From: Planctomycetota bacterium
GTDB taxonomy: Bacteria > Planctomycetota > UBA1135 > UBA2386
Assembly (NCBI GenBank): GCA_046290465.1
Contig: JBKAGP010000001.1
Span: 1,472,001 to 1,536,000, forward strand
DNA: 64,000 nucleotides
Direction of reading: 5' to 3'
In this document: piece by piece, positions 1 to 64,000 of the stretch
How the letters are laid out: each line of letters begins with the position of its first letter
How positions within the stretch are numbered: position 1 is the stretch's first letter
The notes under the pieces: generated by a model
What the model was told of the DNA's origin: nothing
Databases searched by the model: none
Seen by the model: the letters and a program-made list of their open reading frames with translations, nothing else
Program-made: the position numbers and the translations under genes

Positions 1-623
1 CCAGCGTGGTGCTGTTCGACGAGGTCGAGAAGGCGCACTACAAGGTGCACAACCTGCTGCTGCAGCTGCTCGACGAGGGCATCATCACGGACAGCAAGGG
101 CCAGACGGTGTCGTTCAACCAGGCGCTGATCCTGATGACGAGCAACCTCGGCATCGAGAAGATCGACGCGGTGCGCACCCGCATGGGCTTCTCCGCCGCG
201 CACAAGCGCCAGAGCCTGCAGGACATCGACCTGCGCGACGTGACCAACGAGGCGCTGCGCGAGTTCTTCCGCCCCGAGTTCGTCAACCGCATCGACGAAG
301 TCATCATGTTCAACCCGCTGGACGAGAAGGTCTGCCAGCGCATCGCCGGCAACATGCTGCGCGAGGTCGCCGACCTGCTCGCCCGCCGCGGCATCAAGGC
401 GACGTTCTCGCCGCAGGTGCGCGTGCAGCTGGCCAAGGACGGCTTCAGCGAGGAGTTCGGCGCCCGCGAACTGCGCCGTCTGATCAAGCGCAACATCGAG
501 GACCCGCTGACCGAACTGATCCTCGACCACGACCTCGGCCAGGGCTCCAAGGTCGCGGTCCGCTGCCGCAACGGCCGCTACACCTTCGCCTGCGAAGAGG
601 CCAAGGTCACCCAACCCGCCTGA
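1..623 (+). CDS. Clp/Hsp100 ATPase (ClpB/ClpC-like), 3' part; gene begins before the window
   Basis: Walker B 'VVLFDEVEKAH', 'ILMTSNLG', 'FRPEFVNRIDE' and 'FGARELRR' motifs of the second AAA+ domain. Confidence 0.9.
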   Translation, partial: SVVLFDEVEKAHYKVHNLLLQLLDEGIITDSKGQTVSFNQALILMTSNLGIEKIDAVRTRMGFSAAHKRQSLQDIDLRDVTNEALREFFRPEFVNRIDEVIMFNPLDEKVCQRIAGNMLREVADLLARRGIKATFSPQVRVQLAKDGFSEEFGARELRRLIKRNIEDPLTELILDHDLGQGSKVAVRCRNGRYTFACEEAKVTQPA

Positions 624-700
624 GTTGCCGTACGGTACGCGGTTCATCCTCCAACTTCGCGTTCCGCGAAGTTGAGGATGACCGCGTACCGTACGGCAAC
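624..700. repeat. Long palindromic (REP/MITE-like) element directly after the clp stop codon
   Basis: GTTGCCGTACGGTACGCGGT(T)CATCCTC(C)AACTTCGCG-ttc-CGCGAAGTTGAGGATGACCGCGTACCGTACGGCAAC; one arm recurs at 60696-60732. Confidence 0.85.
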
Positions 701-777
701 CTGGTGGGGTGGCGATGCTGGACGTGGCGGGTCGGCGGCCCTACCTTGCCGGCCGCCTGCCCGGCAGGCCCTGATCG

Positions 778-2037
778 ATGCTACTGCTCGTTCTCGCCGT
801 CACCTTCTCGCTGCTGTTCTCCTTCATCTGCTCGATCTCGGAGGCGACGCTGCTCAGCGTCGGTCCCGCCCAGGTCGAGAGGCTGGCTCAGGGAGGCACG
901 CGGCTGGGCCGCCTGCTGCAGCGCTTCCGCATCGAGCCGGACCGCCCGATCGCGGCGATCCTGATCGTCAACACGATCAGCAACTCGGGCGGTGCCGCGA
1001 TCGCGAGTGCGCAGTTCGCCGAGGTGTTCCCGCAGGTCGACGAACTGTGGTTCGCGGCGGCGTTCGTGGTCACCGTGCTGGCGGTCACCGAGATCGTGCC
1101 CAAGACGATGGGCGTCGTGCACGCCGACAGCCTGGCGATCCCGGTCACCGGCGTCGTGCAGACGATGATCGTGGTGGTCTGGCCGCTGCTGTTCGTGACC
1201 CGCTGGCTGGCCCGCCTGTTCGCGCGCGCCGACGGCGGCCCGACCACGTCGCTCGACGAGATCCGGGTGATGGCGACCGCCGGCATGAGCCAGGGCGCGT
1301 TCGGACGCATCACCGGCGAACTGATCCAGAACGCCACCAAGCTGCGCGACCTGACCGCCAAGGACGTGATGGTCTCGCGCGATCGCGTCACCTACCTGTC
1401 GGGCAACCAGCCGACCGAGGCCAACCTCAAGCGCGTGCACCGCACCGGCCACAGCCGCTTCCCATACACCCCCACCGGCGAGCTCGACGACGTCAAGGGC
1501 GTGGTCTTGACCAAGGAGCTGCTGTTCTCGCTGCGCGACGACCAGGAGCCCGACTGGGAGTCGCTGCTGATCGAACTGCTGATCGTGCCCGAGTCGGCGA
1601 CGCTCAACCACGTGCTGCGCCGCTTCCAGCTCAGCAAGCGCCACCTGGCGATCGTCGTCGACGAGTACGGCTCGACCGAGGGCATCGTCACGCTCGAGGA
1701 CGTGCTCGAGGAGATCGTCGGCGAGATCGAGGACGAGTCCGACATCGACCAGAGCCTGATCCAGGAACGTCCCGACGGCGCGCTGCTGTGCCTGGGTTCG
1801 GCCGAGGTCGCCGACGTGTTCCGCCGCCTCGGCCTCGACGGCGTCGAGACCGACAGCAAGACGCTGTCCGGGTTCCTGGCCGAGCGGCTCGACAACGTGC
1901 CGTCGGCCGGCGCGCACGTCGACGTCGGCGACTTCCGGTTCGAGGTGCTCAAGGCCAACAACCGGCGCGCCGAACGGATCCGCGCCGCGCGGATCCCGCC
2001 GCCGGACGAAGCCCCGCAATCGGGCGGCTCGCAATAA
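778..2037 (+). CDS. CNNM/CorC-HlyC family membrane protein (DUF21 + CBS pair + CorC domain)
   Basis: '[14 protein letters not shown]', 'EIVPKT', 'HSRFP', '[28 protein letters not shown]'. Confidence 0.92.
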
Positions 2038-2131
2038 TCTGGCGGCGGCCCCGTCTGAGCGCGCCCAATCCCGCGTCACGCTGCGTAACGTGGGCCCCGA
2101 GAACGCCCGCAGGAAGATGGGCGAACGCGTC

Positions 2132-4249
2132 ATGACCAGATACCTCGTCGCCGCCCTCGCCCCCCTCGCCGCTCTGGCCACCCTGCTGCCCGCCCAGGGG
2201 CCGACCTTCGTACCCGCATCGCCGCCGCTGGTCAGCATCCGGGCCACCGGGGTGCCCCGGCTGCTGGCGCAGTGGCCGCAGACGGCGCTCGGCAAGCTGT
2301 TCGCCGACGAGGACGCCAGGGCCGCGGGCGAACTGGGCGTGCGCTACACCGCGAGCCAGATCCGCCGCCAGCACGCCCTGCGCATGGCCGTGCAGGAGCT
2401 CGACGACTTCGGCGACCTGCAGCCCTACATGATCTCGATGCTCTACCGGCTCGAGGAGTCAGAGATCTGGCGGCTGCTCGAGCAGCCGGTCGAGCAGGTG
2501 CAGTCGGTCGAGCTGACGATCGCCGCCGACCCCGAGAAGGGCATGCGCAGCTACCCGCACGTGCTGCGCACGATGGCGTGCCGGCCGCGCTACGAGGGCC
2601 AGTGGACCCAGAGCTTCGACGACGAGGCGCAGGCGCGCGACCGTTCGCGGCTGTTCCGCACCGTCAAGGACGCCAAGGTCGACGGCTTCCCGGCCTACGC
2701 CTTCCAGGTGCCGAAGGAAGAGCTGCAGGGCGGCAACACGATGATCCCGCCGCAGCAGTGGATGCTGCACCTGCCCGGCCGCTTCGTCTACGGCAACGGC
2801 ATGCCGAAGGAACTCGGCAAGGTCGACGTCGGCCCGGCGCGCACCGAGGCCGAGATCTGCCTCGAGATGGACCTCGCGGTCTACACGGCGATGTTCCAGC
2901 AGATGGGCCGCGGCGTCGACCGCGAGTTCCGGGCGCTCGGCTTCGACACCCTCAAGCACCTCAAGTGGAGCGGCACGTTCGTCGGCGACCTGTTCCGCGA
3001 CGCGCTCACCCTCGAGCTGTCGCAGGAGCCGGGTGGTCTGGTCGCCGCGCTGCTCAACGCGAACGCGCCGCTGCCGGCCCAGGCGCTGCCCGACGGCGGG
3101 CTGGCGCAGCTGCGCGTCGCGATCGACCTGGCCTCGACGTTCGAAGAACTCGCCAAGCTCGACAACGACCTCGAGCTGCCCAAGGAGATCACCGAGGCGG
3201 CGCTCGCGGCCTTCGACGGCGGCCTCGCGATCGCCTGCTGCGCGCCGCCGCCGGGCGGCCTGATCCCGCGGGTCTACCTGACCGCCAACCTGAAGGACGC
3301 AGCCGCGTTCGAGAAGCTGCTGGCGATGTTCGTCAACGACAACCTGCCGGTGAAGGAGCTGAAGTTCGGCGACGTCGCGGTCCGCGCGCTGCGGATCCCG
3401 GACGCACCGCAAGGCCTGCAGCCGGCCTGGTGCGTGGTCGACGGCAAGCTGCACGTCGCCGAGTCGGCGCGCAGCCTGCGCTCGTTCCTCAAGACCCAGA
3501 AGGGCGACGCCGTGGCGATGGACGTCGACGGCATGGAGGCGCCGGCGGGCGACGGCGAGCTGATGCCGACGTTCGACCTGCGCTACGACCCGGCGGCGAT
3601 CTACGAGAACTTCTACGAGCACTGGCTGCCGCTGTTCGAGCTCAGCGGCGCGTCCGACCTGCCGCCGCCGGTGCGCCGCCGCGACTTGCCGGATCCGGAC
3701 GACATCGGCGAGTTCCTCGGCAAGGGCCGCGGCGTGCTGCGCCGCGACGGCAAGCGCTACCAGCTGATCCAGGCCAGCCCGACGGGCGGCCTCGAGACCA
3801 CCGCGCTACTGTTCACGTGGAGCACGATGCTGGCGCCGCAGGCCTACGACTACTACACCGAGCAGTACTCGCTGATGGTCGCGCGCAGCAAGCTCGAGAA
3901 GGTGTTCGAAGCGCTCGAACGGTTCCAGAAGCGCGAGCAGCGGCGTCCGCGCGACCTCGCCGAGCTGTTCACCGCCGAACGGCTGCCCGACGACGCGCTG
4001 CTGCTGCCGGCCGACGACCTGGCCGAGGAGCTGGCCCTGCCCGACGGCCGCAAGGTGCGCACGTCGTTCCGCTACTACCCCGAAACGACCCAGTTCCAGG
4101 GCCTGCAGCAGAACAACGCCAAGGTGCTGCTGATCGAGGTCCGGGCGCACCGCTACAACCGCGCGGTGATGTGCGAGGACGGCAGCGTGCCCGAAGCCTA
4201 CGGCGTGGACTGCCGCAAGGAGATCGATCAGTTCGGCTCGGGCCGCTGA
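2132..4249 (+). CDS. Secreted hypothetical protein with C-terminal H-X9-DG motif
   Basis: Signal-peptide-like start MTRYLVAALAPLAALATLLPAQ, host-like codon use, C-terminal H-RYNRAVMCE-DG. Confidence 0.75.
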   Translation: MTRYLVAALAPLAALATLLPAQGPTFVPASPPLVSIRATGVPRLLAQWPQTALGKLFADEDARAAGELGVRYTASQIRRQHALRMAVQELDDFGDLQPYMISMLYRLEESEIWRLLEQPVEQVQSVELTIAADPEKGMRSYPHVLRTMACRPRYEGQWTQSFDDEAQARDRSRLFRTVKDAKVDGFPAYAFQVPKEELQGGNTMIPPQQWMLHLPGRFVYGNGMPKELGKVDVGPARTEAEICLEMDLAVYTAMFQQMGRGVDREFRALGFDTLKHLKWSGTFVGDLFRDALTLELSQEPGGLVAALLNANAPLPAQALPDGGLAQLRVAIDLASTFEELAKLDNDLELPKEITEAALAAFDGGLAIACCAPPPGGLIPRVYLTANLKDAAAFEKLLAMFVNDNLPVKELKFGDVAVRALRIPDAPQGLQPAWCVVDGKLHVAESARSLRSFLKTQKGDAVAMDVDGMEAPAGDGELMPTFDLRYDPAAIYENFYEHWLPLFELSGASDLPPPVRRRDLPDPDDIGEFLGKGRGVLRRDGKRYQLIQASPTGGLETTALLFTWSTMLAPQAYDYYTEQYSLMVARSKLEKVFEALERFQKREQRRPRDLAELFTAERLPDDALLLPADDLAEELALPDGRKVRTSFRYYPETTQFQGLQQNNAKVLLIEVRAHRYNRAVMCEDGSVPEAYGVDCRKEIDQFGSGR

Positions 4250-6102
4250 GGCTCACCGTCCGCACGCCGCGGCGCCGAGGTGTCGAGGCGCGTGTAGACC
4301 TGCTCGGCGACCGAACGCGGCAGCCCGGGCATCGCCAGCAGGTCCTCCTTCGAGGCCTGCTTGAGCGCCGTCAGCGAACCGAAGTGGCGCAGCAGCGCGC
4401 GGCGTCGCGTCGGCCCGACGCCGGGGATGTCGTCGAGTTCGCTGGTGATCTTGCCGCGCTGCTTGCGGTGGTAGGTGATCGCAAAGCGGTGCGCCTCGTC
4501 GCGGATCGCCGCGACCAGCAGCATCTCCGGCATGTCCTTGCCGAGCGGCACCGGCGTCTCGGTGTCTGGCAGGAAGATGCGCTCACCGCTCTCGGCCCGC
4601 GCGTCGCCGACGCCCTGCAAGCGGCTCTTGGCCAGCCCGCACAGGCGCAGGTCGTCCTGCAGCCCGAGTTCCTCGACCGCGCGCACCGCCGCCGCCAGCT
4701 GGCCCCGGCCGCCGTCGACGATCAGCAGGTCGGGCAGCTCCTCGTCCTCGCGTTCGACGCACAGCCGCAGGCTGCGCCGCACCGCCTCCTCCATCGCGGA
4801 GAAGTCGTCGCCGGCGTGCTCGGCGCTGATCTTGAAGCGGCGGTAGTGCGCCTTGAACGGCTGGCCCTCGTGGAAGCAGACCCGCGAGGCGACCGTGCTG
4901 GTGCCTTGGATCGTCGACACGTCGAGGCAATGCAGCCGCTGCGGCACGTCGTCGAGCTCCAGCAGGTTGGCCAGCCGTTCGGCCGCCGCACGCCGCCGCG
5001 CGTCGGCGTCGACCGCGACCGCATCGCCGAGTTCGGCGTTCTGCATCGCCAGCGCCAGGTGCTTCCTGCGTTCGCCGCGCTGCGGCACGTGCAGCTCGAC
5101 CCGGCCACCGCGCTTGTGCTCGAGCCATTCGCGCAGGATCGCCGGCTCGTCGGGCATCTGCGGCACCAGCAGCGCGCGCGGCACGAACCGGTCGCCCTGG
5201 TAGAGCCGCGCCAGCACGTCGGCGAGCAGCAGTCCGTCCGGCGCTTCGCTCTTCAGCGTGTGCCGGGTGCACTGCTCGAGCGCCCCCTCGCGAAACGCCA
5301 GATAGGCGATCGTCACCTCGTCGCCGCGTCGGAACACGCCGATGGCGTCCTCGTCGCCGCCGCGCGCGACCACCGACTGCCGCTCGGCCACCCGCTGCAG
5401 CGCCTGCATCTGCTCCTTCATCGCCTGCGCGCGCTCAAACTCGAGCTGCTCGGCCGCCTCGGCCATGCGCTGCTTGAGGCCGTGCACCAGCGGGCCGATC
5501 TCACCGCGCAGGATGCGCACGGCCTCGTCGAGCAGCCGGTCGTATTCCTCGCGCGTGATCGCGTCGACGCACGGCGCCGGACACCGGCCGATCTGGTGCT
5601 TGATGCACGCCCGCGTCCGGTTGTGGAACACCGCGTCGGCGCAGTCGCGCAGCGGCACCACCTTGTGCAGCAGCCGCAGCGTGCGGCGCGCGGACTTGGC
5701 CGACGCGAACGGCCCGAAGTACATCGCCCCGTCCTCGCGCCGCCGCCGCACGAACCGGAACCACGGCCAGTCCTCGCGCCGGTCGAGCCGCAGCAGCAGG
5801 AAGGCCTTGTCGTCTTTCAGCTTGATGTTGTAGCGCGGCTTGTGCTTCTTGATGACGGTGTTCTCGAGCAGCAGCGCCTCGGTCTCGGTGCCGGTCGCGA
5901 TGAACTCGACGTCGCGCGCCTCGCGCTCGAGGAAGCGCAGCTGGTAGCGGCCGTCGCCGCCGGGCGTCAGGTAGTTGCGCACCCGGGCGCGCAGGTCGGC
6001 CGCCTTGCCGACGTAGAGCACCTTGCCATCGCCGTCGCGGAACAGGTAGACCCCCGGCCCCTTCGGGAAGCGGGACACCTTGTCGCGGATGCTCTGGTCC
6101 AT
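4228..6102 (-). CDS. uvrC: Excinuclease ABC subunit C
   Basis: GIY-YIG 'PGVYLF...LYVGKA', 'KPRYNIKLKDDK', 'PDLLIVDGGRGQL', 'IRDEAHRFAI', HhH 'IPGVGPTRR'. Confidence 0.97.
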   Translation of the reverse strand: MDQSIRDKVSRFPKGPGVYLFRDGDGKVLYVGKAADLRARVRNYLTPGGDGRYQLRFLEREARDVEFIATGTETEALLLENTVIKKHKPRYNIKLKDDKAFLLLRLDRREDWPWFRFVRRRREDGAMYFGPFASAKSARRTLRLLHKVVPLRDCADAVFHNRTRACIKHQIGRCPAPCVDAITREEYDRLLDEAVRILRGEIGPLVHGLKQRMAEAAEQLEFERAQAMKEQMQALQRVAERQSVVARGGDEDAIGVFRRGDEVTIAYLAFREGALEQCTRHTLKSEAPDGLLLADVLARLYQGDRFVPRALLVPQMPDEPAILREWLEHKRGGRVELHVPQRGERRKHLALAMQNAELGDAVAVDADARRRAAAERLANLLELDDVPQRLHCLDVSTIQGTSTVASRVCFHEGQPFKAHYRRFKISAEHAGDDFSAMEEAVRRSLRLCVEREDEELPDLLIVDGGRGQLAAAVRAVEELGLQDDLRLCGLAKSRLQGVGDARAESGERIFLPDTETPVPLGKDMPEMLLVAAIRDEAHRFAITYHRKQRGKITSELDDIPGVGPTRRRALLRHFGSLTALKQASKEDLLAMPGLPRSVAEQVYTRLDTSAPRRADGEPQRPEPN

Positions 6103-6191
6103 TGCAGCAGGCCTGACGATGCGCCACGAACGCGGCCGCGACAAGTCACAGTTCGCTGTCACGCCCGCGCCGCGCCGTTCGTCCAGAGGGC

Positions 6192-6710
6192 ATGGACGAC
6201 ACCCTCGCGACCCGCCGCCGAGAGCTGCAGGCCTTTGGCGCCCACTTCGACTACGACGTCACTTACCTCGAACGGCTGATGGACGCCGCCCCCGAGGCCT
6301 ACCTGGCGTTCGCCGACGCGCAGCCGCTCGGCCGCCGCCGCGCCGCGCTGCTGCCCGAGGCCCACGCGGTTGCCTGCACCGCCGTGATGCTGCACGACGA
6401 CTGCGGCGCCTGCGCGCAGCTCAACCTGCGCATGGCGGTCGAGGCCGGCGTCGACCGCGCGCTGCTGCAGACGATGCTCGACCGACCGGAGGACCTGCCG
6501 GGCCCGCTGCACGACGTGTTCGAGCACGCCCGCCAGGTCGTGCGCGGCAGCGACCCCGATCCCGAGCGCGTCGAACGGCTGCGCCAGCACCTCGGCGAGG
6601 CGGCGTTCGGCGAGCTCGCCGCGACGATCACCGGCGCACGCATCTACCCGACGATGAAGCGCGCGCTCGGCACCACGACCACTTGCCGCCGCCCGACCCT
6701 GGACTTCTGA
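6192..6710 (+). CDS. Carboxymuconolactone decarboxylase/AhpD-like protein
   Basis: 'DDCGAC' CxxC in helical context; coupled (TGATG) to an ECF41-type sigma factor, a typical pairing. Confidence 0.7.
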   Translation: MDDTLATRRRELQAFGAHFDYDVTYLERLMDAAPEAYLAFADAQPLGRRRAALLPEAHAVACTAVMLHDDCGACAQLNLRMAVEAGVDRALLQTMLDRPEDLPGPLHDVFEHARQVVRGSDPDPERVERLRQHLGEAAFGELAATITGARIYPTMKRALGTTTTCRRPTLDF

Positions 6711-7612
6711 TGCACCGCCCGATGCCCGTGCACGAAGCCTTCGAACGCGAACGCGACCACCTGACGCGCCTCGCCTACCGCATGCTCGGCGTCGTCGCCG
6801 ACGCCGAGGACACGGTGCAAGACGCCTACGTGCGCTGGCTGCACGCCGGCGAACCCGAGCTCGACGCGCCGCGCGCGTGGTTCACCCGCACGGTGACCCG
6901 GCTGTGCGTCGACCGCCTGCGCCGCGACGCGCGCGGGCCGGCCTACCCCGGCGAGTGGCTGCCCGAGCCATGGATCGACCCGCGCGCCGAACAGGAGCGC
7001 CTCGACGAGACGCTGTCGGTCGCCCTGCTGGCCACCATCCGCCGTCTGGCACCTCGCGCCCGCGCGGTGTTCCTGCTGCACGACGTGTTCGGCTACGCCT
7101 TCGACGAGGTCGCGGCCATGCTCGACCTCAAGGTCGACCACTGCCGCCAGATCGCCAGCCGCGCCCGCCGCGACCTGCGCGAACGGCCGGTGACCGCGCC
7201 GCGCGACCCGGCCGGCGAACGCCGCATCGGCGAGGCGTTCTTCTCGGCGATCCGCGACGGCGAGCTCGATCGGCTGCGCGATCTGCTCTGCGACGACGTG
7301 GTGATGCGCAGCGACGGCGGCGGCAAGGTCGTCGCGGTCCCCTACCCGCTGCACGGCAAGGACCGGGTGGTGCGCTTCTTCGACAAGATCTACCGCGGCA
7401 TCCCGGAGCTTCAGCAGCTGCGCATCGCCGCGTGCTGGGCCAACGGCGAGCCGGCGTTCGCGATGCTGACCGAGGACGGCATCGAGTCGTGGTTCACGTT
7501 CGTCTGCGTCGATGGCCGCATCGCCGAAGTGCTGGTGCAGCGCAACCCCGACAAGCTGGCCCGGCCGGCCGATGCGCTGTTCGGACGCGGCCGCCGCGAC
7601 GGGCTCAGTTGA
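6710..7612 (+). CDS. ECF sigma factor, SigJ/ECF41 type with C-terminal SnoaL-like domain
   Basis: 'LAYRMLG..ADAEDTVQDAY', 'YPGEWLPEP', 'SDGGGKV', 'RNPDKL'. Confidence 0.93.
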   Translation: MHRPMPVHEAFERERDHLTRLAYRMLGVVADAEDTVQDAYVRWLHAGEPELDAPRAWFTRTVTRLCVDRLRRDARGPAYPGEWLPEPWIDPRAEQERLDETLSVALLATIRRLAPRARAVFLLHDVFGYAFDEVAAMLDLKVDHCRQIASRARRDLRERPVTAPRDPAGERRIGEAFFSAIRDGELDRLRDLLCDDVVMRSDGGGKVVAVPYPLHGKDRVVRFFDKIYRGIPELQQLRIAACWANGEPAFAMLTEDGIESWFTFVCVDGRIAEVLVQRNPDKLARPADALFGRGRRDGLS

Positions 7613-8393
7613 CCCGCTCGAACGCCATCAGCTCGTAGGTCAGGTGGCCGGCGACGTAGGCGTCCCACTCGAGCGTGCCGCAGTCGAGCATGTCGTCGAT
7701 GTCCTTGCGGATGCTCGCCACGCGGCCCTCGTACTCGGCGATCCAGCGGTCCTTGTTCTCGCGCAGGACCTCCAGACAGCGCCCCGTCATCCGGTAGGCG
7801 GCGCGGCTGACGTCGCACTTGGTGCGCAGCTGCAGGCCGAGCTGCTGCGCCCCCTTCAGCACGCGCGGCAGGAAATGGAAGCGGCCCTGTTCGCGCGGCA
7901 CGTCGACGTGCAGGAACTGGTCGCCGATGTGCAGCCGTCCGCCGGGACGCAGCGCCGCGTGCGCGCGGCGCAGCGTGTCGATCGGGTCGTCGAAGTACTG
8001 GAACGACTCCTGGAACAGCACCCAGTCGTAGGCGCGCTGCGGCACGAACTCCTCGAACCGGACCACCTGGAAGTCGACCGCATGCCGCACGTCGTCCTGC
8101 GCCGCAGCCAGCCGCGCGTACTCGACCAGCGGCGCATCCGGCGAGATCGACGTCACCGCGACGTCCTTGCGCGACAACCAGCGCGCGGTCGCGCCGAGCC
8201 CGGCGCCGACGTCGAGCGCGGTCTCGAGCCTGCCCGGCCGGAAGAACAGGTTGAGCTCCATCATGTTCTCCTGGGCCTGGCCCGGATCCTCGTCGTCGGT
8301 CCGGAACCAGCCGAAGTGCATGTGGTCCGACCCCGTCAGCAGGCGGAACAGGTAGTACGGTGCCGGCAGCGTGAAGACGTCGGGGGCGCTCAT
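7605..8393 (-). CDS. Class I SAM-dependent methyltransferase
   Basis: 'HMHFGWF', motif I 'ALDVGAGLG', 'LRPGGRL'. Confidence 0.85.
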   Translation of the reverse strand: MSAPDVFTLPAPYYLFRLLTGSDHMHFGWFRTDDEDPGQAQENMMELNLFFRPGRLETALDVGAGLGATARWLSRKDVAVTSISPDAPLVEYARLAAAQDDVRHAVDFQVVRFEEFVPQRAYDWVLFQESFQYFDDPIDTLRRAHAALRPGGRLHIGDQFLHVDVPREQGRFHFLPRVLKGAQQLGLQLRTKCDVSRAAYRMTGRCLEVLRENKDRWIAEYEGRVASIRKDIDDMLDCGTLEWDAYVAGHLTYELMAFERVN

Positions 8394-8455
8394 GCGCGCA
8401 GCTTGGCCATTGCCGCCCCGCTTGGCAACTGCCGGCCGCCGCGGTTGGCTGCCGC

Positions 8456-10516
<2,061 letters not shown>

Positions 10517-10671
10517 CGCCACGGTTTACTCGAATCGCGCCCGGTCGCGAGCCTCGGCCCGGCCAAACCGACCGCCACCCCCCGCCGTTGGAGGACGTTG
10601 ATCCCCGGCGCATACGCCCTTACCGTCGTGCGCTCGTTCGCCCCCTCGACCCAAACCCGGCAGGTTCCTCC

Positions 10672-11988
10672 GTGGCCAGACGCCGCTCCTCCGCATCCCG
10701 TCGCAGCAGCTCCTCCGCCCGCTCCGGCGCCCGTTCCTCGACCTCGTCGCAGCGCCCCCGCGCCCGCACCGACGGCAAGGTCGACATCCAGTGCCCGCAG
10801 TGCGGCGCCGCCTACCGCGTCGGCGAGGACATGCTCGACGAGAAGATCGAGTGCGCCGACTGCCACCGCGTCTTCTTCGCCAAGACCACGGCCGGCCGCC
10901 GCGTGCAGAAGCCGGACTACACCAAGGCCTACGTCGGCTTCGGCATCGCCGTGGTCGTGATCGTCGGCATCTTCATCGCCCTGGGCGGCAAAAAGGACGA
11001 GCCGAAGAAGAAGCAGACCGTCGAGCAGCCCAAGGTCGAGCAGTACAGCCGCGGCACCCACCCGCGCGCGCGCGAGCTGGCCGCCTGGGCCAAGTCGATC
11101 GGCGACAACAACCAGCTGGTACTGGCGCGCCACAGCGACCTGCGCGCGCTGTCCAAGCAGCTCGAGCTCGCCGACAGCGAGTCGGCGACCGTCATCAACG
11201 GCCTGCAGCAGCACGAGTCGACCGAACTGCTGCGCACGATGGACTGCAGCAGCGCCGAGCTCGACACCGAGCAGGACATGACCACACAGACCGGCAGCGG
11301 CAAGATCTACGTGACGCCGAAGTCGGGCGACGAGCGCTTCAAGCGCAACACCAACGGCATCTTCTCGGTGACGTTCCAGGTCGAGAACGGTACCGTCAAG
11401 GTGACCAGCTTCACGAAGACGCGCGAGCCGATCTACGCGCCCGGCAAGGACCCGAGCGTCAAGCGCTACGAGGTCAACAAGAACATCGCTAAGGCCGAGA
11501 GCGTGACGATCACCGACTCGGCCGGCACCCGCACGGTGCAGGAGTCCAAGCCCGGCCCGATGCCGCACTGGGACAAGGCCACGCCGGCCCAGCGCGAGAT
11601 GGCCGACAAGTGCGTCGCCGACATCATCGCCAGCGCCGACGACAACGCGCCCGGCGGGCTGTTCAACCGCGCGACCCTCAAGATCCGCAGCATGGAGGAC
11701 AAGCAGGCGGTGATCCCGCGCGTGCTCAACGCGATGTACGAGCGCTACGAGGACCCGAACCCGCGCAACATGGAGCTCAGCCAGCTCAACCGCGCAGTCG
11801 CCAACTGGACCGGCTACGCCGTCAACTACCAGGTCCGCGACAGCGGCGACGCCGAGAAGGACAAGAAGGAACGCCAGTCCTGCGTGCGCCAGTGGTTCGC
11901 GTTCTGGCGCCGCTACCACAAGGACCTGAGCGAGTTCTTCGACGAGGGCGACAACCTCGAAGGCGAAGGCGACGACGGCGGCAAGTAG
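10672..11988 (+). CDS. Zinc-ribbon (CPQC...CADC) single-TM membrane protein
   Basis: Two CxxC pairs, TM 'AYVGFGIAVVVIVGIFIALG', extracytoplasmic C-terminus; start uncertain (GTG 10672). Confidence 0.75.
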   Translation: MARRRSSASRRSSSSARSGARSSTSSQRPRARTDGKVDIQCPQCGAAYRVGEDMLDEKIECADCHRVFFAKTTAGRRVQKPDYTKAYVGFGIAVVVIVGIFIALGGKKDEPKKKQTVEQPKVEQYSRGTHPRARELAAWAKSIGDNNQLVLARHSDLRALSKQLELADSESATVINGLQQHESTELLRTMDCSSAELDTEQDMTTQTGSGKIYVTPKSGDERFKRNTNGIFSVTFQVENGTVKVTSFTKTREPIYAPGKDPSVKRYEVNKNIAKAESVTITDSAGTRTVQESKPGPMPHWDKATPAQREMADKCVADIIASADDNAPGGLFNRATLKIRSMEDKQAVIPRVLNAMYERYEDPNPRNMELSQLNRAVANWTGYAVNYQVRDSGDAEKDKKERQSCVRQWFAFWRRYHKDLSEFFDEGDNLEGEGDDGGK

Positions 11989-12027
11989 GCCGCCGCGCCC
12001 GTCCTTGGCCCGACCGCGCTGCACGAC

Positions 12028-12078
12028 CCTCCCGCACAACTCCGCCTCCCGCACAACCCCGCCTCCCGCACAACCCCG
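12028..12078. repeat. Intergenic 17-bp tandem repeat x3
   Basis: CCTCCCGCACAAC(T/C)CCG three times. Confidence 0.85.
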
Positions 12079-12110
12079 ACCGATTCCGAGCGACCAGGAG
12101 CCCCCAACCG

Positions 12111-13352
12111 ATGAGCGTCATCCCGATCACCTGTGACAACTGCGGCGCGAAGTACAAGCTTCCGCCGACCTTCAAGGGCGACCAGGCCAAGTGCCAGAAG
12201 TGCGGCAGCGTGATCGACGTCGCCAAGCAGCGCGCGGCCGCCGAAGGTGGCGAAGAGGCCAAGCCCGCCGCCGCCGCCAGGCCCGCCGCCGCCGCCCGGC
12301 CGGCCGTCGACCGCAGCAAGCGCACGGCTGGTGCCGGCCGCAAGGCTGCCGCCGGCAAGGTGACTGCCGGCAAGGCTGCCGCCGACAAGCCGGCGCGTCC
12401 GACCCGCGGCCGCGGCCGTGCTGCAGCGGGCGATGACGACGGCGAGGAGCGCCCCCGTCGCGGTCGTCAGGAGAAAAAGAGCAACAACATGCCGCTGATC
12501 CTCGGCGGCATCGGGGTGCTCGCGATCGCCGTCGTCGCGTTCCTGATGATGAACGGCGGCAAGAAGGACGACGACAAGCAGGGCGACCAGCAGGCGCAGA
12601 CCGACACGAACAACACCGACGGCAACACCGACGGCAACACCGGCGGCAGCAACGCGGCGAACGCCAACGCCAGCGAGTCCGGCAAGCCGGCCGAGGGCGA
12701 CGGCAAGCCCGCCGAGAAGCCGGCCGAAGGGGACGGCAAGCCCGCCGAGGGCTCTGCCAAGCCAGCCGAAGGAGACGGCAAGCCCGGCGAAGGGGACGCC
12801 AAGCCGGCCGAGAAGCCCGCCGCGTCGTCGCCCGACGCGGTGCCGATGCCCGACGTCGCCGAAGGCGAGAAGAAGGAGCCGTGGATGCGCCAGCGCAACC
12901 CGGCCGAGACCATGGCGGACGTCAAGTCGGCCGGCGAGCTGTACGGCGACGTGCAGTGGCCGGAGAGCATCGACGCAGCCAAGAAGACCGAGCTGCAGGG
13001 CATCGCCGAGGACCTCGACGTCAACGGCGGCATCCGCCACATCCGCGCCAAGAACAAGCTCGCCAAGGAGGGCTACCCGGCCCTGTTCGCGATCCTCGAG
13101 CGGCTGCACGGCCTCGACTACCGTCGGGCCGAGGACGCCGCGTTCGGATTCGAGCTCAACAAGGTGATCGAGGACATCACCGGCGGCCTCAACGCGCGCT
13201 ACTCGGCGGTGCAGGCCGGCGAGGAGATCCACCCCGCCAAGGCGCAGTGGAACACCAAGACGGTGAAGGCGTGGATGTCGACGTTCGCGAAGTGGCCGGA
13301 CGAGGCCGCCTTCACCGAGGCGAAGAAGGAACGCGCCAAGAAGAACGGCTGA
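12111..13352 (+). CDS. Zinc-ribbon (CDNC...CQKC) single-TM protein with KPAEGDG repeat linker
   Basis: AGGAG upstream of ATG; MSVIPITCDNCGAKY...KCQKCG; TM segment; KPAEGDG-type repeats. Confidence 0.85.
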   Translation: MSVIPITCDNCGAKYKLPPTFKGDQAKCQKCGSVIDVAKQRAAAEGGEEAKPAAAARPAAAARPAVDRSKRTAGAGRKAAAGKVTAGKAAADKPARPTRGRGRAAAGDDDGEERPRRGRQEKKSNNMPLILGGIGVLAIAVVAFLMMNGGKKDDDKQGDQQAQTDTNNTDGNTDGNTGGSNAANANASESGKPAEGDGKPAEKPAEGDGKPAEGSAKPAEGDGKPGEGDAKPAEKPAASSPDAVPMPDVAEGEKKEPWMRQRNPAETMADVKSAGELYGDVQWPESIDAAKKTELQGIAEDLDVNGGIRHIRAKNKLAKEGYPALFAILERLHGLDYRRAEDAAFGFELNKVIEDITGGLNARYSAVQAGEEIHPAKAQWNTKTVKAWMSTFAKWPDEAAFTEAKKERAKKNG

Positions 13353-13368
13353 TCGCCGCGGCCGATCC

Positions 13369-13420
13369 CCGCAGCCGGGCGCCGCAACCGGGCGCCGCAG
13401 CCGGGCGCCGCAGCCGGGCG
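13369..13420. repeat. Intergenic 13-bp tandem repeat x4
   Basis: CCGCA(G/A)CCGGGCG four times. Confidence 0.85.
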
Positions 13421-13607
13421 CCCGGCCGGCTGGCCGCACTGCCGCCCAGTCCGCTCGCGGCATTGGTGCCATCCTTGCGGCCACCGCGACGCCGCTTCCG
13501 CCACGCCTGGATCGAAGGCGCGGCGCTGCCGCACGCAGGAAGAGTGGTTGCAGAAGGCGCGGCAGACGCGCATGCGCCGCCGGTTTGCGTATGCTGCTCG
13601 CCCCCAC

Positions 13608-15059
13608 ATGACCGACTTCGCCGCCGACCTCACCCCCCGCGAGATCACCCGCCGCCTCGACGAGTACATCGTCGGACAGCCGAAGGCCAAGCGCGCCGTC
13701 GCCGTGGCGCTGCGCAACCGCTGGCGTCGCCGCCAGCTCGGCGCCGAGATGGCCGCGGACGTCTACCCGAAGAACATCCTGCTGATCGGCCCGACCGGGG
13801 TCGGCAAGACCGAGATCGCCCGCCGCCTGGCGACGCTGGCGCGCGCGCCGTTCGTCAAGGTCGAGGCGACCAAGTACAGCGAGACCGGCTACCACGGCCG
13901 CGACGTCGAGTCGATGGTGCGCGACATGGTCGACGCGTCGATCGCGCTGGTGCGCGCCGAGAAGGTCAAGGAGGTCGAGCAGAAGGCCAGCGAGGCCGCC
14001 GAGGAGCGCATCTACGAGGCGATGCTCGAGGAACTCGGCCTCGAGGAGTACCAGGACGGCAGCGCCGGCATGCCCGGCATCATGGAGGGCGGCTTCTGGA
14101 AGCCGCTGCCGCAGCAGAAGGACCAGGACGAGGAACGCGACTACGACTCGCCGCAGGACCTGGCCGAGCGCGAACAGGCGCGCGTGCGCCTGCGCGACGA
14201 CCTGCGCGAACGCCGCCTCGAGGCGCGCACCGTCGAGGTCGAGGTCGCCGACTCGTCGACGCCGACGCTCAGCGTGATGGGCCCGCAGGGCAACGAGACG
14301 ATGGGCATCGACGCGGCTGCGCTGCAGGAGATGTGGGGTCGGTCGCCGGGCAGCAAGACCAAGGTCCGCAAGCTGACCATCAAGGAGGCGCGCGCGATCA
14401 TCCACGACGAGGAGGCGGACAAGCTGCTCGACCAGGACGCGATCGTGCAGGAGGCGCTCGACCGCGCCCAGAACGACGGCATCGTGTTCGTCGACGAAAT
14501 CGACAAGATCGTCAGCTCGGGCGGCAGCGACGGCCCGGACGTGTCGCGCGAAGGCGTGCAGCGCGACCTGCTGTCGGTCGTCGAAGGCTGCGCCGTCTAC
14601 ACGCGCTACGGCCACGTGCGCACCGACCACATGCTGTTCCTGGCGGCCGGCGCGTTCCACTTCCACAAGCCGAGCGAACTGATCCCCGAGCTGCAGGGCC
14701 GCTTCCCGGTGCGGGTCGCGCTGCAGTCGCTGACCGAGGACGACTTCGTGCGCATCCTCAGCGAGCCGAAGAACGCGCTGACGCGCCAGTACGTGGCGCT
14801 GTTCCAGACCGAGCACGTCGAGCTGACGTTCACCGAGGACGGCCTGCGGCGCCTCGCCGGGCTGGCGTTCCGCGCCAACAAGACCACCCAGGACATCGGC
14901 GCGCGCCGCCTGATGACGATCCTCGAGAAGTGCCTCGAGGACCTGTCGTTCGAGGCCAGCGAGCGGTCGGGCGACAAGGTCGTCGTCGACCAGAAGCTGG
15001 TCGACGAGCTGCTAGGCGAGACCGGCGACGACGAGGACCTGATCCGCTACGACATGTAG
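13608..15059 (+). CDS. hslU: ATP-dependent protease ATPase subunit HslU
   Basis: 'LTPREI', 'AKRAVAVALRNRWRR', 'IGPTGVGKTEIARRLA', 'FVDEIDKI', 'ELQGRFPVRV', 'IGARRL'. Confidence 0.95.
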   Translation: MTDFAADLTPREITRRLDEYIVGQPKAKRAVAVALRNRWRRRQLGAEMAADVYPKNILLIGPTGVGKTEIARRLATLARAPFVKVEATKYSETGYHGRDVESMVRDMVDASIALVRAEKVKEVEQKASEAAEERIYEAMLEELGLEEYQDGSAGMPGIMEGGFWKPLPQQKDQDEERDYDSPQDLAEREQARVRLRDDLRERRLEARTVEVEVADSSTPTLSVMGPQGNETMGIDAAALQEMWGRSPGSKTKVRKLTIKEARAIIHDEEADKLLDQDAIVQEALDRAQNDGIVFVDEIDKIVSSGGSDGPDVSREGVQRDLLSVVEGCAVYTRYGHVRTDHMLFLAAGAFHFHKPSELIPELQGRFPVRVALQSLTEDDFVRILSEPKNALTRQYVALFQTEHVELTFTEDGLRRLAGLAFRANKTTQDIGARRLMTILEKCLEDLSFEASERSGDKVVVDQKLVDELLGETGDDEDLIRYDM

Positions 15060-15216
15060 CGGCAGTGCGGTGCGCCCAGCCGGCCCACTGGCAGCGCCGA
15101 TTCCAGGCCCCGGGGCCAGCAGCCGTGGTTGCCTCCGGACCGCGCTCGGCCGAGAATCCGCGGAACCGCAGCAACACCAGCTCGAACCACGGCGGCCTAC
15201 ACCGCCACTCTCGTAG

Positions 15217-15798
15217 ATGACCGAAATCACCAACGAACTCGTCCTCAAGGCCCAGACGGGCGACGAGGCGGCCAACCGGGCCATCGTCGAGGGCCTGCAG
15301 CGGCCGGTGATCGCAACGATCTATCGCTTTCTCGGACCCGGCTACCGACGCGAGGTCGAGGACCTCGCCCAAGAGGTGTTCCTGAAGGTGTTCCGAGCCA
15401 TCCAGAAGTTCGATCCGTCCCGCGCGAAGTTCACGACGTGGGTCTACACGTTCGTTCGCAACCACTGCTTCGACGTGCTCAAGAAGCGTCGCCTGAAGAC
15501 CACCAGCATGAGCTCGGTCGAGACGGACGACAACGACCGCGACTTCGCCGACCGGCGTGAGCTGCAGCCGACCGAGGACGCCGAGAACACCGAGCTCGGC
15601 CGGCGCATCGGCGAGGCGCTGTCGACGCTCGGCGAGGACCAGCGCATGGTGTTCGTGCTGCGCGAATACGAGCAGCTCGACTACCGCGAGATCGCGTCGA
15701 TCACCGGCGTCAACGAGGGCACGGTGAAGTCGCGCCTGTTCCGCGCCAAGGAATCGCTGCGCAAGCAGCTGGCCCCCTACCTGGAGGCCGGCGCATGA
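15217..15798 (+). CDS. ECF RNA polymerase sigma factor
   Basis: 'EDLAQEVFLKVF', 'FTTWVY', 'YREIA...EGTVKSRLFRAK'. Confidence 0.95.
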   Translation: MTEITNELVLKAQTGDEAANRAIVEGLQRPVIATIYRFLGPGYRREVEDLAQEVFLKVFRAIQKFDPSRAKFTTWVYTFVRNHCFDVLKKRRLKTTSMSSVETDDNDRDFADRRELQPTEDAENTELGRRIGEALSTLGEDQRMVFVLREYEQLDYREIASITGVNEGTVKSRLFRAKESLRKQLAPYLEAGA

Positions 15799-16655
15799 GC
15801 CCCCACGACCAACACGAACACGAGCCGGACCGGAACGGGGCGGAACGAAACGGGGCGGACCGAAACGGGGCGGGCGGCGAGCCGCACTGGAACGAACTGG
15901 ACGCGGTGCGCCGCTTCCCGTCCGAGGACGAATGGCTCGATCTGCCGATGCCGACCGACGAGCAGCTGCCCGACAGCGAACTCGACGGCAACGACGGCAG
16001 TTCGTTCGCCGACCGCGTGCTGCAGGCCAACCGCGAGGAGCGCGAGCTCGACGAGCGGCTGGCCGAGCTCGACCGGCTGCTGCCGCGCGAGCTGCTGCTA
16101 CAGTTTCGCGCGCCGGAGCCGAGCGCTTCGTTCGCGGCCGACACGACCGATCGCGCGCAGCAGGACCGGCGGCAACGCTGGGCCGAGACGCTGTCGCGCT
16201 ACGTCGCGCCGGAGCCATCGCCCGAGTTCGTCAACCGCACGCTCGCCGCGCTGCAGGACGACCAGGACCCGACCCGCGCGGCGGCCCAGCAAGGCAGAAC
16301 CCAGCAAGGCAGGTCCCAGCAAGGCAAAGCACCGACCAGCGCGACCACGACGACGCCCCGTCGGGCGGGCCCCTCGGCCGGCTCTCGGTCCAGCAACCGC
16401 ACCAACCTGCCGATGTGGGGCCTGCTGTCCGCTGCGGCCGCGGCGCTGCTGTGGCTGACGCTGACCGATCGCACCCGGCAACCGCTGGAGGTGCGCATCG
16501 CCGACCAGGCCCCGACCTCGGTCGCCTACGTCGACTCGACCACGCCGATGGCCGCGATCCTGTCGCACGTCGCCGACGACGAAGAGCCGCACGCGCTGTT
16601 CGACGAGCCGGTCGACGGTCTCTGGCTGGTCGGCGAAAGCGGGGAGCTGCGATGA
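15795..16655 (+). CDS. Putative anti-sigma factor (single TM)
   Basis: ATGA overlap with ECF gene, TM 'WGLLSAAAAALLWL', duplicated APEPSxxF motif. Confidence 0.6.
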   Translation: MSPHDQHEHEPDRNGAERNGADRNGAGGEPHWNELDAVRRFPSEDEWLDLPMPTDEQLPDSELDGNDGSSFADRVLQANREERELDERLAELDRLLPRELLLQFRAPEPSASFAADTTDRAQQDRRQRWAETLSRYVAPEPSPEFVNRTLAALQDDQDPTRAAAQQGRTQQGRSQQGKAPTSATTTTPRRAGPSAGSRSSNRTNLPMWGLLSAAAAALLWLTLTDRTRQPLEVRIADQAPTSVAYVDSTTPMAAILSHVADDEEPHALFDEPVDGLWLVGESGELR

Positions 16656-18112
16656 AGCTCGGTCCGGCGATCCTGCGGCTGGCGCTGGCAACGGCGCCCG
16701 CCTGGTCCGGCAGCGCGGTGCTCGCGCAGACCGAGGCGTCCGCGGACGCGATCGAGCGACTGCTCGCCGAGCTCGACGAACGGTTCGAGCGCGGCGACGT
16801 GCAGGGCTACCTGGCGCGGTTCGAACCCGACCACCGCGGCGCCGTCGCGATGGCCGGCCGGCACCTCGAACGCCTGGTCGCGGTCAGCAAGCGGCGCAGC
16901 CGCAGCTCGCGCATCTTCGCCGGTCCGAGCCAGGTCGGCAGCCGCACGCTGGTGCGCGTCCGCCACGACCTCGAACTGACAATCGGCGCCGGCGCGCCAC
17001 GCAAGTTCACCGAGGACTCCTACCTCGCGGTTCGCGTCGAGGACGGCGAGCTGATCCCGACGTTCGCCGTCGAGATGCCGCCGGCGATGAACTGCGTCAA
17101 GGGCAACAAGTTCAAGTGCCCGCCGTGCAACTACGAGATCGGCGGCGTCGACGGCTTCCTGTGCGTGCCGCTGCGCCAGGAGAAGTCGCTCGCCCTCGAG
17201 TCGGCGAGCTTCTACCTGATCGGCACCGGCGTGGTCTGCGACGTGCACGTCCAGGTGCAGAGCGAGCCGCAAAAGGCGCAGGTGGCGGCGCGCCGTCTGG
17301 CCGAGGCGTTCGCCAAGATCGAGCCGACCGCCGAGGTCGGCCTGGCGACCGCGTGGGCGCCGCCGATGCACGCCAAGGATCCGCCGTCGGGAATGGACAG
17401 CGCCCGCGTCGTCGTCAAGCTGCCGCAGGACAGCCCGAAGGCCGACGGCGAACGCACGATCTTCCACGTGGTGGCGTTCGGCGGCCTGCAGCACGTGCTG
17501 CTGGTGCGCGGCAGCACCGCGTCGCTGGCCGCGCACGCGGCGGCGCTCGACGCGTTGTTCCAGAGCTACATGCTGCTCGAGGTCGACTGCGACCTCGCCG
17601 AGGCGGCGGCGCGGCCGCTGCGCCATCACATCGGCGGCGCGTTCGACGGCAGCCGCTACGACAACCGCCGCTATGGCGTGACGTTCACCGGCCCGAAGGG
17701 CTGGCGCCCCGAGCACCGCATCGGCGGCGCGCGGTTCCGCGCCCGCTGGACTGGCCCGGACGGCAGCCAGCTGTGGCTGATCGGCTACGGCGTGCCGGCG
17801 GGCATGCAGGCCTGGACCAGCAAGCTGGCCGATCGCTGGATCGCGCACCATTGCGACAAGCACGGGCTGAAGGTCGCCGACCCGCAGCCCGAGGGGCTCG
17901 ACGACGACTGGCACGAGTCGGCGGCCGGCGCGCTCGAGCGTTCGTGCGTGCTGACCTGTGCCGAGCCGTCGTCGCCGACGACGCCGCGGCGCCGGGTCCT
18001 GCACGTGCAGCTGCACGACGACCTGCTGCTGATCGTCGACGGCTTCGGCGGCGGCAAACAGGCCGAACGCGCGGTGTTGACGACGCTCGGCTCGCTGGCC
18101 CGCAAGCGCTGA
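16652..18112 (+). CDS. Secreted hypothetical protein, third gene of the ECF operon
   Basis: ATGA overlap, signal-like N-terminus, NTF2-like start, 'KCPPCNY'. Confidence 0.7.
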   Translation: MKLGPAILRLALATAPAWSGSAVLAQTEASADAIERLLAELDERFERGDVQGYLARFEPDHRGAVAMAGRHLERLVAVSKRRSRSSRIFAGPSQVGSRTLVRVRHDLELTIGAGAPRKFTEDSYLAVRVEDGELIPTFAVEMPPAMNCVKGNKFKCPPCNYEIGGVDGFLCVPLRQEKSLALESASFYLIGTGVVCDVHVQVQSEPQKAQVAARRLAEAFAKIEPTAEVGLATAWAPPMHAKDPPSGMDSARVVVKLPQDSPKADGERTIFHVVAFGGLQHVLLVRGSTASLAAHAAALDALFQSYMLLEVDCDLAEAAARPLRHHIGGAFDGSRYDNRRYGVTFTGPKGWRPEHRIGGARFRARWTGPDGSQLWLIGYGVPAGMQAWTSKLADRWIAHHCDKHGLKVADPQPEGLDDDWHESAAGALERSCVLTCAEPSSPTTPRRRVLHVQLHDDLLLIVDGFGGGKQAERAVLTTLGSLARKR

Positions 18113-18169
18113 CGAGAACGCGACCGGCCGAAGGCTGACCGGCACCCGCGCCGCGGCTAGACTGCCGGC

Positions 18170-18529
18170 GTGAACATTCCCGCCGGCATGCAGGTGGCCT
18201 TCCAGGGCAAGGCCGCGTCGATGCGCGAGATCGCGCAGCAGCTCCAGCAGGCGGGCATCCGCACGGCCTCCGGACCGCTGCCCGGCGGCTGAGGCCCGCA
18301 CGCCTGGCTCGCGGTCGCGAGCGACGAACGGCAGCGCGCGATGGACGTGCACCAGCAGCACCTCGACGACATGGTGCGCCGGCAGGGCCTGCCGGTGCAC
18401 GACATCGTCACCGACCTCAGCGCCGAGCAGACCCAGTGCCCGGCGTGCCTGACCATGTTCGCGACCGAGGGCCGCACGCGCTGTCCCGACTGTGGCCTCA
18501 ACTTCGGTGGCCTCAACTTCGGCGGCTGA
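18170..18529 (+). CDS. Candidate selenoprotein (119 aa, TGA at codon 41) with C-terminal zinc ribbon
   Basis: GTG 18170, TGA 18290 and the CPAC/CPDC ORF at 18341 share one frame; TAGACT -10 box 6 nt upstream; hairpin 18307-18322. Confidence 0.72.
18307..18322 (+). promoter_or_regulatory. Putative bacterial SECIS hairpin
   Basis: GCTCGC-GGTC-GCGAGC, loop 20 nt after TGA 18290. Confidence 0.6.
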
Positions 18530-18533
18530 AACG

Positions 18534-20900
18534 ATGCGCATCCTCTCCCTGTCGTTCGCCGCCCTCGTCGTCGCCGCCGCCGCCTCGGCCCAGAAGATGG
18601 CCTGGCAGATCCCGGAGCGCGGCGCGCACGTGTTCGATCGCGTGACGCGCCGCTTCGAGGTCACGCCCCCGCCGTCGAAGTACCTGCCGCTGGTGGCCGT
18701 GCACGGCGGTCGCAGCGCGACGCCGCACCGGTGGCGCTACTTCACCTGCGCGCGCAACCAGATCCCGAAGGGCTTCGCCGCCCCCGACTACGACGACTCC
18801 GGCTGGTTCGTCGGCGAAGGCGGCTTCGGCCCGACGCCCGGCCAGACCGGCAACCACCGCACCGCCTGGAAGAACGACGTCTGCTGCCTGCGCACCAGCG
18901 TCGACCTCGGCCGCAGCAAGCCGAAGGCGCTGTGGTTCCAACTCGACCACGACGACGGCGTGCGCATCTGGCTCAACGGCGAACTGGTCGTCGCCGACGA
19001 CGGCTATGGCGTCTCTCGCGAGTACTTCGTCACCGGCAGGGCGCTCGACGCCTGGCAGCGCGGCGACAACCTGCTGGCGGTCCAGTGCAGCAACGTCGGC
19101 GGCGCGCAGTACCTCGACGTCGGGCTCAAGTACTTCCCGCGGCTGGCGCGCGGCCAGCGCCGCGTCGAGGACCTCAAGAAGGCCCTGCGCGACGAACGCA
19201 ACCAGGCCAACCGGGTCCGGCGCGCGCTGTTCGGACCGTTCCGCCCGCCGGCGATGCTGCTGCAGGGCGAGCTCGACGAGGACGCCACCCACGTCGTGCA
19301 CCGCCCGGTCGACCTCCGCGAGGTCGCCTGGTGGGTCGCGACCGACCTGCGCTGCGGTCCGTTCGGCGGCGCGGTCAAGCTCGACGCGCCGCGGATGTGG
19401 GAGCTCGGCGACCTGCGCGTGCGCGGCCGGGCGAGCGCCGTCGACGAACTCGGCTGGCAGACGATCAAGGTCAAGCTGGAGACGACCAAGGAGCCGGATC
19501 GCGGCAAGGACAGTAAGCGCTACATGCAGCACTCGGTGCTGCGCTTCGTGCACCACGGCTTCGAGGGCGACCTGTTGATCAAGCGCCGCCTCGACGTGCG
19601 GCCCGAGGGCACGCGCGTGGTGACGTTCGAGAGCAGCCTCGAGGGCACCATCACGCGCGGCGAGGACTTCAAGGAGGTCGCCGCCGGCGTCGTGCAGGAC
19701 GAGACCTGGAAGCTGAGCAGCACCCACGAGAACCAGGACACGGCGTTCCGGCTGCTGGTGAAGAGGGCGATCGAGAAGGGCGTCGCGCGGCTGCGCGAGC
19801 AACTCGGCAAGCCCAACGGCGAACGGCTGCTGAAGTCCGACGGCCCGAAGGCCGCGCGCAGCTACCACTCGGGCCGGCTCGCGATCGGCCTGCTGGCGCT
19901 GATCAAGGGTGGCCTGCCGAAGGACGACGAGGTGCTGCAACGGTGCCTGCAGGAGCTGCGCAAGCGCCCGCTGATCGACACCTACACGCTCGGCAACGCG
20001 CTGATGGCGCTCGAGAGCTACTACCAGCCGGCGACCGAGATCAGCCTGCTGCGGTCCGGTTCGATCGACCGTCCGCAGAAGCGTCAGGTGCCCGACGACG
20101 ACCAGGCGCTGATGCAGAAGTGGACCGACCGGCTGATGCAGAACATCGACACGCGCGTCGATCCCGGCTACCTGGTGCGGTTCAACTACGTGCGCGGCGG
20201 TCGCTTCGACAACAGCGTGCACCAGTACGGGTTGCTCGGCCTCTACGCCGCCCACCTGTGCGGCATCGAGGTCACGCCGACGACGTGGGAGGCCGCCGCC
20301 AACCACCTGCTCGACGTGCAGGAGGAGGACGGCAGCAAGCTGACGCTGCGGCTGATGGACTACCGCACGCACAACAAGCTGCAGTTCGATCCCGACGCCA
20401 GCGTCACGGTCGCCAGTTCGCCGAGCCGCGCCAACGGCTGGAGCTACACCAGCCCCAAGCACGGCGGCACCGAGTCGGGCATCTGGGGCAGCATGACCTG
20501 CGCCGGCATCACCGGCCTCGCGATCTGCCAGGCGGCGCTGCTCGACTACGAGGACGTCAAGCGCCGCAAGCTGCAGAACGACGCGTCGCGGGCCCGCAAC
20601 GACGGCTTCGCATGGCTCGCCGAGAACCTGACGGTGCGCTACCACCCCGGCGCGATGACGCGCCAGCGCCGCTGGCTCTACTACTACCTCTACGGCCTCG
20701 AGCGGGCCGCGCTGCTGAGCGGCGTCGCGCTGATCCAGGAGCGTGATTGGTTCTTCGAGGGGGCGTTGATGCTGGTGCTCGCGCAGCTCGAGAACGGCGA
20801 CTGGCCGGGCGAGCTGACCGCGGACGAGGCCGTCGAGCGGAATGCGATGGCGATCCTGTTCTTGAAGCAGAGCACCAGCCCGGTGCTGACCGGCAAGTGA
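18534..20900 (+). CDS. Secreted protein: galactose-binding-like domain + prenyltransferase/squalene-cyclase-like repeats
   Basis: Signal peptide, 'DHDDGVRIWLNG', 'DNSVHQYGLLGL', 'GSMTCAG', 'YYYLYGLER', 'QLENGDW'. Confidence 0.7.
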   Translation: MRILSLSFAALVVAAAASAQKMAWQIPERGAHVFDRVTRRFEVTPPPSKYLPLVAVHGGRSATPHRWRYFTCARNQIPKGFAAPDYDDSGWFVGEGGFGPTPGQTGNHRTAWKNDVCCLRTSVDLGRSKPKALWFQLDHDDGVRIWLNGELVVADDGYGVSREYFVTGRALDAWQRGDNLLAVQCSNVGGAQYLDVGLKYFPRLARGQRRVEDLKKALRDERNQANRVRRALFGPFRPPAMLLQGELDEDATHVVHRPVDLREVAWWVATDLRCGPFGGAVKLDAPRMWELGDLRVRGRASAVDELGWQTIKVKLETTKEPDRGKDSKRYMQHSVLRFVHHGFEGDLLIKRRLDVRPEGTRVVTFESSLEGTITRGEDFKEVAAGVVQDETWKLSSTHENQDTAFRLLVKRAIEKGVARLREQLGKPNGERLLKSDGPKAARSYHSGRLAIGLLALIKGGLPKDDEVLQRCLQELRKRPLIDTYTLGNALMALESYYQPATEISLLRSGSIDRPQKRQVPDDDQALMQKWTDRLMQNIDTRVDPGYLVRFNYVRGGRFDNSVHQYGLLGLYAAHLCGIEVTPTTWEAAANHLLDVQEEDGSKLTLRLMDYRTHNKLQFDPDASVTVASSPSRANGWSYTSPKHGGTESGIWGSMTCAGITGLAICQAALLDYEDVKRRKLQNDASRARNDGFAWLAENLTVRYHPGAMTRQRRWLYYYLYGLERAALLSGVALIQERDWFFEGALMLVLAQLENGDWPGELTADEAVERNAMAILFLKQSTSPVLTGK

Positions 20901-21520
20901 TGCGCGTCGTCGCGTCGTGGTCGTCGCTGTTGCTGCTGGCCGCCTGCGCCGCGCCGCCGCCGGCCGCGCCGTGGCGCGAACTGTTCGACGGCCGCTCGAC
21001 GGCCGGCTGGACCGCGACCAACTTCGGCGGGGAAGGCCCGATCGAGGTCGTCGACGGCGCGCTGCGGTTCGACTTCGGCAGCCCGATGACCGGCCTGACC
21101 TGGGCCGGCGAACCGCCGTCCGGCGACTACGACCTCGAGGTCGTGGCGGCGCGCGTCGACGGCACCGACTTCTTCTGCGGCCTGACGTTCCCGGTCGGCG
21201 ACGCGCACCTGACGCTGGTGCTCGGAGGCTGGGGCGGCAGCCTGTGCGGCATCTCCAACCTCGACGGCGAGGACGCTGCCAACAACGACAGCAAGCGGTT
21301 GTTCCGCTTCGAGAACGGACGCGACTACCGCGTGCTGGTGCAGGTCCGCGCCGACCACCTGGACGTGCAGCTCGACGGCGAGCCGTTCTTGCACGTGCCG
21401 CTGAGCTCGCGCGCGCTGTCGCTGCGACCCGAGGTCGAGCTGTGCACCCCGCTCGGCATCGCCAGCTTCGCGACCCGCGCGCGGGTTCGCTCGATCCGCT
21501 GGCGGCCCGTGCGACCGTAG
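20900..21520 (+). CDS. DUF1080 (3-keto-disaccharide hydrolase-like) lipoprotein
   Basis: Lipobox LAAC, 'WRELFDGRSTAGW', 'GTDFFCGLTFPVG', 'LVLGGWGG'. Confidence 0.8.
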   Translation: MRVVASWSSLLLLAACAAPPPAAPWRELFDGRSTAGWTATNFGGEGPIEVVDGALRFDFGSPMTGLTWAGEPPSGDYDLEVVAARVDGTDFFCGLTFPVGDAHLTLVLGGWGGSLCGISNLDGEDAANNDSKRLFRFENGRDYRVLVQVRADHLDVQLDGEPFLHVPLSSRALSLRPEVELCTPLGIASFATRARVRSIRWRPVRP

Positions 21521-21832
21521 CCGAACCCGGTCCGAGGGTTGTCGCCCCGGAACCAGACCTGCGGACCGGAGTGGCGGCCGGCTCGGACGAGAGGGCGGCG
21601 GTCAGCGCCGCAGCAGCTTGCAGAGCCGTCGGAGCGCGTAGCCGGGCCCGCGCAGCAAGAAGTCGACGGCGGCCGAAGGCTCGGCCCTCGCCAGCACGTT
21701 CTCACGGAGGTCCTCATCGATGCGACGGACGCAGCGGTGCACCGCGATCACCCGCTCCGTGACCCACCCATCGAGCCGCCCCAGAGTCCGCCCCAAACCA
21801 CATCCCACACCGCTCCATCGTCCCCCACCCCA

Positions 21833-21897
21833 CCCAACATGAACCCGGTTCAGTATGCGGTGTTTGGCGCCGCATACTGAACCGGGTTCATGTTGGG
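21833..21897. repeat. Perfect 28-bp inverted repeat downstream of the NRPS gene
   Basis: CCCAACATGAACCCGGTTCAGTATGCGG-N9-CCGCATACTGAACCGGGTTCATGTTGGG. Confidence 0.9.
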
Positions 21898-21911
21898 GGT
21901 TTTGGGTGGGG

Positions 21912-24900
21912 TCAGCGGCGGCGCATCAGGTTGCGGCGGGCCTTGGCTCGTTCCATCGCTTGTTGGGCGGCGGTCGGGGTCGACTTGCCGACCTGGAGGT
22001 GGCGGGCCAGGGCGCGAACGGTCGTGAAGCGGAACAGGTCGGTCACGGCGAGTTCGACGCCGAGGCGCTGGGTGATCTCCCGGTGCACCTTGACGGCGAG
22101 GATGCTGTGGCCGCCCGAGTCGAAGAAATTGTCCTCGACGCCGACGTCCTCGGTGCCGAGCGCCTGCTTCCAGATGCCGAGGATCGCGTCCTCGGTGTCG
22201 TCGGCCGCCGCCGTCACCTGCCGTGTGCCGGCCGCGACGACCGCCTCGGGGGCCGGCAGCGCCTTGCGGTCGACCTTCAGGTTGGGCGTGCGCGGCAGGT
22301 CCTGCATCGCCACGAAATGGCTCGGCACCATGAACTGCGGCAGCGAGCCGCGCAGATGCTCGCGCAGCTGGTCCGCCGTCGGCGCCGGCGAACGGGCGAC
22401 GAAGTAGGCGACCAGCCGGGCATCGCCGCCGTCGGTGCGCGCGACCACGACGACCTCGCGCACGCCGCTGTGCTGCGCCAACGCGGCCTCGATCTCGCCC
22501 AGCTCGATCCGGTAGCCGCGCACCTTGACCTGCAGGTCCTTGCGGCCGAGGTACTCGAGCACCCCGTCCTCGCGCCATCGCACCAGGTCGCCGGTCGCAT
22601 AGATCTTCGCGCCTTCGACCGCGCGGAACGGATCCGGCACGAACTTCTCGTCGGTCAGCTCCGGCCGACGGAAGTAACCGGCCGTGACGCCGTCACCACC
22701 GATCCACAGCTCGCCGGCGCTGCCGGTCGGCACCGGCTGCAGGTGGTTGTCGAGCACGTAGACCTGCTGGTTCTTCAGCGGCCTGCCGATCGGCACCGGC
22801 TCGTCGTCCCCGACCAGCTGCGTCGTCGACCAGACCGTCGTCTCGGTCGGCCCGTAGACGTCGTGCAGCTTCGGCACGATGCCCTTGAGCTTGCTGGCGA
22901 GCGCCGTCGGCAGCGCCTCGCCGCCGACCAGCATGTGCTGCAGCCGTCCGAACGCCGCCTCCGCCTTCGGGTCGAGCAGCAACATGCCGGCCATCGACGG
23001 CGTGCACTGGAAGTGCGTCACGGCGTGCTGCTCGATCAGCTCCGGAATGCTCGCCGCGGGGGTCGCCGCCGCCGCCGCCGGCTCGACCGCCGCCGCCGCC
23101 GTCGCCGTGTCGCAGCGCCGCTTGAGCTCCTGCAGATGCGGCAGGCTCTGCATGACGAGTTCGGTCGGCACGCCGAAGTCGACCAGGCAGGCGATCTCGT
23201 CGATCTTCAGCTTGCGCAGCCGGTCGACGATCCGCACGCAGCTCTCCGGCGTGCCGAACAGGCCGCTCTGCTGGTAGTAGCGTTCGAACGAGAAGTCGAG
23301 CAGCGCCTCGAAGTCGGCCGGCGTCAGGCCTCCGTTCAGCAGCGCATCCATCTCGCCCGGCTTGTCGACCCGATTCTTGAACGCCGGGAACGACCACGCC
23401 GCCTGCTTGACCAGGTCGAGGCTCGAACGCAGGTAGCCCTTCATCGGCTCGCGAACGGTCTCGCGCACCTGCTCCTCGTCGTCACCGACAAAGGTGTGCA
23501 GCATCAGCGTCACGTGGCCATCGCCGGCGTGGCCGGCCTTGCGCCACGCCTGCCGGTAGACGTCGAGCTTCTGGTCGAGTTCTTCGAGGCTCTGGCCGAG
23601 CAGGTGCGTCAACACGTGGCTGCCCGACTCCCCGGCCATCCGGTAGGTCTCGGGGTTGCCGGCGACCGTCACCCACGTCGGCAACCGCTCCTGGATCGGC
23701 CGCGGCAGCGTGCGGATCTTGTGCTTCTCGCCGTCGTGGCCCTCGAACTCGACCTCCTCACCGCGCCACAGCCGGTGCACCTGGTCGATCGTGCGCATCA
23801 TCGCGCCCTTGCGATCGGCGAAGTTCTCGGGCCGCAGCACGAAGTCGCGGCCGTGCCAACCGGCCGCGAACGCGATGCCGACGCGCCCCTTCGACAGGTT
23901 GTCGACCAGCGACCAGTCCTCGGCGATGCGGATCGGGTGGTGCAGCGGCGCCACGCACGAACCGGCGCGGATCTTGACGTTCTCGGTGATCGTCGCCAGC
24001 GCCGCGCTGGCGACCGCCGGGTTGGGATACAGGCCGCCGAACGCGTGGAAGTGGCGCTCCGGCGTCCACACCGCCTCGAAGCCGTTCGCGTCGGCGAACT
24101 TCGCGCCCTCGATCAGCAGCCGGTACTTGTCCTCGGCGTGCTCCCCTTCGTCGCTGGCGAAGTAGAACATGCTGAACGAGATCGGCCGGGTCGACGCCGC
24201 CTCCTTTTGCGGCGGCTGCTTCGGCTCCTCGGAGCCCTGGAACAGCACCACCTCGAAGCCGCGGCACAGCGTCCACAGCAGCTCCAGCACCGAGATGTCG
24301 AACGACAGGCTGGTCACCGCGAGCCACGTGCCCGGCTCGGGGTCGGGCTGGTCGGTGCCGAGCACCGCGTCCATACCGACGAAGAAGTTGGCGGCGTTGC
24401 GGTGGCGCACCATCACGCCCTTCGGTCGGCCAGTCGAACCCGAGGTGTAGATCAGGTAGGCGAGGTCGTCGCCGGTGGTCGGATCGTCGAGCAGCACCTC
24501 GGACGACGCGATCGCGTCGGCGTCGGCGTCGAGGTCGACGCGCGGACACGACGCGGTCGGCGCCGACGGCAGGCTGTCCCGATCGACGACCAGCGCCGCC
24601 AGCTCGGCGTCCTCGGCCATGAACGACAGCCGCTCGCGCGGGTAGCTCGGGTCGAGCGGCACGTAGGCCGCACCGCAGCGCTGCGTCGCCAGCGCGGCGG
24701 TGACCATGCCGAAGCCGCGCTGCGTGCAGATGCCGACCCGATCGCCGACCTGCACGCCGCGACCGCGCAGCCAGCCGGCCAGCCGGTCGACGGCCGCCAG
24801 CAGTTCGCGATAGCTGCGACGCTCGCCGCCGCAGACCAGCGCCGTGCGGTCCGGATGGCGCTGCGCGACCGCCGCGAACTGGCGGTGCACGCACGGCTCG

Positions 24901-26546
24901 GCGATCGCGCCGGTCGCGGTGTCGTTCCACGTGCGCAGCAGCCGTTCGAGTTCTGCCTCGTCGAGCACCGGCACGGCCACCAGCGGCTGCTGCGGGTCGC
25001 TGGCCGCCGCGCGGGCGAACACCGAAAGCCGCGCGGCCAGCGCGATCGCCCGCTCGTGGCTCAGCGTCGCGCTGTCGAAGCAGAGACGGACCGCGCCGTC
25101 GTCCGCCACCGCGAACGTCAACGTGCCCGCGGCGACCGGCAGGTCGCAGCCGACGGTGACCCGAACCGGCGGCTCCAGCTGGGTCGCCGGCGTCAACGCG
25201 TCGTTGCGGCGGCCGACCAGTTCGCGCAGCAGCGGCCCGCGCGCGGCCACTTCGGCGCGCGTCGCGTCGATCGCCTGCAACGCCTGCTCGACCGAGCTGC
25301 CGGACGCGACCCGGAACGCGGCCGGCGGACACGCGACCGAAAGGTCGACGGCGGCGCCGACGGCCTGCGCCATCGCCGCGTCGCAGTAGCCGAGGTCGGC
25401 GCCGAGCACGCCGCCGTTGCGCAACAGATACGCGACGCACAGTGACGCGGCGCGCGCACCGTCGACGCCACCGAGGTCGACCGGCACCTCGGAGGCGCTG
25501 GCGGCACCGTCGTTGGGCTGGCCATCGGGCACCGTCATCGGCATCGGCTGGCGCAGCGCTTCGACCCAGCGGCCCTCCCCCGCCGCGGCGAGCGCGCCGA
25601 GGTCGGTCCAGGCATCCCGCTGCGCCGGCGTCGCCGACGGCAGCACCGCGCCCGCATCGATCCCCATGCGCTGCAACGCCGCGGCGTCGAGCGGCAGGCC
25701 GCGCAGGCAGCGCGGCGCCTCGAAGCGCACGTCGCCGTCGGCGCAGGCGACCTGCACCGCGTCGTCGGCCACGGCGACGACCGTTCCGGCTGGCTTGCCG
25801 CTGGCCGGCAGCGCCCGGACCGCGCCGGGCACGAACACTCCGCCCGCAGCGCGCACCTTGGCGACCGCGATCGGGTTCTGGTAGCCGCCGTGGTCGAACG
25901 CGCGCACCAGCCGGACGACGTCGGCGGCCGGCTGCGAGAAGTCCACGACCGCCAGCGCGTGCGGGCGTGCGGTGCGGCCGAACCAGGTGCGGCGCGACAG
26001 GTCCTGGGCGCGGCGCTGCATGCCGGCGCCGGCGAGTTGCTCGCAGAGTTCGCCGAAGCTGCGCTGGCCGTGCTCGAAGCAGCGCGCGTTGAGCGTGAAC
26101 GCGGTGTCCTCGGGCTCGATCGCGAACGTCGCCTGCACCAGGATGTCGCCGGTGTCCGCCTTCGGCTCGACCACGTGCCAGGTGACCGCGTGCTCGGACT
26201 CGCCGTTGAGCAGCGACCAGCAGGTCGCGTTGAGGCCCGCGTAGCGCGGCAGCGGCCCGTCGTGGAAGTTGATCGCGGCCACCCGCGGCATCGCGATCAC
26301 CGGCGCCGGCAGCAGCTGCAGCCAGGTGATCGCGAACAGGTAGTCGAACGCGTCGCCGCCGAGCTGCGCAGCGAGATCGCCGGCCGCGGCGACGCAGCGC
26401 AGGCCGTTCTCGGCGCAGTAGCGGCGGACCTTGTCGGTGTCGGTGGCGACGGCCACGACGGAATGGCCGCGGTCGCGCCACGCTTCGAGGCACTGCAGCA
26501 GGAGGGTATCGGAGCCGACGAAGACGGCAGCGAGCGAGGACGCCAT
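21912..26546 (-). CDS. NRPS-like protein: formyltransferase + adenylation domain interrupted by MupA/Atu3671-type luciferase-like monooxygenase + PCP
   Basis: 'INFHDGPLPRYAG'; 'YLIYTSGSTGRPKG'; 'FEAVWTPERHFHAFGG'; 'YGPTETTVWS', 'YATGD', 'VKVRGYRIELGEIE'; PCP 'FFDSGGHS'. Confidence 0.92.
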   Translation of the reverse strand: MASSLAAVFVGSDTLLLQCLEAWRDRGHSVVAVATDTDKVRRYCAENGLRCVAAAGDLAAQLGGDAFDYLFAITWLQLLPAPVIAMPRVAAINFHDGPLPRYAGLNATCWSLLNGESEHAVTWHVVEPKADTGDILVQATFAIEPEDTAFTLNARCFEHGQRSFGELCEQLAGAGMQRRAQDLSRRTWFGRTARPHALAVVDFSQPAADVVRLVRAFDHGGYQNPIAVAKVRAAGGVFVPGAVRALPASGKPAGTVVAVADDAVQVACADGDVRFEAPRCLRGLPLDAAALQRMGIDAGAVLPSATPAQRDAWTDLGALAAAGEGRWVEALRQPMPMTVPDGQPNDGAASASEVPVDLGGVDGARAASLCVAYLLRNGGVLGADLGYCDAAMAQAVGAAVDLSVACPPAAFRVASGSSVEQALQAIDATRAEVAARGPLLRELVGRRNDALTPATQLEPPVRVTVGCDLPVAAGTLTFAVADDGAVRLCFDSATLSHERAIALAARLSVFARAAASDPQQPLVAVPVLDEAELERLLRTWNDTATGAIAEPCVHRQFAAVAQRHPDRTALVCGGERRSYRELLAAVDRLAGWLRGRGVQVGDRVGICTQRGFGMVTAALATQRCGAAYVPLDPSYPRERLSFMAEDAELAALVVDRDSLPSAPTASCPRVDLDADADAIASSEVLLDDPTTGDDLAYLIYTSGSTGRPKGVMVRHRNAANFFVGMDAVLGTDQPDPEPGTWLAVTSLSFDISVLELLWTLCRGFEVVLFQGSEEPKQPPQKEAASTRPISFSMFYFASDEGEHAEDKYRLLIEGAKFADANGFEAVWTPERHFHAFGGLYPNPAVASAALATITENVKIRAGSCVAPLHHPIRIAEDWSLVDNLSKGRVGIAFAAGWHGRDFVLRPENFADRKGAMMRTIDQVHRLWRGEEVEFEGHDGEKHKIRTLPRPIQERLPTWVTVAGNPETYRMAGESGSHVLTHLLGQSLEELDQKLDVYRQAWRKAGHAGDGHVTLMLHTFVGDDEEQVRETVREPMKGYLRSSLDLVKQAAWSFPAFKNRVDKPGEMDALLNGGLTPADFEALLDFSFERYYQQSGLFGTPESCVRIVDRLRKLKIDEIACLVDFGVPTELVMQSLPHLQELKRRCDTATAAAAVEPAAAAATPAASIPELIEQHAVTHFQCTPSMAGMLLLDPKAEAAFGRLQHMLVGGEALPTALASKLKGIVPKLHDVYGPTETTVWSTTQLVGDDEPVPIGRPLKNQQVYVLDNHLQPVPTGSAGELWIGGDGVTAGYFRRPELTDEKFVPDPFRAVEGAKIYATGDLVRWREDGVLEYLGRKDLQVKVRGYRIELGEIEAALAQHSGVREVVVVARTDGGDARLVAYFVARSPAPTADQLREHLRGSLPQFMVPSHFVAMQDLPRTPNLKVDRKALPAPEAVVAAGTRQVTAAADDTEDAILGIWKQALGTEDVGVEDNFFDSGGHSILAVKVHREITQRLGVELAVTDLFRFTTVRALARHLQVGKSTPTAAQQAMERAKARRNLMRRR

Positions 26547-26702
26547 GTAGCTTGGATCGGGAGTTGCGAGAGCCGGTCTTGATATCCCCCCGGACCGGCT
26601 CTGCGCGATGCGTCGAAGGACGCAGACCGCGGCCGGGAACGACCGATGGCAACGAAGATATCGCGCCCGCGCCGGCGCGGCCCCCCGTAGTCTCTGCACG
26701 CC

Positions 26703-27500
26703 GTGAAGATTCGCATCCTGATCGCGCTGTTCTTTCTGATCACGCTCGGGGTGGTCTGGATCGTCGCCGGCAAGCTGCACCGCTTCGCCTACTGGATCGG
26801 CCGCAAGACCGACGCCGAGGTCGAGGCGCTGCAGAAGGACGGCTGGCAGGTCGACCGCCTGCAGGTCGACGACGGCGTCGAACTGGTCGGGCTGGTGCGG
26901 CCGCCGAAGGACCCGGCCGGCGCGGCAACGCGCTGGCTGCTGTTCGTGCCGGGCAACTCCGCCGGCATGCTCGACGGCTTCCAGCAGGTGCTCGACGACC
27001 TGCGCGGCGACGACGACGTCGGCGTCGCGTTCTGGGCCTACCGCGGCTTCGACGCGTCGACCGGCACGCCATCGCCCGACGCCCTGCGCGGTGACCTGGC
27101 CCGACAGTGGCAGCGCCTGCTGCAGCTCGGCGCGAGCCCCGAACGAACCGAGATCTGGGGCTACTCGCTGGGCTCGATGCTCGCGCCGCACCTGGCGGCC
27201 GAGCTGTGCCGGGCCGGCACCCCGCCCAAGCGGCTGGTGCTGCTCGCGTCCGGCCTCGAGATCCCGGTGCGGCCGTTCGGCGCGTTCGGCCGGTTCGGCC
27301 CGAGCGACCGCTACGAGGCGCAGAGCGTCGCCGACGACATCACCTGCCCGGTCGCGATCGGCCACGGCAGCGCCGACGACGCGATGCCCCTGCAAGGGGC
27401 GCAGCAGTTCGCCGAACGCCTCGGCGTCGAGCTGACCGTGTTCGACGGCCGCAACCACGTCGACCTGTGGCCCGACGCGCGCGCCGCGTTCTGGTCGACC
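26703..27500 (+). CDS. Membrane-anchored alpha/beta hydrolase; end approximate because no stop occurs until 29372
   Basis: N-terminal TM, 'FVPGNS', 'AYRGF', nucleophile 'GYSLG', 'HGSADD', 'RNHVD'. Confidence 0.75.
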
Positions 27501-27521
27501 GCGTGCTCTCCGTCGGGGCCG

Positions 27522-29828
27522 CTATTGGATCCGGAAGGTGACGCCGCCGACGCCCTCGTCGGTGCCGAGCAACGTCGTCGGCACGTTCCAGCGCACCTCG
27601 ATCGGCTGGTCCTTCGGCAGTGGCGACAGCGGCACGAACGCAAAGCAACCGGGCGCCTGGTCGGAGTAGTCGACGACGACCCCGCGCAGCGGCGCGTTCT
27701 TCTCGAACGCCTGGCACGTGATCGACTGCCGGTACGACGCGCCGATCTCGCGCGCGAAGTGCATGGTGAGCGGCATGCCGACCTGCTGGTCGGCCTCGAC
27801 GCCGGCCGCCGCGAGCGCGGCCCTGGCCCGCTCGTCGAGCTCGCCGAACGCGACGCCGGCCGGCACGCCGCGCTGGCCCGCGCGCGGCCAGTGGATCGGC
27901 GGCCCGGTCCTGGTGCGTTCGGCCGGCAGCGCCAGGCCCAGCAGGAAACCACCGTCGTCGGACGGCACCGCGACCAGGTCGCGGCCCGGCGCGATCAGCC
28001 GGTCGCGCATCGCCGGGTTGCGCAACCACTCGGCCAGCGCCGCCTCGGCGTCGGCGGCGCGCGACCAGAGCACCGTGGTGCCGATCGCGGCCGGCGGCGT
28101 CGGAAACTCGACCGGCTCGACCTTGCGGCCGGCCTTGGCCTGCTTGTCGCGCTTCTTCTGCTCCTTCTCGGCCTTGGCCAGCGCCTTCTCGTAGCGGCGC
28201 ACTGCGAGGAAGTCCGGCGTGGTGTCGAGGTAGTAGCCGATTGGACCGACCTCGGCGTCGGCGCGCGCCTGGTTGAGCGCGTCGACCAGCGAACGAGACC
28301 GCTCGACCGCCTTGCGCGCCTTGCTCTTCTGGTTGGGCAGCGGATCGCGCTTCATCGCCGCGCGCAGCTCGGCGCCGCGGCCCCAGAACGTGCGCCACTC
28401 GGCGTCGATCTTCGGCAGCGGATACTGGGTGCGCCGCAGGAACTCGGCTTCGACGGCCATCGCGTCGCGCACCCCGCTGTTCTTGCTGGCGTCCAGCTCC
28501 AGCAGCAGCTCGGGCCGCCAGTGCGCCAGGTAGTGGCAGATCGCCCACGCCTTGACGCGCTGCTCGTTGGTGAACTTCGCCGCCTGGATCAACACCAGCT
28601 CGCTGCTGCGCGTGTCGCTCTTGGACCAGGCCGACTCGGTCGCGATCTTCATCCACGTATCGAGATCGGGCGCGAGCCGGCGCTGCGTGTGGCCCGCCGA
28701 CGTGCGTTCCTTGAGCTGCTCCTGCAGGAAGCACAGCGTCTGGTTGAACAGGAAGCCGCAGGCGGCGTGGCCGACGCCCTCCCACAGTCCGTCGGTTTTC
28801 GGTCCGATCGCGTCCTGCATGACGCCGCGCGCCGCGTTGTCGCGGTTGACGGCCATGCCCAGCTCGCCCTTGTAGACGCGCAGCGACTGGCCGCCGTGCT
28901 CGAGGAAGCACATGTCGACCTCGTCGCGCAGGAACCGGAACCGATCCTCCTGGAACGCGCCGCGGCACACCTCCATCGTCGCCGCGTACTCACCCTGGTT
29001 CTGCACGAACACGAGGTTGCGGATCCGCTTGGGCTCGAACACATGGCCCGGCGACACCCCGAACCAGGTGCGCGACAGCAGCAGCGAACGTTCGCAGTCC
29101 AGCGCCAGCTCCGTCAGCGTCGCCACCGGCAGCGTGCCCCACACCTCGAAGTGCTCGGAGCGCACGCCGCTGTGCGTCAGGCCGGCGGCCTCGAGCAGCG
29201 GCAGGCGTCCGTCGGGCATCTGCTCGACCGGGAACGCGGTGCGGTTGAGCCAGTCGCAGGCCAGGAACAGCGCACGGCCCCGACGCAGCATGCGCAGTTC
29301 GTCGGCCGTGCCCGTGAAGCCCTCGAACTCGCGGATCGCCAGCGCCTCGGAGGCGGTCTGGTCGCCCGGTGACATGCTGAGGATGCGCCGCCAGTGCTTC
29401 GCCGCGCGGTCGGGCTCGCCGAGCCGGGTCCAGCCGTCGGCCAGCTTGCGGTGCTCTTCGAGCAGCGCCTTCTCGAGCTTCTGCTGCTCGCGCTCGACCC
29501 TGCGCAGCTTGCTCTTCTTGGCCTTCAGGTCGCGATCGAGCACCAGCGCTGCCTCGTCGATCCGCCACAGCCGGCCGACCTGCACGAAGCCGGTCTTCTC
29601 CCGGGCGCGCTTGTCGTCCTCGTCGTAGTCCATCCAGATGGTCCGCCGCAGCTGCAGCGCCCGCGCGTGCTGCTTCTGCTCGGCGAACTTGTCGGCCAGG
29701 TCGTGCATGCCGGCGACCGCGGTCTTGGTGAGCTCGGTCTCGCGCACCGCCAGGGTGGTCGCGTCCTGGGCGGCCAGCAGTCCGCACAGCGAGAAGATCG
29801 TCAGCAGGGTTCGGGCGAGGGGTCGCAT
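27522..29828 (-). CDS. Secreted hypothetical protein
   Basis: Signal peptide MRPLARTLLTIFSLCGLLAAQ, TACCTT 7 nt upstream, host-like codon use. Confidence 0.75.
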   Translation of the reverse strand: MRPLARTLLTIFSLCGLLAAQDATTLAVRETELTKTAVAGMHDLADKFAEQKQHARALQLRRTIWMDYDEDDKRAREKTGFVQVGRLWRIDEAALVLDRDLKAKKSKLRRVEREQQKLEKALLEEHRKLADGWTRLGEPDRAAKHWRRILSMSPGDQTASEALAIREFEGFTGTADELRMLRRGRALFLACDWLNRTAFPVEQMPDGRLPLLEAAGLTHSGVRSEHFEVWGTLPVATLTELALDCERSLLLSRTWFGVSPGHVFEPKRIRNLVFVQNQGEYAATMEVCRGAFQEDRFRFLRDEVDMCFLEHGGQSLRVYKGELGMAVNRDNAARGVMQDAIGPKTDGLWEGVGHAACGFLFNQTLCFLQEQLKERTSAGHTQRRLAPDLDTWMKIATESAWSKSDTRSSELVLIQAAKFTNEQRVKAWAICHYLAHWRPELLLELDASKNSGVRDAMAVEAEFLRRTQYPLPKIDAEWRTFWGRGAELRAAMKRDPLPNQKSKARKAVERSRSLVDALNQARADAEVGPIGYYLDTTPDFLAVRRYEKALAKAEKEQKKRDKQAKAGRKVEPVEFPTPPAAIGTTVLWSRAADAEAALAEWLRNPAMRDRLIAPGRDLVAVPSDDGGFLLGLALPAERTRTGPPIHWPRAGQRGVPAGVAFGELDERARAALAAAGVEADQQVGMPLTMHFAREIGASYRQSITCQAFEKNAPLRGVVVDYSDQAPGCFAFVPLSPLPKDQPIEVRWNVPTTLLGTDEGVGGVTFRIQ

Positions 29829-29858
29829 CGCCGGCAAGGTAAGCGATGATCGGCATCC

Positions 29859-31967
29859 ATGCATCGCGCACGCCTGCTGCTCTGTGTCCTGGGACTCGCT
29901 CCCTGGCTCGCCTGCACGGGTCTCGCCCAGGAACCTGCCGCCGAGTCGCCGCCGGCGCGCGTCCTGATCGTGCAGAACCTGGCCCCGCACGCGCGCCAGC
30001 AGCCGGTCGCCTGCGTGGTGCCGTTCGCGCCCGGCGTCGCGTTCGCCCAACCGGCGCTGACCGTCGAGGACCATCCGACCGTCTGGCAGCCGTTCGGCGC
30101 CCGCTGGCCCGACGGCTCGTGGCGGCAGGCGCTGTGCCTGTTCCGTGTCGACATCCCGCCGCTCAGCGAACAGCGGCTGACGCTGCTGGCGGAGCGCTCG
30201 ACGCCGTCCCCGGCCAGGATCGAGATGCCGAAGGCCGAGCTGAGCGTGCTGGTGCAGAGCGGCCGGAGCAAGGTGCGCGCCACCCCCGAGCGGGTGCGCG
30301 ACCTCGAGTCCAACGCGTTCCGTCGGGTCGAGCTGCGCCGCGCCCGCATCGGCGGCACCGGCCTGGTGGTCGAACTGATCGTCACCGCCTGGCGCGACCA
30401 GGCCTTTGCCGACGTCGCGATCTCGGTATTCTTCTCGGACCCGGACTCCAAGGACATACAGCGGCGCGTCGACGAGTTGGCGATCGAGAGCCGCGGCATG
30501 GGCCTGGTGCTGCGTCACGGCGGCTACCTCGGCATCGACCAGCGCGCCACCCGCTACGGCAGCCGCACGGTGCTGCTGCAGAAGGCCGTGCTCGGCGACG
30601 GCCAGGGACTGCGCCGCGTCGGCGTGCTGGTGCCGCCGCTGTCGGGCGACAAGGTCGCCGACGAGACGCTGCGCGCGGCGACCATCGCGCCCCTGCTGGC
30701 TGCAACCAGCTGGCACGGCACCGACGCGTTCGGGCCGTTCGGTGTGGTGCCACAACCGCCGCCGTGGCTGCAGGGCGACGCGCTGCGCGTGCACTTCGCG
30801 CACCGGCACAAGACGTTCGTGCAGCGCGAGGCCCAGAAGGGCGATCCGTTCGGCGTGTTTCCGCACGGCCTGCAGCGCATGGCCGGCCAGACCGGCGATC
30901 AGGACGACTTCGGCACCTGCAAGCTGTCGCCGGTCGCGTGGAGCGGCGTGCCGAGCATGCTGCTCGAGGTCGAGCTGTCGGTGCTGCAGGAAGCGTGTCG
31001 ACCGGTGCACTTCTTCGAACGCGACGGCGCGCCGGTCGATCCCGCCGAGCACCCCGAGTGGGTCGTGTGGAGCGGCCGCACCCACTGGCACGCCGGCGTC
31101 AGCAAGGACCGCCTCGGCAAGCCGCACCCCGAACCGCCGAGCGAGAGCCACGGCTGGACCGGCAAGGACCGGCAGCACTGGTCGAGCAACTACCTGACTG
31201 CCTACGCGCTGCTGACCGGCGCGCACTGGGCCCGCCGCGAACTCGAGAACGAGGCGCGACTCTACCTCGCCGGCCAGACGCTCGACCCGCAGCTGACGAC
31301 CTCCAACTCCGGCGCACCGCGCGGCGCCGGACGCACGATGCTGGCGGCCGCGTGGAACCTGTGCGTCACCGACGACGAACGCCTCCGGCAACGCATGGAC
31401 CAGCGCACCGACCGCGTGCACTTCCAGCAATGGGCCGGCCGCACGCTCGCCGCCGACCGCGTGCGGCCGATGGCGGTCAGCGGCCCGGACGACCGCCTGC
31501 TGCGCGGCAAGCATCCGTTCTGGAACCCGTGGCAGGACGCCCTCGCCGCGGTCGGCTTCGCCGCCCAGCACCGGATGACCGGCAACGCCAATGCGCGGGT
31601 GCTGGCCGAGCAGTTGGCCAAGAACGTCGTGCAGCACGGCTGGCTGGTCGACGAACGCGGCAGCGAGGTCGCGATGGCGATCCGCTGGCTGAAGGGCGCG
31701 CCGTTCACCGCAGCGCAGTGGCGTTCGCGCGATGAGACGCTGGTGCAATGGGGCTTCGGCACGGCGTACTCGGAGTGGTCGATCGGCGCCGTGGAGATCG
31801 CGCGGGTGGCGGCGGCGCGCGACGGCGACGAGGAGCTGCGGGACAAGGCGGCTGGTATCCAGCAGCGCATGCGGAAGTCGCGGCGGCCACCGGCGGCGGA
31901 GTATCCGTATCTGCGCGGGCTCGATCGGTTCGGGGAGTGGGACGCGGTGCGTTGGGAGGCGAAGTAG
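29859..31967 (+). CDS. Secreted hypothetical protein (possible lyase/glycosidase-like helical barrel)
   Basis: Signal peptide, 'VPFAPG...ARWPDGSWRQA' N-terminal motif, Trp-rich C-terminal part. Confidence 0.7.
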   Translation: MHRARLLLCVLGLAPWLACTGLAQEPAAESPPARVLIVQNLAPHARQQPVACVVPFAPGVAFAQPALTVEDHPTVWQPFGARWPDGSWRQALCLFRVDIPPLSEQRLTLLAERSTPSPARIEMPKAELSVLVQSGRSKVRATPERVRDLESNAFRRVELRRARIGGTGLVVELIVTAWRDQAFADVAISVFFSDPDSKDIQRRVDELAIESRGMGLVLRHGGYLGIDQRATRYGSRTVLLQKAVLGDGQGLRRVGVLVPPLSGDKVADETLRAATIAPLLAATSWHGTDAFGPFGVVPQPPPWLQGDALRVHFAHRHKTFVQREAQKGDPFGVFPHGLQRMAGQTGDQDDFGTCKLSPVAWSGVPSMLLEVELSVLQEACRPVHFFERDGAPVDPAEHPEWVVWSGRTHWHAGVSKDRLGKPHPEPPSESHGWTGKDRQHWSSNYLTAYALLTGAHWARRELENEARLYLAGQTLDPQLTTSNSGAPRGAGRTMLAAAWNLCVTDDERLRQRMDQRTDRVHFQQWAGRTLAADRVRPMAVSGPDDRLLRGKHPFWNPWQDALAAVGFAAQHRMTGNANARVLAEQLAKNVVQHGWLVDERGSEVAMAIRWLKGAPFTAAQWRSRDETLVQWGFGTAYSEWSIGAVEIARVAAARDGDEELRDKAAGIQQRMRKSRRPPAAEYPYLRGLDRFGEWDAVRWEAK

Positions 31968-32050
31968 GCGGAGGGCAGGGGTGGCAATACGAAATTGGTG
32001 ACCGGTCGCTCGGCTGGATGTCGTTGACCTTGGTCGAACGACCTTCACCG

Positions 32051-34606
32051 ATGTCTGAGCAAGCCGATAGCAGTTCCGCCAGATCGACCATGGGGTGGCC
32101 CTTGGTAGCCGCGCTCGCCATCACGATCGCGCTGGTGGCCGACCGGACCAAGCCGTTCGTGCACTCCCGCCCCAAACCCCGTGATCCGGCGCAAGTGTCG
32201 GGAACGGTCGACGCGAGGCTCTGGCAGGATCCGATCGCCACCGCTCCTGAGATCCGAAGCTCGCCCGTGTCCTCACCGCGCGGAGGATTCGACCGGATCA
32301 CCCTCGTGACGGTCCCGCCCGGACTTCGGCCTCAGCGCGTCGAGTTTCGCTGCAACACCCGCCACGCGATGCACGACGCAATGTCGACGCTCGGGTTCGT
32401 CGCGAGCGTGCCTGCGCTGAGGGAATACGTCGCCTTGGAGCCAGGCGACGACCGAGCCCGGCCGGTAGACGCTACTACCAGCAAGCAAGCCGCGGCAAGG
32501 TCCCCACAGAGCACGCCGACCAGGCTCTACGTCGAGAGCTTTCACGAGCAGGATGGCCGGAACCGTAGGCTCGTCGTATGGGTGCCCGAAGAACGCGACC
32601 TGCACCGGAAACTGGTCGACACGAAGACCCTGCTTCGTCGTCGGGGGCTGGTCTCACGCTCGACACGCTGGGCCATCGTCGGGCCATCATCCTCCGAACT
32701 GGCTGAGGAACTCGTGCCTCTGTCACGTGAGGTCTATTCGCCGTGGGCAACGACGCCCGAGGCCCAGGATTACCTCAAGCGTTCCTTCACGCCCCCGGAC
32801 AGCGACCTCGCGAAGTCGATGCTGGATGAACTGAAGCTCCGCGGAGTGAGATCCAAAGACCCTGTCCTGCTCGTGCTCGAGCGCGACAGCGAATACGCGC
32901 GGCGATGGCTGAAGCACCTCCAGGATCAGGGTTCCGGCGACGGCCGCCTCACGAACATCCGTACGTTCTATTACAGCCGAGGCATCGACGGTGAGTTCAC
33001 CGACCGGACGCAGCCGAACAACCAGTCAGCAGGAAACCTCGCCACCGCGGTCCAGGATCCGTGCGGCTTCGCCACCGCTGACTACCTTCGACGACTTCGA
33101 AACCGTATTCGGCAAGGGCAGGAAGGCACGCACGCGGAGGCGTCGACCCTCCAAGCCGACGCAGTCGGCATCTTCGGCAACGACATCCACGACAAGCTGC
33201 TGATCCTCCAGGCACTGCGCCCAGCCTTGCCGGGCGCGGTCTTCTTTACCAGTGACCTCGACGCCTACTACCTCGACCCCGACGAACAACCGCACACGCG
33301 GAACCTACTGGTGGTCTCTGGCCGAGGGTTGACGCCCAGGGGCAAGTCCCTGATCGGCTCGGTGGCACCGTACCGCAATGGCTACCAGACCAGCGCATTC
33401 CATGCCTTCCGCGCGGCCTTCGCACCCCGGCAGGTCACCACGCGGGAGCTGCCCCAGGTGCGCGTGTTCGAGATCGGACACGGCACCGAGGTCGACCTTT
33501 CGGAAGCCGCCGACAACGTGGCCTGGTTCGGCATGGCCCTGGCCATGTTGGGCATCGTGCTCATCGGAATCGTCAGCTACCGCCTGCTGGGCAACCACGA
33601 GGAAGGTTCGACGGCAGAATGGCCGTCACCGTCCACGCGACGTTGCACGCTGCTGGCGCTCGCCGCCATCGCCATCGCGACCCTGATCGTGATGCGAGTA
33701 GCGGAAGAGCCGATCAGCTGGACGCGCGGCATCTCGATCTGGCCAACGAACGTCTGGCGGCTGCTGGCGATCACCCTGGCGCTGATGTTCGGCCTCAAGG
33801 TACTGCGAGCGATCCAAGAGGCGCTCGAGGACCTTGGTGCCAACCCACCACCGAGCCTGTTCGGCGAGTTGGTGGAGCTCATGACCGGGGGCCGGTGGAC
33901 GCCGCGCCCGCTGTACGGCGACGCCCGAGCAACCAGGCGCGTGGCCGTCGAAGCTGGAGTCTTCGCCATTCTGATTGCGGCCGGCGTGGTTGCTTGGCTG
34001 TTGGTCAGTGGCTGGACACCTCCACCTGCACGAGGCCAGCTTGCGCGGTGCTGGGATTCGAGTGTCAAGTTCCTGGGCATGCTCGCCCTGCTCTGGTTGG
34101 TCGTTCTGGTCGTGCAGTTCGCACGCGTGCAGTCCGCCCGCTGCAGAGCCGTTCGCAGCCAGATCCCGAGGCTCGTCCGGGCCGGCCGTCTCGGAACGAC
34201 TCTGGACGAACTGGCCACAGCGGGAGGCAAAGGCATCTACGGACCGTTCTTCGTGGTCCTGGTATTGAGCCTGGGACGCATCGAGACGTTCGAGCGATGG
34301 ACCTGGCCACTCGCGCTGGTTGCCTTGTTCGTCGGCAGCACGCTCGCGATCATCGTGGCACACGTAGCGCTACACCGCAGCGCCGTTCGCCTACAAGACA
34401 AGGGAACGGAATACCTGAAGGCACAGATCGTCGCGGCCGCCGCGCCTCCTCCTCGCCTCGTGTTCAAGCTCGGCGAACTCACCCGCATGCGCCACGGCAT
34501 CCTCGCCGGCCCGGCCAACCACCCGATCCTGGTCGCGCTGCTGATCCCGTTCTCGGGCATGGGCGGCCTCTCCCTGATCCACATGATGCAGTCGCCCCCA
34601 TTCTGA
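32051..34606 (+). CDS. Large multi-TM hypothetical protein with atypical codon usage
   Basis: N-terminal TM, soluble domain ('ARLWQDP', 'GNDIHDKLLILQALR', 'FFTSDLDA'), several C-terminal TMs; start uncertain. Confidence 0.7.
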   Translation: MSEQADSSSARSTMGWPLVAALAITIALVADRTKPFVHSRPKPRDPAQVSGTVDARLWQDPIATAPEIRSSPVSSPRGGFDRITLVTVPPGLRPQRVEFRCNTRHAMHDAMSTLGFVASVPALREYVALEPGDDRARPVDATTSKQAAARSPQSTPTRLYVESFHEQDGRNRRLVVWVPEERDLHRKLVDTKTLLRRRGLVSRSTRWAIVGPSSSELAEELVPLSREVYSPWATTPEAQDYLKRSFTPPDSDLAKSMLDELKLRGVRSKDPVLLVLERDSEYARRWLKHLQDQGSGDGRLTNIRTFYYSRGIDGEFTDRTQPNNQSAGNLATAVQDPCGFATADYLRRLRNRIRQGQEGTHAEASTLQADAVGIFGNDIHDKLLILQALRPALPGAVFFTSDLDAYYLDPDEQPHTRNLLVVSGRGLTPRGKSLIGSVAPYRNGYQTSAFHAFRAAFAPRQVTTRELPQVRVFEIGHGTEVDLSEAADNVAWFGMALAMLGIVLIGIVSYRLLGNHEEGSTAEWPSPSTRRCTLLALAAIAIATLIVMRVAEEPISWTRGISIWPTNVWRLLAITLALMFGLKVLRAIQEALEDLGANPPPSLFGELVELMTGGRWTPRPLYGDARATRRVAVEAGVFAILIAAGVVAWLLVSGWTPPPARGQLARCWDSSVKFLGMLALLWLVVLVVQFARVQSARCRAVRSQIPRLVRAGRLGTTLDELATAGGKGIYGPFFVVLVLSLGRIETFERWTWPLALVALFVGSTLAIIVAHVALHRSAVRLQDKGTEYLKAQIVAAAAPPPRLVFKLGELTRMRHGILAGPANHPILVALLIPFSGMGGLSLIHMMQSPPF

Positions 34607-34625
34607 TCGCGCTATGGTGCTCGGC

Positions 34626-35354
34626 ATGGCACCTGGTCTGTTCGTCAAGCGGATCGCGATCGACGAGATCGACGAGGATCTCGCGGACGAGCATCCGTTC
34701 GACCTGCCGGCGGTGCAGCGCTTCGGAGAACGCAGACTGACGTCGCCCGTCACCGTGTTCGTCGGCGAGAACGGCAGCGGCAAGTCGACGCTGCTCGAAG
34801 CGCTCGCGGTGGCGCTCGGACTCAACGCCGAGGGCGGCAGCCGCAACACCCGGTTCACCACCCGCCCGAGCCACTCGGAGCTGTTCCAGTGGCTGACCGT
34901 CAGCCGCAGTGCGCATCGCCCACGCGACGCCTACTTCCTCCGGGCAGAGTCGTTCTACAACCTTGCCTCGGACATCGAGAAGGTCGACCCCTCGCACACG
35001 TCGTACGGCGGCAACCCGCTGCACGAGCAGTCGCACGGCGAGTCGTTCCTCAACCTCGCGCTCGAGCGCTTCGGCGGCCCCGGCATCTACCTGCTCGACG
35101 AGCCCGAGTCGGCGCTGTCGCCGCAGCGGCAGCTGGCGCTGCTGGCGCGCATGCACGACCTCGTCGCCGCCGGCTCGCAGTTCTTCCTCGCCACGCACGC
35201 CCCCATCCTGATGGCCTACCCCAGCGCTGACGTCTGGCAGTTCACGGACGAAGGCATCACCAGCACGAAGCCGCAGGACACCGAGCACTGGCAACTGCTG
35301 CGCAGCTTCCTCAACGACCCCGACAACACCCTCGACGCCCTGCTGCAGGAATGA
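34626..35354 (+). CDS. Predicted ABC/AAA ATPase (COG3910-like)
   Basis: 'GENGSGKSTLLEALA', 'SHGESF', 'LLDEPESALSP', 'ATHAPIL'. Confidence 0.9.
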   Translation: MAPGLFVKRIAIDEIDEDLADEHPFDLPAVQRFGERRLTSPVTVFVGENGSGKSTLLEALAVALGLNAEGGSRNTRFTTRPSHSELFQWLTVSRSAHRPRDAYFLRAESFYNLASDIEKVDPSHTSYGGNPLHEQSHGESFLNLALERFGGPGIYLLDEPESALSPQRQLALLARMHDLVAAGSQFFLATHAPILMAYPSADVWQFTDEGITSTKPQDTEHWQLLRSFLNDPDNTLDALLQE

Positions 35355-35977
35355 CCGACAGCTACCGCACGCTCCGAGCGCACGTCGAGCACGAACCCGA
35401 CAAGGTCAAGGGCTCGCGCCACATCGCCAACCTGTTCGCGGTGAAGAACCAGCAGGAGATCGACGACGCGCTGCAGTCGGTGCGCGCGCGCATGCCCGAC
35501 GCCAACCACCACGCGTTCGCGTGGCGACTCGGTCGCGGCGAGAACGACTTCCGCTACAGCGACGACGGCGAACCGAGCGGCTCGGCCGGGCGCCCGATGC
35601 TGCAGCAGCTCGACGGCCGCGAACTGACCGACGTGCTGGCCGTCGTGTCGCGCTACTTCGGCGGCACCAAGCTCGGCACCGGCGGCCTGGTGCGCGCCTA
35701 CGGTGGCGCGGTCAAGGAGGCGCTCGACCTGGCCGAGATCGTCGAGGTGATCCCGCACGCGACGATCCGCATCGCGCACGCCTACGAGGACTCGGGCGCG
35801 ATCGCGTCGGTGCTCAACCAGTTCGACATCCAGCCGAGCAGCTCCGACTACGGCTCCGACGTGACGGTCGAGCTGTCGATCCCGCAGGTGCGCGCCGACG
35901 AGTTTGCGCGGGCGATCACGGACGCGACGGCCGCGCGGGCGCGCGTCGACGTCGAAGGGTCCGATCGCGCTAGCTGA
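35351..35977 (+). CDS. YigZ/IMPACT family protein
   Basis: 'KGSRHI', 'SDDGEPSGSAGRPML', 'RYFGGTKLGTGGLVRAY'. Confidence 0.93.
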   Translation: MTDSYRTLRAHVEHEPDKVKGSRHIANLFAVKNQQEIDDALQSVRARMPDANHHAFAWRLGRGENDFRYSDDGEPSGSAGRPMLQQLDGRELTDVLAVVSRYFGGTKLGTGGLVRAYGGAVKEALDLAEIVEVIPHATIRIAHAYEDSGAIASVLNQFDIQPSSSDYGSDVTVELSIPQVRADEFARAITDATAARARVDVEGSDRAS

Positions 35978-36509
35978 TCAAGCCACCGAGGGCCCACCAA
36001 CCGAGCAGGGCCAACAGTGACAGGAGCAGCAGGCGGATGCCGAGGGTCTCGGCCCGCGCGGTGCGCGCGTCGGCCTCCTCGTCGAACTCGTCGCCCGGCG
36101 CGATCTTCAGCGCGAGGTCGTCGTCCTCGTCGTCGAGATCGTCCGCGGCCTCGTCCCTCTGCCAGTCGACGATCCACTGCGCCACCATCCGCCGCGCCGC
36201 GTCGACCTGGTGCTCGCGCACCGCGACGAACGGCCGGCCGTCCCCCGGCCGCTCGCGCGACAGCGTCACCTCGTCGCCATCCTCCGGCTCCTGGTTGGCG
36301 ACCGCGAACAAGCCCGCTTCGCGCAGGTCCCGTGCGAGCCACCGCGCCTGCAGTTCGTCGTCGCCGACCCAGACCTCGACGAAGTGCCCGACGATCCGCG
36401 CCCGGCGGCGGCGCGTGCGACGCAGCACCTGCCAGACGCTGACGAACAGCGCCACGATCACGATCACCGGCGCGAGCCGGGACAGGTCGAACGGGCCGGA
36501 GGCGATCAC
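35970..36509 (-). CDS. Hypothetical membrane protein
   Basis: N- and C-terminal hydrophobic segments; fills the gap between neighbours. Confidence 0.6.
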   Translation of the reverse strand: MIASGPFDLSRLAPVIVIVALFVSVWQVLRRTRRRRARIVGHFVEVWVGDDELQARWLARDLREAGLFAVANQEPEDGDEVTLSRERPGDGRPFVAVREHQVDAARRMVAQWIVDWQRDEAADDLDDEDDDLALKIAPGDEFDEEADARTARAETLGIRLLLLSLLALLGWWALGGLIS

Positions 36510-36524
36510 GTCGCCATCATGCCG

Positions 36525-37538
36525 TCACGCCGGCACGCCGACCACGATGCCCAGCGGGCACTCGGTGGCGAGCACGCGGTCGAGCCGCAGGCCGGCCCTG
36601 GCGAACAGCGCGGCGAACTCGGCCTCGGTGCGTTCCTTGCCGCCGGTCAGCACCAGCATGTTGACGTCGAGCAGCTTGCCCCAGCTCGGCTCGTTGCCTT
36701 CGACCACGACGTTGTCGACGACGAACACCCGCCCGTCCGCCGACAGGTTGGCGCGGCAGTTCTGCAGGATCCGCACGCAGCGGTCGTCGTCCCAGTCGTG
36801 CAGGATGTACTTCATCAGGTAGGCGTCGACGCCGCCCGGTACCGCCTCGAAGAAGTCGCCGCCGGCGAACGCCACGCGCTCGCCGAGTCCCTGCAGGTAG
36901 CCCGCCTGCTTCGCCCCGTGCACGACCTGCGGCTGGTCGAACAGCACGCCGCGCAGCGCCGCATGCTGCTGCATCACGGCAGCCAGCAGGTGGCCGCCGG
37001 AGCCGCCGACATCCATCAACGAGCCGATTCCGTCGAGCGGCAGGGCCGCGGCGACGGCCGGGTTCTCGGCGCCGCTGATGCTGGCCATCGCGCGCGCGAA
37101 CACGGCTTCGTCGTCGGGGTGCTGCTGCAGGTAGGCGAAGCCCCCCATGCCGAACACCTCGTCGAATGGCGTGCGTTGCTCTCGGATGCCGACGTCGAGC
37201 GCGTCCCAGCCGTGCCAGTTGTACGACGCCGGCATCATGCGCGCGAAGTCGCGCATCGAGTCCGGCCGGTCGCTGCGCAGCGTCGCGCCGAGCTCGGTGT
37301 TGGCGTAGCGGCCGTCGCCGTCGACCGAGAACACCCCGACGCCGGTCAGCGCCCGCATCATCCGGTGCAGCCGCTCTGGATCGGCGCCGACCTCGCCAGC
37401 GACCTCGGCGGCCGTCCGGGCGCGATCGCCGAGCGCGTCCGCCAACCCCATCTCGGCAGCGACGTGCACCATCTTGGACACCCAGTACCCGTTGATCAGG
37501 TCGAGCATCTGAACCGGCAGCGGCTTCGCGTTCGTCAT
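36525..37538 (-). CDS. O-methyltransferase (dimerisation + Methyltransf_2)
   Basis: 'MDVGGSGG', 'GGDFFEAVP', 'KYILHDWDD', 'GGKERTEAEF'. Confidence 0.93.
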   Translation of the reverse strand: MTNAKPLPVQMLDLINGYWVSKMVHVAAEMGLADALGDRARTAAEVAGEVGADPERLHRMMRALTGVGVFSVDGDGRYANTELGATLRSDRPDSMRDFARMMPASYNWHGWDALDVGIREQRTPFDEVFGMGGFAYLQQHPDDEAVFARAMASISGAENPAVAAALPLDGIGSLMDVGGSGGHLLAAVMQQHAALRGVLFDQPQVVHGAKQAGYLQGLGERVAFAGGDFFEAVPGGVDAYLMKYILHDWDDDRCVRILQNCRANLSADGRVFVVDNVVVEGNEPSWGKLLDVNMLVLTGGKERTEAEFAALFARAGLRLDRVLATECPLGIVVGVPA

Positions 37539-37718
37539 CACACGAACCTACAGCGAGCCAGACGCTGAGCCGTTACACCAGCGTTCGAACGTCCGAGAGG
37601 AGCTTGCCGGGGGCGCTGGGAGGCGACTCAGAGGGAGTCGCGTGGATCGCAGCCGCCAACGGCGGCTTCGATCCACACCTGACCCTGACGGGTCTGACAC
37701 TTCGCGCGCAGCGCGAAG

Positions 37719-37795
37719 TGGCACACCCGTCAGGAGTCGAACCTGAAACCTCCTGATCCGTAGTCAGGTGCTCTATCCAATTGAGCTACGGGTGC
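37719..37795 (-). tRNA. tRNA-Arg (anticodon ACG) with encoded CCA
   Basis: GCACCCGTAGCTCAATTGGATAGAGCACCTGACTACGGATCAGGAGGTTTCAGGTTCGACTCCTGACGGGTGTGCCA, 77 nt cloverleaf. Confidence 0.97.
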
Positions 37796-37969
37796 GCAGT
37801 TGGGGCGAGGACGCTACCGCCTCCCCGGCCCCCTTGCAAGCGCTTTTCGTCAGCCGCATGGGCCCCTGCCGAGCCGCACTGGATACCCAGAACCCCACCG
37901 GCTAACCTGCTTCGCCCCGATTCGGACCCGCCGGATCGCATCGCCCTGATCAGCACCCCGCTTCCCGCA

Positions 37970-39550
37970 ATGTCCACCGTCGATCTTTCCCAGTACGGCA
38001 TCAAGGTCACCAACGTCCTCCGCAACGCCCAGCCCTCGGTCCTCTACGAGCAGGCGCTGGCCCGCGGCGAAGGCGAGATCGTCAGCACCGGCGCGCTCGC
38101 CGCGCGCTCGGGCGAGAAGACCGGCCGTTCGCCGAAGGACAAGCGCATCGTCGACGAGCCGAGCACGACCGGCGACATCTGGTGGGGCGACGTCAACATC
38201 AAGCTCCAGGAGAAGACGTTCGAGATCAACAAGCGCCGCGCGATCGACTTCCTCAACACGCGCGACCAGCTCTACGTCGTCGACGGCCTGGCCGGCTGGG
38301 ACCCGAAGCACCAGATCAAGGTGCGCATCATCTGCCTGAACGCCTACCACGCGCTGTTCATGCACAACATGCTGATCCGCCCCACCGCGGAGCAGCTGGC
38401 CGAGTTCGGCGAGCCGGACTACGTGATCTTCAACGGCGGCCTGTTCCCGGCCAACCCGCTGACCAACGAGATGAGCAGCTCGACCTCGGTCGACCTCAAC
38501 TTCGCCAAGGGCGAGTTCGTGATCCTCGGCACGCAGTACGCCGGTGAGATGAAGAAGGGTGTGTTCACGATCATGAACTACCTGCTGCCGAAGAAGGACA
38601 TCATGTCGATGCACTGCTCGGCCAACGAAGGCGAGGGCGGCGACGTGTCGCTGTTCTTCGGCCTGTCGGGCACCGGCAAGACGACCCTGTCGGCCGACCC
38701 GCGCCGCAAGCTGATCGGCGACGACGAGCACGGCTGGTCGGACGACGGCGTGTTCAACGTCGAGGGCGGCTGCTACGCCAAGTGCATCGACCTGAGCCAG
38801 GAGAAGGAGCCCGAGATCTGGGACGCCATCCGCTTCGGCTCGGTCGTCGAGAACGTCGTCTACGACCGGCACACCCGGGTCGTCGACTACACCGACAAGT
38901 CGATCACCGAGAACACGCGCTGCAGCTACCCGGTCGAGTACATCCCCAACGTCAAGATGCCGTGCGTCGGCGGCCACCCGAAGAACGTCATCTTCCTGAC
39001 GTGTGACGCGTTCGGCGTGCTGCCGCCGGTCAGCAAGCTGACCCCGGAGCAGGCGATGTACCACTTCATCTCGGGCTACACGGCCAAGGTCGCCGGCACC
39101 GAGATGGGCGTGACCGAGCCCGAGGCGACGTTCTCGGCGTGCTTCGGCGCCGCGTTCATGGTCTGGCACCCGGCGAAGTACGCCGAGCTGCTGGCCGACA
39201 AGATCGCCAAGAACGGCTCGACCGCGTGGCTGGTCAACACCGGCTGGAGCGGCGGCGCCTACGGCACCGGCGCGCGCATGAGCCTCAAGCACACCCGCGC
39301 GATGCTCGACGCGATCCACGACGGCTCACTGCAGAACGCGCCGACCGAGGTCGACCCGATCTTCGGCCTCGAGATCCCGACCGAGTGCTCCGGCGTGCCG
39401 AGCGAGATCCTGATCGCGCGCAACACGTGGACCGACAAGAACGCCTACGACGAGAAGGCCAAGCACCTCGCCTCGCTGTTCCACAAGAACTTCGAGAAGT
39501 TCGCCGACCAGGCGAGCGACGCGATCAAGGGCGCGGGCCCGAAGCTGTAG
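37970..39550 (+). CDS. pckA: Phosphoenolpyruvate carboxykinase (ATP)
   Basis: 'TGRSPKDK', 'YAGEMKKG', '[13 protein letters not shown]', 'LIGDDEHGW', 'EGGCYAK', 'ENTR'. Confidence 0.98.
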
Positions 39551-39583
39551 GTCGGTCGGGCCGCAGGATTCGCACGCGCGCCC

Positions 39584-41404
39584 TCACGGCCGCCGCGCGT
39601 CCCCGACTGCGAGGCTGCGCACGCCGTCATCGGCGTCGAACGCAGCCTCTCCGGCCAGCAGCGCGATGCGATGCTGCTGCGCCGCCGCGCCGCGCAGCGC
39701 CCGGTAGGCAGCAAAGCGCAGCTCGGCATCGCGATGCGTGGTGCGCGCGCCGACGAACCGCGCCACCGAGGCGCTCCACTTCGGCGCCTCTTCGAGCGCT
39801 GCGACCAACGCCCGCTGGAACACCACCGACCGCCGTGCCGGCGCCGTCTCCACCAACGCCAGCAGCGACTCGTGATCGCGTTCGGCCTGCGCCGCGACGA
39901 GCGGCTCGAAGACCGTTGCCGCCCCCACCGCGAGAGCGGCCGCTGCGGGCTCGCCGACCCGGAACGTGACCGCGATCTCGGCCGCGAGCCGCGCGCGCGC
40001 GGCACCTGCACCGCGCAGTTCGGGGAGCATCCCGCGGATCACGTCCCGCCCGCCGTCGACCGCCGCGAGACGGCGACAGGCGGCGCGCGCCAGCCGCGGA
40101 TCGCGGGCGCGGCACCAGCGCGCCAGCACGGTTCGTTCGCGACCCGCGTCGAGCGCGGGTGCGCGCAGCAGCACGTGCCGGATCCACGCCGCGCGCAGGC
40201 GCGGCGACCGACGCGGCGCCACCTCGAGGCAGTCGTCGAGGCGCCAGCTGGTCCGCGATCCCAGCCGCCTCCAGATCCGCAGCAGGTCGCCGACGTCGGC
40301 GTCCGCGAGCGGCAGCATGTCGAGCTGCAGCCAGTCGCGCGTCGGCCCGCCGTTCGGCAGCGCGAGCAGGCGGTGCCTGGTCGCGCATCGCACGGCCTCG
40401 CCCACCGGGCCGGCTGCGAGGTTCTGCTCCAGCCAGGCGAGGCGGTGCGGCGCCGCCCGCGGCAACACGCCGACGAGGACCATCACGACGCCGTACTGCC
40501 ACGCGTTGAGCCCCTGCTGCGGCTGCTCGTGCCACTTCGCGGCGGCATTGGCGTACCACCCGAACCACGTGTCCGCGGCCTGTGCATCGACGTCCGGAGC
40601 CGTCAGCGAATGACACAGCAGCACGATCCTCGGGTCGTGCGTCCCGGGCCCGATCGCGTCCCGCCAGCGACCGCCGGCATAGGCAGCCGCCAGAACGTAG
40701 CGTCGCGACCGCGGGTCGGCCGGAGCCGACAGGGCGTGCAGCGTCTCCATGCGCGGCGCGCTGCGACGGTTCGGCTCCCAGGCGCCGAAGGCAACCTGCT
40801 TCGGCGGCATCGCATGCGGCGCCCGCGCCCCGAGCCGTCGACGCAGCTCCGTCGTTGCGCCGTGCTGGTCGAGCACCAGCACGAACTGCTGCCAGGCGAG
40901 GCTCGCGACCCGTTGGTCTCGATGATCGAGCAGCGGCAGCAGCAGCGCCTGCACCCGAGCGGGATCGGCCCGACGCAGATCGTCGAACGCCGGCACGGCG
41001 ACGGCCAGCCGCGCCAGCTCCGCATCCGTCGTCGTGTTGGCGAGCGCAAACAGCGCTTCGACGCCCTTCGGGTCGGCGACAACCGCCTCCGCGAAGCACC
41101 TGCGCACGTCCTTGGCAGCGTCTGCGCGAGCGCCCTGGCCCTCGGCCCCGGCCGCGCCGGCCAGCCGTAGACCATGCTGCAGGCGCTGCATCGCGCGGCG
41201 CCAACCGACGGCGCGGCTGCGCAACGCTGCCGAGCGCGGCTTCTGCGGCAGCGACCATTCGCGTCGAAGCGACCGGTAGCGCTGCCACGCCACGAACCGC
41301 GGATCTTCCGGCGGCTCGGCGACGACCGGTTCGGGAGCCTGCGCCGCGACCGGCAGCAGCAAGAGGGCCAGGACCATCGATCGCATCACTGCCTGCATGG
41401 GCAT
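39584..41404 (-). CDS. Secreted hypothetical protein, Ala/Arg-rich helical (HEAT-like)
   Basis: GGAGG upstream, signal-like N-terminus, long ORF. Confidence 0.55.
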   Translation of the reverse strand: MPMQAVMRSMVLALLLLPVAAQAPEPVVAEPPEDPRFVAWQRYRSLRREWSLPQKPRSAALRSRAVGWRRAMQRLQHGLRLAGAAGAEGQGARADAAKDVRRCFAEAVVADPKGVEALFALANTTTDAELARLAVAVPAFDDLRRADPARVQALLLPLLDHRDQRVASLAWQQFVLVLDQHGATTELRRRLGARAPHAMPPKQVAFGAWEPNRRSAPRMETLHALSAPADPRSRRYVLAAAYAGGRWRDAIGPGTHDPRIVLLCHSLTAPDVDAQAADTWFGWYANAAAKWHEQPQQGLNAWQYGVVMVLVGVLPRAAPHRLAWLEQNLAAGPVGEAVRCATRHRLLALPNGGPTRDWLQLDMLPLADADVGDLLRIWRRLGSRTSWRLDDCLEVAPRRSPRLRAAWIRHVLLRAPALDAGRERTVLARWCRARDPRLARAACRRLAAVDGGRDVIRGMLPELRGAGAARARLAAEIAVTFRVGEPAAAALAVGAATVFEPLVAAQAERDHESLLALVETAPARRSVVFQRALVAALEEAPKWSASVARFVGARTTHRDAELRFAAYRALRGAAAQQHRIALLAGEAAFDADDGVRSLAVGDARRP

Positions 41405-41568
41405 CCTCCGTCACGTGTTGCACAACTACTCTCCCATGCAAAGCTATCGGCATCACACAGTGTCCGCAACCACCCCGGCAAGCCCGACAACCTGCGGCCG
41501 TCGTGGCGGCGCATGGTCTCGCACGTGACCAGGCCGGCAGCCAATGGTGCGACGCGCTGCCGGCGCGC

Positions 41569-41796
41569 ACCAACCCGCGCGGCTGGCCCGACGCCGAACC
41601 GCTGGCCGTCCGGCGACCTGGCTCGCGACGGATCCTCGCGCTCGGCGACTCGATGACGTTCGGTGCCAAAGTCGACTACGGCCAGCGCTTCACCGAGGAT
41701 CTCGAGGACGAACGGACCGAGGTCCTCGACCCCGGCGTCTCTGCGTACGGCACCAACCAGCAACTACGTGCCGAACTGGCCCGCCGCGGTTGGTAG
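41569..41796 (+). pseudogene. Remnant of an SGNH/GDSL hydrolase gene
   Basis: 'RILALGDSMTFG...GVSAYGTNQQ' followed by an early TAG; no clear start; later blocks missing. Confidence 0.65.
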
Positions 41797-41846
41797 CGAT
41801 TCCGCAACGCGGTCGTGCCGACCGGCCGGTGCCCTACCATGTCTCG

Positions 41847-43523
41847 ATGCGTATCCGTGCCGCGCTGCTGACGTCCGCCCTCGCCACCGCCTCCGCGTTC
41901 GCCCAGCAGAGCGAGCTGCGCGAGCGCATCGAGACGTTCTCCGCGGACCTCGCCGACCTCAACCGCCGCTACGACACACCGATGTCGGACGAACGGCGCG
42001 ACCGGCTGCGCCGCCGCTACAACGAGGAGCTGCGCGCGCTCGACGGCCTCGACTTCGAGGCGCTCGCTCGCGACGGGCGCATCGACTGGATCCTGTTCGA
42101 GAACCACCTGCGGCGCGAGCTGCACGAACTGCAGGAGCAGCAGCGGCGCGACGCCGAGCTGGGCACGCTGCTGCCGTTCGCCGACCAGATCACCGCGCTG
42201 TGCGACGCGCGCCGCAAGCTCGACGGCGTCGACGCGCGCAAGACGGCCGAGATCGTCGACGGCATCGCCAGGAGTGCCGCCGAGGTGCGCGCCCGCCTGC
42301 AGCGGGGCGAACTCGACGACACCCCGCCGCCGATCCGCGAGCGCGCCGCGCGCCGCCTGTCCGAACTGCGCCGCGCGCTGCGCGGCTGGTTCCGCTACCG
42401 CGACGGCTACGACCCGCAGTTCTCGTGGTGGGTGCGCGCGCCGCACGAGCAGGCCGACACCGGCATCGAGCGTCTCGGCGCTGCGCTGCGCTCGCTGCCG
42501 CGCGGCCAGCAGGGCGTCGACCGCACGCTGATCGGCGACCCGATCGGCGACCAGGCGCTGCAGCAGGCGCTGGCGTTCGAGTGGATCCCCTACACCCCCG
42601 CCGAACTGGTCGCGATCGCCGAACGCGAGTTCGCCTGGTGCGACGAGGAGATGGCCAAGGCCACCGAGGAGCTCGGCTGCAAGGACTGGCGCGAGGCGCT
42701 GGAGAAGACCAAGCAGAGCCACCGAGACCCCGGCGAGCAGCCGCAGCTGATCAAGGAACTGGCGCACGAGGCCATCGACTTCCTCGAGCAGCGCGAGCTG
42801 CTGACGATCCCCGAACTCGCCAAGGAGTGCTGGCGCATGTCGATGATGTCGCGCGAGGCGCAGCGGGTGAACCCGTTCTTCCTCGGCGGCAACACCATCC
42901 AGGTCAGCTTTCCGACCGACGCGATGGCGCACATCGAGAAGCTGCAGGCGCTGCGCAGCAACAACGAGCACTTCTGCCGCGCGACCGTGCACCACGAACT
43001 GATCCCCGGCCACTGGCTGCAGCAGTACTCGCAGGCCCGCCACCGCACCTGGCGCGCGCCGTTCCGGACGCCGTTCTGGATGGAGGGCTGGGCGCTCTAC
43101 TGGGAGATGCGGCTCTACGACCTCGGCCTCGCCAAGAACGCGATGGACCGGGTCGGCATGCTCTACTGGCGCAAGCACCGCTGCGCGCGGATCGTGTTCT
43201 CGCTGAACTTCCACCTCGGCCGCTGGACCGGACCGCAGTGCGTCGAATACCTGATCGAGCGCGTCGGCCACGAGCGCGCCGCGGCCGAGGGGGAGGTGCG
43301 GCGCTCGGTCGGCGGCGCATATCCGCCGCTCTACCAGGCCGCCTACATGCTCGGCGGCCTGCAGATCCGGGCCCTGCACCAAGAGCTGGTGGTGTCCGGC
43401 GAGCGCACCGAGAAGCAGTTCCACGACGAGATCCTGCGCCACAACTCGATTCCGATCGCGGTGCTGCGGGCGGCAATGGCATCGCAGCCGCCGGCCCGCA
43501 GGCTGTCGCCCTGGCGATTCTGA
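41847..43523 (+). CDS. DUF885 family secreted protein
   Basis: Signal peptide, 'HHELIPGHWLQ', 'EGWALYWE', 'YQAAYMLGG'. Confidence 0.9.
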   Translation: MRIRAALLTSALATASAFAQQSELRERIETFSADLADLNRRYDTPMSDERRDRLRRRYNEELRALDGLDFEALARDGRIDWILFENHLRRELHELQEQQRRDAELGTLLPFADQITALCDARRKLDGVDARKTAEIVDGIARSAAEVRARLQRGELDDTPPPIRERAARRLSELRRALRGWFRYRDGYDPQFSWWVRAPHEQADTGIERLGAALRSLPRGQQGVDRTLIGDPIGDQALQQALAFEWIPYTPAELVAIAEREFAWCDEEMAKATEELGCKDWREALEKTKQSHRDPGEQPQLIKELAHEAIDFLEQRELLTIPELAKECWRMSMMSREAQRVNPFFLGGNTIQVSFPTDAMAHIEKLQALRSNNEHFCRATVHHELIPGHWLQQYSQARHRTWRAPFRTPFWMEGWALYWEMRLYDLGLAKNAMDRVGMLYWRKHRCARIVFSLNFHLGRWTGPQCVEYLIERVGHERAAAEGEVRRSVGGAYPPLYQAAYMLGGLQIRALHQELVVSGERTEKQFHDEILRHNSIPIAVLRAAMASQPPARRLSPWRF

Positions 43524-43876
43524 GCGACCTCGGATGGAGCTGACCACCTGGTTGTTGGTGGCCGCGGCGACCGTGCACGGTCGGTCGGAACTCTGGTCCG
43601 CATTTCGTGAGGAACCGCCCGGCTTGGCCCTCCGGTGGCGCCCCAAGGCCAGCAGACGGCCTTGCCGACGGCTCTGGAGGCCGTGGCTGCCTCGTTGCGC
43701 GGCGGACCAACAGCCAAGTGATCCGTCGCCCTGGTGAGCGGACGCGGGCCGGCGAGAGGGTAAATCACAAGGCGAGGCCGGTCGGGGGTTTGCCTCCACC
43801 GGACAGATCGCCGATAACATCAGCCCGCGCACGGTCGTCCGTGCGCCAACACGCCCCACCAATGGAGCAAGACCCT

Positions 43877-44470
43877 ATGCGATTGACTGCAAGTGCCCTG
43901 CTTGCGGTGTGCGCTCTTGCGGCTCCGACCCTCGCCCAGACCAAGGGCCAGGAGATCAAGCCGAAGGTCGACACCGAAAAGCACTGGCGTATCGAGTGCT
44001 CGGGAATCGGCGGCTGAAGCGCGGCCGGCACCGCCCAGAGGGTCAGTTCGATCCTCAAGAAGCACAAGAACATCAAGAACCTGATCTTCGACACCACCGG
44101 TGGCGGGTACTTCCAGCTGAAGGACCCCAAGAAGGTGGTGGAGCTCGCCGACCTCAACCTGCTGCTCGAGAAGAAGCGCGCAGGCAAGAAGGTCCGCGTG
44201 CGCAAGCTCGAAGAGGTCGACCTCGAGAAGGCGGACATCGTCTACGAATGTTCGATCTCCGGCCTTGGTTGAGGGGGCACCGCCATCGAGACGCGTGACG
44301 TCTTGAAGAAGCTGGACGGTGTCATCCGCGTTCACCCGAACGGGGTGAACGGCAAGGCGCTGGTCTTCGTCAAGGACAAGAAGTCGCTGACGGAGGAGAA
44401 GGTGGAGACGGCCCTCAAGGCCACCAAGAAGCTCCGCCTGCGCAAGTTCAAGAAAGCCACCGACGTCTAG
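43877..44470 (+). CDS. Candidate exported selenoprotein with two Sec (197 aa; TGA at codons 47 and 132), tandem HMA-like domains
   Basis: GGAG RBS, signal peptide, one frame through TGA 44015 and TGA 44270 to TAG 44468; 'ECSGIGG-U-SAAGTA' and 'ECSISGLG-U-GGTAIETRDVLKKLDGV'. Confidence 0.8.
44038..44056 (+). promoter_or_regulatory. Putative SECIS hairpin for TGA 44015
   Basis: GAGGGTC-AGTTC-GATCCTC, loop 27 nt after TGA. Confidence 0.55.
44286..44306 (+). promoter_or_regulatory. Putative SECIS hairpin for TGA 44270
   Basis: TCGAGACG-CGTGA-CGTCTTGA, loop 21 nt after TGA. Confidence 0.6.
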
Positions 44471-44493
44471 TCGACGGCCGACTGACCGAACGC

Positions 44494-44532
44494 GAACGGG
44501 CCGCCACGTCCTCGAGACGTGGCGGCCCGTTC
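44494..44532. terminator. Strong hairpin between convergent genes, probable terminator
   Basis: GAACGGGCCGCCACGTC-CTCGA-GACGTGGCGGCCCGTTC; weak U-tract. Confidence 0.7.
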
Positions 44533-44599
44533 TGCGTCGTGGTCGCGGCTCGACGGCCTCTACCGCCGCCGCGACGGACGGCAGGCGCGGCCCCGCACA

Positions 44600-45160
44600 T
44601 CACGCGGCAGCCGGCAGGCTGCCCAGACGCCGCACCGAGGCGGTCGTCGCGACGGCGGCGGCGACCACCGCGATGCCGAGCCCGATGTGCGGCCCGACCG
44701 GCCCGCCAAGCTGCGTGCAGGCGTAGAGCGAGAAGCAGGTCGCGAGCACCGAGCCCACCAGCGAGACCGTCACCATCGTTCGCGCCGATGCGTCGTCGGC
44801 CGACGACGCCACCAGCTGCAGCGTCGCCGAGACCGCGAGCAGGATCAGCACGGTGACGCCGACCCAGCTGTCGATGCCCGCGGCGGTGACCGTGCCCTGC
44901 ACGCCGAGGGTGCCGAACACGCCGTTCATCGCCTCGCCGAAGCCCGCCATCGGCGCGCCTTCGATCTGCACGTTGCCGAGTCGGCCGAACGCGTCGTTCG
45001 CCGCGTGGTCGAGGGCGGCGCCGAGCTTGGACAGGTCGACGCGGAACCACGGCAACAAGCACGCGATCGCGCCGGCGGCGGCGGCGAGGGCCGGGGTCAG
45101 GGCACCGGCGGTGGCGGGACGGGACGGGTACGGACGGGTGGCGGCAACGGCTTCGGGCAT
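44600..45160 (-). CDS. Hypothetical membrane protein (about 4 TM)
   Basis: AAGGAG RBS, 'LLPWFRV', hydrophobic segments, 'PHIGLG'. Confidence 0.75.
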   Translation of the reverse strand: MPEAVAATRPYPSRPATAGALTPALAAAAGAIACLLPWFRVDLSKLGAALDHAANDAFGRLGNVQIEGAPMAGFGEAMNGVFGTLGVQGTVTAAGIDSWVGVTVLILLAVSATLQLVASSADDASARTMVTVSLVGSVLATCFSLYACTQLGGPVGPHIGLGIAVVAAAVATTASVRRLGSLPAAA

Positions 45161-45308
45161 GTGGCTCCTTTTGAACGTGAGGGGGGCGACCGATCTCCTT
45201 CCACGGCGGTCGCGGCGAATGCGGCGCCCCCTACGCGTTCGGCCGGGATGATTTGCGGATCGTCGCCGGGTCGCAGGCCGCCGTGAGGAACGGTGCCCGG
45301 GCATTGCT

Positions 45309-45350
45309 CCTCCTACATTTTGTAGTAGACCTCCGACAAGATGTAGGAGG
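45309..45350. promoter_or_regulatory. Tandem BlaI/MecI/CopY-type operator
   Basis: CTACA-TTT-TGTAG and CGACA-AGA-TGTAG dyads just upstream of the blaI-like gene. Confidence 0.75.
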
Positions 45351-45371
45351 TATCGGCGACGATGGGCCGCG

Positions 45372-45785
45372 ATGGCATCCCGACGCAAGCAGGCCGACGA
45401 CCGCACGCCGCAGATCACCGAAGCCGAACTGACCGTGCTCAAGTCGTTCTGGAACGACGGGCCGGCGACCGTGCGCGACCTGCTGACCCGGCTCGGCACC
45501 GAGTGGGCCTACACCACCGTGCAGACGCTGGTGTCGCGGCTCGTCGACAAGGGCCACGTGCGCGCCGACCGCCGCGGCGTCGCCCACGTGTTCGCGGCCG
45601 CGCGCGACCGCGAGGAATTCGCCCAGCTGCGCGTCGAGGAGGTCGCCAGCTCGCTGCTCGACGGCGCGGTCGCGCCGCTGGTGCTGCGGCTGGTCGAGAA
45701 CGGCAGGTTCTCCACCGACGACATCAAGCACTTCCGCAAGCTGCTGCGCGACGCCGAGCAGCGCAACAAGGGAGGCGACGCGTGA
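45372..45785 (+). CDS. BlaI/MecI/CopY family repressor
   Basis: 'ITEAELTVLKSFW..GPATVR', 'WAYTTVQTLVSRLVDKG'. Confidence 0.93.
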   Translation: MASRRKQADDRTPQITEAELTVLKSFWNDGPATVRDLLTRLGTEWAYTTVQTLVSRLVDKGHVRADRRGVAHVFAAARDREEFAQLRVEEVASSLLDGAVAPLVLRLVENGRFSTDDIKHFRKLLRDAEQRNKGGDA

Positions 45786-47692
45786 CGTTCCTGCTCGCCA
45801 ACGCCGCGATCGCGACCCTGCTCGCGGCGATCGTCTACGCGGTCGGTCGGCTGGCCCGGCCGCAGCCGGCCGTCATGCACGGGCTGTGGCTGCTGGTCGT
45901 GCTCAAGCTGGTCACGCCGCCGCTGTTCGAAGTGCCGGTCGACGCCTCCTGGTGGCGCACGGCCGAGCCGGCCGCGCGCGAGGCGTCCGGAGCCAACGCG
46001 TCGCCCACCACCCTCGCCACGTCGCCGCCGCGGCTCGGCCCCGACGACGTCGTGACCGTGCACCCGCTGCCGCCGGCCGCAGCGGCCGCCGCCCCGCCGA
46101 GCGGGCTCGAAACGACGTTGCTGGTCGCGTGGACCTGCGCCAGCATGCTGGTGCTGCTGGTCACCGCCGCCGGTGCCCTGCGCGGAAGCCGGCGCCTGCG
46201 TGCGCTGGCGCCGGTGCCGCCTTGGTTGCGCCGCGAGGTCGAGCAGCTCGCCGCCCGCATGTCGCTGCGCGTTCCCGAGCTGTGCGACGACCCGAGCGCA
46301 GCGGGCCCCTACCTGTGGACGCTCGGCCGCACGCGGCTGGTGCTGCCGGCCAGGTTGCTGCAGCAGCAGCCAGAACGCGGCCGCGCCGCGGTGCTCGCCC
46401 ACGAGCTGGCCCACCTGCAGCGACGCGACCACTGGGTCGCGCGCGCCGAGGTGTTGCTGACCGCGGCGTTGTTCTGGCACCCGCTGTACTGGTTCGCGCG
46501 GGCCCGCATGCGCCTGTGGGCCGAGCTCGCCAGCGACGCGGTCGCGGTGCGCACGGTGCCCGGCGCGAGCCTCGAATACGCGTCGATGCTCGTCGACGCC
46601 GCCGCGCGTCCGGCGTCCCCATCCACCGGTCCGGTGACCGCGGTGCTCGCAGCGAGACCGTCGGCACGGGCCGCATTCGAACGGAGGTTGAAGATGATCC
46701 TGAACGAGAACCTGCCCCGCCGCGCCTCGCGCGCCTGGCTCCTGCCCTTTGCCGGCCTGTTCGCCGGCCTGTTCGCCCTGCCGGTCACGGCACAGGACCC
46801 AAAGCCGCGCGAGACCGTCAAGGTCGAGATACGCGTCAACGGCAAGAAGGTCGAGGGACTGACCGGCGCGCAGCAGAAGGCCCTGCTCGAGCTGCTGCAG
46901 CAACGCGACGGCCAGAGCCGGGATCGCGCGGCCGGAAGGCGCCGCGCCAGCGAGCGCGCCGGGCGGATCGTCGACCGTTCGCGTCGGCCGGGCATCCGCG
47001 TCGACGGCAGCATCGGCGAAGAGATGCGCCGGGGTCTGGCCGAGGCGCGGCGTGAGATCCAGAAGGACCAGGACCTGGCCGAGCTCGGCATCACCGACGA
47101 GGTCGTCAAGATGATCGACGGCATCGCCAACGGCGACGGCATCGAGCAGCACCTCGACGGCGTCATCAAGGCCGCGATGGAAGGCGCCGGCGACCTGGTG
47201 CTCGACGAGCTCGAGAACGACCCCGACCTGCAGAAGCTCGGCCTCGACAAGGGCATCGCCAACCTGGTGAAGGGCTTCCTCGGCAACCAGCACAACCAGC
47301 GCATGATCGGCGACCTCGCCCGCACGGCGATCGACTCGGCGCTCTCCGAAGCACGCGCCGAGATCCGCAACGACCAGGACCTCGCCAGGCTCGGCATCGC
47401 CGGCGACGTCGAGAAGCTGATCGACTCGGTGATCTCGGGCGGCGGCGACTTCGAGGGCGACCTGGAGCGCGTCGTCGAGCGCGCGATGAAGGCCGCGATC
47501 GAGCCCGAAGGCCGTTCGCCGCGCACGCGCGGCAAGCTGCGCGTCGGCCGGAAGCCGCAGCAGCCGAAGGCCGAGCAACAGCCCGCCGACCGCGAACTGC
47601 GCGAACTCGAGCGCGCCCTCGAGCAGGCCAACGCCGAGCTCGAACGCGCCAAGGCCCGCCTCGACGAGCTGCGCCGCCAGCGCCGTCGCTAG
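45782..47692 (+). CDS. BlaR1-like M56 metallopeptidase with non-PBP C-terminal region
   Basis: GTGA overlap, 'HGLWLLVVLKLVTPP', 'LAHELAHLQRRD', 'FWHPLYW', 'ELASD'. Confidence 0.9.
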   Translation: MTFLLANAAIATLLAAIVYAVGRLARPQPAVMHGLWLLVVLKLVTPPLFEVPVDASWWRTAEPAAREASGANASPTTLATSPPRLGPDDVVTVHPLPPAAAAAAPPSGLETTLLVAWTCASMLVLLVTAAGALRGSRRLRALAPVPPWLRREVEQLAARMSLRVPELCDDPSAAGPYLWTLGRTRLVLPARLLQQQPERGRAAVLAHELAHLQRRDHWVARAEVLLTAALFWHPLYWFARARMRLWAELASDAVAVRTVPGASLEYASMLVDAAARPASPSTGPVTAVLAARPSARAAFERRLKMILNENLPRRASRAWLLPFAGLFAGLFALPVTAQDPKPRETVKVEIRVNGKKVEGLTGAQQKALLELLQQRDGQSRDRAAGRRRASERAGRIVDRSRRPGIRVDGSIGEEMRRGLAEARREIQKDQDLAELGITDEVVKMIDGIANGDGIEQHLDGVIKAAMEGAGDLVLDELENDPDLQKLGLDKGIANLVKGFLGNQHNQRMIGDLARTAIDSALSEARAEIRNDQDLARLGIAGDVEKLIDSVISGGGDFEGDLERVVERAMKAAIEPEGRSPRTRGKLRVGRKPQQPKAEQQPADRELRELERALEQANAELERAKARLDELRRQRRR

Positions 47693-47700
47693 GAGCGCGG

Positions 47701-49221
47701 CTACTGCCGGTAGCCGCGCACGCCGCGCTCGGACCGCACCAGCACGTCGAGCATCGCGGCCATCTCGGCGACCCGCTGCGGCTGTTCGGCCGCGAGGTCG
47801 CGCTGCTCGCCGACGTCGCTCGCGAGGTCGTAGAGCTCGGCCTTGCGGTTGCGGCTGCGCGGCCGGATCAGCTTCCAGTCGCCGATGCGCAGCGCCAGCC
47901 GCCGCGCCTCCTCGATCAAGAACGGCACCCCGTCCGGATCCTGGCCGAGGAACGCCGCCAGCGTGTCGCGCGAGTCGATCGCCTGGTCGTCCGGCAGTTG
48001 GTAGCCGAGCATGGCCGCGAACGACGCCAGCAGGTCGATCTGGTTGACGGTCGCGTCGCTGACGCCCGGCTGCACCCGGCCCGGCCAGCGCACCAGCAGC
48101 GGCACGCGCGTGCCGCCTTCGTAGACCTGGTACTTGCCGCCGCGGAACGGCCCCGAACCGTCGTGGCCGCGATCGCGTTCCTTCGTCGACGTCAACACCT
48201 CGGTGCCGTCGACGTAGCCGTCGTCGTAGACCGGGCCGTTGTCGGACGAGAAGATCACGATCGTGTGCTCCGCCAGTCCGCCGCGATCGAGCGCGCGCAG
48301 CAGCTGCCCGCAGGCCCAGTCGAGCTGCACCATCGCGTCGCCGCGATGCCCGAGTTCGCTCTTGCCGCGGAACCGGCGGTGCGGCGCGCGCGGCACGTGG
48401 ATGTCCTGCGAGGAGAAATAGAGGAAGAACGGCTTGCCGGGCCGCTGCTGCTGCAGCCACGCGACCGCCTTGTCGACGAACACGTCGGCCATCGTCTCGT
48501 CGCTCCACACCGCGCTGCGGCCACCCCACATGTAGCCGATGCGACCGATGCCGCCGATCACCGACTGGTCGTGGCCGTGGCTCGACGGGTAGTAGGTCAT
48601 CGCCGAGCGGTCCTTGCGGCCGTCGGGATAGACCGTGCCGGAGAAGCCCTGCGGCCGCTTGCCGACGAACAGCGGATCGGCCGGGTCGAGCCCGACGACG
48701 GCGTGGCCCTCGAGGTAGACGCACGGCACGCGGTCGTTGGTCGACGGCATCAAGAACGAGTAGTCGAAGCCGACCTCGAGCGGTCCGGGCCCGACCTTGC
48801 CGTTCCAGTCGACCGGTCGCTGGCCGTCGCCGATGCCGAGGTGCCACTTGCCGACGACCGCGGTGCGATAGCCGTTCGCGCGGAAGACCTCGGGCAACGT
48901 CAGCATGCCTGGGCGGATCGTCATCGGCGCATTCGGCGGCAGCACCCGGACGCCGTGGCGGAAGCCGTGCCGGCCGGTCAGCAGCGAGAACCGCGACGGC
49001 GTGCAGGTCGCCGCCGAGCAATGGCCGTCGGTGAAGCGCAGCCCCTGGCGGGCGAGCCGGTCGAGGTTCGGGGTCGGGATCTTCTCGGCGCCGTAGCAGC
49101 CGAGGTCGCCGTAGCCGACGTCGTCGCCGTAGATCACGACCACGTTCGGGCGGGCGTCCTGGCTCGGCAGCGACGGGCCGAGCAGCAGCGACGAGAGCAG
49201 CAGGAACAGGCGCAGGCGCAT
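47701..49221 (-). CDS. Secreted sulfatase (formylglycine-dependent, Cys type)
   Basis: 'PNVVVIYGDDVGYGD', 'CTPSRFSLLTG', 'GKWHLG', 'SSDNG'. Confidence 0.95.
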   Translation of the reverse strand: MRLRLFLLLSSLLLGPSLPSQDARPNVVVIYGDDVGYGDLGCYGAEKIPTPNLDRLARQGLRFTDGHCSAATCTPSRFSLLTGRHGFRHGVRVLPPNAPMTIRPGMLTLPEVFRANGYRTAVVGKWHLGIGDGQRPVDWNGKVGPGPLEVGFDYSFLMPSTNDRVPCVYLEGHAVVGLDPADPLFVGKRPQGFSGTVYPDGRKDRSAMTYYPSSHGHDQSVIGGIGRIGYMWGGRSAVWSDETMADVFVDKAVAWLQQQRPGKPFFLYFSSQDIHVPRAPHRRFRGKSELGHRGDAMVQLDWACGQLLRALDRGGLAEHTIVIFSSDNGPVYDDGYVDGTEVLTSTKERDRGHDGSGPFRGGKYQVYEGGTRVPLLVRWPGRVQPGVSDATVNQIDLLASFAAMLGYQLPDDQAIDSRDTLAAFLGQDPDGVPFLIEEARRLALRIGDWKLIRPRSRNRKAELYDLASDVGEQRDLAAEQPQRVAEMAAMLDVLVRSERGVRGYRQ

Positions 49222-49331
49222 CGCCGCAGCCTACGGCGCGGCCCCGCGCGCCCGCCGTCGCAGCCGTCACTTTTTCGCGGCGGCACCACCGCCCTTGCCC
49301 GGCACCCGCACGACGCGGCTATCCTGCGGCG

Positions 49332-51761
49332 ATGAACGGGTCGACGTGCGCGTTCCTGCTTCTGGCGACGGCGATGGCGACGGCCGCGGTCGCGCAGCAG
49401 GACCTCCCCCGACGGATCGTGCGCGGCCACGTGGTCGACGAGACCGGCGCCGCGATCGCCGGCTGCGCGGTCGCGCTGCTCGACCGCGCCGAGGCGGTCG
49501 ACGTGCGCGCGATGCTGCGCAAGCCGACGCACACCACCGACGACGACGGTCGCTTCGAACTGATCGTGCCGGCCGGGCGCTACCGCGCCAACGTGCTGCT
49601 GCTGGCCGGGCGCGGCCGGCAGGCAGCGGCGCGCACGCTGCCCTATTCGCAAGAGGCGCGCGTCGACCTCGGCCAGTTCGTGCTGCCGCCGGCCGCGACG
49701 CTGGTCGGACGCGTGCGCGACGCGGCCGGCGAACCGCTTTGCGGGGTGCAGGTCTCGGTGACCGACGCCGTGCAGACGACCTGGAACGACCAGCACCATC
49801 CGCGCTCGGGTGGGGTCAGCAACCAACAGGGCATCTTCCAGGTCCCGTGTGTGCCGCGCACCGGACTGCTGCTGACGGTCATGAAGGACGGCTACGCGAC
49901 CCGCGAACTGCTGGCGTCGCACGACTCGCCGCTGACGCTGACGATGCAGCCGGCGTCGCTCGCGCGCGGCCGCCTGCTGACGGCCGACGGCGAGCCGCTC
50001 GCTGACGCCAACCTGACGATCCAGCACGAGGGCCCGCGGACCCGCAACCTGCCGATCCGGCGCACCGACCGCGACGGGTCGTTCGCGGTCACCGTGCCGG
50101 CCGCACCAGAGCGCTACCGGATCACCGCTACCGAGGCGCAGAAGCCCCACCGCCGCTTCGAGTCCGACCTGCTGCGCGGCGGCCGAGACGACGTGACGTT
50201 CACCGAGATCGTCGATGCCCAGGAGACGGGCCAGGAACTGATCGTGCGCGTCGTCGACAAGGCCACCGGCGAGCCGCTCGACCGCCTGTCGGTCGCCACC
50301 ACCGGCATCGACAACGCCAGCCTGCAGGTGGCGATGTTCCACGCCGACCACTCGTGGCGGGACTACCGGCAGGAGGCGCGCATCCCACTGCGCACCCACG
50401 GCATCAAGACGCTGCTGATCCGCGCGCCCGGCCACGCGTTCGAACGCGTGACGATGCCCGAGAAGATCGACGAACCGCTGGTCGTCGAGCTGGGCCCGGA
50501 GGCCGTGCTGCAGGGACGCGTCGTCGACGAGGCCGGCGCGCCGGTCGTCGGCGTCGCGGTGCGCGCGCTGCCCGACGGCAACAGCACCGGCAGCAGCGGT
50601 TCGATCGGCGAGCACTGGCCGCGCACCGACGCGCAGGGCCGCTACCGCATCGGCAGCCTGCAGCCCGGCAAGTACGGCGTGCAGGTCTATCCCGAGCAAT
50701 GGCCGGCCAGCGACGTGTTCGCCGCCGAGGTGCGCGTCGAGCAACCCACGACGCTCGACCTGACGATCCCGGTGCAACGACGACTGACCGTCGAGATCGT
50801 CGGCGACCTGCCCGACGGCCCGCTGCCGACGCTGCGTGCGTCGCGGTTCCAGCAGCGCGGCGGCCGCAACGCGGGCTTCCGCCACTCGGTGACGCCGCCG
50901 CAGCCGCGCCCGCTGCGCGCCGACGAGCGCACGTTCGCGTTCGGTCCCGCGGTCGACGACCGCGCCTCGTTCGAGCTGTTCGTGCCGTCCCGTACGCGGG
51001 TCGGTGCTGGCACGACGCTGCATCTCGAAGGCATCGAGGTCGACGACGGCAAGGCGCGGCTCGAACTGCCGGACCTGCAGCGACACCTGGTGCGCGGCCG
51101 CATCCGCGTCGACGGCGCGCTGCCGACCGCGCGCTTGGCGGTGCTGGCCGTGCGCGACGAGGAGAGCGGCCCGTTCCGCGTGTTCCGCAACGACAAGAGC
51201 ACCGTCGGCGTGTTCGGGGACGGCACCTTCCAGATCGACCTGCCGCCGGGCACCTACTGCATCCAGCTCGTCGACGTGACCACCGGCATCGTGTTCCACA
51301 CCGAAGCCACCGACCTCGAGGTCGGCGGGGAGACCGGCGAGCTGACGCTGAAGCCGGAGCTGCACTGGCTCGAGGTCGTGCTGCAGGACGAGGACGGTGC
51401 CGCCGCGCGCACGCACAGCTTCGTGGTGACGCTCGACCGGCCGCGCGGCGGCGAGCAGGGCGCGTTCCTGCGCAGCCATCGACGGCGCAACCAACGCGAC
51501 ACGCAGACCGTGCACGTCTACGGCGAGGCAACGCGGCATCGCTGGCTGGTGCCCGCGGGCCAGCTCGACCTCGACGTCAACCTGATGCGCAGCGCGCTGC
51601 AGCGCGGCCAGCGCTACTACAGCACGACCAAGGTCACCGGCGAGGTGCTCGACATCCAAAGGCCCGAGCACCGCATCGTCGTCGAGGTGCCGCGCGCGCC
51701 GACGGACGCGCAGCTCGAGAAGCCCGCTGACGGCACGCCGTGGGAGGACTTCGGCAAGTAG
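49332..51761 (+). CDS. Secreted protein with carboxypeptidase-regulatory-like beta repeats
   Basis: Repeated 'GxVxDxxGxP' and 'TDxxGxF' motifs, signal peptide. Confidence 0.8.
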   Translation: MNGSTCAFLLLATAMATAAVAQQDLPRRIVRGHVVDETGAAIAGCAVALLDRAEAVDVRAMLRKPTHTTDDDGRFELIVPAGRYRANVLLLAGRGRQAAARTLPYSQEARVDLGQFVLPPAATLVGRVRDAAGEPLCGVQVSVTDAVQTTWNDQHHPRSGGVSNQQGIFQVPCVPRTGLLLTVMKDGYATRELLASHDSPLTLTMQPASLARGRLLTADGEPLADANLTIQHEGPRTRNLPIRRTDRDGSFAVTVPAAPERYRITATEAQKPHRRFESDLLRGGRDDVTFTEIVDAQETGQELIVRVVDKATGEPLDRLSVATTGIDNASLQVAMFHADHSWRDYRQEARIPLRTHGIKTLLIRAPGHAFERVTMPEKIDEPLVVELGPEAVLQGRVVDEAGAPVVGVAVRALPDGNSTGSSGSIGEHWPRTDAQGRYRIGSLQPGKYGVQVYPEQWPASDVFAAEVRVEQPTTLDLTIPVQRRLTVEIVGDLPDGPLPTLRASRFQQRGGRNAGFRHSVTPPQPRPLRADERTFAFGPAVDDRASFELFVPSRTRVGAGTTLHLEGIEVDDGKARLELPDLQRHLVRGRIRVDGALPTARLAVLAVRDEESGPFRVFRNDKSTVGVFGDGTFQIDLPPGTYCIQLVDVTTGIVFHTEATDLEVGGETGELTLKPELHWLEVVLQDEDGAAARTHSFVVTLDRPRGGEQGAFLRSHRRRNQRDTQTVHVYGEATRHRWLVPAGQLDLDVNLMRSALQRGQRYYSTTKVTGEVLDIQRPEHRIVVEVPRAPTDAQLEKPADGTPWEDFGK

Positions 51762-51767
51762 CAGCGC

Positions 51768-53444
51768 TCAGCGGCGCACGGCCTCGGCCAGCAGCTGGCC
51801 GAGCCACACCACCGCGGCGGTGTCGAACACCAGTTGCCGATCCTGCGGCGGCGGCTCGAACGCCTCGACGTGCTGCATGTGCGGATCCGCCGCGCACAGC
51901 TCGCGCACCATCGCCACCGGGTCGACGCCGTTGACGTCGCGATGGTCGGTCGGCCGCTGCTGGCTGACGACCCAGCGCAGCTCGGGCATGCCGAGGTCGC
52001 GGCGCAGCTGCGCTGCGAGCTCGCCGAGCCACTTCGCCGCCTGCCGGCGGTGCGGGGTCCACGACATGTCGTTCTCGCCGAGGTGGTAGACGATCGCGCG
52101 CAGCCGGACCTCGTGGCCGCGCCGTTCGAGGTCCTGCACCGACTCCTTCACGAACGCGAGGAACCGCGGGTAGAGGTTGCGCGCCTTCGCGACGCTGCCG
52201 TCCGGGGCCCAGTCGACGATCTGGGAGCCGCTGTGGGTGAACTTGGCGATCGCGAACGGACCTGCGCGCTGCTCGTGCAGCGCGTGTGCGAACGACACCT
52301 CGGGACCGAACGTGTCGAACGGACCGGCGACGCCGAGCGGCTCCCAGCCGTTCGAGATCGCGGCGCCGCCGCCGACGTCGTAGCGGAACGCGACCTGGCC
52401 GAGGTCCCGGCGCAGGGCCTTGCCGCCCTTCACGTCGCCGAGCTGCTGCACGAACGCGCGTTCGCCCTCCATGTTGCGGTGGCCGGCGAGCACGTAGAGG
52501 TCGACCGGCTTGCCGCTTGCATACGGCCACCGCGTCAGCTTGCGCTCCCGCCCCGGCAGCGCGTCGACGTTGCGCAGGTAGGCGTCGGCGTAGCACTCGC
52601 CGTGCTCGAGCTGGCCGAGCGTGCCGTAGTGGTAGTGCAGGCCGACCCCGCCACCGATCTCGACGCCGATGTGCGCGTTGCGCACGTACTGGGCGAGCGG
52701 GTCCGCATCGGTGGCCGCCCGCTGGCCGATGGCGATGTCGTTCATGCGCGGCCGCAGGTCCATGCCCCAGATCGTCTTGGTGCACAGCTCGCCGACGTAG
52801 AAGCGCAGCGCCGGCGCATCGAGGTCGCGACGCCAGCGCGCCATGAAGGCCTTCAGGTTGTCGCCGTAGGCAGCCCGGAAGCCCTCGTCGAACATGTCGT
52901 TCTCGCCCTGGTGCCAGACGAAGCCCTCGAGCCGCCATCGCACGCGCTGCCGGTCGAGCGCCCGCAGCGCCCGCTGCACGTGGTCGAGCGCCAGCGGGTA
53001 GAGCTCGAAGCCCTGCGGTTCCTCGGGGTTCCAGTCCGCGCCGAGCGTCGTGCCGCCCGCGGCCACCTTGATGATCGCGATCGGTGCGCGGATGTTGGCG
53101 GTCACCTTGCGGGCGAAGCTCAGCTCCGGCCCCACCATCCCGCGCGCCGGTCGCAGCGCGGTCCAGCCGTCGGATGCCTGCTTGTTCTCGCGGCCCAGGC
53201 AGTACCAGAACCGCACCTTCGGCTGCGGCTCGCCCAGGCCGGAGAACGGCGGGAAGCGCTCGATGTCGGCGACCTTGGAGTCGGCGCCCTCCATGTTGGA
53301 CTGGCCGGCGAACACGAACACGCGCAGCGTGCGGTCGTCGCGCTGCGCCAGCGCGCACGTCGCACCGAGCAGCAGCACCAGCAGGATCGTCGCCAGCCGA
53401 CTCGTCGCCAGCCGACTCGTCGGCATGGTCATCAGCGTGGTCAT
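51768..53444 (-). CDS. Sialate O-acetylesterase-like (SASA/DUF303) protein with two domains
   Basis: 'FAGQSNMEG', 'WHQGEND'; second copy 'LAGHRNMEG', 'YHLGEND'. Confidence 0.85.
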   Translation of the reverse strand: MTTLMTMPTSRLATSRLATILLVLLLGATCALAQRDDRTLRVFVFAGQSNMEGADSKVADIERFPPFSGLGEPQPKVRFWYCLGRENKQASDGWTALRPARGMVGPELSFARKVTANIRAPIAIIKVAAGGTTLGADWNPEEPQGFELYPLALDHVQRALRALDRQRVRWRLEGFVWHQGENDMFDEGFRAAYGDNLKAFMARWRRDLDAPALRFYVGELCTKTIWGMDLRPRMNDIAIGQRAATDADPLAQYVRNAHIGVEIGGGVGLHYHYGTLGQLEHGECYADAYLRNVDALPGRERKLTRWPYASGKPVDLYVLAGHRNMEGERAFVQQLGDVKGGKALRRDLGQVAFRYDVGGGAAISNGWEPLGVAGPFDTFGPEVSFAHALHEQRAGPFAIAKFTHSGSQIVDWAPDGSVAKARNLYPRFLAFVKESVQDLERRGHEVRLRAIVYHLGENDMSWTPHRRQAAKWLGELAAQLRRDLGMPELRWVVSQQRPTDHRDVNGVDPVAMVRELCAADPHMQHVEAFEPPPQDRQLVFDTAAVVWLGQLLAEAVRR

Positions 53445-56400
53445 CACTTCGCCTCCGGCATGCGGTGGATGGTGCCGTGTATGGTCGCGCGCAGCGGTGC
53501 GCCCTCGGCCGTGTCGAGGTCGACCTTGACCTCCAGGCACATGGTCGCTTCGAGGTCGGGGATCTTCAGCAGCACGGTGCGACCGTCGGCCGACCGCGTC
53601 GCCGCGGCGACCGCCAGCGCCCGTTCGTCGACGTGCTTGCTGCCGTAGCTCTTGCTGCGCCGCAGCTGCCACGTGCGCACCCCGAAGCTCTGCGGATCGG
53701 CCGCCAGCTCCTCGTCGACCGCACAGCCGAAGGTCAGCTCGAGGCCGCCGGGCACGGCGTGCATCGCGACCGGCACCGCCACCGGCGCACCGGTGTAGCG
53801 CACCCGGTAGAAGCCTCCCGGTCGCGTGCGCGCACCCGACCAGCCGTAGAGGCCGCAGCAATAGAGCTGGCCGTTGCCCGGGTGGAACCGGCCGCGCATC
53901 ACGCCGGTCGCAAACGGGCCGAACGGCAGCGCGACCATCGCGCCCTGGTGGCGGCCGTCGACCTCGTCCTCCAGCACCAAGAACACCCGCCCCATGCCGT
54001 ACGACACCTCGAGCAGCGCGTTGTCGGGCAGCCCCCACCGATCCCCGCGCACCCGCACCAACTCGGCCGGCGAGCGGTCGAACGCGTTGGTGATCCAGCA
54101 CAGCGGCTGCTGCATGTCCTCGTCGGCGGTCGAGGTGCGGTCGTGGTAGCCCATCATGTTGCCGTAGAAGCCACCCTCGACGACCCGGTTGATGCGGTTC
54201 TTCGGCGTCCAGTGGCCCTCCTGGTCGGTCACGTAGAACGAGCCGTCGCCGTTGATGCAGACGCCGTTGGCGGCGCGGAAGCCGTTGGCGACGATCGTCG
54301 TCCTGCTGCCGTCCTTCGACACCCTTAGCAACGTGCCGTGGTGCGGCACCAGCGCGGTCTTGGCGTGGCGCGCCGACTTGGCGTAGTAGAAGTTGCCGTC
54401 CGCGTCGGTCTGCAGGCCCATCGCGAACTCGTGGAAGTGTTCGGTGACCTGATGGTCGTTGTTGAAGCAGCGGTAGTGGTCCGCCTCGCCGTCGCCGTTG
54501 GTGTCCTCGAGCACGCAGATCTGGTCGCGGCACGCGACGTAGATGGTCTCGTCAACGATGCGCACGCCGAGCGGCTGGAACAGCCCCGCCGCGAACCGAC
54601 GCCAGGTCAGCGGTCCCTGCTTGCGGTCGATGCCGGAGACGATCCAGACGTCGCCGTTCCAGGTCGAGACCGCCGCCCGACGGCCATCGGCGAAGAAGTC
54701 GAACGCACCGAGCCGCATCCAGCTGCGATACGGATTGCGGTCGGTGTCGGGCAGCGCGAACTCGTCGACGACCCAGATGCCGTCGTCGCCGCCGGCGCGA
54801 ACCTGCGAACGGGCGGTCTGCTGCCACCTGGACGTGGGCGGCGCCGACATGCGTGCGAGTTCGTCCTCGAGGGACCTGGCGATGCCCGACGTCACGCTAC
54901 CGACGCCGTGCAGGCTGCCGAGGAACACCTGCAGGCCGACCTCTTCGTCCCCGGGGCCCAGGATCAGCACGTGGTGGCCGTCGACCACGTCGACCTCGGC
55001 ACGACGCGTGCCGGTCCTGCTGCGCAGCAGCACGTGCTCGACGGCGCCGGGCTTCGCCGCCGGCCCCGACACCGCGTGCGGGCTGCCCTTGGGACCGATG
55101 CGCATGCGCAGTTCGTGCCGGCTCGGCGCGACCGACAGCGTGCGCACGAACACGAACCTGCCGTTGTGCTCCAGCGCGCTGGGCAACTCCCGCACCCGCG
55201 CACCGCCGACCTCGTACTCGAGCATGGTGCGCCCGCCGACCTTGCGGCTGCCGAGGAACCGCCCCCATTCGCGCGCGATCGGCCCGAACCGACGACCGTC
55301 GCGGCCGACCAACCGTTGGTCCGAGAAGTCGCCGGTGCCCGGCCGCGCCCAGCCGGGACCGAGTTCGTTGCGCACCTCGATGTCGCCGACGATGCTGGCG
55401 TGCGAGTTGTGCGAGCCGTCGAAGGCGACGCCCTTCCAGTCGATGAAGCCCGTGCCGCTCCACGCCGCCGCCATCGCCAGCGTGTCGAGGTCGTAGACCA
55501 TGAACGCGTAGCCTCGCGACACGCCGCCCTCGCCGCCGTCGAGGCGCACCGCCAGCCCCTTCTGCACGATGTTGCGGTCGTCGCCGACCTGGTAGGTCCA
55601 GTGCAGCGCGTCGCCGTAGTCCATCTTGCGGTAGTCGGGCCAGCGCGAGTCGTCGAGCGCCGAGCGCGGCGCATCGATGCCGACGACGTCGTCGAGCGGC
55701 TCGACCCAGACGTTGGCGAAGCGCACCGCGGCGCAGTCGGCCTGCAGCCGGATCGGCGCCTCGACGACCTTGGCCGCGACCTCGGGCCGTTCGTCGACCG
55801 GCTGCTTCGGCGGCTCCCACCGCAGCGACGGCGCCCCCATGTCGATGACCTCGCCGCGCGTCCACTGCGCGGCCTTGTCCTGCGGCACGTTGTGTTCGAA
55901 CACCGTGACGTCGGAGATCTCGCCGCGGAAGGGCATGCCGAAGTCCGGCGACGCCGCGCCGACCTTGAACACGTGGCCCTCGTCGTCCTCCTTGACGAAG
56001 TCCTCCTTGCGGGCGACCCGTTCGCCGTCGACGAACAGCAGCGCGGTGCCCTCGTCGTCGTGCGTCAGCAGCACGCGGTGCCACTTGCCGTCGTCGTAGC
56101 GCTCGCGGGTCTGCATCTGCCCGACCCAGCCGATGTCGTAGACCAGCCGGCCGCCGCGCAGGAACAGCGCCTTGGCGTCCGGCTGCCACGGCCCGGTCGC
56201 GGGCGACTTGGACGCGATCGTGCCGTTGGCCGTGGACTTGAAGCGCGCCGCGATCGTGAACACGCCGTCGCCGAACCGGAACGAGTTGTCGGGCTTGCGC
56301 GCGTAGCGCACGCCGCCACCGGCGACCGCCGAGCGCGCGCCGGCGGCAGCCGCGCGGAAGCCGTAGGTCGTGCGCTCGCGGACGGTGACCCGGTCGTGGA

Positions 56401-57688
56401 TCCGTTCGCCGTTCCACGACGCACGGATCACCGGGTCGCGGTCCTGCACCTGGCTGAAGTGCACGTCGAGCGCATGCCAGTGCCCCGCTGCCGCCGGCGC
56501 CGCCGCCGCGAGCTGGCCGTAGATCGCGCCGTTGCCGAAGCGGTCGCCGGTCGCACCGGCGATCTCGATCTCGTAACGACCCGCCAGGAACACGCCGCTG
56601 CGACCACCGAACGTGGCCGGCGTCCCCTGCGGGGCGGCCGGCACGTAGACGTCGGCGTGCAGGTGGTAGTTGCCGAACGACGCACGCGTCACGAGGTCGC
56701 CGAAGCCCGGTCGCGCGACCAGGGCGCGGCCGTCGACCTGCCAGCGGGCGCCTTCGTAGGTGGGCCCGCCGGCGGACGTGTCGGCGCGGCGGTCGATGCC
56801 GATCGCCTGCGGCTCGACGCTCGGATCCCAGTGGCGCCACGCCGAGGTGTCGCCGTCGCCGAACAGCACCGTCGCGCGCTCGGGTGCGGCCAGTTCGGGC
56901 GGAGCCGGCGGCGCGGCCGGCACGAACGGCTCGCGCGCGCGTCCGCCCGCGAACGCGCCCGAAGCCGGCACCTCCCTGCCGAGTGCCCACAGCACCGCGT
57001 TGCCGAGCAGGCGCTGGAAGTCGTCGCGCTCGAAGTTCTCGCGGCTGCCGAGCGACGTGTAGAAGATGCGCGACTCGGGCCGGTAGCGGTGGATCCACGC
57101 GACCGGCTCGCACGGCAGTGCGCCGGTGCGGCCGAACAGGATCGGCGTGGCGGCGTCGGCCAGCGGCTGCGCGTTGTAGGTGCCGCCGTGGCCCATCTCG
57201 AAGCTGCGCGCGATGCCCCGCACCAGCGGGTGCAGATCCTGGCGCGGGTCGACCCAGGCGACCGTGCCCTGGCCGTTCGGCGCGTGCGCCTTGTAGTGGC
57301 CGCCGAACAGCGGCGGGAACCAGCCCTTGTCGTTGCGGAACGCGTGGCTGGTCGTGCGCAGCGCGACGCACGGACGGCCGTCGTCGAACCACCGCCGCAA
57401 CCGCGCGAACTGCGCGTCGGTCGCCTCGCGGAAGCGCAGGAACAGCACCAGCAGGTCGGCGTCGCCGAGCGCTGCGAGGTCGGGCAGTTCGTTGCGGCGG
57501 CTCTGCAGCACGGTCGTGCGCAGCGACAGTTCGTCCTCGAGGCGGCTGGCGAACGCGGGCATCGTGCGCTCGGAGCCGTATTCGCGTTCGCCGACCAGGA
57601 ACACGACGTGCGGCTTCCGCTGCTGCGGCTGCTGCGCCGGCAGCAGACCGGCGACGGCGAGGACGACCAGGGCGATCCAGCTTCGCAT
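53444..57688 (-). CDS. Large secreted multidomain protein: ThuA-like + DUF1080 + LamG + beta-propeller-like region
   Basis: 'RIFYTSLG' (ThuA), 'PERATVLF...WRH' and 'PIRLQ..VRFANVW' (DUF1080), 'DDGKWHRV' (LamG), 'DTNGDGEAD', 'EHFHEFAMGL'. Confidence 0.8.
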   Translation of the reverse strand: MRSWIALVVLAVAGLLPAQQPQQRKPHVVFLVGEREYGSERTMPAFASRLEDELSLRTTVLQSRRNELPDLAALGDADLLVLFLRFREATDAQFARLRRWFDDGRPCVALRTTSHAFRNDKGWFPPLFGGHYKAHAPNGQGTVAWVDPRQDLHPLVRGIARSFEMGHGGTYNAQPLADAATPILFGRTGALPCEPVAWIHRYRPESRIFYTSLGSRENFERDDFQRLLGNAVLWALGREVPASGAFAGGRAREPFVPAAPPAPPELAAPERATVLFGDGDTSAWRHWDPSVEPQAIGIDRRADTSAGGPTYEGARWQVDGRALVARPGFGDLVTRASFGNYHLHADVYVPAAPQGTPATFGGRSGVFLAGRYEIEIAGATGDRFGNGAIYGQLAAAAPAAAGHWHALDVHFSQVQDRDPVIRASWNGERIHDRVTVRERTTYGFRAAAAGARSAVAGGGVRYARKPDNSFRFGDGVFTIAARFKSTANGTIASKSPATGPWQPDAKALFLRGGRLVYDIGWVGQMQTRERYDDGKWHRVLLTHDDEGTALLFVDGERVARKEDFVKEDDEGHVFKVGAASPDFGMPFRGEISDVTVFEHNVPQDKAAQWTRGEVIDMGAPSLRWEPPKQPVDERPEVAAKVVEAPIRLQADCAAVRFANVWVEPLDDVVGIDAPRSALDDSRWPDYRKMDYGDALHWTYQVGDDRNIVQKGLAVRLDGGEGGVSRGYAFMVYDLDTLAMAAAWSGTGFIDWKGVAFDGSHNSHASIVGDIEVRNELGPGWARPGTGDFSDQRLVGRDGRRFGPIAREWGRFLGSRKVGGRTMLEYEVGGARVRELPSALEHNGRFVFVRTLSVAPSRHELRMRIGPKGSPHAVSGPAAKPGAVEHVLLRSRTGTRRAEVDVVDGHHVLILGPGDEEVGLQVFLGSLHGVGSVTSGIARSLEDELARMSAPPTSRWQQTARSQVRAGGDDGIWVVDEFALPDTDRNPYRSWMRLGAFDFFADGRRAAVSTWNGDVWIVSGIDRKQGPLTWRRFAAGLFQPLGVRIVDETIYVACRDQICVLEDTNGDGEADHYRCFNNDHQVTEHFHEFAMGLQTDADGNFYYAKSARHAKTALVPHHGTLLRVSKDGSRTTIVANGFRAANGVCINGDGSFYVTDQEGHWTPKNRINRVVEGGFYGNMMGYHDRTSTADEDMQQPLCWITNAFDRSPAELVRVRGDRWGLPDNALLEVSYGMGRVFLVLEDEVDGRHQGAMVALPFGPFATGVMRGRFHPGNGQLYCCGLYGWSGARTRPGGFYRVRYTGAPVAVPVAMHAVPGGLELTFGCAVDEELAADPQSFGVRTWQLRRSKSYGSKHVDERALAVAAATRSADGRTVLLKIPDLEATMCLEVKVDLDTAEGAPLRATIHGTIHRMPEAK

Positions 57689-57726
57689 GTCGAAGAGCGT
57701 AGCCGCACGGCGATCCACCACCTACC

Positions 57727-58743
57727 ATGCCGCCGCCCTCTGCCCTCGTCCCGATGCCCTCCCCCGCACCAGCGCAACCGCTCGGCGTCGCCTTCCTCGG
57801 CGCCGGCGACGTCTCCGAACTGCACGCAGCCGCGGTCGCGTCGTGCGACCGCGCCGTGCTGCGTGGGCTCTGGCACCTCGACCCGGAGTCGGGCCGCCGG
57901 CAGGCCGAGCGCTACGGCTGCCGCAGCTACCCGTCCGCCGAGGCCGCGGTCGGCGATCCGGACGTGCAGTGCGTGTCGGTGCTGACCAACCTGGAGACGC
58001 ACCGGCGGTACGCCGAGCTGGCGATGCGCGCCGGCAAGCACGTGCTGGTCGAGAAGCCGGCCGGCGCGTCGCTCGAGGAGGTCGCGTCGATGCAGCGCTG
58101 CGCCGCCGAGCACGGCGTGCAGTGCGTGCCGGTGCACAACTACGTCTACGAGCCGGCGCTCGAACGCACCCGCACGCTGCTCGACCGCGGCGACCTCGGG
58201 CGGCTGGTCTCGGTGCACGTGCTCTACAACATCCACCACCCCGAGGCGGTCGCGCGGCGCTATCCGGGGGTGATCCGACAGATCATGACCCACCACGCCT
58301 ACGTGCTGCTCTACCTCGCCGGCATGCCGGTGTCGGTGGCGGCGATGCGGGCGACCATCAACGACGACTCGGTCGAGCAGGAGAACCTCGCCGTCGCGAC
58401 GCTGCAGCTGCCCGACGGCGCGATCGCGACCCTGCAGGCGAGCTTCGCCGCCGACGACCACTCCGGCGACCCGTGGACGTTTCTGGTCAAGGTCCTCGGC
58501 ACCAACGGCGCCACCCGGTTCAGCTACCGCGACTGGGTGCAGAACGAGCAGGCGCAGGTGCACTCGCACACGTTCAGCGCCTATCCATTCCATCTCGAAC
58601 GCACCGTGCACCACTTCCTCGACCGCTGCGTGCGCCGCGGCGAGGCGCCGCTGTCCGGCATGCAGCAGGCCTACGACGCGCAGCGCATCGTCGAGGCCGT
58701 CGAGACCTCGGCCGACGAACGACGATTCCTCCAACTGACATGA
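57727..58743 (+). CDS. Gfo/Idh/MocA family oxidoreductase
   Basis: 'VAFLGAG', 'GKHVLVEKP'; start could be 57754. Confidence 0.9.
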   Translation: MPPPSALVPMPSPAPAQPLGVAFLGAGDVSELHAAAVASCDRAVLRGLWHLDPESGRRQAERYGCRSYPSAEAAVGDPDVQCVSVLTNLETHRRYAELAMRAGKHVLVEKPAGASLEEVASMQRCAAEHGVQCVPVHNYVYEPALERTRTLLDRGDLGRLVSVHVLYNIHHPEAVARRYPGVIRQIMTHHAYVLLYLAGMPVSVAAMRATINDDSVEQENLAVATLQLPDGAIATLQASFAADDHSGDPWTFLVKVLGTNGATRFSYRDWVQNEQAQVHSHTFSAYPFHLERTVHHFLDRCVRRGEAPLSGMQQAYDAQRIVEAVETSADERRFLQLT

Positions 58744-59498
58744 GCAAGCACTTCGACCTGTCCGGCCGCGTGGCCGTGATCACCGGCGGCGCCCGCGGCA
58801 TCGGGCTCGCTGCCGCCCAGCGCATGGCCGACGCCGGCGCCGACATCGCGATCGTCGACCGCGACGCCGAAGCGGCGGCCGCGGCCGTCGCCGACATCGA
58901 GGCGCGTGGCCGCAAGGCGATCGCGTGCCCGATCGAGCTGACCGACGAACAGGCCGTGGTCGCGATGACCGACGAGGTCGTCGCCAAGCTCGGCGGCTAC
59001 CACATCCTGGTCTGCGCCGCGGCGATCGTCGGCCGCAACGCGTTTGCGTGGGAGACCACCGCCGAAGAATGGCGCAACGTGATGGAGATCAACACGACCG
59101 CGCTGTGGCTGTGCAACCGTGAGGCGCTGCGACCGATGCGCGCGCAGAACTACGGCCGGATCGTCAACATCGCGTCGATCGCCGGCAAGGAGGGCAACCC
59201 CAAGCTCGGTCCCTACTCGGCGTCCAAGGCCGCGGTGATCGGCATGACCAAGTCGCTCGGCAAGGAGGTCGCCAACACCGGCATCCGCGTCAACTCGGTC
59301 GCGCCTGCCGTGATCCAGACGCCGATGCTCGACCAGGTCAGCCAGGAGACGATCGACTACATGGTCAGCAAGATCCCGGTCGGCCGCACCGGCAAGACCG
59401 AGGAGGTCGCCGCGCTGGTGCACTACCTGGCCAGCGAGGAGTGCGGCTTCTCGACCGGCGCGTGCTTCGACATCTCCGGCGGTCGCGCGACCTACTGA
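58740..59498 (+). CDS. Short-chain dehydrogenase/reductase
   Basis: 'TGGARGIG', 'YSASK', 'DISGGR'; ATGA overlap. Confidence 0.95.
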   Translation: MSKHFDLSGRVAVITGGARGIGLAAAQRMADAGADIAIVDRDAEAAAAAVADIEARGRKAIACPIELTDEQAVVAMTDEVVAKLGGYHILVCAAAIVGRNAFAWETTAEEWRNVMEINTTALWLCNREALRPMRAQNYGRIVNIASIAGKEGNPKLGPYSASKAAVIGMTKSLGKEVANTGIRVNSVAPAVIQTPMLDQVSQETIDYMVSKIPVGRTGKTEEVAALVHYLASEECGFSTGACFDISGGRATY

Positions 59499-59590
59499 GC
59501 GGCGACGGCGCCGACATGCCCATGCCGCGGGCGTCTCGGCGCGGCAGAACGCCCCCTCGTTCTGTCGCGGGTGTGGCTTAGAATCCCGGC

Positions 59591-60610
59591 GTGAACGAGT
59601 ACGGCTACAACCCGACGCTGTTCAAGCTGTGGCGCCTGCTGACCAGCAACTTCTCGCTGGGCACGTGGTTCGGCGTGCACGTCCGGATGTACTGGGCGGC
59701 GCTGATCCTGATGCCGCTGATCTTCTTCAGCCGGCTGGCGATGCTCGGCGCCGGCTTCGCGCTGCTGCTGGGCCTGACCTACTTCGCCCTGCTGTTCCTG
59801 ATCATCTGGACGCACGAGATGGGCCACATCGCGTGCGGCTGGCTGTACCGCATCCGCACCGACAAGATCACGCTGGGCCCGCTCGGCGGACTCGCGCACA
59901 TGAACTCCGGCGCCGGTGGGCCGCGCGAGGAGCTGTGGATCGCGCTGGCCGGTCCCGCCGTGCACCTGGTCTGGCTGGTCGTGTTCCTGCCGATCGAGTG
60001 GTGGGTCCCGGGCGCGACCGGCGACACCTGGTTCGGCTGGACGATCTGGTATCTCAACGCCACCAACATCGGGTTGCTGCTGTTCAACCTGCTGCCGATC
60101 TACCCGCTGGACGGCGGTCGCGTGCTACGCGCTCTACTGGCGATGCGCGTGCATCCCAACCTCGCGACGCTGTGGGCCACCAACGTCGGCATGGTCGGCG
60201 GCGGCCTGCTGATCGCGGCAGCCCTGTTCCAGGTCGGCCCCTACGGCACCATCGCCCTGTTGATCGGCCTGACCTGCATCCTGCGTTCGCTCGACGAGAA
60301 GCGGCGCGCGCGCCACGTGCTCGTCTACCAGCACGTGATGCGTCAGGATCCGTGGGAGCAGGATCCGGACGCGTGGAAGCGCGGGGCCGCCACCAGCGGG
60401 GCCGAGCCGCGACAGCCCGGTTGGTTCGCGCGTCGCCGCGAGGCGCGCGCCAAGCAGCAGGCCCGGGCCCGAGCCGAGCACGACCGCGCACTCGACGCGC
60501 AGGTCGACGCCGTGCTCGAGCGCGTCAGCGAGGTCGGCATGAGCGGCCTGAGCGACAAGGAGAAGGCCATCCTCAAGAAGGCCAGCGACCGCCGGCGCGG
60601 CGCCGGGTAG
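59591..60610 (+). CDS. Site-2 protease (M50)
   Basis: 'HEMGH', 'IALAGP', 'FNLLPIYPLDGGR'. Confidence 0.93.
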   Translation: MNEYGYNPTLFKLWRLLTSNFSLGTWFGVHVRMYWAALILMPLIFFSRLAMLGAGFALLLGLTYFALLFLIIWTHEMGHIACGWLYRIRTDKITLGPLGGLAHMNSGAGGPREELWIALAGPAVHLVWLVVFLPIEWWVPGATGDTWFGWTIWYLNATNIGLLLFNLLPIYPLDGGRVLRALLAMRVHPNLATLWATNVGMVGGGLLIAAALFQVGPYGTIALLIGLTCILRSLDEKRRARHVLVYQHVMRQDPWEQDPDAWKRGAATSGAEPRQPGWFARRREARAKQQARARAEHDRALDAQVDAVLERVSEVGMSGLSDKEKAILKKASDRRRGAG

Positions 60611-60695
60611 GCGGACGACGGGACGGGCCGACGCGGCACGGGGCTGGGGCCTGGGAGCTGGCGCCGCGACCTTCGACGGCCGTCACGTTCGGCGA

Positions 60696-60732
60696 AAGTT
60701 GGAGGATGAACCGTGTACCGTACGGCAACTCA
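60696..60732 (-). repeat. Second copy (one arm) of the 621-700 element
   Basis: Reverse complement matches 621-657 at 36/37 nt, beginning with the stop TGA of the UxaA-like gene. Confidence 0.9.
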
Positions 60733-63363
60733 GAGGGAGATGCCGAGGGGGCCTCGGGTGAGTTGGAAGCGGACGTTGCCGGTGGCGGTGGCGTTGGGGC
60801 GGTAACGGCGGGAGAGGGTGTCGGCGATGCGGGTGGCGAGGTCGTCGTCCGGGCCGACGTCGGCGTCGATGGCGGCGCCGATCTGCAGCAGGGGCACCAT
60901 CGGGTGGGCCTGGACCGGTGCACCGTCGACGAGCGCCAGCATCGCCTCGGCGCCGGTGCCGCCGAGGCCGGTCACGGTCTCGCTGCGATCGGCGGTCGGC
61001 GCGCGCATGACGTGCAGGCCGCGGCGCTCGACCCGCTGGCCGTAGGCGAGGCTCGGGACCGGCGTCGCGGCGAACAGCGCCGTGACGAATCCGGGTTCGC
61101 GCAGCAGCGCGTCGTTGTCGGGCACCACCACCGTGCCGCCGGCGGCGACCGCCTGCGCACAGAACGCCGCGACCATCCGGGCGCGCGCCGCGTCGACGGC
61201 GCCGGACGAGAACACCGCGAGGCGCAGGTCGGCCGCGCTCGCCTGCACTGCCTCGGGCACTGGCACGCCGTCCAGCTGGGCCGAGAACCAGGCGACGATG
61301 CGCGCCCGCACCTTCTCGATGCCGCCGTCCAGCTGCACGCTGGCATAGCCGAAGCCGTCGGTCGCCTCGCCGCGCTCGCGCAGCCAGTGCTGCACGGCGT
61401 CGTTGTGGGTCTTCTCGCAGCCGTGCTCGAGCAGCACCGCGCGCTGCGTGAACGGATGGCGCAGGTGGCCCAGCAGCGTCTCGAGGTAGAGGTCGTCGGC
61501 GTTGGCCGCACCGCAGCCCTCGGTGTGCGCCAGCGCCACGAACCGCGACAGCCCGGCCCCGAGCTCGCCGCGGGCGTTGAGGTCCTGCACGACCAGTTCG
61601 GCGACCTGGCCGGAGCAGATGCTGGTCGGCATCACCAGACCGACGCGGTCGGCGACCGGCCCGTCGGCGCCGGCGAACGCGTGGTAGCGCAGCTGCAGCG
61701 GCGCGGCCGCCACGGCCGGCAGCGGCGCGCCGTCGGGCCGCGGCTCGGCGCGCAGGCCGGCGAGCCGGGAGCCGTCGTCCTGCTGCCACTCGCGCCAGAT
61801 CGAGACCTGCGCGTGCCCGGCAGCCTCGCCCTTGCTGCGCTCGCCGGACGCCACCCGCCGCACCAGCTCGAAGGTCTCGGCCCCGAGTTCGTGCATCGGC
61901 ATGCCGTCGTTGTAGCGGCCGGCGTTGACGTCCATCTCGTTGGCCAGCATCTCGAAGCGACCGGTGGTCGTGACGAACTTGAGCGTCGGCACGAACGGGA
62001 AGTTGGTGATCGAACCGTTGCCGGTGATGAACAGGATCAGGTTGCAGCCCGACGCGACCTGGCCGGCGATCGACTCGAGGTCGTTGCCCGGGCTGTCCAT
62101 GAAGTAGTAGCCGCCCTCGTGCATCGGCTGGCCGTAGTCGAGCACGTGGTCGAGCCGCACGTCGGGGTCCTTCTTGCGAGCCGCGCCGAGCGACTTCAGC
62201 GCGATGTTGTAGAGGCCGCGATAGTTGTTGCCGCCCGACGGGTTGCCCTGCGCGCTCGCGCCGTGGCGCTCGGTGCGCTCCTTGAACACGTCGATCTTGT
62301 CGAGGAAGCGCTCGGCGACCTCGCGGCTGCGCACGTTCTGCAGCACGTACGGCTCGGCCCCGATCAACTCGTCGGTCTCGGCGAGGTTGGCGGCACCGCC
62401 GTGGCGGATCAGCTCCTTGGCGACCCAGCCGGCGAGCGCGTTGCCCGACACGCCCGAGAACGCGTCGGAGCCGCCGCACTGCAGCGCCAGCCGCAGGCCC
62501 GACAGCGGCTGCTCGCTGCGCTCGCTGCTGGCGGCCTGCTGCAGCAGTTCGAAGGCTTGCGCCGCGGCCTGCGACACGGCGCGTTCGAACGAGCCGTCGA
62601 CGGTCACGAACGCGTGCGGCACCGCGTCGATCGGGTAGCCGTGTTCGCGCGCGAAGCGCTCGAGATCGCGGTTGCGGTAGCTGCCGACGCCGTGGTCGAC
62701 CACCAGCACCGCGCCGGTGTTGCCGTGCACGCACCAGCCGGCCAGCGCGCGCAGCACGAACGCGAGGTTGTGCGGCGTGCGCTCGCCGCCGCCCTCGGTG
62801 TGGGTCACCGCGGCGACCTCACAGCGCTCCGGGCCGACGCCGCCGTCGCGCCGCACCCGCTCGGCGACCGCGGTCGCCACCGCCGCGTCGTTCGAGGTCA
62901 GCCCGATCACCACCAGGAAGTTGCGCGTGCCGATGCCGCGACCACCGGGGCGTCCGTAGCCGGCGAAGGTGCCCGGGACCGCGACCGGCGCGACCTGCAC
63001 CCCCGGCTCGATGCGCGCCGTCGCCAGGTCGAAGCGGTCGAACCGGTCGGTGAAGTTGGCCTCGGCCGGCAGCGCGAAGTCGAGGTCCCGCTCGCCGAGG
63101 GCCCGCAGGATGCGCTCGTTGCACAGGTAGTCGCCCGGGGAGAGGTCGCGCGTCGCGTCGCCGAACGGCAGCCCCCACGACAGCAGCGGCTCGCCGGCTG
63201 CGATCGGCGCGAACGCGAACCGGTGGCCCTCGAGCACCGTGTGGCCGACCGCGAACGTCGCTCCGTCCCGCTCCAGCACCGTGCCCTGCTCGAGCCGACG
63301 CACGGCGATCGCGACGTTGTCTCCCGGCGCCGGCAGGCGGCTGCAATCCTCGAAACGCATCAT
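60730..63363 (-). CDS. UxaA/GarD family dehydratase, extended (SAF + duplicated catalytic region)
   Basis: 'DNVAIA...GHRFA' SAF, 'GTRN', 'LQCGGSDAFSG', 'GNPSGGN', 'KSLGA', 'FMDSPGND', 'FITGNG'. Confidence 0.9.
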   Translation of the reverse strand: MMRFEDCSRLPAPGDNVAIAVRRLEQGTVLERDGATFAVGHTVLEGHRFAFAPIAAGEPLLSWGLPFGDATRDLSPGDYLCNERILRALGERDLDFALPAEANFTDRFDRFDLATARIEPGVQVAPVAVPGTFAGYGRPGGRGIGTRNFLVVIGLTSNDAAVATAVAERVRRDGGVGPERCEVAAVTHTEGGGERTPHNLAFVLRALAGWCVHGNTGAVLVVDHGVGSYRNRDLERFAREHGYPIDAVPHAFVTVDGSFERAVSQAAAQAFELLQQAASSERSEQPLSGLRLALQCGGSDAFSGVSGNALAGWVAKELIRHGGAANLAETDELIGAEPYVLQNVRSREVAERFLDKIDVFKERTERHGASAQGNPSGGNNYRGLYNIALKSLGAARKKDPDVRLDHVLDYGQPMHEGGYYFMDSPGNDLESIAGQVASGCNLILFITGNGSITNFPFVPTLKFVTTTGRFEMLANEMDVNAGRYNDGMPMHELGAETFELVRRVASGERSKGEAAGHAQVSIWREWQQDDGSRLAGLRAEPRPDGAPLPAVAAAPLQLRYHAFAGADGPVADRVGLVMPTSICSGQVAELVVQDLNARGELGAGLSRFVALAHTEGCGAANADDLYLETLLGHLRHPFTQRAVLLEHGCEKTHNDAVQHWLRERGEATDGFGYASVQLDGGIEKVRARIVAWFSAQLDGVPVPEAVQASAADLRLAVFSSGAVDAARARMVAAFCAQAVAAGGTVVVPDNDALLREPGFVTALFAATPVPSLAYGQRVERRGLHVMRAPTADRSETVTGLGGTGAEAMLALVDGAPVQAHPMVPLLQIGAAIDADVGPDDDLATRIADTLSRRYRPNATATGNVRFQLTRGPLGISL

Positions 63364-63511
63364 CGGCGGAGAGCTTACCGCGGCCCGGCCCGCCAGACCG
63401 CACCCGCCCCGACGGCACGTGGGACACCTCTGGTGCACGGATCGAGCCCGACCGGTTGACGGCCGGACGCGTTCGCAAGAACATGCTGCGGCCCCCTCCC
63501 CGAGTGATCTC

Positions 63512-64000
63512 GTGCCCAGCCACTCGCCCCTCCCCCGTCTGCCACTCCCCCGTCTGCCACTCCCCCTTCTGGCACTCCCCCTTCTGGCACTGCGCCAGCT
63601 GGCGGTCGCCGCCCTGTCGGCGTTCGCCCTGACCGCGCAGGCCAAGGTCCACCCCGACGAACTCAAGCTCAAGCCGCAGATCGACAAGGCGATCGAACGC
63701 GGCGTGGAGTACCTCTGCAACGAGCAGCTGCGTGACGGCTCGTGGGGTCTGCACGGCGACTACATCGGCGGCCGCGGCGGCCTGGTGCTCTACACCTTGC
63801 TGCAGTGCGGCGTCAGCCGCGACCACCCGGCCGTGCAGCGCGCGGTGGCCTACCTCGAGGGCTGCGATCCCGATCGCACCTACGCCACCACCACCATGCT
63901 GCTCGCCTACGACGCGCTGCGCGACGGCAAGCGCAAGCGCCGCATCGAGCAGCTGGTCGAGAAGCTGCTGCTGTGGCAGAAGCCCGGCGGCGACTGGGGC
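63512..64000 (+). CDS. Secreted prenyltransferase/squalene-cyclase-repeat protein, truncated by window end
   Basis: Signal-like N-terminus, 'IDKAIERGVEYL..EQLRDGSW', 'WQKPGGDWG'. Confidence 0.75.
   Translation, partial: MPSHSPLPRLPLPRLPLPLLALPLLALRQLAVAALSAFALTAQAKVHPDELKLKPQIDKAIERGVEYLCNEQLRDGSWGLHGDYIGGRGGLVLYTLLQCGVSRDHPAVQRAVAYLEGCDPDRTYATTTMLLAYDALRDGKRKRRIEQLVEKLLLWQKPGGDWG

What the first reader, a model, noticed from the sequence alone, without database searches (positions are those of the whole stretch)
18170..18529. Second candidate selenoprotein: PGG-U-GP motif plus zinc ribbon
Seen: GTG 18170 opens MNIPAGMQVAFQGKAASMREIAQQLQQAGIRTASGPLPGG-TGA-GPHAWLAVASDERQRAMDVHQQ...CPAC...CPDCGLNF in one frame. 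The track shows only the last 62 aa. A TAGACT -10 box sits 6 nt before the GTG, as for other genes here. The hairpin GCTCGC-GGTC-GCGAGC follows the TGA. Inference: Sec in a Gly/Pro loop of a small alpha/beta domain linked to a zinc ribbon, possibly a redox or metal sensor.
Basis: partly seen in the sequence, partly recalled or inferred. Interest (0 to 1): 0.82.

Follow-up and report, generated by a model that had tools for sequence, protein, structure and literature searches.

The report
Hidden selenoprotein gene with zinc ribbon
A small planctomycete gene that looks cut in two by a stop codon most likely makes one 119-residue protein carrying selenocysteine, and some relatives have swapped that stop codon for a tryptophan codon while keeping the selenocysteine signal intact.

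Summary
GTG 18170 to TGA 18529 is one reading frame, broken only by TGA 18290-18292. The hairpin GCTCGC-GGTC-GCGAGC lies at 18307-18322.

The best reading is a real selenoprotein gene.
- The genome has selA, selB, selD and tRNA-Sec(UCA).
- Among 80 distinct orthologous genes, the codon at this column is TGA in 51, TGG in 17, Cys in 10 and another codon in 2.
- Both sides of the TGA evolve as coding sequence.
- The four hairpin codons (CTC GCG GTC GCG) are identical in 49/51 TGA genes and 0/10 Cys genes. Other conserved residues use 3-4 synonymous codons.
- The GGUC loop starts at nucleotide 24 from the UGA. The SelW-like selenoprotein gene of the same genome has a GGUCU loop at nucleotide 25.

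The protein is a short, distant relative of the predicted "(seleno)protein DG" family, NCBIfam NF049953. It scores 51 bits against a cut-off of 130 and lacks the N-terminal zinc ribbon. The Sec column and the SECIS position are homologous to those of that family.

One result was unexpected. All 17 TGG (Trp) orthologues, plus 9 more from metagenomes, also keep the hairpin unchanged. This suggests natural Sec/Trp dual decoding of UGG. Biochemical function is unknown.

The parts
18158..18163 (+). TAGACT, a -10-like hexamer 6 nt before the GTG start. It suggests a leaderless or nearly leaderless mRNA (inferred).
   Evidence: Sequence read. TA[GC]ACT lies 6-10 nt upstream of the start in 33 of 39 orthologues. 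The generic sigma-70 scan found no promoter in 17950-18750.
18170..18529 (+). Complete coding sequence: 119 codons plus the terminal TGA, with a GTG start and Sec at codon 41.
   Evidence: Orthologues align over residues 1-113 or more across the TGA. 37 of 39 orthologues start with GTG at the same place. Coding-type substitution pattern on both sides of the TGA.
18188..18382 (+). N-terminal alpha/beta domain, residues 7-71: strand 7-14, helix 15-27, strand 32-37, Sec loop, strand 44-50, helix 51-71.
   Evidence: AlphaFold2 model, mean pLDDT 82.2. VIA-align best Z 9.3 (PrgK/EscJ first domain) and Z 6.6 to 2hfv. Foldseek gave only weak PII/PstA/ACT-like hits, best E 0.02.
18290..18292 (+). In-frame TGA, the predicted selenocysteine codon (residue 41), in the motif PLPGG-U-GPH.
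   Evidence: TGA at this column in 51 of 80 distinct orthologous genes, Cys in 10, TGG in 17. It aligns with the Sec/Cys column of true NF049953 members.
18307..18322 (+). SECIS hairpin: 6-bp stem GCUCGC/GCGAGC with apical loop GGUC (18313-18316). The loop starts at nt 24, counting the U of UGA as 1. It is encoded by codons W46(G)-L47-A48-V49-A50-S51.
   Evidence: Folded. The exact 12-mer CTCGCGGTCGCG is present in 49/51 TGA, 17/17 TGG and 0/10 Cys genes, and in 19/19 TGA and 9/9 TGG further metagenome genes. The in-genome Rdx selenoprotein gene has a GGUCU loop at nt 25.
18428..18499 (+). C-terminal zinc ribbon, residues 87-110, with CPAC (18437-18448) and CPDC (18482-18493).
   Evidence: The four Cys are invariant in the alignment. 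Pfam zinc-ribbon models hit below threshold: PF13719 18.8-21.5 bits, PF13248 16.4-18 bits. Two short strand pairs in the model.
18527..18529 (+). Terminal TGA, read as a true stop. The next gene's ATG is at 18534.
   Evidence: Homologues end within a few residues of this point. This shows that TGA is an ordinary stop in this genome.

Best explanation
Window 18170-18529 is one gene for a 119-residue cytoplasmic selenoprotein.

Mechanism of decoding. As the ribosome reaches UGA at codon 41, the hairpin 15 nt downstream (GCUCGC-GGUC-GCGAGC) acts as a bacterial SECIS. It binds SelB carrying Sec-tRNASec(UCA), and selenocysteine is inserted instead of termination. What is shown here: the frame, the conserved UGA, RNA-level selection on the hairpin, the Sec machinery, and Cys at the homologous column in relatives. 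What is inferred: SelB binding and actual Sec insertion.

The protein. It has a small strand-helix-strand-strand-helix domain. The Sec sits on the exposed Gly/Pro-rich loop between strands 2 and 3. A four-Cys zinc ribbon follows.

Family. It belongs to a planctomycete subfamily of the recently predicted '(seleno)protein DG' family. This subfamily has lost the N-terminal zinc ribbon.

Function (inferred). Deeper-branching members carry a Cys 4-5 residues before the Sec (C-x3/4-U). Cys forms have C-x2/4-C. The ancestral chemistry is therefore most likely a selenenylsulfide/dithiol redox or metal-binding centre on that loop. The window's clade has lost the partner Cys and keeps a lone Sec. It would then have to react with an outside thiol or ligand.
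For: Sec machinery in the genome:
- selB, 353.7 bits against a cut-off of 242.
- selA, 453 bits against 268.
- selD, 352 bits, itself with an in-frame TGA.
- tRNA-Sec, 72.8 bits, anticodon TCA.

Conservation of the TGA:
- 89 loci gave 80 distinct coding sequences: TGA 51, TGG 17, TGC/TGT 10, other 2.
- TGA forms reach down to about 34% identity across several families of the order.
- Both flanks show third-position-dominated divergence.

Hairpin:
- Codons L47, A48, V49 and A50 are CTC, GCG, GTC and GCG in 51, 50, 51 and 50 of 51 TGA genes.
- Equally conserved A85, P91, A92, P106, G109 and L110 use 3-4 synonymous codons each.
- Cys forms keep neither the codons nor, mostly, the amino acids. Two Cys forms (L095, L179) keep the residues WLAVA(S/G) but spell them with other codons.
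- The loop starts at nt 24 in 68/70 TGA genes and at nt 27 in 2/70. Ser to Gly at codon 51 turns a U-A pair into U-G in 20/70. One outermost pair changed from G-C to U-A on both sides.

Controls:
- The Rdx/SelW-like CVV-U gene of the same genome has the hairpin GGCGUCC-GGUCU-GGCCGCC, loop at nt 25.
- In 30 Rdx loci of related genomes, a simple longest-stem finder placed a pentaloop (G/A)GU(C/U)U at nt 25 in 20. In the other 10 it picked a different stem.
- The E. coli fdhF SECIS has G23/U24 in its apical loop (review PMC8659212, passage read).

Family link:
- NF049953 is the only significant family hit, E 1e-13.
- True members score 217-221 bits (L097, L103, L105).
- Three TGA-bearing true members (L139-L141) have the Sec at the same column. 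Their hairpins, with AGGU-type loops, lie on the homologous L-Q-V codons.
Against: - There is no direct evidence of Sec insertion: no mass spectrometry, no 75Se labelling, no ribosome profiling.
- 17 of 80 orthologues carry Trp (TGG) at the column. Trp is not a usual Sec replacement. It would be compatible with a residue that is not catalytic, or with UGA being read through as Trp.
- The stem shows almost no covariation, so the classical RNA-structure test is uninformative.
- The hairpin lacks the bulged U of the E. coli fdhF SECIS.
- Rfam returned no SECIS match. I do not know whether it holds a model that fits bacterial in-frame SECIS elements.
- One TGA-type genome (G034, 92% complete) gave no SelB match at E <= 1e-40, though it has TGA-type Rdx genes.
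- Gene neighbourhoods differ between clades and give no functional hint.
Confidence: 0.87

Rival explanations
1. UGA at codon 41 is read through as tryptophan by near-cognate tRNA-Trp, perhaps helped by the downstream hairpin. TGA and TGG orthologues would then make the same Trp protein, and no selenium is involved.
For: Trp (TGG) stands at the aligned column in 17 of 80 distinct genes and in most full-length database proteins. TGA and TGG differ by one transition. The two states switched at least 3 times, and 7 times by parsimony, on the tree. The hairpin is equally conserved in both states.
Against: - Cys, not Trp, is the alternative residue in the deeper relatives and in the true DG family.
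- Deep TGA forms carry a C-x3/4-U pair matching C-x2/4-C in the Cys forms.
- The loop GGUC at nt 24 matches the loop of the SelW-like selenoprotein gene of the same genome and of its orthologues.
- All Sec genes are present.
- From general knowledge, no hairpin-stimulated Trp read-through system is known in bacteria (recalled, not searched).
Confidence: 0.07
2. The TGA is a true stop. The locus holds a decayed gene or two separate small genes: a 40-residue peptide and a 62-residue zinc-ribbon protein starting at ATG 18341.
For: Standard ORF calling gives exactly these two pieces. TGA is this genome's ordinary stop, as shown by the gene's own end at 18527-18529.
Against: - The TGA is kept at one column in 51 distinct genes across several families, while both flanks stay under coding-type constraint in one frame.
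- Met58 (ATG 18341) is Leu in many orthologues.
- The 16 codons between the TGA and 18341 include the most conserved stretch of the gene.
- Uninterrupted TGG and Cys versions of the same length exist.
Confidence: 0.03
3. The invariant hairpin is not a SECIS but another RNA or DNA element, for example a regulator-binding palindrome or an mRNA stability element. It happens to lie in the gene, and the TGA is decoded by some other route.
For: The hairpin is kept even where the codon is TGG, where a SECIS is not obviously needed. The stem does not covary.
Against: - It is lost in every Cys form: 0/10 and 0/3, plus 0/9 unclassified. Its presence therefore tracks UGA/UGG, the two codons a UCA anticodon can read, and not the gene as such.
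- Its distance from the codon is fixed: nt 24 in 94 of 96 genes.
- Its loop matches those of other selenoprotein genes of the order.
- True DG Sec forms have a hairpin at the same place with a different stem sequence.
Confidence: 0.03

Closest known systems
Zinc ribbon-containing (seleno)protein DG (NCBIfam NF049953). It was named 'hypothetical protein DG' when predicted by deep-Sep in Desulfosediminicola (Xiao & Zhang 2025, PMC12013277, passages read; listed with motif GUxG in review PMC13188914, table passage read).
   Same: - It is the only significant family hit: E 1.1e-13, model positions 64-172 of 172.
- Same alpha/beta core and same C-terminal CPxC...CPxCG zinc ribbon.
- Sec/Cys at the same aligned column, G-[U/C]-G.
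- SECIS hairpin on the homologous L-x-V codons, with GGU in the loop.
- Function is unknown in both.
   Different: - It scores 51.4 bits against a cut-off of 130, so NCBI's rule would not name it.
- It lacks the N-terminal zinc ribbon, about 55 residues.
- It occurs in Planctomycetota, not Desulfobacterota.
- The stem sequence is different and nearly invariant (CTCGCGGTCGCG).
- The window's clade has lost the neighbouring Cys.
- The codon toggles between TGA and TGG, which was not seen in the DG genomes searched. There, 91 of 101 genomes scored over the cut-off, 3 of them with a TGA. Of the forms without a stop, 25 were fetched. The 20 whose column could be located have Cys; in the other 5 the script's motif failed, though all 5 visibly carry Cys in this stretch of the printed sequence.
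E. coli fdhF-type bacterial SECIS read by SelB.
   Same: A hairpin inside the coding sequence just 3' of the UGA. G and U lie in the apical loop about 23-26 nt from the UGA. In E. coli these are G23/U24, and the minimal element starts 11 nt after the UGA (PMC8659212, passage). Here the loop GGUC is at nt 24-27 and the stem starts 14 nt after the UGA.
   Different: There is no bulged U in the 5' arm. The stem is a perfect 6-bp helix. Binding to SelB was not tested.
SECIS-dependent Sec insertion at UGG by wobble decoding in E. coli (Xu, Croitoru, Rutishauser, Cheng & Arner 2013, PMC3834832; abstract and discussion read).
   Same: A UGG codon in the functional context of a bacterial SECIS, with wild-type tRNASec(UCA). 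This is exactly the arrangement in the 17 + 9 TGG orthologues. Their genomes have SelB and tRNA-Sec(UCA).
   Different: The E. coli case was an engineered, over-expressed system. Good yields needed extra selA, selB and selC. Here the arrangement is natural and conserved, but its decoding has not been measured.
PDB 2hfv (P. aeruginosa RPA1041) and PII/ACT-like small alpha/beta domains. That 2hfv represents Pfam DUF2007 is recalled and not checked here.
   Same: Strand-helix-strand-strand-helix two-layer fold of about 60 residues: Z 6.6, rmsd 3.1, 62 residues aligned to 2hfv. Weak Foldseek hits to PstA, PII and GlnK. The Sec loop lies between strands 2 and 3, where PII proteins have their T-loop.
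   Different: There was no sequence-level match to any such Pfam family at E <= 1. The best Z scores (9.3) are to the unrelated-looking PrgK/EscJ ring domains. The fold is common and says little about function.

Membership tests
Bacterial SelB/SECIS-dependent selenoprotein gene | In-frame UGA conserved among orthologues, with coding conservation on both sides | tested here: met
   TGA in 51 of 80 distinct genes and in 19 further metagenome genes. Codon-position differences are 444/298/890 upstream and 547/443/1624 downstream.
Bacterial SelB/SECIS-dependent selenoprotein gene | Cys-containing homologues aligned at the Sec column | tested here: met
   TGC/TGT in 10 of 80 genes. Of 25 fetched DG members without a stop, the 20 whose column could be located have Cys there. 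Trp in 17 of 80 is an unusual extra state.
Bacterial SelB/SECIS-dependent selenoprotein gene | Stem-loop just downstream of the UGA, with conserved G/U in the apical loop at a fixed distance | tested here: met
   6-bp stem. Loop GGUC at nt 24 in 68/70 TGA genes and at nt 27 in 2/70. Synonymous sites are invariant. Same loop type as the in-genome Rdx gene.
Bacterial SelB/SECIS-dependent selenoprotein gene | selA, selB, selC and selD present in the genome | tested here: met
   with 30, and 45. All score over the curated cut-offs.
Bacterial SelB/SECIS-dependent selenoprotein gene | Selenium shown in the protein (75Se labelling or mass spectrometry) | not testable with these tools
   No RNA or proteome data were available. 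No RNA holder was listed.
NCBIfam NF049953, zinc ribbon-containing (seleno)protein DG | Whole-protein score at or above the curated cut-off (130 bits) | tested here: not met
   51.4 bits; 46.3 bits in the six-frame genome search. True members score 217-221 bits.
NCBIfam NF049953, zinc ribbon-containing (seleno)protein DG | N-terminal zinc ribbon (model positions about 1-55) | tested here: not met
   The match covers model positions 64-172 only. The gene starts at GTG 18170, and a stop lies 4 codons upstream in frame.
NCBIfam NF049953, zinc ribbon-containing (seleno)protein DG | Core alpha/beta domain with Sec/Cys in the G-[U/C]-G loop, plus a C-terminal CPxC...CPxCG ribbon | tested here: met
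   Alignments. The four ribbon Cys are invariant.
PII-like / DUF2007-like small signalling domain | Sequence or clear structural match to the family | tested here: inconclusive
   No Pfam hit. Foldseek best E 0.02. VIA Z 6.6 to 2hfv and 4.9 to PII-like chains, below the level that separates true relatives from common folds.

The most novel reading that the evidence does not exclude
The TGG orthologues of this gene may be natural cases of selenocysteine encoded at a tryptophan codon. In these genes a SECIS is kept under purifying selection behind UGG. SelB would deliver wild-type tRNASec(UCA), which reads UGG by U-G wobble in competition with tRNA-Trp. The product would be a Sec/Trp mixture with no truncated protein. 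Lineages would then be free to toggle between UGA (Sec or stop) and UGG (Sec or Trp).

Evidence not excluded by anything found here:
- The hairpin is intact in 17/17 and 9/9 TGG genes.
- Within 26 TGG genes, 0 of 4 hairpin codons vary synonymously, against 13 of 16 other invariant-residue codons.
- The hairpin is lost in all Cys forms.
- SelB was found in all four TGG genomes checked. tRNA-Sec(UCA) was found in three; none was found in G024, which is 69% complete. TGA-type Rdx genes are present in all four.
- At least 3 switches between the two states occurred on the tree.
- The reaction works in E. coli (PMC3834832).
Probability: 0.35. Interest if true: 0.86.

Novelty: new variant of a known kind. 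Interest (0 to 1): 0.68.

Why it matters
1. Annotation. The gene is annotated, at best, as a 62-residue fragment. The NCBIfam model for its family does not reach it (51 bits against 130). A whole planctomycete subfamily of selenoproteins is therefore currently missed. It was found in 38 of 61 related genomes.

2. SECIS recognition. This is an unusually clean example of RNA-level selection inside a coding region. Twelve nucleotides stay fixed across proteins only about 35% identical. That gives a defined 16-nt SelB target for this phylum.

3. Decoding of UGG. The TGG orthologues with an intact SECIS make an open question testable: does the Sec machinery decode UGG in nature, as it can when forced to in E. 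coli? If so, selenoproteomes counted from UGA codons alone are incomplete. UGG/UGA toggling would then be a route by which organisms hedge against selenium shortage.

Tried and rejected
- Rfam scan of 17900-18800 at E <= 10: 8 chance-level matches, no SECIS family.
- Pfam on the protein: only sub-threshold zinc-ribbon hits.
- Generic promoter and terminator scan: nothing found.
- My own genome-wide scan for TGA plus hairpin in G000 gave 709 candidates with no clear enrichment. It was too noisy at 70% G+C, so I replaced it with named selenoprotein genes (selD, Rdx) as controls.
- SelD's SECIS did not show a clear GGUC-type loop. RNAfold gave a 9-bp stem with loop CGGGC at nt 30. I left it as unclear.
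- Presence of SelB does not separate TGA genomes from TGG genomes. It scores over the cut-off in 58 of 61, so that phyletic test has no power.
- I looked for a tRNA-Sec with a CCA anticodon in TGG genomes. Only UCA forms were found, in G016, G029 and G036. No tRNA-Sec was found in G024, which is 69% complete.
- Neighbours gave no hint. The two flanking genes (486 and 788 residues, both with signal-peptide-like N-termini) have no Pfam family. They are syntenic only in the closer clade. In 65 ORFs next to deeper relatives the families differ from clade to clade: PEPCK x3, HMGL-like x3, DUF481 x4, GDSL/BNR x3 and others. One search used a wrong frame for the downstream gene and is discarded.
- RNA data: no RNA holder was listed.
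- Foldseek against the PDB: no match at E <= 0.001.
- Earlier notes of this scan: nothing by sequence or by words on UGG/SECIS.
- Literature: searches found only the E. coli recombinant work on UGG plus SECIS and no natural case. One search found NF049953 only in the 2026 review. The figures of the deep-Sep paper are not held and its supplements were not opened, so the original Desulfosediminicola sequence and SECIS were not compared directly.
Full report
**Observation.**
- GTG 18170 opens a frame that ends at TGA 18527-18529. It is interrupted once, by TGA 18290-18292 (codon 41).
- The read-through product is 119 residues: MNIPAGMQVAFQGK...GPLPGG-U-GPHAWLAVAS...CPAC...CPDCGLNF.
- The hairpin GCTCGC / GGTC / GCGAGC lies at 18307-18312 / 18313-18316 / 18317-18322.
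- TAGACT lies at 18158-18163, six bases before the GTG.
- Ordinary ORF listing sees a 40-aa piece and a 62-aa piece.
- The genome has 70% G+C, and long frames are open on both strands here. The open frame itself is therefore worth nothing, and the case rests on comparison.

**The organism can make selenoproteins.** The single-contig 6.59-Mb genome encodes all four components.
- SelB: 353.7 bits, cut-off 242.
- SelA: 453 bits, cut-off 268.
- SelD: 352 bits, next to selA, and itself carrying an in-frame TGA at ..SSAG-U-AAKL...
- tRNA-Sec: 72.8 bits, with anticodon TCA.
- A SelW-like Rdx gene also has an in-frame TGA in a CVV-U motif.
- TGA is still this genome's normal stop. The gene under study ends with one.

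**Homologues span the TGA.**
- A six-frame search of 61 related genomes found a match in 38. Nearly all matches cover residues 1-113 with a TGA inside.
- The protein database holds 72 uninterrupted relatives, most of them 107-131 residues long, that cover both halves.
- I collected 89 loci, which gave 80 distinct coding sequences.
- At the column of the window's TGA the codon is TGA in 51, TGG in 17, TGC/TGT in 10 and something else in 2. Two of the 51 have the TGA one codon further upstream.
- TGA forms occur from 81% down to about 34% identity.
- Among 11 genus-level orthologues, differences fall 444/298/890 on codon positions 1/2/3 upstream of the TGA and 547/443/1624 downstream. Both halves are translated in this frame.
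- Met58, the start of the 62-aa ORF, is Leu in many orthologues.

**The hairpin is under RNA-level selection.**
- The stem and loop are spelled by codons L47-A48-V49-A50, plus the last base of W46 and codon 51.
- In the TGA genes these four codons are CTC, GCG, GTC and GCG in 51, 50, 51 and 50 of 51.
- Equally conserved residues elsewhere (A85, P91, A92, P106, G109, L110) use three or four synonymous codons.
- The exact 12-mer CTCGCGGTCGCG is present in 49/51 TGA genes. Of the two exceptions, one has a C-to-U change that keeps a U-G pair, and one has a mismatch.
- It is present in 0/10 Cys genes. Most Cys genes do not even keep the amino acids LAVA. Two of them (L095, L179) keep WLAVA(S/G) but spell it with other codons. 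The protein therefore does not require these nucleotides.
- A metagenome scan added 19 non-duplicate TGA genes, all with the 12-mer. It also added 3 Cys and 9 unclassified genes (Cys-type or truncated by eye), none with it.
- The loop starts at nt 24 from the U of UGA in 68/70 TGA genes and at nt 27 in the other two.
- The common Ser-to-Gly change at codon 51 turns a U-A pair into U-G in 20/70 genes. It is a mismatch in 3/70. One gene changed the outer G-C pair to U-A on both sides.
- Because the stem hardly varies, classical covariation cannot be scored. The signal is invariance at synonymous sites.

**The loop matches the SECIS loops of this lineage.**
- The Rdx gene of the same genome has GGCGUCC-GGUCU-GGCCGCC, with the loop at nt 25.
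- In 30 Rdx loci of related genomes, a simple longest-stem finder placed a pentaloop (G/A)GU(C/U)U at nt 25 in 20. In the other 10 it picked a different stem.
- In E. coli fdhF the determinants are G23 and U24 of the apical loop plus a bulged U17. The minimal element begins 11 nt after the UGA (review PMC8659212, passage read).
- Here GGUC occupies nt 24-27 and the stem begins 14 nt after the UGA. There is no bulged U.
- Rfam gave no SECIS match.

**Family.**
- Pfam finds only sub-threshold zinc-ribbon hits.
- NCBIfam gives one real hit: NF049953, "zinc ribbon-containing (seleno)protein DG". The E-value is 1.1e-13 and the score 51.4 bits against a cut-off of 130. The match covers model positions 64-172 of 172. 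It is the only such locus in the genome.
- The family was predicted by the deep-Sep program as "hypothetical protein DG" in Desulfosediminicola. No function was assigned (PMC12013277, passages). It is listed with motif GUxG in a 2026 review (PMC13188914).
- True members in my set (Candidatus Electrothrix L097, and L103, L105) score 217-221 bits. They are Cys forms and have an extra N-terminal zinc ribbon.
- In the order of that Electrothrix genome, 91 of 101 genomes have a member over the cut-off, and three of these carry an in-frame TGA.
- Those three read ..SC-U-GSTFHLQVR....KG-U-RSSNLELQVR.. and ..GG-U-GGPQLFLQVR... Their hairpins are CCUGC-AGGUUC-GCAGG, GAACUC-CAGGUGC-GAGUUC and UUCUUGC-AGGU-GCGAGAA, lying on the L-Q-V codons.
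- This is the same column and the same place as U...L-A-V here. Sec and SECIS are therefore positionally homologous.
- Most Cys forms of that order show only weak hairpins there.
- The window's protein is thus a short planctomycete offshoot of the DG family. It fails two membership criteria: the score and the N-terminal ribbon.

**Structure and likely chemistry.**
- The AlphaFold2 model has mean pLDDT 82 from a 32-row alignment. It gives strand 7-14, helix 15-27, strand 32-37, strand 44-50 and helix 51-71, then a small ribbon around the four Cys.
- Residue 41 lies in the loop between strands 2 and 3.
- Foldseek gives only weak PstA/PII/ACT-like hits, best E 0.02.
- VIA-align gives Z 9.3 to the first domain of PrgK/EscJ and Z 6.6 to 2hfv. 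This is a common two-layer alpha/beta fold and carries no functional message.
- Deep-branching TGA forms have a Cys four or five residues before the Sec (CGSG-U, CVTG-U, CNTG-U, CNPNG-U). Cys forms have C-x2/4-C. The DG family proper has CGKG-C-C. This points to a selenenylsulfide/dithiol or metal-binding loop. That is an inference.
- The window's clade (GPLPGG-U) has lost the partner Cys.
- Neighbouring genes vary between clades and gave no hint.

**The unexpected part: the Trp-codon orthologues.**
- All 17 TGG genes keep the hairpin letter for letter, and so do 9 further metagenome TGG genes plus one truncated one.
- Within the 26 TGG genes, 0 of 4 hairpin codons are synonymously polymorphic, against 13 of 16 other codons for invariant residues (Fisher p = 0.007). 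The sequences are related, so this p-value overstates the case.
- The TGG genes sit inside the subclade that lost the partner Cys. On a weakly resolved tree of 110 columns, TGA and TGG switch 7 times by parsimony. At least 3 switches are forced by well-supported branches.
- SelB was found in all four TGG genomes checked (G016, G024, G029, G036).
- tRNA-Sec(UCA) was found in G016, G029 and G036. None was found in G024, which is 69% complete.
- All four carry TGA-type Rdx genes. All 53 Rdx matches in 44 of 61 genomes carry TGA, so the toggling is specific to this gene.
- The hairpin is lost with Cys codons but kept with UGA and UGG. These are the two codons a UCA anticodon can read.
- In E. coli, a UGG placed before a SECIS is decoded as a Sec/Trp mixture by the wild-type machinery without truncation. 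Good yields needed over-expressed selABC (PMC3834832, abstract and discussion read).
- Two literature searches found no natural case.
- I therefore put forward, at about one chance in three, that the TGG orthologues are natural UGG-Sec/Trp genes.
- The main alternatives are that the hairpin has a second, unknown role, or that UGA itself is read as Trp. The Cys relatives, the C-x-U pairs and the SelB-type loop argue against the second.

**Verdict.**
- The kind of thing is known. It is a predicted selenoprotein family added to NCBIfam after 2025.
- This subfamily, however, lies below the family's threshold. It has a different architecture and an exceptionally fixed SECIS. It also shows a TGA/TGG alternation with a retained SECIS, which I could not find described.
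- Sec insertion itself and the protein's function remain to be shown experimentally.

**Earlier notes of this scan.** They hold one other selenoprotein report from this genome. I did not test it. They hold nothing on this family.

Noticed in passing
window 18134-18169; upstream regions of L017-L076: A TA[GC]ACT hexamer lies 6-10 nt before the start codon in 33 of 39 orthologues, and the start codon is GTG in 37 of 39. Many also have a GTGGC(A/G)-like motif about 17-19 nt further upstream. This suggests a conserved promoter giving a leaderless or nearly leaderless mRNA that starts with GUG.
   Followed up: partly
G000:C1:1309619-1311945 (outside the window): selA and selD lie next to each other on the minus strand. 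selD is itself a selenoprotein gene, with an in-frame TGA at ..SSAG-U-AAKL... Its downstream hairpin did not show a clear GGUC-type loop.
   Followed up: partly
G000:C1:3102914-3103126 (L113) and L196-L224: A SelW-like Rdx gene (CVV-U) carries a SECIS with a 6-8 bp stem that covaries between genomes. A pentaloop (G/A)GU(C/U)U at nt 25 was placed in 20 of 30 loci by a simple stem finder. All 53 Rdx matches in 44 of 61 related genomes carry the TGA.
   Followed up: partly
window 16652-18109 and 18534-20897: The two flanking genes (486 and 788 residues) both begin with signal-peptide-like sequences and have no Pfam family. They stay next to the selenoprotein gene in the closer relatives. The downstream ATG is only 4 nt after the selenoprotein gene's stop, which suggests co-transcription.
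   Followed up: partly
L137 (G160:C11) and L130 (G061): Some Cys-type members of the true DG family still have a good hairpin at the SECIS position. L137 has 10 bp with loop AGGU, and L130 has 6 bp with loop UGGU. These may be fossil SECIS elements from recent Sec-to-Cys changes.
   Followed up: no
L049 (JBERSB010000288.1) versus L020 (G003): A contig filed under a Luminiphilus (gammaproteobacterial) MAG carries a coding sequence identical to that of a same-genus planctomycete genome. This is probably a binning error in the public record.
   Followed up: no
G000:C1 near 2746927, 2896767, 3673738 and 5113979: My TGA-plus-hairpin scan hit the same element, CACGAGC-GGTC-GCTCGTG at nt 35 after a TGA, at four places in the genome. 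It is probably a repeated (mobile?) sequence and not a SECIS.
   Followed up: no

Follow-up and report, generated by a model that had tools for sequence, protein, structure and literature searches.

A Planctomycetota family of tandem HMA-like proteins that apparently carry a lone selenocysteine in each domain

MerP, CopZ/Atx1 and the tandem domains of CopA and ATP7B bind two-coordinate Cu(I) or Hg(II) by a Cys-x-x-Cys pair held in one loop, and MerP is an exported single-purpose HMA protein. A number of selenoproteins are related to the HMA proteins, and a 2026 review (PMC13188914) lists a cation-transporting ATPase with the motif UxxC, the UxxU metal-binding (seleno)protein NF041115 and MbdU with the motif CU, as well as families with the motifs UxxT and UxxS; neither PF00403 nor the term 'HMA' occurs in the accessible portion of that review. 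Metal-binding selenocysteine (Sec) in other systems has been treated in a preprint (Haft, 10.1101/2022.07.06.499078, in its accessible part), and the GOS survey (PMC2398784) is described in its accessible text as having required Cys-containing homologues. New bacterial selenoprotein families are reported regularly, and a multi-Sec exported HMA protein with neither a second ligand nor a Cys counterpart is unusual among them. In the accessible portions of the literature we met with no account of an HMA family with tandem domains and a lone Sec in each, MbdU and UXX-star having been compared by means of their NCBIfam models.

The gene described here lies at 43877-44470 (+) of the window, by which we mean the whole stretch of 64,000 nucleotides that was analysed, from a Planctomycetota genome consisting of a single 6.59-Mb contig. 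Its predicted product finds its best structural and its best weak profile matches in MerP, CopZ/Atx1 and the CopA/ATP7B tandem domains, yet where those proteins have the Cys-x-x-Cys loop it would have a lone Sec in each domain. The MerP model (TIGR02052, cut-off 92.55 bits) gives 14-26 bits, below its cut-off, and the neighbouring genes are unrelated to mer genes. Like the window protein, the UxxU protein NF041115 is small and HMA-like and has two Sec, and its model weakly matches domain 2 (17-26 bits); however, it has both Sec in one loop of a single domain, whereas the lone-Sec family has one per domain, and no U-x-x-U is present in the latter, scores of 17.0 bits for the window protein and 19-26 bits for other members falling below the cut-off of 95 bits. 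With MbdU (NF045648) the window protein gave no match at E <= 10 and the other members none at E <= 0.01, and there is no C-U dipeptide.

Table-11 ORF calling splits the gene into three pieces (43877-44017, 44135-44272 and 44303-44470). A sequence-only reading of this DNA had proposed that the frame in which the ORF track ends at 44017 runs on through two TGAs to the TAG at 44468, and reading of the sequence confirmed this, the frame from 43877 to 44470 being open save for the TGAs at 44015 and 44270. The two TGAs do occupy equivalent positions of an internal repeat, and the motifs around them are as had been quoted (ECSGIGG-U-SAAGTA at site 1, ECSISGLG-U-GGTA at site 2). The parts of the gene are as follows.

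43864..43867, + strand: Shine-Dalgarno-like GGAG, 9 nt 5' of the ATG, read from the sequence
43877..44470, + strand: full coding sequence, 197 codons plus TAG, with predicted Sec at codons 47 and 132
43877, + strand: start codon ATG; orthologues begin at an equivalent M-R-[LI]
43877..43936, + strand: probable Sec-type signal peptide, residues 1-20 (...P-T-L-A / Q-T-K)
43973..44227, + strand: HMA-like domain 1, residues 33-117, βαββαβ, from the secondary structure of the model and conservation
44015..44017, + strand: TGA 1, predicted Sec47, codon 47, at the N-terminus of helix 1 of domain 1
44038..44056, + strand: putative SECIS hairpin 1, 7-bp stem GAGGGUC/GAUCCUC, loop AGUUC, stem beginning 20 nt past the UGA
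44237..44455, + strand: HMA-like domain 2, residues 121-193, from the model, conservation, a weak Pfam HMA match and the ATP7B profile alignment
44270..44272, + strand: TGA 2, predicted Sec132, codon 132, aligned with the first Cys of GMxCxxC
44286..44306, + strand: putative SECIS hairpin 2, 7-8-bp stem UCGAGACG/CGUCUUGA, loop CGUGA, stem beginning 14 nt past the UGA (core of 7 bp at 44287-44305, eighth pair 44286/44306)
44468..44470, + strand: true stop codon TAG, read from the sequence
44494..44532, + strand: post-stop hairpin, 17-bp perfect inverted repeat, terminator-like, without a U tract

The N-terminus of the product has a basic start, a hydrophobic core and small residues followed by a conserved Q-T (family pattern ...A-x-A-Q-T), and this sequence, together with the low confidence of the structural model in the same region, suggests export by way of a Sec-type signal peptide. 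At the other end of the gene, the terminator-like hairpin that had been noted after the stop codon is indeed a perfect hairpin of 17 bp, with a fold of -55.8 kcal/mol (z -7.09 versus shuffles). Its assignment as a terminator fared less well, as there is no U tract and a consensus terminator scan of 43500-44700 returned 0 sites, leaving the hairpin uncalled. A consensus promoter scan of 43500-44700 found nothing. A 241-nt contig from an RNA library covers 43840-44080, that is, the start codon through TGA 1 and a further 63 nt; such a contig is not proof of transcription.

Homologues with a conserved TGA at both sites had been named as a check on the sequence-only reading, and both TGAs are in fact kept in all 63 distinct relatives read at the DNA level, which derive from Planctomycetota MAGs and marine metagenome contigs and range in identity down to ~30%; no codon other than TGA was found at either site among them. 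Extraction of these 63 sequences was anchored on U, and the independent evidence is that of the stop counts and translations from the searches themselves. When 41 related genomes were searched in six frames, 19 proved to carry the gene. Full-length copies number 18 (that of the own genome and 17 others, 77% to 28% identity), and each has exactly two in-frame TGAs, which fall in single alignment columns in 18/18; one of these copies has an additional in-frame TAG, and a truncated copy from the same search has one TGA. From a scan in which each species was represented by a single genome came 43 loci, nearly all of them titled as Planctomycetota MAGs, with U at both sites in 43/43, and merging of these loci with the 18-copy set gave 45 distinct sequences. 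In a 401-genome sample of the phylum, searched with a marine member as the query, there were 19 matches in 18 genomes, 19/19 of them '2 TGA'; this sample contributed two further families, and marine metagenome contigs gave more members. Conservation on this scale (18/18, 43/43 and 19/19) excludes occurrence of the TGAs by chance, in line with the earlier argument that two chance nonsense mutations at homologous sites are unlikely. Sequencing error, which had been named as a possible refutation, is countered by independent assemblies from three other samples, in which both TGAs are unchanged and the contigs differ at 1, 12 and 12 other positions (the single difference in one of them is not itemised in the table).

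No form with Cys in place of Sec occurs among the 63 sequences read at the DNA level. The only Cys form seen is P0101, a database protein of 140 aa known from the protein record alone, in which the sequence begins past site 1 and the residue at site 2 is Cys. A further homologue, P0007 (187 aa, protein record only), has Lys and Asp/Gly at the two sites, and P0065 (260 aa, protein record) is a triple HMA protein with G-M-T-W-x-x-C, the W of which is probably TGA. Ordinary CxxC HMA proteins, which lie outside the lone-Sec family, also align at these sites.

The genes selA, selB, selC and selD, for which a search had likewise been proposed, are all represented in the genome. The tRNA-Sec scores 72.8 bits (gathering score 47) and has the anticodon TCA according to ARAGORN, SelB scores 353.7 bits (cut-off 242), and SelA adjoins SelD (G000:C1:1309619-1310557 (-) and 1310644-1311717 (-), outside the window). 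SelD has its own in-frame TGA and, to judge from its sequence, is itself a selenoprotein. Co-occurrence with SelA was considered as support and rejected as not discriminating: all 19 genomes with the gene have SelA, but so do 40/41 of the genomes searched overall.

We propose that SelB and tRNA-Sec would read each in-frame UGA as Sec, with decoding at each UGA under the control of a small SECIS hairpin (stem of 7 bp, loop C/A-G-U-G/U-N) 14 or 20 nt downstream, and that the product would be one exported protein of ~177 mature residues with two βαββαβ HMA-fold domains. That the two UGAs are decoded in this manner, by SelB and tRNA-Sec under the direction of intragenic SECIS elements and within an exported protein of two HMA domains, seems to us almost certain from the comparative sequence evidence; for the explanation as a whole we would put the probability at about 0.8.

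The sequence-only reading had described a hairpin of 7-8 bp with GU in its loop 3' of each TGA, and both hairpins stand, with the qualification that the one at site 1 is not exceptional when folded singly. The accompanying SECIS check came out in their favour. With its input limited to 60 nt from each TGA onward, RNAalifold predicts both hairpins unaided, and in the 63 sequences 96.5% of the cells of the site 1 stem are paired, versus 31-49% in slid controls, in which the 3' arm is displaced by 1-3 nt, the corresponding values for the site 2 stem being 99.0% and 31-49%. Double-change cells number 47 at site 1 (10.9 +/- 2.5 in column shuffles) and 80 at site 2 (21.4 +/- 3.2), counts that overstate the number of independent events as the sequences are related; the slid controls retain this relatedness and are the fairer comparison. 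In single-sequence folding, site 2 gave z -3.19, with 0/200 shuffles as good, and site 1 gave z -1.32, with 22/200 shuffles as good, so that the support for the site 1 hairpin comes from covariation. Stem sequences vary widely across clades, the register and the loop remaining fixed, and within the loop consensus C/A-G-U-G/U-N the invariant positions are G32 and U33 at site 1 and C25 and G26 at site 2. In two other samples there is a strain variant, 44042 G>A (Val56 to Ile), by which a G.U pair in stem 1 becomes A-U. The SelD hairpin of the same genome, taken as a positive control, has 9 bp, a similar distance from its TGA and a different loop (CGGGC), and so supports the placement of the hairpins and not the loop consensus. 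Both hairpins lie inside the codons of helix 1, and some of the invariance of the protein therefore also reflects constraint on the RNA, an example being Arg140, which corresponds to the loop CGU; the overlap of SECIS and helix-1 codons is a clear case of dual constraint on RNA and protein.

In some database translations W stands at each of the two sites (the full-length proteins P0002, P0091 and P0100), which would suit a reading of the TGAs that makes no use of selenium, whether by reassignment of TGA (code 4 or 25) or by near-cognate read-through inserting Trp, Cys or Arg. At the DNA level, however, the codon behind these W residues is TGA. It stands at both sites in contigs that share 97% and 89% identity with P0002, and the W in P0002 is therefore a code-4 gene call; the W of P0100 is likewise TGA in the 97%/89%-identical contigs, and no relative was found with a real codon for Trp, Gly or Arg, residues that had been named at the outset as evidence against Sec. 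Moreover, TGA still serves as a stop, because 27 of the 44 complete close-clade copies also end on it (13 end on TAG and 4 on TAA), and conservation ceases past the terminal TGA. Covarying hairpins stand at a fixed distance from the internal TGAs and at none of the terminal ones, and the genome has a full Sec system. Taken with these observations, selenium-free decoding is very improbable. Still less credit can be given to the idea that the region is a decayed pseudogene or three small ORFs. Table-11 calling does yield exactly the three pieces, and public calls are similar: a profile search of 1.84 billion representatives gave 95 hits, most of which end at profile position 46, span ~53-130 or begin at 132. 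Against this, 63 distinct sequences retain the two 'nonsense' codons across deep divergence, the predicted domains cross the piece boundaries at pLDDT above 90, and all three segments are under purifying selection, with a median pairwise dN/dS of 0.27 before TGA 1, 0.48 between the TGAs and 0.31 after TGA 2 and with third-position changes dominating each segment. Coding conservation thus continues past both TGAs (dN/dS <1 in all segments), where its absence had been named as a possible refutation of Sec decoding. The pseudogene or three-ORF explanation is already refuted by TGA conservation, dN/dS, the domain model and the phylum sample, and the boundaries of the public hits indicate instead that gene callers cut at the TGAs.

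Decoding of the TGAs as Sec has consequences for public data. A named collection holds 210 fragments of 30-107 aa, the name shown being 'hypothetical protein' in each case, and only two near-full-length entries, one with false Trp residues and the other P0101. The earlier prediction that standard gene callers fragment the gene is thereby borne out, over 200 'hypothetical' fragments being cut exactly at the TGAs. On comparison of sequences, 43877-44470 can be taken as confirmed to be a real single gene, the public copies of which are unnamed fragments. As these copies are mis-called, either as fragments or with a false Trp, annotation pipelines and selenoprotein catalogues are correctable. The family adds a multi-Sec member, found in Planctomycetota MAGs and marine metagenome contigs, to the bacterial selenoproteome; it is confined, as far as searched, to part of the Planctomycetota, and the names of contigs and MAGs suggest freshwater and other sources also. 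Because Cys never replaces Sec among the 63 sequences read at the DNA level, the family is invisible to searches based on Sec/Cys pairs, and it shows how a family can be missed by discovery methods that depend on homologues with Cys.

An AlphaFold2 model made with an 18-sequence alignment (pLDDT 86.8, pTM 0.77) shows βαββαβ units at residues 33-117 and 121-193, joined by three residues, with residues 1-28 disordered (pLDDT below 50) and with Sec47 and Sec132 each at the N-terminus of the first helix of its own unit. The top Foldseek matches were the tandem HMA domains of Bacillus subtilis CopA (E 1.2e-6) and ATP7B; a single domain superposes on CopZ (6ff2) with an rmsd of 1.3 Å (TMt 0.89). The arrangement of the two domains fits no template well; in comparison with CopA their relative placement is different, with an rmsd of ~15 Å over both. 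The Pfam HMA model (PF00403) gives 20.7 bits on residues 126-184, in domain 2 only and below the cut-off of 24.8, and 14/18 members match it at E <= 0.01 (best 9.3e-5). All NCBIfam models scored far short of their cut-offs, the best weak matches being to MerTP, CopZ, MerP and UxxU metal-binding. Structure prediction and fold search confirm the tandem HMA-like fold that had been proposed from the sequence. The identity of the domains as HMA is upheld by fold but not by score (20.7 versus 24.8 bits), and the protein is not a scored member of the family.

A profile alignment of the family to the metal-binding domains of ATP7B matches Sec132 to Cys1 of GMTCxxC and Thr135 to Cys2, in agreement with the proposal that Sec takes the place of the first metal-binding Cys. 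The residues invariant in 63/63 are U47, A49, A53, L60, D72, T74, U132 and R140, and W37 is present in 57/63. The second Cys of GMxCxxC is absent in both domains, as had been claimed, and the associated claim that Thr follows instead holds for domain 2, where residue 135 (U132+3) is Thr or Ser in 63/63, but not for domain 1, which has U-x-A-[A/P] with Ala or Pro at the +3 position in 63/63. A Cys 5-6 residues upstream of the Sec had also been pointed out; one is found 6-7 residues upstream in only 10/63 (domain 1) and 13/63 (domain 2), and it does not belong to the site. Cys occurs at U132+4 in 16/63. From the invariants of the 63 sequences, Sec alone, one per domain, makes up the family-wide conserved residues of the thiol/selenol type.

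The same genome encodes another exported selenoprotein of the tandem-HMA type, in which each domain has the canonical GMTUGGC, at about 2,991,400-2,992,050 (-) of G000:C1 (L041 1426-2052 (-)), outside the window. The gene adjoins an ORF for an RND efflux pump, and the product scores 81 bits with Pfam HMA and 84 bits with the CopZ model, versus ~20 bits for the lone-Sec family. With HMA-domain U-x-x-C selenoproteins of this kind the lone-Sec family has in common the ferredoxin-like HMA fold, Sec at Cys1 at the start of helix 1 and, as in the paralogue, the exported tandem architecture. The SECIS type is also the same, a stem-CGUGA-stem hairpin lying 3' of each TGA of the paralogue, in helix-1 codons and in the register of site 2. 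In contrast, the lone-Sec family has no Cys at +3 in any domain and no efflux-pump neighbour, and its domain 1 has two extra residues between Sec and hairpin. The lone-Sec family is descended from metal-binding domains, and the paralogue probably shows what the ancestral state looked like. There are also relatives with three domains and three Sec (L096:1477-2292 (-) and L102:1147-1977 (+)), in which an extra N-terminal lone-Sec module (KGLAU... and KGMTU..., respectively) is present and the same hairpin type lies 3' of the third TGA, and in L101 the extra N-terminal third module has neither Sec nor Cys.

As to function, we lean, at a little under even odds, towards a protein that binds or hands on a soft metal ion by way of selenolates of different domains or molecules. 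Each domain would present one selenolate at the place taken in copper and mercury chaperones by Cys1 of GMxCxxC, and the metal, which may be Cu(I), Hg(II), Ag(I) or, with Asp72, of the Zn/Cd type, would be held between selenolates and not within one CxxC loop, so that the protein might act as a Sec-dependent periplasmic or extracellular metal scavenger or chaperone. We favour a role of this kind because the fold and affinities are those of metal chaperones, because there is a canonical paralogue of the metal type and because the modules occur in twos and threes; the best family matches, weak as they are, are all to metal proteins (HMA, MerP, CopZ, MerTP and UxxU metal-binding). No metal-related gene neighbourhood was found among the loci checked (65 related loci, and the flanking ORFs of 18).

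Alternatively, and with the same decoding, the selenols may serve redox chemistry, in an exported selenol, diselenide or selenenyl-sulfide oxidoreductase or a peroxidase built on a ferredoxin-like scaffold, which we consider rather unlikely. In the thiol-oxidoreductase literature U-x-x-T/S at a strand-helix junction is a typical redox motif, and domain 2, like the CxxS/CxxT motifs, has U-x-x-T/S at the junction of a β-strand with an α-helix, the Thr or Ser at Sec+3 being present in 63/63 and a Cys at Sec+4, one helix turn on, in 16/63. However, the fold is not thioredoxin-like or that of any thiol oxidoreductase, all sequence affinities are to metal-binding HMA proteins, and domain 1 has no hydroxyl residue, nor indeed any resolving residue (U-x-A-A). 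That none of the 63 sequences read at the DNA level has Cys in place of Sec is no less compatible with catalysis than with metal binding. The neighbourhood without metal genes also favours redox chemistry, and in one genus a thioredoxin-like protein lies directly downstream (L097, L104), but no reductant partner is conserved nearby. The family table of PMC13188914, in its accessible part, consists mostly of thiol-redox families, with the motifs UxxC, CxxU, UxxT and UxxS, and its abstract links selenoproteins to antioxidant defence.

With metal handling still our preference, a slightly more tentative hypothesis is that this always-Sec family uses a lone-selenolate HMA module in arrays of two or three, with a metal or diselenide site formed between domains or molecules. 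If this is true, the inter-domain all-selenolate coordination or redox design is one not described for HMA proteins. A single selenolate per HMA domain also raises a concrete chemical question, namely which extracellular tasks lie within reach of two or three selenolates set apart from one another but beyond that of Cys-x-x-Cys.

The gene neighbourhood was considered as a guide to function and rejected. A DUF885 gene lies upstream (41850-43523 (+) of the window) and is adjacent in 26/65 loci, all of the close clade. Downstream lie a BlaI-type repressor and a BlaR1/M56 peptidase (45372-45785 (+) and 45785-47692 (+)), a pair conserved in 0/65 loci, and, taken individually, BlaI, BlaR1 and two hypothetical neighbours in the window are conserved in 0-2/65. 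In other clades, 43 ORFs flanking the gene at 18 loci were compared with Pfam, and the families that they matched were unrelated. In genus g47 (L097 and L104) a Thioredoxin_7 protein is encoded directly downstream and an alpha-L-fucosidase upstream, an arrangement seen in that clade only.
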